A stretch of 32,596 nt of DNA from Bacillota bacterium. Its GTDB lineage: Bacteria; Bacillota; Clostridia; Christensenellales; JAEXRW01. Below, piece by piece: positions 1-32,596 of this stretch (its first letter is position 1; every line of letters starts with the position of its first letter). The stretch covers positions 1 through 32,596 of the forward strand of contig JAUYED010000073.1 in NCBI GenBank assembly GCA_030691525.1, read 5' to 3'. Under the pieces are notes generated by a model that saw only the letters and a program-made list of their open reading frames with translations, made no database searches and was not told where the DNA came from. Both the position numbers and the translations under genes were made by a program.

Positions 1-1616
1 TTGACCTCTTTGATATTCGAGAATATCTTTTCATAGAGCGCGGGCTGGGTGCAGAGCGCGATCACCAGCGTCCCGTCTTCGATCAGCGCGATGGTGCCGT
101 GCTTCAGCTCTCCTCCGGCGTAGGCCTCGGAGTGGATGTAGGATATCTCCTTGAGCTTCAGCGATGCTTCCATGGAAACGGCGTAGTCCAGGTTGCGGCC
201 TATGAAAAAGATGCTCCTGTGCGCAAAATGCTTATTAGCAAAGCGCTGGATGGCGGATTTGTGTTCCAGCACCGACTGCGCCTTCTCGGGCAGCGTTTTC
301 ATCTGAGAAATGAGTTCCTTATAACGTTCCGGATGAATAGTGCCGCGTATCTTTGCGATGTGCAGCGCTATCATATAAAGCGCCATCAGCTGCGTATCGT
401 ATGCTTTGGTCGAGGCCACCGCTATCTCCGGCCCCGCCCGGGTATAGAAGACCGAATCCGCTTCGCGTGAGACGGAGCTGCCCACCACGTTGGTGATCGC
501 CAGCACGTGCGCACCGCGTTTTTTGGCTTCGCGCATGGCCGCAAGGGTATCCGCAGTTTCGCCCGATTGGCTGATGACTATGAAGAGCTGGTCTTTCCCG
601 ATGATGGGGTTGCGGTAGCGGAATTCCGAGGCGATGTCCATCTCCACTGGTATCCTGCACAGTTCCTCGATGATATATTTGCCCAGTATCCCGGCGTGCG
701 AAGCCGTGCCGCAGGCCGTGATCCTGATGCTTTTTATCCTTTTGACAGTCCGCTCATCCAGCTGTATTTCATCGAAATTTAGCGTACAGCCATCCTTTTC
801 AAGCCGGGGAAACAGCGTATCCCTCAGGGCTTTGGGCTGCTCGTGTATCTCCTTGAGCATGAAGTGTTCATATCCTGCCTTTTCCGCGGCGGAAACGTCC
901 CACGTGATATGCGATATATCTTTTTTGACTTTTTTGCCGAATTCATCGAATATCTCTACGCCCGAAGCGCGCAGCACCGCGATCTCGCCGTCATTCAAAT
1001 AATAAATTTTCCGGGTGTGCTCTAAGATCGCAGGCACGTCCGAGGCGATGAAATTTTCGCCCTCCCCTGCGCCTATTATGAGCGGGCTGTCTTTTCGCAC
1101 TGCAACGAGTACTCCCGGCTCGTCTTTGGAAATGACGCCGAGCGCAAATGAGCCCTCCAGTTCATTGACTGTTTTGAGGACTGCCTCGAAAAGGCTGCCG
1201 TCATAGTGGTGGTTGATGAGGTGCGCTATCACCTCGGTATCCGTCTGGGAAGCAAATGAAACGCCTGTATCCATCAGGTAAGCTTTTATCTTCATGTAAT
1301 TTTCGATTATCCCGTTATGGACGATGGCGATAGACCCCGAAAGATCGGTATGCGGGTGGGAATTTATATCCGACGGCTCCCCGTGCGTAGCCCACCTGGT
1401 ATGCCCTATGCCGGGGGAACCCGAAAGCCGGCTGGAGCAGAGGCGCGATTCCAGCGAGGAAAGCCGCCCTTTGCATTTCTCTACAGACAGGCCGCCGCTG
1501 CTGTTGCAGACGGCTATGCCGGCGGAGTCATATCCCCTGTACTCCAGCTTTTTCAGCCCTTCTATCAGTATCGGGACTGCATCCTTAGGCCCGATATATC
1601 CCACGATCCCACACAT
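1..1616 (-). CDS. glmS: glutamine--fructose-6-phosphate aminotransferase GlmS, 3'-truncated by the window edge
   Basis: Not in the ORF track because it has no stop inside the window. Manual minus-strand translation from the ATG at 1616 is open to position 1. It reads MCGIVGYIGPKD...HTRWATHGEPS...VHNGIIENY...SQSGETADTLAA...EASLKLKEISYIHSEAYAGGELKHG. These are the class-II amidotransferase N-terminal Cys and the SIS-domain motifs. A GGGGTGG RBS lies upstream. Confidence 0.9.
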   Translation of the reverse strand, partial: MCGIVGYIGPKDAVPILIEGLKKLEYRGYDSAGIAVCNSSGGLSVEKCKGRLSSLESRLCSSRLSGSPGIGHTRWATHGEPSDINSHPHTDLSGSIAIVHNGIIENYMKIKAYLMDTGVSFASQTDTEVIAHLINHHYDGSLFEAVLKTVNELEGSFALGVISKDEPGVLVAVRKDSPLIIGAGEGENFIASDVPAILEHTRKIYYLNDGEIAVLRASGVEIFDEFGKKVKKDISHITWDVSAAEKAGYEHFMLKEIHEQPKALRDTLFPRLEKDGCTLNFDEIQLDERTVKRIKSIRITACGTASHAGILGKYIIEELCRIPVEMDIASEFRYRNPIIGKDQLFIVISQSGETADTLAAMREAKKRGAHVLAITNVVGSSVSREADSVFYTRAGPEIAVASTKAYDTQLMALYMIALHIAKIRGTIHPERYKELISQMKTLPEKAQSVLEHKSAIQRFANKHFAHRSIFFIGRNLDYAVSMEASLKLKEISYIHSEAYAGGELKHGTIALIEDGTLVIALCTQPALYEKIFSNIKEV

Positions 1617-1650
1617 GAAACCACCCCGCAAAATTTAAACAGCTGCTTGA

Positions 1651-2997
1651 TCAATTCAGTTTTTCTTCGATGAGGCAGGCAAGCTCCGCAGCGTCATGCT
1701 CTATCTCGCGTTTGTCAGCCCCTTCGATCATAACGCGCACTAATGGCTCCGTTCCCGAAGACCGGATGAGCACCCTGCCATTTCCGTCGTATTTGCTTTC
1801 CAGCGCCGATATCTTATCCATGATCTGCTGATCTTTCGTGTATGCATCCTTGTTTTTCGCAGTGATCCTGGCATTAACCAGGACCTGCGGCAGGATCTTG
1901 ACGATGGAGCCAAGCTCGGACAGGGCTTTCCGTTTGGACACCATGATGGAGAGCAGCTTGATCGCAGTGAGCATCCCGTCACCTGTGGTATTCTCGTCCA
2001 GGAAGATGATATGCCCCGATTGTTCCCCGCCAAGATTAAATCCACCGCTCAGCATCTCTTCAAGCACATACCTGTCGCCCACGTTGGTTTTGATGATGCT
2101 GCAGCCGGCCTGAAGAAGTGTGATATCCAGGCCGAAGTTGCTCATCACAGTCGTCACCAAGGTATTTTTTTTAAGCGTGCCGTGTTTCATCATGTCCAGC
2201 GCGCAGATGGCCATTATCTTATCCCCGTCCACCAAAACGCCGCCTTCGTCTACGGCAATGAGGCGGTCTGCATCCCCGTCGAAAGCCAACCCGATATCCG
2301 CGCCGTGTTCACGGACCAGCTGCTGAAGCCGCTGCGGGTGCGTTGAGCCGCAGTTTTTATTTATGTTGGCGCCGTCGCATTCCGAATAATAGGGGATGAC
2401 GGCGGCTTTGAGTTCTTCGAATACCACTGGAGCGATGCTTGAGGCCGCGCCGTTGGCGCAGTCAAGCACGATTTTAAGTTTTTTGAATTTGGCTGGGGCA
2501 GCACCTATCAAAAATTCGATGTAATCCTGGGCGGCATTCTTCTGATGCACGCACCGCCCTACATCAATGCCGGTGGGAAGGGGTATTTTTTCGGCGTTAT
2601 GGAGGATGATATTTTCTATCCTTTCTTCGACCGCGTCGGGAAGCTTGAACCCGTTCCCGTCAAAGAATTTGATGCCGTTGTATTCCACGGTATTATGGGA
2701 TGCGGAGATGACGATGCCGGCGTCCATTTCGTACTTCCGCGCTAAATAAGCCACGCCCGGGGTGGGGATGATGCCTGCCATAACGGCCTCGGCTCCCACC
2801 GAGCAGACCCCCGCACAAAGCGCCGATTCCAGCATGTCCCCCGATACCCTCGTATCCTTCCCGATAAGTATCCTGGGCTTGTGCACCTCAGAAGTCAGGG
2901 TGTGCGCCCCCGCCCTTCCCAGTTTATATGCCAGCTCCACTGTCAGTTCGCTGTTGGCGATGCCGCGGACGCCATCGGTACCAAAAAGCTTTCCCAT
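1651..2997 (-). CDS. glmM: phosphoglucosamine mutase GlmM
   Basis: The product starts MGKLFGTDGVRG and contains the SASHN phosphoserine loop and GEQSGH. I moved the start from 3024 to the ATG at 2997, which has a GGGAGG 9 nt upstream. This gives 448 aa, typical for the family. Confidence 0.9.
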   Translation of the reverse strand: MGKLFGTDGVRGIANSELTVELAYKLGRAGAHTLTSEVHKPRILIGKDTRVSGDMLESALCAGVCSVGAEAVMAGIIPTPGVAYLARKYEMDAGIVISASHNTVEYNGIKFFDGNGFKLPDAVEERIENIILHNAEKIPLPTGIDVGRCVHQKNAAQDYIEFLIGAAPAKFKKLKIVLDCANGAASSIAPVVFEELKAAVIPYYSECDGANINKNCGSTHPQRLQQLVREHGADIGLAFDGDADRLIAVDEGGVLVDGDKIMAICALDMMKHGTLKKNTLVTTVMSNFGLDITLLQAGCSIIKTNVGDRYVLEEMLSGGFNLGGEQSGHIIFLDENTTGDGMLTAIKLLSIMVSKRKALSELGSIVKILPQVLVNARITAKNKDAYTKDQQIMDKISALESKYDGNGRVLIRSSGTEPLVRVMIEGADKREIEHDAAELACLIEEKLN

Positions 2998-3053
2998 TCT
3001 TGTCGGCCTCCCAAAAATGATCAAAGTGTGAATGATAGCTTATTTTTCTCTAT

Positions 3054-3083
3054 AGCATATGGCAAATGCCCCTTATGCGTCAA
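3054..3083 (-). promoter_or_regulatory. candidate sigma-A promoter for glmM-glmS
   Basis: On the minus strand: TTGACG (3083-3078), an 18-nt spacer, then TATGCT (3059-3054). It lies about 55 nt upstream of the glmM start. Confidence 0.35.
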
Positions 3084-3120
3084 CCCTTTGAAAAAGATCA
3101 AGTTGGTATCTTTTCCCTCT

Positions 3121-4035
3121 CTACTGGCGCTCCCGGATATATTTTATGGCGGAAATCGCAGCGACCGCACCGTCCGAAACCGCAGTGGATATTTGCCGGA
3201 GGGGCTTGATCCTGACATCTCCTGCCGCAAAAACGCCCTCTAAACTGGTCTTCATGTTCTCATCTACGATGATGAAGCCCTCAGGGGTAAGGCCGAGCTT
3301 TCCACGGAGCCAACCGGTATCCGGCGTTTGCCCTACAGCGATGAATAATCCCGAAACGGGGATATTTTTTATCTCCCCCGTTTTCAGGTTTTTGACGTCA
3401 ATAGACTCCAGAGCTTCGCTTCCTTTGAGCTTTTCCACGACGCTGCCAAGAATAAGTTCGCAGTTGGGCAGCCGCCGGACTGCGTTTTCTGCAGCTTTGG
3501 CGCCGCGGAGTTCTCCCCTGCGGTGGATGAGATACACTCTGGATGCGATTTTGGAAAGATAGGCCGCATCATCCAGCGCCGTGTCCCCTCCGCCGACCAC
3601 CGCCACATCTTTGCCGCGGAAGAATGCTCCATCGCACATTGCGCAGTACGATACGCCTGCGCCTGTAAGCTTTATTTCATCATCCAATCCCAATTGCCTG
3701 GGCTTGGTGCCAAGGCAAAGTATGAGCGCATGCGCTTCCCTCAAGCCGGCATTGGTCTGCACTTTTTTAACGCTGCCGTCCGCTTCAAATCCGGCAGCTT
3801 TTTCATAGATGACTTCGGCGCCGGATTTCTGCGCCTGCTCCAGCATCGCCATCCCCAGCTCGACGCCCCCGATGCCCTGCGGGAACCCGGGATAATTTTC
3901 GATCCTGGGGGCGCGGCTGGCCTGGCCGCCGGTCATTGAGCTTTCGATCACCGCCGTCTTCATGCCGCCTCTGCCGCTGTAGATCGCAGCGGATAACCCC
4001 GCGGGGCCTCCGCCTATGATAAGTATATCGTACAT
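3121..4035 (-). CDS. trxB: thioredoxin-disulfide reductase (NADPH type)
   Basis: Contains the N-terminal GGGPAG FAD motif, a CAMCDG redox CxxC, a second GGGDTA dinucleotide motif and HRRGELR (the NADPH-type HRR motif). The ATG at 4035 is preceded by GGGGGAAG. Confidence 0.85.
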   Translation of the reverse strand: MYDILIIGGGPAGLSAAIYSGRGGMKTAVIESSMTGGQASRAPRIENYPGFPQGIGGVELGMAMLEQAQKSGAEVIYEKAAGFEADGSVKKVQTNAGLREAHALILCLGTKPRQLGLDDEIKLTGAGVSYCAMCDGAFFRGKDVAVVGGGDTALDDAAYLSKIASRVYLIHRRGELRGAKAAENAVRRLPNCELILGSVVEKLKGSEALESIDVKNLKTGEIKNIPVSGLFIAVGQTPDTGWLRGKLGLTPEGFIIVDENMKTSLEGVFAAGDVRIKPLRQISTAVSDGAVAAISAIKYIRERQ

Positions 4036-4114
4036 ACGCTTCCCCCGTATAAGTCTAAGCTTCCATACTATTATAACCGTATGGAAATGAAATAAGAAAC
4101 CCTTTAAACGATAA

Positions 4115-4138
4115 AAGGACGCCTTTTCAAGCGCCCTT
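4115..4138 (-). terminator. candidate intrinsic terminator after rpsI
   Basis: Minus strand: AAGGGCGC-TTGAAAAG-GCGTCCTT, an 8-bp stem with one G-U pair. It runs into TTTTATCGTTT, directly downstream of the rpsI stop. Confidence 0.5.
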
Positions 4139-4147
4139 GCATAAAAA

Positions 4148-4543
4148 CTACCTCTTGGAGAACTGGGGTGCGCGTCTCGCGGCCTTGAGCCCGTATTTCT
4201 TTCGTTCCTTCATGCGCGGGTCACGCGTAAGGAAGCCGGCCTTTTTCAGTGCAGGCCGCAAGCTCTCGTCCACCTTCAGCAGCGCACGCGATATGCCGTG
4301 CCTTATGGCGCCGGCCTGGCCGGTGAACCCGCCGCCGTAGACATTGACCATGACATCAAACTTGCCGGCGGTCTGCGTCAGCTCGAGCGGAGACTTTACT
4401 GACATTTTCAGCGTTTCCATGCCAAAGTAATCGTCAAGCTCCCGCCCGTTTATCTGGAATTTACCTGTCCCGGGCAGCAGCCGCACCCGCGCGATGCTGA
4501 ATTTCCTGCGGCCTGTGCCCAAATATTGCACCTTTGTTGCCAT
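4148..4543 (-). CDS. rpsI: 30S ribosomal protein S9
   Basis: Reads [14 protein letters not shown]...C-terminal RRAPQFSKR. The first M in the track is a TTG. The ATG at 4543 sits 7 nt after AAGGAGG. Confidence 0.95.
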
Positions 4544-4565
4544 CAAATTACCTCCTTGGGTCCTT

Positions 4566-4994
4566 TCAAATCTCCAGCGTCTCGGGGACCTGCGCCGTAT
4601 GGGGATGTTCGCCGCCCCTGTACACGCGCAGCTTGCGGAGCATCTGCCTGCCGAGCGTGTTTCCGGGAAGCATGCCGCGTATGGCTAAATATACGGCGAA
4701 TTCAGGCCGTTTTGCCATAAGATCGCGGTAGGATATCTCTTTCAGATGGCCGGCATAGCCGGTATGGTAGCGGTACTTTTTTTGATCCAGCTTCTTGCCG
4801 GTGAATACCGCCTTTTCGGCGTTTATGATTATCACATTGTCTCCTGTGTCCACATGAGGTGTGAAGGTCGGCTTGTTCTTGCCGCGAAGTACTGCTGCGA
4901 CGCAGCTGCACATCCGCCCCAATACCTTGCCCGATGCGTCCACGATGTACCACTTGTGGGCGATCTCGCCCGGCTTTGCCATATATGTCTTCAT
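4566..4994 (-). CDS. rplM: 50S ribosomal protein L13
   Basis: Reads [20 protein letters not shown]..., the canonical L13 N-terminus. I moved the start from 5018 to the ATG at 4994, which has GAAGAGG upstream. Confidence 0.95.
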
Positions 4995-5107
4995 GGCCTG
5001 CCTCTTCTTCCGCCGCAAGGCACTTGATGCCCTGCAGCCGTCATTGCATCATTCCCGTATTTATCGAATCTAACGCCCGGATCTAAAGCGGGCGAAAAAT
5101 CAACGCA
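4995..5107 (-). promoter_or_regulatory. 5' leader of rplM-rpsI; possible L13-type autoregulatory leader
   Basis: About 110 nt of untranslated RNA lies between the promoter and the rplM start. It contains the hairpin CGCCCG-CTTTAGATC-CGGGCG and further GC-rich pairings. The position matches the known L13 leader of Bacillota. I could not verify the covariance model by eye. Confidence 0.3.
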
Positions 5108-5113
5108 AATTAT

Positions 5114-5142
5114 ATATTAATCTCCGGTGCCTTGCGTGTCAA
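5114..5142 (-). promoter_or_regulatory. sigma-A promoter of rplM-rpsI
   Basis: Minus strand: TTGACA (5142-5137), a 17-nt spacer, then TAATAT (5119-5114). Confidence 0.6.
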
Positions 5143-5178
5143 GCAAAACTTCCTGATGTCCGGCCGTTCAGGCAGCCA

Positions 5179-5940
5179 TCAATCTTTCGTGAGCTCCCCG
5201 TCCCAGTCGTAATAGACTTTCATCAGCGTCAGCCCTTTGGCCGGCGCGGTCGGGCCGCCCGAAAGCCGGGACCGGCCTTCGAGCATCTCTTCAAGAGCAT
5301 TCCGCTCCAATCTATGCCTTCCGATCTCGATAAGCGTCCCTGCGATGATGCGCACCATATTGAAAAGGAACGCGTTGCCTGTGATGTCTATATGGATATA
5401 GGCGCCCTCTTTGGTGACCTTTGCGCTGTAAATAGTACGTACTGTTGTCTTCTGATCCCCGCCTGAGGCGGCAAACGCGGCAAAATCATGCGTGCCGGTG
5501 AGCCGGGGGACGGCTTCCTCCATGGCGGTAATGTCCAGCGGCTCCCGGACGTGCAGGCATGTCAGCCGGTTCAGGGCCAAAGCGTGGGGGCGGTTGTATA
5601 TGGTATATCTGTACCACTTCCCCCTGGCGGAAAACCGCGCGTGGAAATCCATGCCCACCTCGCGGGACTCGATGACCCGGATGCTCCGGGGCAGATGGGA
5701 GTTCATTGCATAGGCAAACTTTTCAGCCGGTATGCGGGATGCGGTATCAAAATGCGCCGCCTGCCCCTGCGCGTGGGCCCCTGCATCCGTCCTTCCCGCC
5801 CCTGTGACAGCGATATCTTCTCTGGTAAGCTTCTTAAGGCATTCCTCCAGCGCCTGCTGGATGGAAGAAGCGTTTTTCTGGTTCTGCCAGCCCGCGTATC
5901 CGGTGCCGTCATATTCGATGTATATCAATATCCTTGTCAT
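5179..5940 (-). CDS. truA: tRNA pseudouridine(38-40) synthase TruA
   Basis: Reads MTRILIYIEYDGTGYAGWQ...GAGRTDAGAHA, which includes the catalytic Asp motif. The track start at 5949 is a TTG, so I prefer the ATG at 5940. Confidence 0.88.
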   Translation of the reverse strand: MTRILIYIEYDGTGYAGWQNQKNASSIQQALEECLKKLTREDIAVTGAGRTDAGAHAQGQAAHFDTASRIPAEKFAYAMNSHLPRSIRVIESREVGMDFHARFSARGKWYRYTIYNRPHALALNRLTCLHVREPLDITAMEEAVPRLTGTHDFAAFAASGGDQKTTVRTIYSAKVTKEGAYIHIDITGNAFLFNMVRIIAGTLIEIGRHRLERNALEEMLEGRSRLSGGPTAPAKGLTLMKVYYDWDGELTKD

Positions 5941-5951
5941 AGAAACCAACC

Positions 5952-6764
5952 CTATACAGGTATCACCTTAGCATATGATAGGATGATGAACGCGCTCAGC
6001 GCTGCCACGGCCAGAGAGGCGGTCAGGTCGCTGATATGCAGGTGGAGTATCTTCATCCTCGTCCTTCCTTCGCCGCCCTGATAGCAGCGCGATTCCATGG
6101 CCAGGGCGAGCTCATCCGCCCTGCGAAAAGCGCTGATGAAGAGCGGTACAAGAAGGGGCACCATGTTCTTTGTGCGGCGGAAGACGTTGCCGCTCTCGAA
6201 GTCCGCGCCGCGCGCCGACTGCGCCTTCATGATCTTCTGCGTTTCCTCCAGAAGAGTGGGGATGAACCTGAGGGCGATAGTCATCATCATCGCAAGCGCA
6301 TGCACCGGGAATTTGATGTATTTAAGCGGCTTCATCAGCCGTTCCAGCCCGTCGGTCAGGGCAAGCGGCGATGTGGTCAGCGTCAGCAGTGTGGTCCCTG
6401 TGATAAGAAAGATAAGGCGGAGCGTCAAAAAGAGCGCCTGTTCCAGCCCTTCGAGGGTGATGCGGATCTTCCACCATTCAAAAAGGACTGTTTTGCCCTG
6501 GACAAAGAAGATATTCAGCACGAAAGTGAGCACAAGTATAAAGATAATGGGCCTCAATGAACGCAGCACGAACCGCAGCTTCACTTTGGACATGATGACG
6601 CTGAGGGCGAGAAACAACGCGAGCACAAGACAGCACCAGTAGCTGGTCACGAAAAAGACCAGTATGATATATATGAGGGTCAGGATTATTTTTATCCTCG
6701 GGTCAAGCCGGTGTACGAACGAATCTCCCGGATAGTATTGCCCGAGGGTCACATCCTTGAGCAT
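5952..6764 (-). CDS. ecfT: energy-coupling factor transporter transmembrane protein EcfT
   Basis: A polytopic hydrophobic protein with the ARGxxxE-type coupling helices (KAQSARGADFESG). It follows two ECF ATPase genes, and its start overlaps the ecfA2 stop by 1 nt. Confidence 0.85.
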   Translation of the reverse strand: MLKDVTLGQYYPGDSFVHRLDPRIKIILTLIYIILVFFVTSYWCCLVLALFLALSVIMSKVKLRFVLRSLRPIIFILVLTFVLNIFFVQGKTVLFEWWKIRITLEGLEQALFLTLRLIFLITGTTLLTLTTSPLALTDGLERLMKPLKYIKFPVHALAMMMTIALRFIPTLLEETQKIMKAQSARGADFESGNVFRRTKNMVPLLVPLFISAFRRADELALAMESRCYQGGEGRTRMKILHLHISDLTASLAVAALSAFIILSYAKVIPV

Positions 6765-7618
6765 CAGCGGTCCCCTTTCAGTTTTCCGGCAATATGTTTT
6801 GCCATCTCCTCAGCAGTGAATACGCCTTCGGGAACAAAAAAGCCCCTCCGCCGCAAGGCGGAGCCCAGCCGCGCCAGCTGCGGGACGTCAAGGCCGATAC
6901 GGGTAAGCTCGTTTTCATTGGCGAATACGTCCTTGGGAGCGCCTGAGGCGATCACGGAGCCCTCGTTCATCACATAGATGGTATCTGCAAGCTTTGAGAG
7001 CTCGTCCATATTGTGCGAAACCATGACGATGGTGCAGCCCGTTTTCTTTTTCAAGCTGACTATCATGCCGAGGATATTTTTCCGGCCTGTGGGATCCAGC
7101 CCTGCTGTGGGCTCATCGAGTATGAGCACCTTGGGACGCATGGCGATGACGCCGGCGATAGCGGCGCGCCGCTTTTGCCCGCCCGAAAGTTCAAAGGGGG
7201 ATTTGTCTGCTACATCGCTGTATTCCAGCTCCACGTGTTCAAGCGCTTCCCTCACGCGGTCTTTTACCTCATCTTCTGAAAGCCCCAAGTTCCTCGGGCC
7301 GAAGCCCACGTCTTTTTCCACCGTTTCCTCGAAAAGCTGGTATTCCGGGTATTGGAACACCAGCCCTACACTCATTCTCAGCGCCTTCCTGTCGTACTTC
7401 TGGTTTAAGTCAATGCCAAGCACGCTCAGGGTGCCGCTGGTGGGCTTTAGCAGCCCGTTGAAATGCTGCACCAGCGTCGTTTTGCCGCTTCCCGTATGCC
7501 CGATGATGCCGCAGAACTCGCCCTGCCGTATATGCATGCTCACTTCGTCAACCGCTTTGGCTTCAAAGGGCGTGCCCTGCTGGTATATATGGGTCAGCTT
7601 CTCTGTGATAATTGCCAT
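6764..7618 (-). CDS. ecfA2: ECF transporter ATPase EcfA2
   Basis: Has Walker A GHTGSGKTT, signature LSGGQKRRAAIAG and Walker B ILILDEPTAGLD. It is the second ATPase after rplQ, as in the Bacillus arrangement. Confidence 0.85.
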   Translation of the reverse strand: MAIITEKLTHIYQQGTPFEAKAVDEVSMHIRQGEFCGIIGHTGSGKTTLVQHFNGLLKPTSGTLSVLGIDLNQKYDRKALRMSVGLVFQYPEYQLFEETVEKDVGFGPRNLGLSEDEVKDRVREALEHVELEYSDVADKSPFELSGGQKRRAAIAGVIAMRPKVLILDEPTAGLDPTGRKNILGMIVSLKKKTGCTIVMVSHNMDELSKLADTIYVMNEGSVIASGAPKDVFANENELTRIGLDVPQLARLGSALRRRGFFVPEGVFTAEEMAKHIAGKLKGDR

Positions 7619-8442
7619 ATTTCCTCCACCATTTCAGGAACCTCCATGACGTCCGGCTTTACGGGGATGCCCTTGCTGCGCAGGATGTCCGCAAGATGGA
7701 CGATCTCGGGCGCCTCCATCCCCACAAGCTCCAGCGCCTTCGCCTGCAAAAAAACTTCCCTGGGCGAGCCGTCCATGACTATCCTGCCTTCATGCATGAC
7801 TATCACCCTCTGGGCCTGCAGGGCTTCTTCCATGAAGTGCGTGATAAGCACGATGGTCTTGCCTTCCTGCCGGTTGAGCATTTTCACCGTGTCCATCACC
7901 TCGCGCCTTCCCGAAGGGTCCAGCATGGCCGTGGGCTCGTCGAGCACGATGACCTCGGGGTGCATCGCAAGTATGCCTGCGATGGCTACGCGCTGCTTCT
8001 GCCCTCCCGAGAGGATATACAGCGCCTTTTCCGCATACGCGTCCATCTCCACAGTCTGCAGCGCTGCGTCCACGCGTTTCCTGATATCCGCCGGCGGTAT
8101 GCCGAGATTTTCGGGGCCGAAAGCCACGTCTTCTTCTACGATAGACGCCACCAGCTGGTTATCGGGGTTTTGGAATACCATCCCGACCTGCCGCCTTATC
8201 TCCCAGAGGTTCGCTTCGATCTTGGTATCCAGCCCTTTGATAGCCACTGTGCCTTCCTCAGGCAGGAGCAGCGCGTTGAAATGCTTGGCGAGCGTGGATT
8301 TGCCGCTGCCGTTTTCCCCGATGATGGCTACGAAGGCGCCCTGCTCGATCTCAAGGGAAACGCCGCATAGCGCCGGCACAGGAGCGCTTTCGTGGGCCGG
8401 GTAGCTGTATTTTATGTTGTCGGCTTTGATCATGCACGGCAT
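7594..8442 (-). CDS. ecfA1: ECF transporter ATPase EcfA1
   Basis: Has Walker A GENGSGKST, LSGGQKQRVAIAG and VIVLDEPTAMLD. The track start at 8505 is probably too long. ATGs at 8442 (MPCMIKADN) and 8433 both fit the family N-terminus. Confidence 0.85.
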   Translation of the reverse strand: MPCMIKADNIKYSYPAHESAPVPALCGVSLEIEQGAFVAIIGENGSGKSTLAKHFNALLLPEEGTVAIKGLDTKIEANLWEIRRQVGMVFQNPDNQLVASIVEEDVAFGPENLGIPPADIRKRVDAALQTVEMDAYAEKALYILSGGQKQRVAIAGILAMHPEVIVLDEPTAMLDPSGRREVMDTVKMLNRQEGKTIVLITHFMEEALQAQRVIVMHEGRIVMDGSPREVFLQAKALELVGMEAPEIVHLADILRSKGIPVKPDVMEVPEMVEEIWQLSQRS

Positions 8443-8559
8443 CTCGGATTTTTTACCCTCACAAAAATTTAGAAGTTGAAAATGGGAGGTTTCCAGGCGG
8501 CGCATATTGCTTTTATGCCCCTCCCTTACCTCCCGTGCAGTACTTTTTTGCTTGGTTGG

Positions 8560-9069
8560 TCAAACCAGTTCGAGGACCACAATTTCAGATGCATCGCCGC
8601 GGCGCATGCCTTTTTTTATGATGCGTGTGTATCCGCCGCCCTGGCCCTTTTCCGACGAGCGCTTTTCGTATTTGGGAGCGATCTCGTTGAAAAGCTTTTC
8701 GACTACGGGATGACTTATGTCCTTCGTGCGCTTTTTATAGTCGCCCTTGCTTTCATCATCCTTTTTAGGTTCAGGCACTTCATAGAGATAGGCCATTAGC
8801 CGGCGGCGCGCATGCAGCTTGGAAGGAGCGTCATTTTTGAATTCCCTTTCCACTAAAACTCCCTTTGAAGACTTAACGGCTTTTTTGACCATAGTAGTAT
8901 TGCCATGCTCTTTTATGGCCATGGCGATGATTTTTTCAGCGATGGAGCGGACTTCCTTGGCGCGCGCTTCGGTCGTCTCTATCTTGCCGTTCCATATCAG
9001 AGAAGTGACTAAGCCCCGGAGCATCGCATCGCGCTGGTCTGTAGGCCTGCCCAGTTTCCGTTGAGTCAT
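8560..9069 (-). CDS. rplQ: 50S ribosomal protein L17 (long form, 169 aa)
   Basis: Reads [20 protein letters not shown]...[25 protein letters not shown], with canonical L17 ends. The track start at 9081 is a TTG abutting the SD, so I used the ATG at 9069. The protein contains two internal insertions (see findings). Confidence 0.9.
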
Positions 9070-9088
9070 TTTAATATTCAATCTCCCT

Positions 9089-10036
9089 TCAGTCTTCGCT
9101 CTTCTTTAAGGACAGCCCCAGCTCGGAAAGCTTCTGCGAAACTTCCTCAAGCGATTTGCGCCCAAGGTTGCGCACCTTCATCATGTCTTCTTCGGTGCGC
9201 TGCACCAGCTCTTCCACTGTGTTGATCCCCGCCCTCTTCAGGCAGTTGTACGAGCGGACCGAAAGATCGAGGTCGTCAATGGTCCTATCCAGGATCTCTT
9301 CCTTCTCCTCTTCCCTCTTTTCCTTCATCGTGTCAAGGTCCCGCACGCTCTCGGTGAGTTTGACAAAGAGAGATAGGTGGTCGCTGAGTATCTTGGCAGC
9401 AATGCTTGTGGCTTCCTTGGGGTTGATGGTCCCGTTTGTCCAAATCTCCAGCGTCAGCTTGTCATAGTCTGTGATCTGCCCCACGCGCGTATTCTCTACG
9501 GTGAAATTCACCTTTTTTATCGGCGTAAAGATCGAGTCCAAAGGTATTATCCCGATATCTACATTGAGCTTCATGTTCTGCTCCGCCAGCACGTACCCCC
9601 GCCCTTTTTCAACGGTGACAGAGAGGTTCAATTCCCCGTCATTATTCAAAGTGGCAATGTGAAGGTCGGGGTTGATGATCTCGACCTCGGCGTCTTCAGT
9701 AAAGTCTGCAGCAGTAACCTCGCAGGGGCCCTTGCGGCTGATGGAGATCGTCCTGGTGCCCTCTCCGTAGAGCTTGACCGCCAGCTGTTTGAGGTTGAGG
9801 AGGATGTCTGTTACATCATCCTTGACGCCTTCGATGGTCGTGAACTCATGCAGGACGCTCTCTATCCTCGCCGTCGTTACAGCTGCGCCGGGAAGCGATG
9901 AAAGCAGTATCCTTCGGAGCGAATTGCCCAGTGTCGTCCCGAAACCGCGTTCCAGCGGTTCCACGACGAACTTGCCGTATTTCTCGTCATCCTGGATCTC
10001 TATGCAGGTGATCGTTGGCTTCTCTATTTCTATCAT
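9089..10036 (-). CDS. rpoA: DNA-directed RNA polymerase alpha subunit
   Basis: Reads MIEIEKP...[28 protein letters not shown] and has the C-terminal domain [29 protein letters not shown] is present. Confidence 0.95.
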
Positions 10037-10098
10037 ATATTAAATCCTCCTCCGGTACTTGATAGCTAACGAGGATGAGCCGCTAAACTCCGGCAGCG

Positions 10099-10722
10099 TT
10101 ATCTTGAATAGAGCTCGATGATAAGGTGTTCTGCCAGGGACAGGTCAATATCTTCCCTCTTTGGCAGGGTAAGCACCTTGCCGGTCAGGTTGGCGGCATC
10201 CAGCTCTAACCATTTCGGCAGTACGCCTATGCCTTCTTCTTTCAAACTTTTGAGACGCTCGATATCCTTTGAGCTTTCTTTTATCGTTATCATGTCGCCC
10301 GCTTTTACGAGACAGGACGGCATATTCACCCTTTCACCATTGACGAGGATGTGGTTATGACGCACGAACTGCCTTGCCTGCGGCCGGGAATCGGCGAACC
10401 CCAGACGGTATACCACATTATCCAGCCGGCGCTCGAGCAGTTGCAGCAGGTTTTCTCCCGCGACTCCGCGCATGCGCTCGGCCATTTCAAAGTACCTTCT
10501 GAATTGCGCCTCCATGATGCCGTAGGCGCGGCGGCATTTCTGTTTTTCACGAAGCTGCACCCCGTAGTTGGACGGCTTTTTGCGGCTCTGGCCGTGCTGT
10601 CCAGGTGGAGCGGGGCGCTTTACTACAGCGCATTTCTGCGAATAGCAGCGGTCCCCTTTCAAAAACAGCTTGGTGCCTTCCCTGCGGCATAAGCGGCATA
10701 CGGAGTCTGTATATCTTGCCAT
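10099..10722 (-). CDS. rpsD: 30S ribosomal protein S4
   Basis: Starts [31 protein letters not shown], with four N-terminal cysteines. The S4 domain follows. Confidence 0.95.
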
Positions 10723-10745
10723 TTCTTTATTTTACCTCCACGAAA

Positions 10746-11162
10746 TCATACTCGCCTGCGCTTAGGCGGGCGGCAGCCGTTATGAGGGATGGGAGTGACG
10801 TCTTTTATCAAACTCACTTCCAAACCGGCTGACTGGAGAGCGCGTATCGCGGCTTCCCTGCCCGCGCCCGGGCCTCTCACAAGAACCTCTACGCTCCGGA
10901 GACCGTGCTCCATCGCCGCTCTGGCAGCATTCTCCGCCGCCATCTGCGCTGCAAAAGGAGTGCTCTTTCTCGAGCCCCGAAAACCCAGTTTGCCCGATGT
11001 GCACCAGGAAAGCGTATTCCCGTTCATATCCGTTATGGTGATGATGGTGTTATTGAACGAAGAACGGATATGTACAGCTCCGCGTTCCACGTTCTTTCTT
11101 TCCTTGCGGCGCCTTGTCGTCTTGCGCGTTGCAGATGCAGTTGGTGCTGCGGCTTTAGCCAT
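10746..11162 (-). CDS. rpsK: 30S ribosomal protein S11
   Basis: Contains [18 protein letters not shown]...[14 protein letters not shown] and ends [13 protein letters not shown]. Confidence 0.95.
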
Positions 11163-11175
11163 TCATATCCCCTCC

Positions 11176-11547
11176 CTACTTCTTTCCGCGTCCGCCCACG
11201 GTCCTTTTAGGGCCTTTGCGCGTGCGTGCGTTCTGTTTGGTGCTCTGTCCGCGAACAGGCAGCCCGCGGCGGTGGCGTATGCCGCGATAGCACCCTATCT
11301 CGACAAGCCGTTTGATATTCATCGCCACATCGCGCCTCAGATCGCCTTCTACTTTAATGTTTTTATCAATATACTCCCTGAGCTTGCTGATCTCCGTCTC
11401 GGTCAGATCCTTCACGCGAGTGTCTGGGTTCACACCGGTAGCAGAGAGGATCTCGTTCGAGCGCTCGCGCCCTATGCCAAGGATGTATGTCAGCCCTATT
11501 TCCACCCTTTTTTCTTTGGGCAGGTCAACACCTGCAATACGTGCCAT
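11176..11547 (-). CDS. rpsM: 30S ribosomal protein S13
   Basis: Reads [26 protein letters not shown]...[13 protein letters not shown]. Confidence 0.95.
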
Positions 11548-11668
11548 CCTTTCAGCTGCACCTCCAATTATATTTTCTTATAGTTAACATTTATATGCCA
11601 ATTTATACAGTTATAGGTAGATACTCCCATACAGCCGCCTGTATAAACAAACAATCGTATATACTGCT

Positions 11669-11782
11669 TCAGCCCTGCTTCTGCTTATGCTTTGCATTCG
11701 GGCAGATGACCATCACGCGCCCTTTGCGCCGGATGATCTTACACTTTTCACACATTGGTTTAACACTGGGTCTGACTTTCAT
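11669..11782 (-). CDS. rpmJ: 50S ribosomal protein L36 (zinc-binding form)
   Basis: Below the track's size cutoff. Manual translation gives [37 protein letters not shown] (37 aa, C-x2-C-x12-C-x4-H). The ATG is at 11782, the TGA at 11671-11669, and a GGAGG lies upstream. Confidence 0.93.
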
Positions 11783-11836
11783 AAATTTAACTCGCCTCCA
11801 TAACTTTGCCGCGCCTTTTCATGATTTTGACGCTTT

Positions 11837-12058
11837 TCAACCCTTGGCGCGCCACACGATGCGTCCGCGCGTCAAATCGTAGGGAGAAAGCTCGATAGTA
11901 ACCTTGTCGCCCGGAAGAATCCGAATGAAGTTCATGCGGAGCTTGCCGGAGATATGCGCCAGGATCTTATGGCCGTTCTCCAGCTGCACCTGGAACATGG
12001 CGTTGGGGAATGACTCCACAACGGTGCCTTCTACTTCAACGACATCCTGCTTCGACAA
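11837..12058 (-). CDS. infA: translation initiation factor IF-1
   Basis: Reads [53 protein letters not shown]. The start codon is TTG at 12058, 5 nt after AAGGAGGG. Confidence 0.93.
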
Positions 12059-12070
12059 GTTATCCCTCCT

Positions 12071-12361
12071 TCAATCCAATTCCTTGCCTTGATACCCCAG
12101 CCCTTGCAGGGCGGAGTAAACCTCGCTGTCAAAAACTTTTTTCCCGCTCTCTAATTTTTCCTTTATCTGCTCCAGCACTTCCGGCTTTAAGTCCAAGTGC
12201 TTCAGCTTCTTCTTTTTCGGCGCCTTGAGCCGCCTCTGCGATCCATCCGCTATCATGACGTGCGCTTCATCAATAAGGCCGCATATGATGAAGTACCTGC
12301 CTCTGTCCCTGCCGGCTTTACTCAGCACTACACGGCCAAGTTGAACCGTCAAGTCCTTCAA
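12071..12361 (-). CDS. small KOW-domain (L14e-like) putative RNA-binding protein
   Basis: 96 aa. It has an N-terminal GRVVLSKAGRDRGRYFII KOW-like motif and a lysine-rich centre (KAPKKKKLKHL). A TTG start at 12361 follows GGAAGGAG. It sits between map and infA. Confidence 0.7.
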   Translation of the reverse strand: MKDLTVQLGRVVLSKAGRDRGRYFIICGLIDEAHVMIADGSQRRLKAPKKKKLKHLDLKPEVLEQIKEKLESGKKVFDSEVYSALQGLGYQGKELD

Positions 12362-12393
12362 TCTGAAGCAACTCCTTCCTGTTTGAGACCCTT

Positions 12394-13143
12394 TCAGGGC
12401 AGTGTGAGTATCTCGGGCTCTCCATCTGTGATGGCAACGGTATGCTCATAGTGGGAGGATTTGCTCCCGTCCGCTACGACTACCGTCCACCCGTCGCCCT
12501 GTACCTTTACCTCGCACTTTCCTGCGCTGAGCATGGGCTCTATTGCCAGCGTCATGCCTTCTTTGAGCCGAATGCCCCTGCCCGCGTTCCCGAAGTTTGG
12601 TACGTTCGGCTCCTCGTGCAGCGTCCTTCCGATGCCGTGCCCGACCAGCTCCCTGACCACGGTGCAGCCCTCGCGGGCCGCGGCAGCTTCGATCGCCGCC
12701 GAAATATCCCCCATCCTCATGCCTTCCCTTGCGTACTTCAGCCCTTCCTGAAAGCTTTTCTTGGCTGCGAGCACCAGTTTGGCGTCTTCTCCGGAAATCC
12801 TGCCTACTGCAAAGGTGTCCGCTATATCTGCATGCCAACCCTCCAGGCAGACCCCGACGTCTATACTGACGATGTCTCCCTCGGCCAGCCGTATCCTCCT
12901 GCTGGGGATCCCGTGCACCACTTCTGAATTGATGGAGGCGCATATGCTCTTCGGGAAGCCGTTATAGCCCTTGAATGAGGGCTTTGCGCCGCTACAGGTG
13001 ATGATGCGTTCGGCGGCCTTATCAAGTTCAAGGGTGCTCACCCCTGGACGGATCATCGCTCCAAGTTCAATGAGGACTCTCGCTGCTATAGCTCCGGCCT
13101 TACGCATCTTAAGGATTTCATCGCGGCTTTTGAGGGTGATCAT
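12394..13143 (-). CDS. map: type I methionine aminopeptidase
   Basis: Contains FKGYNGFP...VVHGIP...DxxxD, HxxxxxE and E metal-ligand contexts. It shares an ATGA start/stop overlap with adk. Confidence 0.93.
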   Translation of the reverse strand: MITLKSRDEILKMRKAGAIAARVLIELGAMIRPGVSTLELDKAAERIITCSGAKPSFKGYNGFPKSICASINSEVVHGIPSRRIRLAEGDIVSIDVGVCLEGWHADIADTFAVGRISGEDAKLVLAAKKSFQEGLKYAREGMRMGDISAAIEAAAAREGCTVVRELVGHGIGRTLHEEPNVPNFGNAGRGIRLKEGMTLAIEPMLSAGKCEVKVQGDGWTVVVADGSKSSHYEHTVAITDGEPEILTLP

Positions 13144-13769
13144 CTATTTTTCAACTTCTCCAGTATAGCGCTTATCTTCATGAACCCGTATTCGATGCTG
13201 ATGGACCCGTCAACGCTGTGGAGTATCCCTCTGGCAGCATAGTAATCAACCAAGGGCGCTGTTTGGGATAAATATGTATCCAGCCGTTTTTTGACGGTTT
13301 CAGGGTTGTCATCCGGCCGTTGGACGAGCTCCCCTCCGCATGCACGGCAGATCTTCGGATCATCCCGCGAGATATGGTATGTGCCCCCGCACGCCGGGCA
13401 GACCCTCCTGCCGCATATGCGCGTCATTATCACATCCTCGGGAACAGTCAGATTGATCACTGCGTCCACCTTCGCGCGTTTGTCCAGCGCCTCTGCCTGG
13501 GCTACCGTTCTCGGAAAGCCGTCCAGCAGCATCCCCTTTTGGCCCAGCCCATCGAAACGTTCCATGATCATGGCGATTATCAAATCATCGGGCACCAGCT
13601 GGCCGGATTGCATGTATCCCTGCGCCCTCCTGCCCAGCTCCGTACCTTTTGCCATCTCCGCCCTTAGCATATCCCCTGTCGATATATGCTGCAGCCCGTA
13701 TGCTTTTGCTATTTTGATTGCCTGGGTGCCTTTTCCTGCACCCGGCGCCCCCAGCAAGATGATATTCAT
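13140..13769 (-). CDS. adk: adenylate kinase (Cys4 zinc lid)
   Basis: Reads MNIILLGAPGAGKGTQA, and the lid is CPACGGTYH...CRACGG. The in-frame ATG at 13793 (8 aa longer) is an alternative start. I chose 13769 on the family N-terminus. Confidence 0.9.
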   Translation of the reverse strand: MNIILLGAPGAGKGTQAIKIAKAYGLQHISTGDMLRAEMAKGTELGRRAQGYMQSGQLVPDDLIIAMIMERFDGLGQKGMLLDGFPRTVAQAEALDKRAKVDAVINLTVPEDVIMTRICGRRVCPACGGTYHISRDDPKICRACGGELVQRPDDNPETVKKRLDTYLSQTAPLVDYYAARGILHSVDGSISIEYGFMKISAILEKLKNR

Positions 13770-13795
13770 CAAAACTTCGGATACACCTTCCATCT

Positions 13796-15067
13796 TTATT
13801 TCAGGAACCCTTTGTAATGCCTCATCAGCATCTGCGCTTCCAGCTGTTTATTGGTTTCAAGCGCTACGCTCACCATGATCAGAAGGCCGGTAGCGCTGAA
13901 GGCCAGCTGCTGTGCGCCTCCCGAAACGATGGCAAACAATATCGGGATAGCGGCGATAAGCGCAAGGAATACGGCCCCGAAGAACGTGATACGCGAATTT
14001 ATCTTTTGCAGGTAATCAGACGTCGGTTTCCCCGGGCGGATGCCTGGAACGAAGCCGCCGTACTGCTGAAGGTTTTTGGCTACGTCTATCGGGTTAAACT
14101 GTACCGCCGCATAGAAGTAGGTAAAGCCGAATATCAGGACCGCATAAAGCGCCAGATGCAGCCATGTTCCCGAGATAAGGTTTTGCGACATCCAGAGCGA
14201 GGCATCGCTTTTCGGAAATAAATTGGCGATCATCACAGGAAACTGCAGCAGCACCATAGCAAAGATGATGGGCAGCACGCCCGAAGCGTTTACACGGATG
14301 GGGATATGCGTGCTCTGTCCGCCGTACATCTTGCGTCCTACCACGCGCTTGGCATACTGTACAGGCACCCTTCTCTGCCCGAGGTCCACAAAGACGACGA
14401 CGGCAATCAATGCAAGCGCAAACAGGAATATGATGATGGCCACCCAGAAGTTGGTCTGCCCCTCGATAACGCTTTGGATCAGTTCAATGGCCGAGGGGAT
14501 AAGCCGTGCAACGATGCCCACGAAGATGATCAGCGAGATGCCGCTTCCTACGCCTTTCTCGGTGATCCGTTCGCCCAGCCACATGGTCAGCATGCCGCCT
14601 GCAGTCAGGGTTATGATGATGACCGCATAAGTAAGCATGCTGTTGTCAAGCAGCGCATTTTTCGATTGGAGCATGATGATCATCCCGATGGCCTGCACTA
14701 TCGATAACCCTACGGTGGCATACCTTGTGATGGTAGCGACTTTTTTTCTTCCTTCTTCGCCGCCCTCTTTCATCAGTTTCTCCAGCGGCTTGATGGCCAC
14801 CTGGAGAAGCTGCATCACGATAGATGCCGTGATGTAGGGCGATATCCCCAGGGCAAAGAATGAAAAGTTTTTCAGCCCGCCTCCGGTGAAAAGGTCAATA
14901 AAGCCGAAAAACCCGCCGCCTTCGACCGCGGATTTAACAGCGTTGATGTCAACTCCGGGTATACAGATAAATGTACCTATCCTGAAAATCAGCAGGATCA
15001 TCAGGGTGTAGAGGATCTTTTTGCGAAGTTCGGGTATCCTCCACGCATTGGCTATGGTTTTGAACAT
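13796..15067 (-). CDS. secY: preprotein translocase subunit SecY
   Basis: A 423-aa polytopic membrane protein with typical SecY motifs (GISPYITASI, GxGISLIIF). It is in the expected position between rplO and adk. Confidence 0.95.
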   Translation of the reverse strand: MFKTIANAWRIPELRKKILYTLMILLIFRIGTFICIPGVDINAVKSAVEGGGFFGFIDLFTGGGLKNFSFFALGISPYITASIVMQLLQVAIKPLEKLMKEGGEEGRKKVATITRYATVGLSIVQAIGMIIMLQSKNALLDNSMLTYAVIIITLTAGGMLTMWLGERITEKGVGSGISLIIFVGIVARLIPSAIELIQSVIEGQTNFWVAIIIFLFALALIAVVVFVDLGQRRVPVQYAKRVVGRKMYGGQSTHIPIRVNASGVLPIIFAMVLLQFPVMIANLFPKSDASLWMSQNLISGTWLHLALYAVLIFGFTYFYAAVQFNPIDVAKNLQQYGGFVPGIRPGKPTSDYLQKINSRITFFGAVFLALIAAIPILFAIVSGGAQQLAFSATGLLIMVSVALETNKQLEAQMLMRHYKGFLK

Positions 15068-15510
15068 CAGGAAATCACCTCAACGCTTCCGCCAGCTTTC
15101 TCGATCTTCTTGCGCGCAGCCTCAGATATTTTATGGGCTTTGACTGTAAGCTTTTTTGTCAGCTCGCCGTTGCCAAGTATCTTGATGCCGTTCCCCATTT
15201 TCCTTACGATGCGCTTTTCCATCAGCAGCTCGGGTGTTACCGTCGTACCGTTCTCCAGCTTATCCAGCGTGGCTACATTGACTATAGCATACGTCTTTGC
15301 AAATATATTGGTAAAGCCGCGTTTGGGGAGCCGGCGCACCAGCGGCATCTGGCCGCCTTCGAACCCCGGACGAACCCCGCCGCCGCTCCTTGCTTTCTGG
15401 CCTTTGTGCCCCCTGCCGGAAGTCTTGCCCAGCCCCGAGCCGGGACCTCTGCCTACGCGCCGCGGCCTGCGTGTGCTGCCTTTAGCCGGCGTCAGCTCAT
15501 GTAATTTCAT
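15067..15510 (-). CDS. rplO: 50S ribosomal protein L15
   Basis: Reads [43 protein letters not shown]. Confidence 0.95.
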
Positions 15511-15530
15511 AGTACGTCAACCTCCAGCAC

Positions 15531-15710
15531 TCAGATTTCTTCCACCTTCAAAAGGTGTTTGACCCTGAAAATCATACCGCGGATAGAGGAATTATCCTCA
15601 TGCTCAGCGGTATGCCCTATCTTTTTGAGCCCAAGCGCAGCAACGGTGCCCTTTTGAACATCCGTGCAGCCAATGGTGCTCTTCACAAGCGTTATTCTCA
15701 GTTTTCCCAT
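15531..15710 (-). CDS. rpmD: 50S ribosomal protein L30
   Basis: Below the track cutoff. Manual translation gives MGKLRITLVKSTIGCTDVQKGTVAALGLKKIGHTAEHEDNSSIRGMIFRVKHLLKVEEI* (59 aa). The ATG is at 15710 and the TGA at 15533-15531. Confidence 0.9.
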   Translation of the reverse strand: MGKLRITLVKSTIGCTDVQKGTVAALGLKKIGHTAEHEDNSSIRGMIFRVKHLLKVEEI

Positions 15711-15725
15711 CGCAAGCCACCCCTT

Positions 15726-16226
15726 TTATCCCAGCAGTTCCTCAACTTTTTTGCCGCGCATCCGCGCTATGTCCTCGGCTGTTTTGAGGAGTTTAAGCCC
15801 CTCTATCGTGGCTTTGACGCAATTTGAAGGATTGTTGGACCCATAGCTTTTTGTGCGGATATCTTTCACGCCGGCCATTTCCAGCACTGCGCGGACAGCA
15901 CCGCCAGCAATAACGCCTGTACCTTCGGGTGCGGGAAGGAGCAGGACATGCCCCTTGCCGAATCTTCCTACCGCTTCATGCGGGATGGTCGTCCCTACGA
16001 TGGGGACGCATATCAAATTGCGCTTTGCCTTCTCCACTCCCTTGCGCACGGCTTCGGGTATCTCCGTCGCCTTGCCCATGCCGACGCCTACATGGCCGCT
16101 TTCATCGCCCACTACAACCAGCGCGCTGAAGCGGAAGTTCCGCCCGCCTTTGACGACTTTTGCCACGCGGTTGATGGCTACCAGCTTATCTTTCAATTCC
16201 AACCCGATTGCATCTATCCCTGCCAA
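15726..16226 (-). CDS. rpsE: 30S ribosomal protein S5
   Basis: Contains [27 protein letters not shown]. The TTG start at 16226 lies 9 nt after GGAGG. Confidence 0.93.
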
Positions 16227-16244
16227 CTTTTTTTACCTCCAGTA

Positions 16245-16613
16245 TCAGAATTCCAGCCCGGCTTCGCGGGCGCCTGCGGCTACTTCCGCTATGCGGCCGG
16301 TATAAAGGTAGCCGCCCCTGTCGAATACCACTCTGGTTATGCCCTTTTCGAGCGCTTTTTTTGCCACCGTTTCGCCTACGAGCTTTGCAGCGGCCTTTTT
16401 CGTGAGCCCTCCAAGCTTTGGCTTCAGCTCTATGTCCAGCGTAGATGCGGCAACAAGGGTGTGTCCTGCCCTATCGTCTATCACCTGGGCGTAGATATTA
16501 TTCAAGCTGCGATAGATATTCAGCCGCGGGCGCTCAGGCGTCCCCGATATTCTGTATCTCATACGTATATGGCGCGCTTTGCGTACGGTGTTTTTATTTT
16601 CCCTGATGATCAC
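16245..16613 (-). CDS. rplR: 50S ribosomal protein L18
   Basis: Contains [37 protein letters not shown]. It starts with GTG at 16613. Confidence 0.93.
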
Positions 16614-16634
16614 TTTTCTTGGGGCACCCCTCTC

Positions 16635-17177
16635 TTATTTCTTGGCTGTTTTGCCTTCCTTGTGCGGGACATATTCGTTTTCGTATCGGATACCCTTGCC
16701 CTTATAGGGCTCAGGCCCGCGAACATCGCGGATCTTTGCAGCTATAGCGCCTACCAGCTGTTTGTCAATGCCTTTGACGATGACCTTGTCCTGTGCAGGC
16801 ACTTCGAACATGATGCCCTGTGGCTGCTTGATCTCCACGGGATGCGAATATCCAACATTGAGCACCAGTTTGCCGCCCGACATCTGAGCCTTGTACCCTA
16901 TGCCGATGATCTGCAGACGCTTTTCAAAGCCCTTCGTCACGCCATGGACCATATTGGCGATAAGCGAACGGGAAAGCCCGTGCAGGGCGGTGTGCATTTT
17001 CTCGTCGGACGGGCGCTCTACTTTCAGGGCTTCTCCATCTATGTTAACTTTCATATCAGCGTGTATCTTCTGGCTCAATTCACCCTTGGGGCCTTTGACG
17101 TGTACGGTATTACCCTCATCTATCGTCACTGTGACGCCCGCGGGTATCGCAACCGGAAGCTTACCTATCCTTGACAT
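16635..17177 (-). CDS. rplF: 50S ribosomal protein L6
   Basis: Reads [17 protein letters not shown]...GYSHPVE...[10 protein letters not shown]. Confidence 0.95.
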
Positions 17178-17208
17178 AAAACTCTTACCTCCAAATTTCC
17201 TTTAGCGG

Positions 17209-17604
17209 CTACCAGATGTAAGCCAGCACTTCGCCGCCGATAGAATTCTTTCTGGCCTCCCTGTCCGTCATGACCCCTTTGGGCGTGGAAATGATGGCAA
17301 TGCCAAGCCCGCCTAAAACCTTGGGTACCTCATCCTTGCAGGCATAGACGCGAAGGCCGGGCCTGGAGATGCGCTTCAGCCCCTGTATGACGCTTTCCTT
17401 CTTGGGCCCGTACTTGAGGGAAATCTTGAGCTTACCCTGAAGTCCATCGTCTATATATTCATAGCCCTTGATCAATCCTTCGCTCAGAAGGATCTGGGTG
17501 ATGGATTTCTTCATATTGGAGGCCGGAACCTCTAAAGTTTCATGCTTTGCTACGAGCGCATTGCGGATGCGCGTAAGCATATCTGCAATCGGGTCTGTGA
17601 CCAT
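17209..17604 (-). CDS. rpsH: 30S ribosomal protein S8
   Basis: Reads [16 protein letters not shown] and ends GGEVLAYIW. Confidence 0.95.
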
Positions 17605-17630
17605 CTTGCTTGAACCTCCTTATCTATCGC

Positions 17631-17816
17631 TCACCAGCTGGCCTTCTTGACGCCGGGTATCTGTCCGCGGTATGCAAGCATCCTGAAGCAGATGCGGCAA
17701 ACGCCATATTTGCGGAGCACTGAATGAGGGCGCCCGCAGATACGGCAGCGCGTATATGCACGGGTGCTGAATTTTGCGGGTCTTTGCTGCCTTACTTTCA
17801 AACTTGTTTTGGCCAA
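17631..17816 (-). CDS. rpsZ: 30S ribosomal protein S14 type Z (zinc-binding, 61 aa)
   Basis: Reads [12 protein letters not shown]...[22 protein letters not shown]...KASW. The TTG start at 17816 lies 9 nt after GGGAGGG. Confidence 0.93.
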
Positions 17817-17836
17817 TTCATGCGTCCCTCCCTATA

Positions 17837-18397
17837 TTAGGACTGGCTGAACGGCATGCCGAGGAGGCCGAGAAGCTCTCTTGCCTCTTCATCATTTTTT
17901 GCCGTGGTGACAAATATGATGTCCAGTCCGCGTATCTTTTCCACCTTGTCGTAATCAATCTCGGGGAATATCAGCTGCTCTTTGATGCCCATCGCGAAAT
18001 CACCCCTGCCGTCAAACGCTTTGGGGGATACGCCGCGGAAGTCCCGCACGCGCGGCAGCGCTATATTGAACAGCTTATCGGCAAATTCGTACATCCTTGC
18101 GCTGCGGAGCGTGACCTTGGCGCCTACCTTCATGCCCGAGCGCACCTTGAAGTTGGCGACCGACTTGCGCGCCCTGGTCACCACGGGCTTCTGCCCGGAT
18201 ATGACGGCCAGTTCACTTACGGCGCCTTCAAACTTTTTGTCGTCATCTTTGGCGTCCCCGAGCCCCGCATTCAAAACGATCTTCTCCAGCCGGGGAACCT
18301 GGTTGACGTTCTTATACCCGAATTTCTGCATGAGGGCAGGTACGGCTTCCTCTTGATATTTCAGTTTCAGCCGGGGTACGTACGCTTTTTTTTCCAT
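17837..18397 (-). CDS. rplE: 50S ribosomal protein L5
   Basis: Contains [10 protein letters not shown]...[18 protein letters not shown]...LRSARMYEF. Confidence 0.95.
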
Positions 18398-18422
18398 TCA
18401 AGATGTCCTCCCTTCATGCCCT

Positions 18423-18749
18423 CTAATCAAGCCGCGCGCCGCACTTTTTGCAGGTGCGGTGCTTCTTGCCCGCATTATCTATTTCATGCCCCACGCGGGC
18501 CGCTTTGTGGCACTTGGGGCAAAGAGCCATGACATTGCTGGCATTTATCGCAGCTTCCTGCTTCAGCCGGCCGCCGCGCTTTCCCTGCCCGCGGGGCTTG
18601 GTATGGCGGAGGACGACATTGACACCCTCTACGACGACCCTGTCTTCGGACGGTATGGACTTTAGGATCTTGCCTTTTTTGCCCTTGTCCTTGCCCGAAA
18701 TGACTACGACCATATCGTCTTTTCTCACGTGCAGATTCTTTACAGCCAT
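18423..18749 (-). CDS. rplX: 50S ribosomal protein L24 (Cys4 C-terminal variant)
   Basis: Has the KOW motif HVRKDDMVVVISGKDKGKKGKIL. The track start at 18764 is a GTG inside the SD AAGGAGGTG, so I used the ATG at 18749. The C-terminus carries CPKCH...CKKCG. Confidence 0.92.
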   Translation of the reverse strand: MAVKNLHVRKDDMVVVISGKDKGKKGKILKSIPSEDRVVVEGVNVVLRHTKPRGQGKRGGRLKQEAAINASNVMALCPKCHKAARVGHEIDNAGKKHRTCKKCGARLD

Positions 18750-18768
18750 TTTATTTTTCTGCACCTCC

Positions 18769-19137
18769 TTACAAGACTTCGGGAGCGAGGGAAACTATCT
18801 TCATGTAATCCTTCTCACGAAGCTCCCTTGCTACCGGTCCGAATATGCGGGTGCCCCTGGGCTGCTTGTCGCTCGTAATGATGACAGCAGCATTGTCGTC
18901 AAACCTGATATGCGACCCGTCGGCGCGCCGGACGCCCTTCACCGAGCGTACGATGACAGCCATCACGACTTCCTTCTTTTTGACCACTCCACCGGGGGCG
19001 GCGGTCTTTACCGACGCTATGATCACATCGCCTATATTGGCTGACCGGTGAAATGAGCCGCCCAGCACCCTGATGCACTGGATCACTTTCGCACCGGTAT
19101 TGTCGGCCACTTTCAACCGGGTTTGCGGCTGAATCAT
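18769..19137 (-). CDS. rplN: 50S ribosomal protein L14
   Basis: Starts [27 protein letters not shown]. Confidence 0.95.
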
Positions 19138-19178
19138 GGCTTAACCCTCCTTATCGTCTGCCAAACCTTTGCCTTGCT

Positions 19179-19652
19179 TTATTTGGCTTTCTCCACTATC
19201 TCCACCAGGCGCCATCTCTTTTCCCTGCTGAGCGGCCTGGTTTCCATGATTCTTACGGTATCACCCACGCCGCATTCGTTTTTTTCGTCGTGGGCTTTCA
19301 GTTTCGTAGTGCGGTTGAGCGTTTTGCCGTAGAACGGGTGCGTTACCCTTGTCTTGACGGCGACCACTATGGTCTTATCCATCTTATCGCTCACGACTAC
19401 GCCGGTCCTGACCTTTCTATTGGCCCTTTCGGCGACCACTATGGTCTTATCCATCTTGTCGCTCACGACCATGCCGGTTTTGGTCTTTTTACTGGCTTCG
19501 GCGTCCACTATGGTCTTATCTATCTTGTCACTCACGACTGCGTCGGTTTTGGTCTTTTTACTGGCTTCGGCGTCCACTATGGCCTTATCTATCTTGTCAC
19601 TCACGACTGCGTCGGTTTTGGTCTTTTTACTGGCTTCGGCGTCCACAGACAT
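19179..19652 (-). CDS. rpsQ: 30S ribosomal protein S17 with a 69-aa repeat-derived N-terminal extension
   Basis: The C-terminal 86 aa ([28 protein letters not shown]...[20 protein letters not shown]) are canonical S17. Three in-frame 23-aa repeats of the N-terminal segment precede them. The ATG at 19652 lies 5 nt after AGGAGG, and the frame is uninterrupted. Confidence 0.85.
19368..19646 (-). repeat. tandem repeat array inside rpsQ: three 69-bp units plus the ancestral 72-bp unit
   Basis: Coding-strand units are R1 19646-19578, R2 19577-19509, R3 19508-19440 and R4 19439-19368. R1 and R2 differ at 1 of 69 nt (GCC versus ACC). R2 and R3 differ at 6 nt. R4 is more diverged and 3 nt longer. Each unit starts GTGG(A/T)CGCCGAA and ends GATAAG(G/A)CCATA. 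Confidence 0.95.
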
Positions 19653-19676
19653 TTCCTCCTCCTAAATATCGCATTT

Positions 19677-19880
19677 CTATCTGGCTGCGACCTTTATCTC
19701 ATCTTCGCGCAGCAGTGTCTTCACGCGCGCGATGTTCTTCTTGCATTCCCTTATCTGCATGGGGTTCTGAAGCTGGCCGGTAGCCAGCTGAAAGCGCAGG
19801 TTGAAAAGTTCAGTCTTGTACTGCGCCAACTTTTCATTGAGCTCTCGAAGGGTCATCTCCCTGAACTCACTGGCTTTCAT
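19677..19880 (-). CDS. rpmC: 50S ribosomal protein L29
   Basis: Starts [37 protein letters not shown] moved the start from 19916 to the ATG at 19880 (67 aa). It overlaps the rplP 3' end by 14 nt. Confidence 0.92.
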
Positions 19881-20310
19881 GATTTTCACCACCCGATACA
19901 CTGCCTTCTCTGGCAATAAATTTGCACTTCATAGGGAGCTTGTGCATGGCAAGGCGCATGGCTTCCTTGGCATCTTCTGCAGATACGCCGCCTATCTCAA
20001 GCACCACCCTGCCGGGCTTGACTACGGCGACCCAGTATTCGGGTGCGCCTTTGCCGCTGCCCATGCGCGTTTCTGCCGGTTTTTTGGTGACGGGCTTGTG
20101 AGGGAAGATCTTTATCCAGACCTGCCCGCCCCTCTTGGTATAGCGCGTCAATGCGATGCGCGCCGCTTCTATCTGGCTGCTGGTGACCCAGGCAGGCTCA
20201 ACGGCCATCAGGCCGTATTCCCCGTCGGATATGAAATTGCCGCTCGTGGCCTTGCCTTTCATGCGCCCGCGGTGCCAGCGTCTGTACTTCACGCGCTTTG
20301 GCATCAACAT
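19867..20310 (-). CDS. rplP: 50S ribosomal protein L16
   Basis: Reads [19 protein letters not shown]...[13 protein letters not shown]. It has a TAATG junction with rpsC. Confidence 0.95.
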
Positions 20311-20990
20311 TATGCTTTCCCTCCCTCTTTGGAGCTTCCTGGCGCTGTGGGTTTGGGCTTCCTGAACACTTCGCCTTTATATATCCATACTTTGACGCCG
20401 ATGCGTCCGTATGTGGTATGTGCTTCTGCAAAACCGTAGTCAATATCCGCGCGCAGCGTCTGCAGCGGGATAGAGCCCTCGTGGTAGCCCTCGTTCCGGG
20501 CGATCTCGGCCCCGCCCAGCCGCCCCGAAACCAGCGTTTTGACGCCTTTGGCGCCGCTTTTCATCGAGCGCATGATGGCCTGTTTCATCGCCCGGCGGAA
20601 AGACGTACGCTTTTCAAGCTGCGCTGCGATGTTTTCGGCTACCAGCTGCGCGTCAAGATCCGGGTTCTTTATCTCTATCACATTGATGACTGCGTTTTTG
20701 CCGCCGGTCATCGTCTTGATGTCGTTTTTGATTATTTCAACGCCCGCGCCGCCCCTGCCTATGAGCACGCCCGGCTTGGACGTGAAGATGTTCACCGTGA
20801 CGTTATTGGAAGCGCGCTCGATCTCCATCTTGGAGATGCCTGCCGCAAAAAGCTTCTTTTTGAGAAACTCGCGTATCTTGTAATCTTCGATCAGCTTATC
20901 GGCAAAATCCTTCTTGCTTGCAAACCAGCGCGTGTCCCAATTTTTGATGATGCCCACTCTTAAGCCATGCGGATGAACTTTCTGCCCCAT
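20310..20990 (-). CDS. rpsC: 30S ribosomal protein S3
   Basis: Reads [24 protein letters not shown]... and contains KH-domain motifs. Confidence 0.95.
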
Positions 20991-21002
20991 TGTACTCCTC
21001 CC

Positions 21003-21389
21003 TTACTTCACCTGCTCCAGTATGATGGTGATGTGGCTGGACTTCTTATTGATGCGGAACGCCCTGCCATGGGCGCGCGGCTGAAAACGTTTCAGCGTAG
21101 GCCCCTGGTCAGCGAATATCTCTGCTATAAAAAGGTTATCCTTACTCATTTCAAGGTTGTTCTCTGCGTTGGCCACTGCAGACTTCAGCAGCTTGGCTAC
21201 AACAGGCGAAGCCGCCTTCGGCGTGAAGGCGAGTATGGCCTCGGCTTCCGCCACCTTCTTGCCGCGGATCAGGTCAATGACAGTGCGCACTTTTCTCGGC
21301 GCGATCCTCACGTATCTGAGTATGGCAGTAGGCCTTTTATCCTTTTCCTCATGGTGCTTGGCCGTTTTTTCCTTCTGTCTGGTTGCCAT
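21003..21389 (-). CDS. rplV: 50S ribosomal protein L22
   Basis: Contains [29 protein letters not shown]...[18 protein letters not shown]. The ATG at 21389 is preferred over the TTG at 21401, which abuts the SD. There is a short K/E-rich N-terminal extension. Confidence 0.92.
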
Positions 21390-21412
21390 GGTCGTTTTCA
21401 ACCCCCTCGGAG

Positions 21413-21694
21413 CTATTTTACCGTTGAAGCTTTCTCGGCGCTGCCGTGTCCCCTGAACGTGCGGGTGGGCGCGAATTCGCCCAGCTTGTGCCCGACCATT
21501 TCTTCAGTGATATATACCGGAACATGCTTGCGCCCGTCATGCACGCCCAAGGTGTGCCCTACCATCTCAGGAAAGATGGTGGACGCGCGCGACCACGTTC
21601 TTATGACTTTTTTCTCGTTGGCATTGTTCATGGTCAAAATCTTCTGCTGTAACTTTTCGTTGATGTACGGGCCCTTTTTAACCGACCTACTCAT
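21413..21694 (-). CDS. rpsS: 30S ribosomal protein S19
   Basis: Reads [15 protein letters not shown]...[16 protein letters not shown]. Confidence 0.95.
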
Positions 21695-21715
21695 GAAACA
21701 TTTACAGCTCCTTTC

Positions 21716-22549
21716 CTATTTCTGGCCTCTGCGCTTCACGATGAACTTATTGGTGGGGTTCTTTTTCTTGCGCGTCCTGTATCCCAGTGTGGGTTTGCCC
21801 CATGGCGTCAGCGGGCCGGGGCGGCCTATGCTCGCCTTTCCTTCGCCGCCGCCGTGCGGGTGGTCACAGGGGTTCATGGCAGAGCCGCGCACCGTAGGCC
21901 TGATGCCCCGATGGCGCTTTCTCCCCGCCTTGCCCAGCCGTATATTCTCATTGTCCAGGTTGCCTACCTGTCCGATGGTAGCTTTTGCGTTCATGGAGAT
22001 CATGCGCACTTCGCCCGAAGGCAGGCGCACCTGCGCGTAGTCGCCTTCCTTGGCCATCAACTGCGAAGCGTTGCCTGCGCTGCGGCAGAGCTGGCCGCCC
22101 CTGCCGGGCTGTATCTCGATATTATGTATCATCGTGCCCAGAGGGATATTGCGTATGGGCAGCGCGTTCCCGGCCTTTATGTCTGCGCCCTCGCCCGAAA
22201 CCACTGTGTCACCGACGGTAAGCCCCAGCGGCGCGATGATGTAGCGCTTCTCGCCATCAAGGTAGTGCAGCAGCGCGATATTGGCTGTACGGTTGGGGTC
22301 ATATTCTATGGCCGCGACTTTTGCTGGTATATTGTCTTTGTCGCGCTTGAAATCAATGACCCGGTACATTTGCCTGTTCCCGCCGCCGCGGTGGCGTATG
22401 GTTATCTTCCCCGAAACGTTCCTGCCCGCCGTCTTTTTTTGGCTCTGCAGAAGGGATTTCTGGGGAGTCGTTTCCGTGATCTCCTCGTAAGTGGAAACGG
22501 TCATCAACCTTCTGCCGGGGGAGGTGGGGTTATATTTCTTTATGCCCAT
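21716..22549 (-). CDS. rplB: 50S ribosomal protein L2
   Basis: Reads [14 protein letters not shown]...[19 protein letters not shown]. Confidence 0.95.
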
Positions 22550-22582
22550 GATGCGTTTTCCTCCTGGTTTGGTAAAACGGCG

Positions 22583-22879
22583 TTACTGCGCCATGTTCTC
22601 AAAGAACTCTATGGGCTTGCTGTCTTTTTTCAGGGTGACAAATGCCTTCTTCGTCGCCTGGGTGTAACCCTGGGTGCGCCCCTGGCGGTGCAGCTTCCCC
22701 AGCTTGTTGAGGGTGTTCACGGTTTTGACCTTCACATTGAATATCTTCTCAACGGCTGCTTTTATCTCTGACTTATTGGCGTCGGGGTGTACAATGAAGG
22801 TATATTTTTTCTGTGGTATATTATCATATGTGCGCTCGCTCAGCAACGGCTTGAGTAGGATGTCGTAGGGCTCCTTCAT
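22583..22879 (-). CDS. rplW: 50S ribosomal protein L23
   Basis: Contains YDILLKPLLSERT...YTFIVHPDANKSEIKAAVEKIFNVKV. It shares an ATGA overlap with rplD. Confidence 0.95.
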   Translation of the reverse strand: MKEPYDILLKPLLSERTYDNIPQKKYTFIVHPDANKSEIKAAVEKIFNVKVKTVNTLNKLGKLHRQGRTQGYTQATKKAFVTLKKDSKPIEFFENMAQ

Positions 22880-23502
22880 TTGGAGTATACCTCCTCAATG
22901 GCTTTGACGGCTTCTCTAGTGGCAACAAAGCTATCATGCTCAAGGATGTCGGCCACATTCAGCGTGTCTGCGGGCAGCATCTTGATGCCCGGGATGTTCC
23001 GCGCGGCAAGCACTACGTTCTCATTCTTTCCCCCCAGCACGAAAAGCGCCTTGCGGTCAAGCTTCAGGTTGCCCATCAGCGTGATCATTTCTTTGGTCCT
23101 GGGCTTTTCAAATGCGAGGTCTTCAAGCACCACGATAGCGCCGTCCTTCACCTTGGAGGAAAGCGCGCTGCGGATAGCCAGCTGCCTCACCTTTTTATTG
23201 ACGTCCTGGCGGAAATCCCGCGGTTTGGGCGCAAACACAACGCCGCCGTGCCTGAACTGCGGCGAGCGGATAGAGCCCTGCCTCGCGCGTCCTGTGCCTT
23301 TCTGCCGGTAGGGCTTTATGCCGCCGCCCGAGACTTCGGCGCGCGTCAGCGTGCTCTTGGTGCCCTGCCTGCTATTGGCCAGCTGGGCTTTGACCACCTG
23401 GTGCATAACGGCTACATTGGGTTCGATCCCAAATACTTCATCGCTCAAGTTTATTTCGCCGGCTTTTGTGCCGTCCATTTTATATACAGCTACTTTGGGC
23501 AT
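22876..23502 (-). CDS. rplD: 50S ribosomal protein L4
   Basis: Reads MPKVAVYKMDGTKAGEINL...GGGIKPYRQKGTGRARQGS. The ATG at 23502 lies 8 nt after AAAGGAG. The track start at 23520 is a GTG inside the SD region. Confidence 0.93.
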   Translation of the reverse strand: MPKVAVYKMDGTKAGEINLSDEVFGIEPNVAVMHQVVKAQLANSRQGTKSTLTRAEVSGGGIKPYRQKGTGRARQGSIRSPQFRHGGVVFAPKPRDFRQDVNKKVRQLAIRSALSSKVKDGAIVVLEDLAFEKPRTKEMITLMGNLKLDRKALFVLGGKNENVVLAARNIPGIKMLPADTLNVADILEHDSFVATREAVKAIEEVYSK

Positions 23503-23523
23503 AGCGTATGCTCCTTTCACAGA

Positions 23524-24159
23524 TCATGCTTGCTGTTTGACCGCTTCGCGGATGAAAAGCAGACCGCCCTTGTTTCCGGGCACAGCGCCCTTGACAAGAA
23601 GGACGTTGCGTTCCACATCAACACGCACGATTTCGAGATTTTGAACTGTTACGCGTTCGACGCCCATGTGCCCGGGGAGCTTTTTCCCCTTCATCACACG
23701 GGAAGGGTCTGAGTGAGCGCTCATGGAGCCCACACTGCGGTGGAAGCCCGAGCCATGTGTCATAGGCCCGCGGTGCTGGCCATGCCGCTTGATGACTCCG
23801 GCAAAGCCCTTGCCTTTGCTAATGCCCGAAACGTCTACGATATCGCCTTTTTCAAAAATATCGGCCTTTATGACGCTGCCCGCCTCCATACCCGAAATAT
23901 CGTCCATGCGGAGCTCGCGCAGATGCTTGCAGGGTCCTACGCCGTATTTGTCGAAGTGCCCTTTCGCGGGCTTTTTCACTTTGGATTCCTTGACCTGCCC
24001 GAAGCCCACCTGGAGCGCATTGTAACCGTTGTTTTCAAGTGTTTTGCTCTGGACTACGGTGCAGGGGCCGGCTTCGACCACTGTGACAGGCACCGCCGTG
24101 CCGTCATCGGCAAATATCTGGGTCATGCCCAGTTTCCTGCCTATAATCGCTTTTTTCAT
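23524..24159 (-). CDS. rplC: 50S ribosomal protein L3
   Basis: Reads [16 protein letters not shown]...[12 protein letters not shown]...PGxMG. Confidence 0.95.
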
Positions 24160-24191
24160 TTTTCTGCAACCTCCATGTCACACCAGGCCGG

Positions 24192-24503
24192 TCACGGCAG
24201 CTTTATTTCAATGTCCACGCCTGCCGGAAGGTCTAACTTCATCAGCGAGTCTACCGTTTTTGACGTGGCACCGAGGATATCTATCAAACGCTTGTGCGTC
24301 TTGATCTCAAATTGTTCGCGGGAATCTTTATATTTGTGGGGAGCGCGAAGTATGGTGATGAGTTCCCTCTCTGTGGGCAGGGGAATGGGGCCGGATATCT
24401 TGGCTCCGCTCCTTTTTGCCGTTTCCACGATGCGTTCTGCGCTCTGGTCAATCAATTCATGGTCGTAAGCCTTGAGCTTGATGCGGATTTTCTGGCTCAC
24501 CAT
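24192..24503 (-). CDS. rpsJ: 30S ribosomal protein S10
   Basis: Reads [44 protein letters not shown]. The ATG at 24503 lies 8 nt after AAGGAGGA. The track start at 24542 is over-extended. Confidence 0.95.
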
Positions 24504-24681
24504 AAAAATGTTCCTCCTTAATTCTGCAAGGACCATATACACTGTGCCGTGTGTGCCATATTTGATTTTAACACGGCGAAGCGAATACTGCCCGCCGCCC
24601 GTTTATTACGGACATTTGTCTGCGGAAATCTCCCGGGTTCGCCCCGGCAACCTCCCGCTTCATCCCATAAATTGCGCAACG
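24504..24681 (-). promoter_or_regulatory. structured 5' leader of the S10 operon (~180 nt)
   Basis: This is the transcribed region between the promoter and rpsJ. It holds nested GC-rich helices: GCGGGA..CCGGG-GCGAA-CCCGG..TTCCGC, GTCCGT-AATAA-ACGGGC and CCGTGT..ACACGG. By analogy with L4-mediated control in E. coli it is a candidate r-protein autoregulatory leader. I could not confirm a family assignment. Confidence 0.3.
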
Positions 24682-24687
24682 TCAATT

Positions 24688-24716
24688 ATTATAATGTCGG
24701 TGCCAGTCAATTGCAA
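24688..24716 (-). promoter_or_regulatory. sigma-A promoter of the S10 operon
   Basis: Minus strand: TTGCAA (24716-24711), a 17-nt spacer, then a perfect TATAAT (24693-24688). An A/T-rich UP-like tract lies upstream at 24717-24745. Confidence 0.7.
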
Positions 24717-24790
24717 GTATATTTTTCAATTTTTCTTTCAAACCGGAATTCTGTGCTGAAAACGGGATTTTTCCTTTCCTAAAAACATTG

Positions 24791-24825
24791 GCAGCCGCCC
24801 TTAATCGGAAAAAGGGGGCGGCTGC
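24791..24825 (-). terminator. GC-rich hairpin, second terminator/insulator between tuf and the S10 promoter
   Basis: A perfect 10-bp stem, GCAGCCGCCC/GGGCGGCTGC, with a 15-nt loop. On the minus strand it is followed by CAATGTTTTT. On the plus strand it is followed by TTTTAT, so it may act in both directions. Confidence 0.45.
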
Positions 24826-24863
24826 TTTTATGTAAGCAACGAAAATACGAGCTATTAAGACGA

Positions 24864-24894
24864 TGATATTTGACGACATGCGCGTCAAATATCA
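24864..24894. repeat. perfect 12-bp inverted repeat with a 7-nt spacer
   Basis: TGATATTTGACG-ACATGCG-CGTCAAATATCA. It lies between the two terminator-like hairpins downstream of tuf. Confidence 0.9.
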
Positions 24895-24908
24895 GTATAA
24901 AGTCGTTT

Positions 24909-24996
24909 CGAGACGAAAAGAAGCGCCCCGCTGGCCGTGCATAGCACAAGCGGGGCAAGAGGGGGAAGGTTGGGAAGGGGACAAAGCCCCTTTCCC
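24909..24996 (-). terminator. tuf 3' hairpins, the second with a U-tract (intrinsic terminator)
   Basis: Hairpin 24972-24996 (GGGAAAGGGG-CTTTGT-CCCCTTCCC) has no U-tail. Next comes GCCCCGCT (24956-24949) pairing with AGCGGGGC (24932-24925), followed by GCTTCTTTTCG on the minus strand. Confidence 0.55.
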
Positions 24997-25020
24997 AAAA
25001 CAAGAAGCCCCCCTCACAAC

Positions 25021-26229
25021 TTATTCTATGATGCCCGTAACGATGCCGGCGCCGACCGTCCTGCCGCCTTCACGGATGGCAAAGTGCAGCCCTTCCTCGA
25101 TGGCGATAGGCATGATGAGTTTTATCTTCATCAGGATATTGTCCCCCGGCATGACCATCTCCACCCCTTCGGGCAGCTCGATAACGCCTGTCACGTCCGT
25201 CGTCCTGAAGTAGAACTGCGGCCGGTACCCATTGAAGAACGGAGTATGCCTCCCGCCTTCTTCCTTCGTGAGCACGTATACCTGGCCGTTGAAATGCGTG
25301 TGCGGCTTGATAGAGCCTGGCTTTGCCAGCACCTGGCCGCGCTCTATATCCGTCCTCTGCACACCGCGCAGCAGTACGCCGATATTATCCCCCGCCACGC
25401 CTTCATCCAGAAGCTTCCTGAACATCTCCACGCCCGTCACGACCGTCTTGCGCGTCTCCGTCAGGCCTACGATCTCTACTTCGTCCTGTACTTTGACCTT
25501 GCCTCTATCAACTCTGCCCGTAGCTACCGTGCCGCGCCCCGTGATAGTGAACACGTCCTCCACAGGCATCAGGAACGGCTTGTCAACGTCGCGCTTGGGT
25601 GTTGGTATGTAATTATCCACTGCGTCCATCAACTCAAAGATGCTCTTGCACCAGGGGTCATCTTTCGGGTCTACTCCGGAAAGCGCTGATTCCATCGCCT
25701 TCAGCGCCGACCCCTTGATGACCGGTACTTCGTCCCCCGGGTATTCGTACGTGGTCAGAAGGTCTCGGACCTCCATCTCCACAAGCTCTATCAACTCTTC
25801 GTCGTCCACCATGTCTACCTTATTCATGTAGACGATGATATACGGTACGCCTACCTGCCTCGCCAGAAGGATATGCTCCCGCGTTTGCGGCATTGGCCCG
25901 TCTGCAGCCGATACTACCAAGATCGCTCCGTCCATTTGCGCTGCGCCCGTGATCATGTTCTTTACATAGTCCGCGTGCCCGGGGCAGTCCACATGCGCGT
26001 AGTGCCTCTTCGTCGTCTCGTATTCAACGTGTGCTGTGTTGATCGTTATGCCTCTTTCCTTTTCCTCAGGCGCCTTGTCTATCTCTTCGTATTTCGTTGC
26101 TTGCGCCTTTCCGTACTTGGCCAGCACCATCGTTATCGCCGCCGTCAATGTCGTCTTCCCGTGGTCAACGTGCCCTATCGTTCCAATGTTCACGTGTGGT
26201 TTTGTTCTCTCAAATTTAGCTTTAGCCAT
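25021..26229 (-). CDS. tuf: elongation factor Tu
   Basis: Reads [33 protein letters not shown]...DCPGHADY...NKVD. It is full length at 402 aa, with a GAGAGGAGAG RBS. Confidence 0.97.
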
Positions 26230-26282
26230 TTCTTCCAGTCTCTCCTCTCATTAAAAGTATCTTTAATAATGCCTACACTCGC

Positions 26283-26356
26283 TGGAGCGGGTGATGGGAA
26301 TCGAACCCACGCAACCAGCTTGGGAAGCTGGAGCTCTGCCGTTGAGCTACACCCGC
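26283..26356 (-). tRNA. tRNA-Gly (anticodon CCC), CCA encoded
   Basis: The manual cloverleaf is GCGGGTG-TA-GCTC-AACGGCA-GAGC-T-CCAGC-TTCCCAA-GCTGG-TTGC-GTGGG-TTCGATT-CCCAT-CACCCGC-T-CCA. It is 74 nt, with a perfect 7-bp acceptor stem, a TTCGATT T-loop and a U73 discriminator. Confidence 0.9.
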
Positions 26357-26378
26357 ACTTCGCATGAGCAGTGTTATT

Positions 26379-26407
26379 ATTCTAAGATAACGCCTTTTTT
26401 TTGTCAA
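26379..26407 (-). promoter_or_regulatory. sigma-A promoter driving tRNA-Gly and tuf
   Basis: Minus strand: TTGACA (26407-26402), a 17-nt spacer, then TAGAAT (26384-26379). The -10 ends about 22 nt upstream of the mature tRNA 5' end. The promoter begins only 15 nt after the sigH stop. Confidence 0.7.
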
Positions 26408-26421
26408 TATGCCTATAGTGC

Positions 26422-27057
26422 TCATCCCGAAGCTAAAAATTTATCCAATTTGGCTTTGATGCGCTGCAATGCGTTGTCAATGGATTTGACATGCCTGCCC
26501 ATCTCCTGCGCTATCTCCTGGTAAGACTTTCCTTTCAGGTAAGACGTCAGCACTTCACTCTCCAGCCCGGACAGAAGCTTTCCTATATAGTTTTTCATGG
26601 AGAGAAGTTTTTCCCTGTCTATGACGATCTCCTCGGGGTTGGATTCGTACTCTCCGCAGATCAGATCTATCAGCGCTCTGTCCGACTCTTTGTCAAACAC
26701 GGGCTTATTGAGGGATATATATGAATTCAAAGGGATATGTTTCTGCCTGGTAGCCGTTTTGATCGCAGTGATTATCTGCCTCGTGATGCACAGTTCGGCA
26801 AAGGCCTTGAAAGAGGCCATCTTTTCATACCTGAAATCGCGGATGGCCTTAAAAAGCCCGATCATACCTTCCTGTACGATATCTTCCCTGTCTGCGCCGA
26901 TCAGGAAATATGAGCGCGCTTTGGAACGGACAAAGTTTTTGTATCTCTCCATAAGACATTCCGTCGCGATGCCATCGCCGTTCTGCGAAGCATGAGCCAG
27001 CTCTTCGTCCGTCTTTCCGGCAAACGATGCACGCAGTTCCTCTTTATCCTCTTCCAA
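26422..27057 (-). CDS. sigH: RNA polymerase sporulation/stationary-phase sigma factor SigH
   Basis: Has sigma-70 region 2 (DREDIVQEGMIGLFKAIRDF) and a region 4 HTH (SYQEIAQEMGRHVKSIDNALQRIK). It sits after rlmB, as in Bacillus and Clostridium. The TTG start at 27057 lies 6 nt after GAGGTG. Confidence 0.85.
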   Translation of the reverse strand: MEEDKEELRASFAGKTDEELAHASQNGDGIATECLMERYKNFVRSKARSYFLIGADREDIVQEGMIGLFKAIRDFRYEKMASFKAFAELCITRQIITAIKTATRQKHIPLNSYISLNKPVFDKESDRALIDLICGEYESNPEEIVIDREKLLSMKNYIGKLLSGLESEVLTSYLKGKSYQEIAQEMGRHVKSIDNALQRIKAKLDKFLASG

Positions 27058-27102
27058 AGTTTACACCTCTTCATATAATGTAAAGCCGGAATACCCGGGC
27101 TG

Positions 27103-27879
27103 TCAGAACCCTTCCTGCCGCTTTTTCTCGTACATCAGCACCGCAGCCGCCACCGCAGCATTGAGCGACCCGATGCTGCCCGTCATGGGGATCTTCACAA
27201 TAAGATCGCATTTTTCCTTTGTCAGGCGGGCAAGCCCTTCGCCTTCTCCGCCGATGACCAGCGCTACGGCTCCTTTCAGGTCTGTCTTTCCTGCTTCCCG
27301 GCCTTCCATGTCCGCGCCGGCGATCCAGAGCCCTTTTCGCTTCAGCTCTTCAAGCGTTTGGACGATATTGGGCACCCTTGCCACAGCCACGTACTCCTCT
27401 GCGCCCGAGGCCGCTTTCGCCGCAGCGGCGCTCAGCGAAGCGTTGCGGCGCTTGGGGATGATCACTCCGTGCGCCCCGAAGCACTCGGCGCTGCGCAGGA
27501 TGGAGCCAAGGTTCATAGGGTCGGTGATCCCGTCACACACGATAACGAAGGGCGGCCTTGCGCTTTTTTCGGCTCGCGTCAGGATTTCTTCTACGCTGGC
27601 GTATTCATGCGCCGGCAGCAGCGCGGCGACGCCCTGGTGGTTGCCCGTTCTTCCCGAATGCCCGAAAGCCATGCACAGCTCGTCCAGCTTTGACCTCGAA
27701 ACTTCGATGACAACGATCCCTGTTTCCTTTGCTTCGCGCGAGAGCTGCCGGAGAGAGCCGTCCGTTTCGCCGCGGGCCACCAGAAGCTTGTCCACGCTGC
27801 GCCCGCTCTTTATGAGCTCGCGCACAACGTTCCTGCCGAAAAGAACCCTGCCTTCAGTTTTTTGACTGTCAGATTGCAC
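27103..27879 (-). CDS. rlmB: 23S rRNA (guanosine-2'-O)-methyltransferase RlmB (SpoU/TrmH family)
   Basis: Has an N-terminal substrate-binding domain (GRNVVRELIKSG) and SpoU motifs (NLGSILRSAE, ALVIGGEGEGL, IPMTGSIGSLNAAVA). The GTG start overlaps the thyX end by 11 nt. Confidence 0.85.
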   Translation of the reverse strand: MQSDSQKTEGRVLFGRNVVRELIKSGRSVDKLLVARGETDGSLRQLSREAKETGIVVIEVSRSKLDELCMAFGHSGRTGNHQGVAALLPAHEYASVEEILTRAEKSARPPFVIVCDGITDPMNLGSILRSAECFGAHGVIIPKRRNASLSAAAAKAASGAEEYVAVARVPNIVQTLEELKRKGLWIAGADMEGREAGKTDLKGAVALVIGGEGEGLARLTKEKCDLIVKIPMTGSIGSLNAAVAAAVLMYEKKRQEGF

Positions 27880-28627
27880 CTTTCACCAACTCCGTAAACC
27901 TTTGCCTGACTTCGCCCGTCCTGCCGCAGGTCATTTTCCCTTCATGGCATGTCCCGCTTATGCAGCCCGGACCTGCCAGCGAAAATATCTTCGGGGCGCG
28001 CCCCATGCACAGCCGCAGCATCTCCCAAGCCAATGCCCGGATCTCCCACTGCGCCCTGTTGCAGCACCTCAGGCGGAAAAAGTGAAGCAGCTCCCTTGCG
28101 TTCATAGTGAGGATCAGCTTGGTCTCGCAGGCGTTGGGGAGGACGAAGCGTGCGTCTTCATTCGCCTTTTCACCGTTTTTCGCACAGGTGCCGAGCTTAT
28201 CCGCCCAGCCATTATACCATTTCTGCACCTGTGCCATCTGCCGCCTGAATTCCTCTTCGGCAGCAGCGCCAAGCGCCTTAATGGAAGGAGGTACGATGTA
28301 GTTGAACGTTCCTTCTTCGCGCGCCTGTCCCACATATCTTTGAGATTGGACGGAATACGACGCCAGCCGGTGCCTCGTCAGCTGCGCCAATAAGCTGCGC
28401 GACACCCCCTCCACCCCGAATGTGAAGCTCGCATGCTCAATGGGCGAGAGATGCCCCATCTCTATGAGCTTTTCGACGTATGCCGCCTGGTCTTTCCCGT
28501 GCACCCCGCGGATAAGCTCGTCCAGAGTAGCTGGGGAATAGCAGAGCTTGCCGCCCAGCGCGACGATCTCGTCGGGGTTTTCGGTGCAACGCAGCAGCGC
28601 TATCTTCAGTGCAACCTCGGGCATCAT
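27869..28627 (-). CDS. thyX: flavin-dependent thymidylate synthase ThyX
   Basis: Carries the ThyX signature RHRLASYSVQSQRY. There are two adjacent ATGs at 28627 and 28624, after AAGGAG. Confidence 0.88.
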   Translation of the reverse strand: MMPEVALKIALLRCTENPDEIVALGGKLCYSPATLDELIRGVHGKDQAAYVEKLIEMGHLSPIEHASFTFGVEGVSRSLLAQLTRHRLASYSVQSQRYVGQAREEGTFNYIVPPSIKALGAAAEEEFRRQMAQVQKWYNGWADKLGTCAKNGEKANEDARFVLPNACETKLILTMNARELLHFFRLRCCNRAQWEIRALAWEMLRLCMGRAPKIFSLAGPGCISGTCHEGKMTCGRTGEVRQRFTELVKGAI

Positions 28628-28837
28628 TCTTCTCCTTTATTAACCTTCCTCTTAGTATCTTACCCTGTTCATCCGGAATCACAAGATAAAGGTGTTTCAA
28701 GCTGACGTGCATGCCGGAAGTATTGAATAGATTTATCGTACCGCACATGTCCTCAAATGTCATCTTCTTTTTGCCTGAGCAGCAAAGTTCCTTTTCCTAT
28801 TTATTTTTTGAATACACAATCCGAATAATTAATCCGA

Positions 28838-29308
28838 TTATCCATCCTGAAACCTGCTTGCGGCGTCGAGCAGTTCATAAAGACGGTCCCGCCTGGCTGT
28901 GAGATAAAGAAAGCCCAGCAGCGCTTCAAAACCGGTTGCCGAGCGGTACTCCCCCACTTCGGCGTGTTTGGGAACGTTGGCGCTTTTGGCGTTCCTGCCG
29001 CGCAGGTATATGCGTTTTTCTTCCGCCGAAAGCTGCGGCATCAGTTCCAGCGCCGCCTTGGCCTGGGCCTGTGCGCGGACCTGCTCGCACGTATCAAGAT
29101 GCATGTCCCTCGCTCTGCCGCCCGTCTGCGCCAGGCGAGTGCGCACATAAAGGTTGTGCACGGCGTCCCCCACGAATGCAAGCGCCAAAGGGCTGAGTTC
29201 TGAAACCTTTGCTGTATTTTCAGATGCGAAACCAAAGAGAATGTCGTTTCGGGATGCGGCCTGCCTGCCGTTACCGCCCGTGGGGTCTTTTCCTTTATCC
29301 GCAGCCAT
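28838..29308 (-). CDS. mrnC: mini-ribonuclease 3 (Mini-III)
   Basis: Has the RNase III signature LALAFVGDAVHNLYVR and TGFEALLGFLYL. It lies upstream of thyX-rlmB-sigH. It has a Gly/Lys-rich N-terminal extension of about 25 aa. Confidence 0.8.
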   Translation of the reverse strand: MAADKGKDPTGGNGRQAASRNDILFGFASENTAKVSELSPLALAFVGDAVHNLYVRTRLAQTGGRARDMHLDTCEQVRAQAQAKAALELMPQLSAEEKRIYLRGRNAKSANVPKHAEVGEYRSATGFEALLGFLYLTARRDRLYELLDAASRFQDG

Positions 29309-29359
29309 AGGGTATTGCCTTCTTTCGAGTGGGAAAAGTCATATGTTTCAACTTGATAT

Positions 29360-29388
29360 ATTATACCAGCGATGGGCTGCAGATTCAA
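29360..29388 (-). promoter_or_regulatory. extended -10 sigma-A promoter for mrnC-thyX-rlmB-sigH
   Basis: Minus strand: TTGAAT (29388-29383), a 17-nt spacer ending in TGG, then a perfect TATAAT (29365-29360). The -35 overlaps the cwlD-like stop codon. Confidence 0.6.
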
Positions 29389-30095
29389 TCGCCGCCGATC
29401 TGGTCGAAATAATCATATACGCCTTTTGCAATGAGCCGGGCGATCTTCGTGCGGTATTCGCTGTTTATCAAAAGCTGTTCCTCCTCGTGATTGGACAGAA
29501 AGCCGCATTCCACTATGATGCAGGGTTTTTCCCCCGCGCGCAAAACGAAGTAGTTCTCCGCCAGTGCCCTCCTTCTCCCGCCTGTGCCCCTATTGAGCGC
29601 ATCCTGCACAGCCACCGCGGCCTTTTGCCCCAGCTCGCTTCCCTTCATATAGAAGACGGCAGGGCCCTTGCAGCCGGAGTCGGGGTAAAAGTTCATATGG
29701 ATGCTCAGTACAAGATCGGAGGAGGCGTTGGTGATGATGGTACGCCGGCGGTTCATGTCTTCCGTCTTTGTCGAACCCAGCGCGTTCTCGTCCTCCCGTG
29801 TCATGATGACGGTCATGCCCGCCTGCTCCAGCTCGGCCTTCAGCTTTTGAGCTACATCTAAGTTTAGGCCGTCTTCGTGCACTTTGGTGGCCCTTCCGCA
29901 CGCCCCTCCGTCAAAGCCGCCGTGGCCTGCATCAATCACAACGGTGAATGAATACACGCGGCCCGGGACAGACCTCCCCGCCGCCTCCCAGTCCACCGTC
30001 CCCAGCACCACGCCTGTTGCGATAAGGACTGTTGTCAATGCCGCGGCACCGATCAGGAAAATGGCTTTTTTCCTTGCGATGATGAAAAATCTCAC
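29385..30095 (-). CDS. cwlD: N-acetylmuramoyl-L-alanine amidase, CwlD-like (Amidase_3)
   Basis: Has one N-terminal TM helix followed by VVIDAGHGGFDGGA, SIHMN and ECGFLSN zinc-amidase motifs. Its size (236 aa) and architecture match the germination-specific CwlD. The GTG start lies 9 nt after AAGGGGG. Confidence 0.75.
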   Translation of the reverse strand: MRFFIIARKKAIFLIGAAALTTVLIATGVVLGTVDWEAAGRSVPGRVYSFTVVIDAGHGGFDGGACGRATKVHEDGLNLDVAQKLKAELEQAGMTVIMTREDENALGSTKTEDMNRRRTIITNASSDLVLSIHMNFYPDSGCKGPAVFYMKGSELGQKAAVAVQDALNRGTGGRRRALAENYFVLRAGEKPCIIVECGFLSNHEEEQLLINSEYRTKIARLIAKGVYDYFDQIGGD

Positions 30096-30234
30096 CCGGG
30101 CCCGCCCCCTTTTATAGACAAAAAAACACTAAATGCCCATATAAAAGGTATTCGCCCTGACAGTTTTTTACCACTCCCTGTTTTTGCAGCCAATATTGCA
30201 TTTGGCATACGCAACCCGATATTTTTAATTTTTT

Positions 30235-30405
30235 TTATGCACACCTGCAGCGCATAATTATTTGTCGAAATGGGTCTTTTTCCAATGTAAACTCTTCCAA
30301 AGAGGCGAGTTGTACACATTATCCACAGAGTTATACACAAAAAACTGCCTCGGCCCTTTTCAGGCGAGGCAGTTATCCACAGTCTATGCAGCGCTGTTAT
30401 ACAAT
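30235..30405 (+). promoter_or_regulatory. cluster of co-oriented DnaA boxes
   Basis: Plus-strand 9-mers are: TTATGCACA 30235-30243; TTGTACACA 30310-30318; TTATCCACA 30319-30327 (perfect); TTATACACA 30331-30339; TTATCCACA 30373-30381 (perfect); and a weaker TTATACAAT 30397-30405. A 20-nt pure A/T tract at 30219-30238 abuts the first box. Confidence 0.65.
30339..30372 (-). terminator. intrinsic terminator embedded in the DnaA-box cluster
   Basis: Minus strand: CTGCCTCG-(loop)-CGAGGCAG, a perfect 8-bp stem extendable by A-T pairs. TTTTTTG follows immediately. It lies about 150 nt downstream of the tsaD stop. Confidence 0.65.
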
Positions 30406-30522
30406 ATTGTTTCAAGTAGTTTTATACGAGAATGTATCTTTGATGCATAGTGAAAAACCATTAATATACATTCATGTATACGCCGGTGAAGGATTGGTTC
30501 AATCGTCTTTCATGGGCGCACA

Positions 30523-31593
30523 TCAGTTCAGGCCGAGCGATGGATTAGCATCCAGATCCAGTCCTGAAACCGCCCCTCGAAGCAGCATGAGATGCCCCGC
30601 ACAGCCGATCATGGCGGCATTGTCCCCGCAGTATTCGGGCGCGGGAAAGTAGACTTTTGCCCCCGTTTCGGCAGCCCGGCGCCGTACTGCATCCCTCAGA
30701 GCGCCGTTGGCCGATACGCCTCCGCACACCGCGAGTTTGTCCATGCCGCTTTTGCAGAGCGCCAGAAAGGTCTTTTCAACCAGCGTTTCCACCACGGCCG
30801 CCTGGAAGGAAGCGGCAACGTCTGCAGCATTGACTTTCTGCCCTTTCTCCCTGGCTTTGTGCAGCATATTGATGACCGCAGTCTTCAGGCCTGAAAAAGT
30901 CAGGTCATACCCCTGCTCGTTTTTCATCCCTCTTGGGAAAGGGTACGCATCCGGGTCTCCCCGGCTGGCCAGTTTCTCAAGGTTTGGGCCTCCGGGATAA
31001 GGTACGCCAAGCAGCCGCCCGATCTTGTCGAACGCTTCGCCCGCCGCGTCGTCCCGGGTACGCCCCAGCACTTTCAGCTCATCATAGCCCTCGACCAGTA
31101 CGATATGGCTGTGGCCGCCCGAAACGATGAGGCATAAAAAAGGCGGCTTGAGCCGGGGATGGGTGATATAATTCGAGCAGATATGCCCTTCGATATGGTT
31201 GACGCCGAGAAGCGGAAGCGACTTTGCCAGCGCGATGCCCTTGGCATAGGAGACGCCCACTAAAAGCGCGCCCACCAGACCCGGGCCGCATGTGACTGCC
31301 ACCGCGTCTATGCTGTCGAACTCTTCTCCCGCCTCGCAGAGCGCGGCATCCACGACCTTAGAGAGTACAAGCCCGTGCTGGCGCGAAGCCACCTCAGGCA
31401 CCACGCCGCCGTATTTGCTGTGTATGGCGATCTGTGAATTGACGATACTGGAAAGCACTTTCCTGCCGCCGCGCACTACCGCAGCCGCCGTTTCGTCGCA
31501 GGATGTTTCGATGGCCAGGATCTTTACCTTGCGTGCATCCTTGTTTCTGATTTCTTTAAGTTTATTTTCAAGCGACTTGGAATAATCCATCAT
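30523..31593 (-). CDS. tsaD: tRNA N6-adenosine threonylcarbamoyltransferase TsaD
   Basis: Contains ILAIETSCDETAAAVV...GGVVPEVASRQH...HIEGH...GGVSAN. There are two adjacent ATGs at 31593 and 31590. The N-terminus is about 20 aa longer than the usual family start. Confidence 0.9.
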   Translation of the reverse strand: MMDYSKSLENKLKEIRNKDARKVKILAIETSCDETAAAVVRGGRKVLSSIVNSQIAIHSKYGGVVPEVASRQHGLVLSKVVDAALCEAGEEFDSIDAVAVTCGPGLVGALLVGVSYAKGIALAKSLPLLGVNHIEGHICSNYITHPRLKPPFLCLIVSGGHSHIVLVEGYDELKVLGRTRDDAAGEAFDKIGRLLGVPYPGGPNLEKLASRGDPDAYPFPRGMKNEQGYDLTFSGLKTAVINMLHKAREKGQKVNAADVAASFQAAVVETLVEKTFLALCKSGMDKLAVCGGVSANGALRDAVRRRAAETGAKVYFPAPEYCGDNAAMIGCAGHLMLLRGAVSGLDLDANPSLGLN

Positions 31594-31626
31594 TCACTCC
31601 GAAGCTTTTTTAATTTAGATATGATT

Positions 31627-32358
31627 TCAACTTTCCTGTTTAACGGAGGTCTGCCTCCGTTTTTTCTTTTCCTGCGCTTTCGCGATGCAAAGGTAAACTG
31701 CAGAGCCCGCGGCCACCGCTCCGGCAACGCCCGCCGCAACGGCTGTGATCTGCGCTACTAATGCGGAAAAGAGCTCCTGCGGGAACATGCGTATCATAGT
31801 GTCCGTGGCGGGGTCAAGCTGCCAGAGCTGGTTGGTAAAGAGGACATTGTGGAAAGCCGTCCAAAAGCCATTGAAGTCAGCCGCAGCCCAGATGCTTAGC
31901 GCCCCGATAAATGCGGCAAAGGCGCCTGTTGCGATAAGGAAGGAGGCAGCCAGCCGCTTCAGCGTCTTTTTTGCCGAGAGGAAGATGCCGAAGGCCAGCA
32001 AAACGGTGGCTATTATAACGGCTGCATTGCGTATATCCATCGCACGGTCATAGAGGAAGCGGACGTCCGCCATATGCGCTTTTTCTTTTTCATTGAAGAT
32101 GCTCTGCACCTTCCCGTCGAGCTCGCCCTGAACGTCTATCTGCTGCTTGCTTCCCAAGGTATATTCGAGCAGGTCTTTCACCGCATTTTGATAGTCCTGT
32201 TCCGAAAGGCGGGAATAAGACTGCAAGCCCAGTTTTTCATACTGGTCCTTGTAAAACGCCTGGTCAAAGACGCATATCTGCACGGCTGTCAGCATCCAAG
32301 CCAGTATCAGGAGAAGGCATCCTGTTATCATGCCGGAATAGACAAACACCTTTTTCAT
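31627..32358 (-). CDS. integral membrane protein, possibly TIGR01906/DUF1461 (Lit-like) family
   Basis: 243 aa, with an N-terminal TM helix, a soluble middle region, three C-terminal TM helices and the motif FHNVLFTNQLWQLDPATDTMIRMFPQELF. It is 33 nt upstream of tsaD. The family call is from memory only. Confidence 0.6.
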   Translation of the reverse strand: MKKVFVYSGMITGCLLLILAWMLTAVQICVFDQAFYKDQYEKLGLQSYSRLSEQDYQNAVKDLLEYTLGSKQQIDVQGELDGKVQSIFNEKEKAHMADVRFLYDRAMDIRNAAVIIATVLLAFGIFLSAKKTLKRLAASFLIATGAFAAFIGALSIWAAADFNGFWTAFHNVLFTNQLWQLDPATDTMIRMFPQELFSALVAQITAVAAGVAGAVAAGSAVYLCIAKAQEKKKRRQTSVKQES

Positions 32359-32394
32359 GACCTATGCACCTGCGCTTTATATATTTTCAATTTG

Positions 32395-32424
32395 ATTTTA
32401 CATCTTTTTCCCTATATTGAGCAA
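32395..32424 (-). promoter_or_regulatory. weak candidate promoter for the membrane protein-tsaD unit
   Basis: Minus strand: TTGCTC (32424-32419), an 18-nt spacer, then TAAAAT (32400-32395). It lies about 37 nt upstream of the ATG at 32358. Confidence 0.25.
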
Positions 32425-32596
32425 TAAAAAATAGAACTTGAGGCATTTCGAAGTCCCGGATTGTAAATTATACGTTGTAAATTGCATAGCGACGCGGCAA
32501 TCTCCCCCTGCCGCTTTATAACCGCTCTATAACTTCTCCTATGCTCCAACCTTCAATTTGTAAGAACAACACTCCGATGGGTATCGGTGAATTATT

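Follow-up and report, generated by a model that had tools for sequence, protein, structure and literature searches.

The rpsQ gene (ribosomal protein uS17) of an uncultured Clostridia bacterium of the gut or rumen type contains its own first 23 codons three further times, in frame, which raises the question of how a gene for a core ribosomal protein acquired such copies, and whether they become part of the protein. The gene lies in a 32.6-kb stretch of DNA, hereafter called the window, and all of the rpsQ features described below are on its minus strand. Its open reading frame (19179..19652) encodes 157 aa and opens with an ATG served by the only strong Shine-Dalgarno (SD) sequence. The explanation that we favor, at a probability of about 0.68, is that a real and lineage-specific tandem amplification took place in the 5' end of rpsQ, most likely giving a 157-aa uS17 with a tolerated tail. 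We set out below the evidence for the individual parts of this explanation, together with the alternatives that bear on each of them.

The surroundings of rpsQ were those of an ordinary ribosomal protein gene. Ribosomal protein genes on the minus strand form a normal S10-spc-alpha cluster, with tuf ahead of the cluster and an S10-Clostridia leader (24595-24671) preceding it, and rpsQ occupies its S10 operon position between rpmC (L29; 19677-19880) and rplN (L14; 18769-19137), as judged from the ORFs and their Pfam labels. The protein matched the Ribosomal_S17 profile (PF00366) with 125.1 bits, above the curated threshold of 25.9, across residues 84-151. The uS17 chains in the PDB likewise matched the 157-aa query, with E values down to 5e-34, and these matches aligned solely from query residue 70 on, most of them starting at residues 73-83. 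The first-pass annotation of this DNA had stated that the C-terminal 86 aa of the 157-aa product are already a complete S17, and the ORF and an alignment with 41 relatives agree on this: these 86 aa match the ordinary 86-aa S17 of related Clostridia from end to end, and the family-invariant residues are complete in the last of the four repeat units (U4) plus the core that follows it. The invariant residues of the N-terminal tail and strand beta1 (R79, K80, R82, G84, V86, V87, S88, D89, K90, M91, D92, K93 and T94) all lie inside U4. The rest of the S17 OB fold (VVAVKTRV...EKAK) and the stop codon occupy 19179..19367, a region that the PDB uS17 matches cover and in which AlphaFold2 (AF2), run with the alignment, predicted the core with a pLDDT of 79-90 across most of its length. 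The strands predicted in that run were at residues 81-91, 94-104, 111-121, 132-137 and 149-155. U4 and the remainder of the gene are, in short, a normal 86-aa S17. A further claim, that the copied segment holds the first strand of the OB fold, also stands, as the predicted beta1 (81-91) falls inside U4 and the Pfam match begins at residue 84.

Ahead of this S17 lies the array itself, which Tandem Repeats Finder delimited at 19358..19646 (period 69, 4.1 copies, 90% matches, score 411) and which is by far the strongest tandem repeat of the 32.6-kb window, all others scoring 39 or less. These 289 nt at the start of rpsQ make up a 69/72-nt tandem array. Unit 1 (U1; 19578..19646; 69 nt, 23 aa) is the youngest copy and differs from unit 2 (U2; 19509..19577; 69 nt, 23 aa, ending in ...KTI) by 1 nt. 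Unit 3 (U3; 19440..19508; 69 nt, 23 aa) is identical to U1 and U2 in its 5' half and resembles U4 in its 3' half; it differs from U2 at 6 nt and from U1 at 7 nt. U4 (19368..19439; 72 nt, 24 aa) holds the authentic N-terminal tail and beta1 and is separated from U3 by 10 substitutions and one 3-nt indel, amounting to one codon. Directly after U4 comes a partial fifth copy of 10 nt, GTGGTCGCCG (19358..19367), with which the array ends; this sequence, encoding V-V-A, is a direct repeat that is found at the opening of U4 and again right behind it. Dissecting the units in this way reproduced the three extra 23-aa head-to-tail units described earlier as in-frame copies of the authentic N-terminus, and a recount of the nucleotide differences gave exactly the numbers previously reported (1 nt between the outer units, 6 nt for the third, and a 3-nt indel in the ancestral unit). 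Every unit keeps the reading frame, as had been claimed, and there is no stop codon from 19652 to the core.

An array of this kind could be an artefact of assembly, such that the array, or its copy number, would be absent from the genome. The window is the only contig that spans the array, with all other contigs of the species breaking at it, and the single base that separates U1 from U2 over 69 nt means that short-read assemblers may misjudge the number of copies; moreover, other 'duplicated' S17 genes in public data are artefacts (contigs L088 and L089, described below). Independent contigs were therefore sought in the Logan (k=31) assemblies, and were found by exact look-up of the neighbouring L29 and L16. 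A contig of run SRR13727536 was 99.78% identical to the window across 2.76 kb, and one of run SRR22387775 was 99.70% identical across 1.01 kb. Both of these contigs, from two SRA runs and the same species, share the entry SD-ATG-TCT-GTGGACGCC, and both stop at window position 19617, which is k-1 = 30 nt into U1. In the k=31 graph made from the window, the first unitig break also fell at 19617, at an in-degree-2 node whose predecessors are TCT+unit and ATA+unit; it is these two alternatives ahead of the following k-mer that place the predicted break at this position. That two runs break at 19617 therefore indicates that their reads contain the diverged unit directly after the start codon and also after something else, which is what a tandem array demands.

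The finding that in two separately assembled runs a unit of the diverged type comes first in the gene, and that both break at the in-degree-2 node expected if GTGGACGCC...AAA follows another unit as well, argues against an artefact. The clear divergence of U3 and U4, which includes a codon indel, does so too, as it is unlike the 100%-identical copies of the two-copy artefacts, and so does the lack of a second strong tandem repeat across the 32.6 kb. By reasoning rather than computation, strain bubbles would also be unable to make unit-to-unit junction k-mers. One observation stands on the other side: the downstream Logan contig of SRR13727536 (L001; 99.97% identity) starts at 19361, the 3' edge of the array, whereas the window predicts a start at 19504, so that there is in this sample some heterogeneity at the array's 3' edge. 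We conclude that the array probably exists as real DNA and that its being wholly absent from the genome is unlikely; the first-pass annotation had named an assembly artefact as a possible flaw, and this is largely excluded by the two independent contigs, whose breaks coincide with the one predicted from the array. That the array is an artefact is, in our estimate, very improbable. The internal order and the exact copy number, especially of the U1/U2 type, rest on one MAG assembly, and there is an appreciable, though minor, chance that the copy number is wrong, which would be compatible with our preferred explanation of a real amplification.

Another possibility considered was that different strains each have one form of the N-terminal tail and that these alleles were assembled together as units. 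This reading was rejected by the same reasoning, since bubbles give no unit-to-unit junction k-mers, and the Logan unitig ends fit the entry into a repeat and not a SNP bubble, at which a contig would not terminate like this.

In-frame tandem duplications within rpsQ, predicting proteins of 140-148 aa, occur in several other records (P0001 on contig L088, P0003 on contig L089, and P0121-P0123), and in this they are like the gene in the window. Within 1.6 kb of contig L088 there are four duplications of 2.0 copies each, 100% identical and located in or near the genes for L16, L29, S17 and L14, a pattern that marks an artefact of assembly, and contig L089 (coverage 4.9x) carries an exact 165-nt duplication. 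In these two contigs, the ones examined, the copies are 100% identical, number exactly 2.0 and span most of the OB fold, and the duplications are assembly stutters. In contrast, the array in the window consists of diverged units, involves only the tail and beta1, and has independent support from the read graph. Genuine duplications of this type can thus be distinguished from the exact-copy stutters that inflate the length of S17 in some MAGs.

With regard to how the array arose, the units formed the tree ((U1,U2),U3),U4, from which three steps follow: a duplication long ago, the accumulation of changes in the upstream copy, and two amplifications of which the last was very recent. This tree fits the earlier proposal of stepwise duplication with a very recent latest event. 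Direct repeats 72 bp apart are a classic substrate for duplication by slipped-strand mispairing or unequal exchange, and the 10-nt direct repeat GTGGTCGCCG was likely the substrate of the first duplication, judging from its position at the opening of U4 and right behind it. We envision that the ancestral gene encoded approximately 88 aa and contained GTGGTCGCCG twice, 72 bp apart, and that these copies, by slipped-strand mispairing or by unequal exchange, would have led to the doubling of the 72-bp segment encoding the basic tail and beta1. The upstream copy would then have drifted, accumulating 10 substitutions and losing one Arg codon, so that three Arg disappeared in all (two replaced by Lys and one deleted). 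Finally, this drifted copy may have been re-amplified twice by unequal homologous exchange, with the latest event yielding U1 and U2, which are 1 nt apart.

Two comparisons bear on the age of the first duplication. Synonymous divergence between U3 and U4 was approximately 0.17 (2.5 of 14.5 sites), and it was not below the divergence that separates the window from its closest relative, a rough estimate based on 10 mismatches in 674 nt, from which it follows that the first event was not very recent. This relative (P0004, on contig L002) is 98.5% identical to the window at the DNA level from the VVSDKMDK codons through rplN and has no repeat. Its N-terminal tail and its rpmC are, however, unrelated to those of the window, and for this reason it does not bracket the age of the first duplication. 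The gene thus displays intermediate stages side by side, namely the ancestral unit, still intact, an older copy lacking arginines and one codon, and two very young copies, and as the origin of ribosomal protein tails and extensions across lineages is rarely visible, the rpsQ array may serve as a natural model of extension by self-duplication followed by decay to a neutral, flexible tail.

Whether the extra units are translated depends on where ribosomes initiate. To evaluate this we paired the 25 nt upstream of each candidate start with the anti-SD sequence and computed the energy of the duplex. The SD sequence AGGAGGAGG (19655..19663), located upstream of the ATG at 19652 and also able to serve a GTG at 19646, gave -12.2 kcal/mol, which compares with about -10 to -14 kcal/mol for those operon neighbours that have a recognisable SD. 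Internal in-frame candidate starts before U4 gave values of only -1.5 to -5.9 kcal/mol, in keeping with the claim that the sole good SD is the one upstream of the repeats. The ATG at 19652 lies 25 nt past the rpmC stop codon and is in frame with the core, with no intervening stop. Both the 72-nt first duplication and the only indel (3 nt) preserved this frame. The duplications began after ATG-TCT, and therefore no SD was copied and a single SD and start codon stayed upstream of the array. As the only strong SD is upstream of the array, our best inference from these features is that the extension is translated and that the cell most likely makes a 157-aa uS17; S17 would hardly reach the level of a ribosomal protein unless initiation took place upstream and was followed by read-through of U1-U3.

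The public annotation of this contig differs from this interpretation, as it lists a 91-aa product (MDP2892145.1, here P0002, 'MAG: Bacillota bacterium') that starts at an internal ATG (residue 67; 19452..19454) and thereby hides the repeats. According to such an annotation the DNA repeats would be real, but the functional S17 would start at the ATG at 19454 or at the in-frame GTG at 19439 (residue 72; 19437..19439), leaving U1-U3 as an untranslated or incidentally translated leader. The GTG, whose presence had been pointed out in the first-pass annotation, was found as described and would yield the canonical 86-aa S17, and a product of 86-91 aa would match the canonical length of the family; the near-neutral evolution of the extra units, described below, would also be expected of a leader. 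However, the SD pairing of the two codons is poor (-5.9 kcal/mol for the ATG and -3.1 kcal/mol for the GTG) relative to that of the neighbours, and ribosomes that load at the strong SD and ATG 19652 must pass through the repeats, in frame and without a stop. Neither the 72-nt duplication nor the 3-nt indel disturbed the frame, which an untranslated leader would not need. The NCBI choice of start probably mirrors the usual length of the family, which is an assumption on our part, and says nothing about initiation. We therefore regard an internal start as rather unlikely.

If the extra units are translated, their pattern of substitution may reveal whether they are maintained by selection. U1-U3 were mapped by eye onto the alignment with the 41 relatives in order to count the invariant residues that each unit had kept. 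U4 kept 13 of 13, without changes. Eleven remained in U3, in which two Arg had changed to Lys and the codon for the nearly invariant Arg76 was also missing, nine in U2, with the further changes of Gly84 to Asp and Met91 to Ile, and eight in U1, with the further change of Thr94 to Ala. Net charge fell along the same series, being +3 for U4, +1 for U3 and 0 for U1 and U2. Between units, pN/pS was approximately 0.66-0.93 (Nei-Gojobori, for pairs with synonymous differences, each informative pair having only 7-13 substitutions). These results point to relaxed constraint on the extra units, which appear to be nearly neutral rather than adaptive. A Fisher test asked whether a clustering of changes in the basic half of the unit hints at gene conversion or at selection on the strand half; U3 and U4 differed at 7 positions in the basic half vs 3 in the other, which was not significant (p = 0.31).

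AF2 was run on the 157-aa protein both with and without the alignment, and the two runs disagreed about residues 1-71. From the single sequence (pLDDT 48) these residues were modeled as low-confidence beta-hairpins, while with the alignment the extension became one long low-confidence helix (block-mean pLDDT 44-69) and U4 was used as beta1. A structure prediction had been suggested as a check in the first-pass annotation; it was successful in that an OB fold was obtained from U4 and the core, but it assigned no confident structure to residues 1-71. As the two runs disagree, these residues are described here only as probably flexible. In the arrangement that we propose, the normal OB fold that binds 16S rRNA would consist of U4 and the core, and U1-U3 would constitute an extension of approximately 70 residues, near neutral in charge and probably flexible, that leaves the protein at its N-terminus. 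In solved Actinobacterial ribosomes the N-terminus of uS17 lies beside h7/h9 on the body of the 30S subunit, a place that accommodates natural N-terminal extensions, and the position of the present extension on the ribosome is inferred from this comparison.

A different role for the extension would be that of an adaptive or variable module, consisting of beta-hairpins that bind rRNA or protein, of alternative beta1 strands that swap into the OB fold, or of a tract whose copy number varies and so creates ribosome heterogeneity. The strand half of the units, VVSDK(M/I)DK(T/A)I, is indeed much better conserved across units than the basic half, and units as nearly identical as U1 and U2 would allow the array to expand and contract. 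Heterogeneity is hinted at by the break at 19361, and Actinobacterial uS17 extensions do contact h7/h9. Yet the pN/pS values are close to 1, the younger units have lost invariant residues (D for G84, I for M91 and A for T94) and positive charge stepwise, the predicted structure lacks confidence, searches found no homologue of the extension, and the uneven distribution of the U3/U4 differences (7 vs 3) is not significant. Considering both sides, we think an adaptive or variable module quite unlikely. It is similarly unlikely that the translated array is a tract whose copy number differs among cells or strains, giving uS17 tails of mixed length within one population, or that the strand-like units make additional beta-hairpins that bind rRNA near h7/h9 or swap with beta1; if this were true, it would be the first instance, caught at an early stage, of a core ribosomal protein whose own RNA-binding segment was tandemly duplicated to give a functional extension. 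The extension is best read as a tolerated and nearly neutral appendage, nascent rather than an adapted module, and would indicate that the N-terminus of uS17 tolerates approximately 70 extra residues outside the Actinobacteria.

The Prp cleavage site of Firmicutes L27 is FF/ASKK, and the 'A-SKK' present in each unit was considered as a mimic of this site. The idea was dropped, as the required upstream residues are missing.

The repeat appears to be confined to this species. None of 80 related species genomes contained a second SDKMDK motif in the rpsQ frame, and accordingly no 23-aa copies were seen when rpsQ of these genomes was checked as the first-pass annotation had suggested. The best relatives in a scan of contigs, in which the genome of the window itself did not come up, were uncultured Clostridia MAGs with approximately 83% identity, several of them from rumen samples, and none had repeats. 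When 1.84 billion representative proteins were searched with phmmer, the top matches were ordinary S17, S17 whose N-terminal tails are of low complexity (either acidic or with much Ala, Pro and Thr, the longest having approximately 125 aa), and a few duplications taking in part of the OB core. No comparable S17 repeats were found among the matches listed from the approximately 15 billion public proteins searched, and a query consisting of the extension only had no match among 5.8 billion clusters. The contig index contained no record of the exact 157-aa product or of the 91-aa NCBI product. Scans of JGI metagenomes with degenerate patterns (DAEASKKTK and an 11-residue peptide) gave 0 matches and revealed neither an ancestral single-unit allele nor a second full assembly. 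A search of the literature for in-frame duplications in rpsQ and for the run accessions found no earlier description. The results from the 80 genomes, the 1.84 billion representatives and the 5.8 billion clusters exclude that the extension is widespread in the lineage, a possibility that had been raised together with the original observation. N-terminal extensions of bacterial uS17 have nevertheless been described before, in Mycobacterium and Cutibacterium. What is new is the origin and architecture of this one, as copies of the protein's own tail and beta1, and not the presence of an extension as such.

The known extensions differ from that of the window in several respects. In M. smegmatis the N-terminal extension of uS17 contacts h7/h9 (PMC5876184), in Cutibacterium acnes it binds the h9 major groove (PMC10085706), and in both organisms many other ribosomal proteins are extended alongside uS17 (PMC5876184, PMC10085706). 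The uS17 of M. tuberculosis (RpsQ; PDB 5v93 chain q) has 135 aa, with an N-terminal extension of approximately 50 aa. These Actinobacterial proteins resemble the product in the window in having extra residues before the OB fold (approximately 13 aa in M. smegmatis and 50 aa in M. tuberculosis) within a working ribosome. Their extensions are, however, not repeats of their own beta1 segment, and no similarity between them and the extension in the window was detected; the latter, in addition, is limited to one species-level Clostridia lineage and is visibly young. The N-terminal domain of eukaryotic and archaeal uS17 (RPS11; Ribosomal_S17_N, PF16205) likewise precedes the same OB fold and is comparable in length to the extension described here, human RPS11 being approximately 158 aa long. 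The protein in the window had no match to the PF16205 profile even at E <= 10, and the PF16205 addition is of independent origin and is non-repetitive.

Extended N-termini are also predicted for other bacterial S17 proteins, such as P0134 (195 aa), P0252 (211 aa), P0015 (137 aa) and P0159 (172 aa). The tails of these four are of acidic low complexity, rich in Ala, Pro, Thr and Glu, and have no copies of the SDKMDK strand, in which they differ from the units described here. N-terminally extended S17 is often predicted by gene callers, and the N-terminus is a permissive site. In its form, the array resembles coding VNTR or contingency loci, with which it shares nearly identical units arranged head to tail, of a length divisible by three (69 nt for U1 and U2); slippage or unequal exchange could add or remove such units. 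Known bacterial loci of this type are found mostly in genes for surface or host-interaction proteins and not in those for core ribosomal proteins, whereas the array in the window is located within a core ribosomal protein gene.

The public annotation of the contig places the start of rpsQ at an internal ATG (19452-19454) that has only a weak Shine-Dalgarno sequence and yields a protein of 91 aa (MDP2892145.1), and it is because of this annotated start that the repeat extension is missing from the protein databases. Comparable repeat extensions elsewhere could be concealed in the same way by annotation of an internal start.

The closest relative of this stretch, contig L002 (ENA ERZ27247916 k141_4443825), was compared with the window over positions 18731-19404. 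Across this interval, which takes in rpsQ downstream of and including its VVSDKMDK codons and continues through rplN, the two sequences were 98.5% identical at the DNA level. The N-terminal rpsQ tail of L002 (MPSNANARPHRKERVGI) could not be aligned with the window, nor could its rpmC be aligned with the rpmC of the window. L002 is a mosaic in these alignments. As the breakpoint of similarity falls within the most conserved codons of S17, its position suggests that L002 is either the product of inter-lineage recombination or a chimeric contig.

Duplicated S17 sequences were also found in other assemblies. Contig L088 (GCA_029782595.1, JARCCX010002463.1) contained, between positions 93 and 1524, four tandem duplications (96, 102, 192 and 141 nt) within or close to the L16, L29, S17 and L14 genes, each of them 100% identical and exactly two-copy, and all within 1.6 kb. 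In L089, a low-coverage SPAdes contig, an exact 165-nt duplication lay within S17 (649-985). The duplications in both contigs look like assembly stutters giving fake S17 proteins of 140-148 aa. Separately, many predicted bacterial S17 proteins from the database searches (P0134, P0252, P0221, P0159, P0015 and P0184, none of them from the window) carried low-complexity N-terminal tails of 50 to 125 aa, which were acidic or Ala/Pro/Thr-rich in composition.

Position 1 of the downstream Logan contig L001 (run SRR13727536) corresponded to window position 19361, which is at the array's 3' edge and within the partial copy GTGGTCGCCG, whereas the k=31 unitig start predicted from the window sequence was 19504. 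There seems to be further heterogeneity in SRR13727536 at or near window position 19362.

Two long antisense ORFs on the forward strand, of 209 aa (19290-19919) and 103 aa (19354-19665), crossed the repeat array and rpmC, and the product of the shorter was repetitive and hydrophobic; both most likely arise simply because the antisense frame of the repeated coding units is free of stop codons. No rpsL-rpsG-fusA genes preceding tuf were present in the window. A tRNA-Gly(CCC) gene (26283-26356, reverse strand) was located between tuf and a sigma-70-family gene (26422-27057), and an S10-Clostridia ribosomal-protein leader (24595-24671, reverse strand), scoring 36.1 bits and barely over the gathering score, was located upstream of rpsJ.
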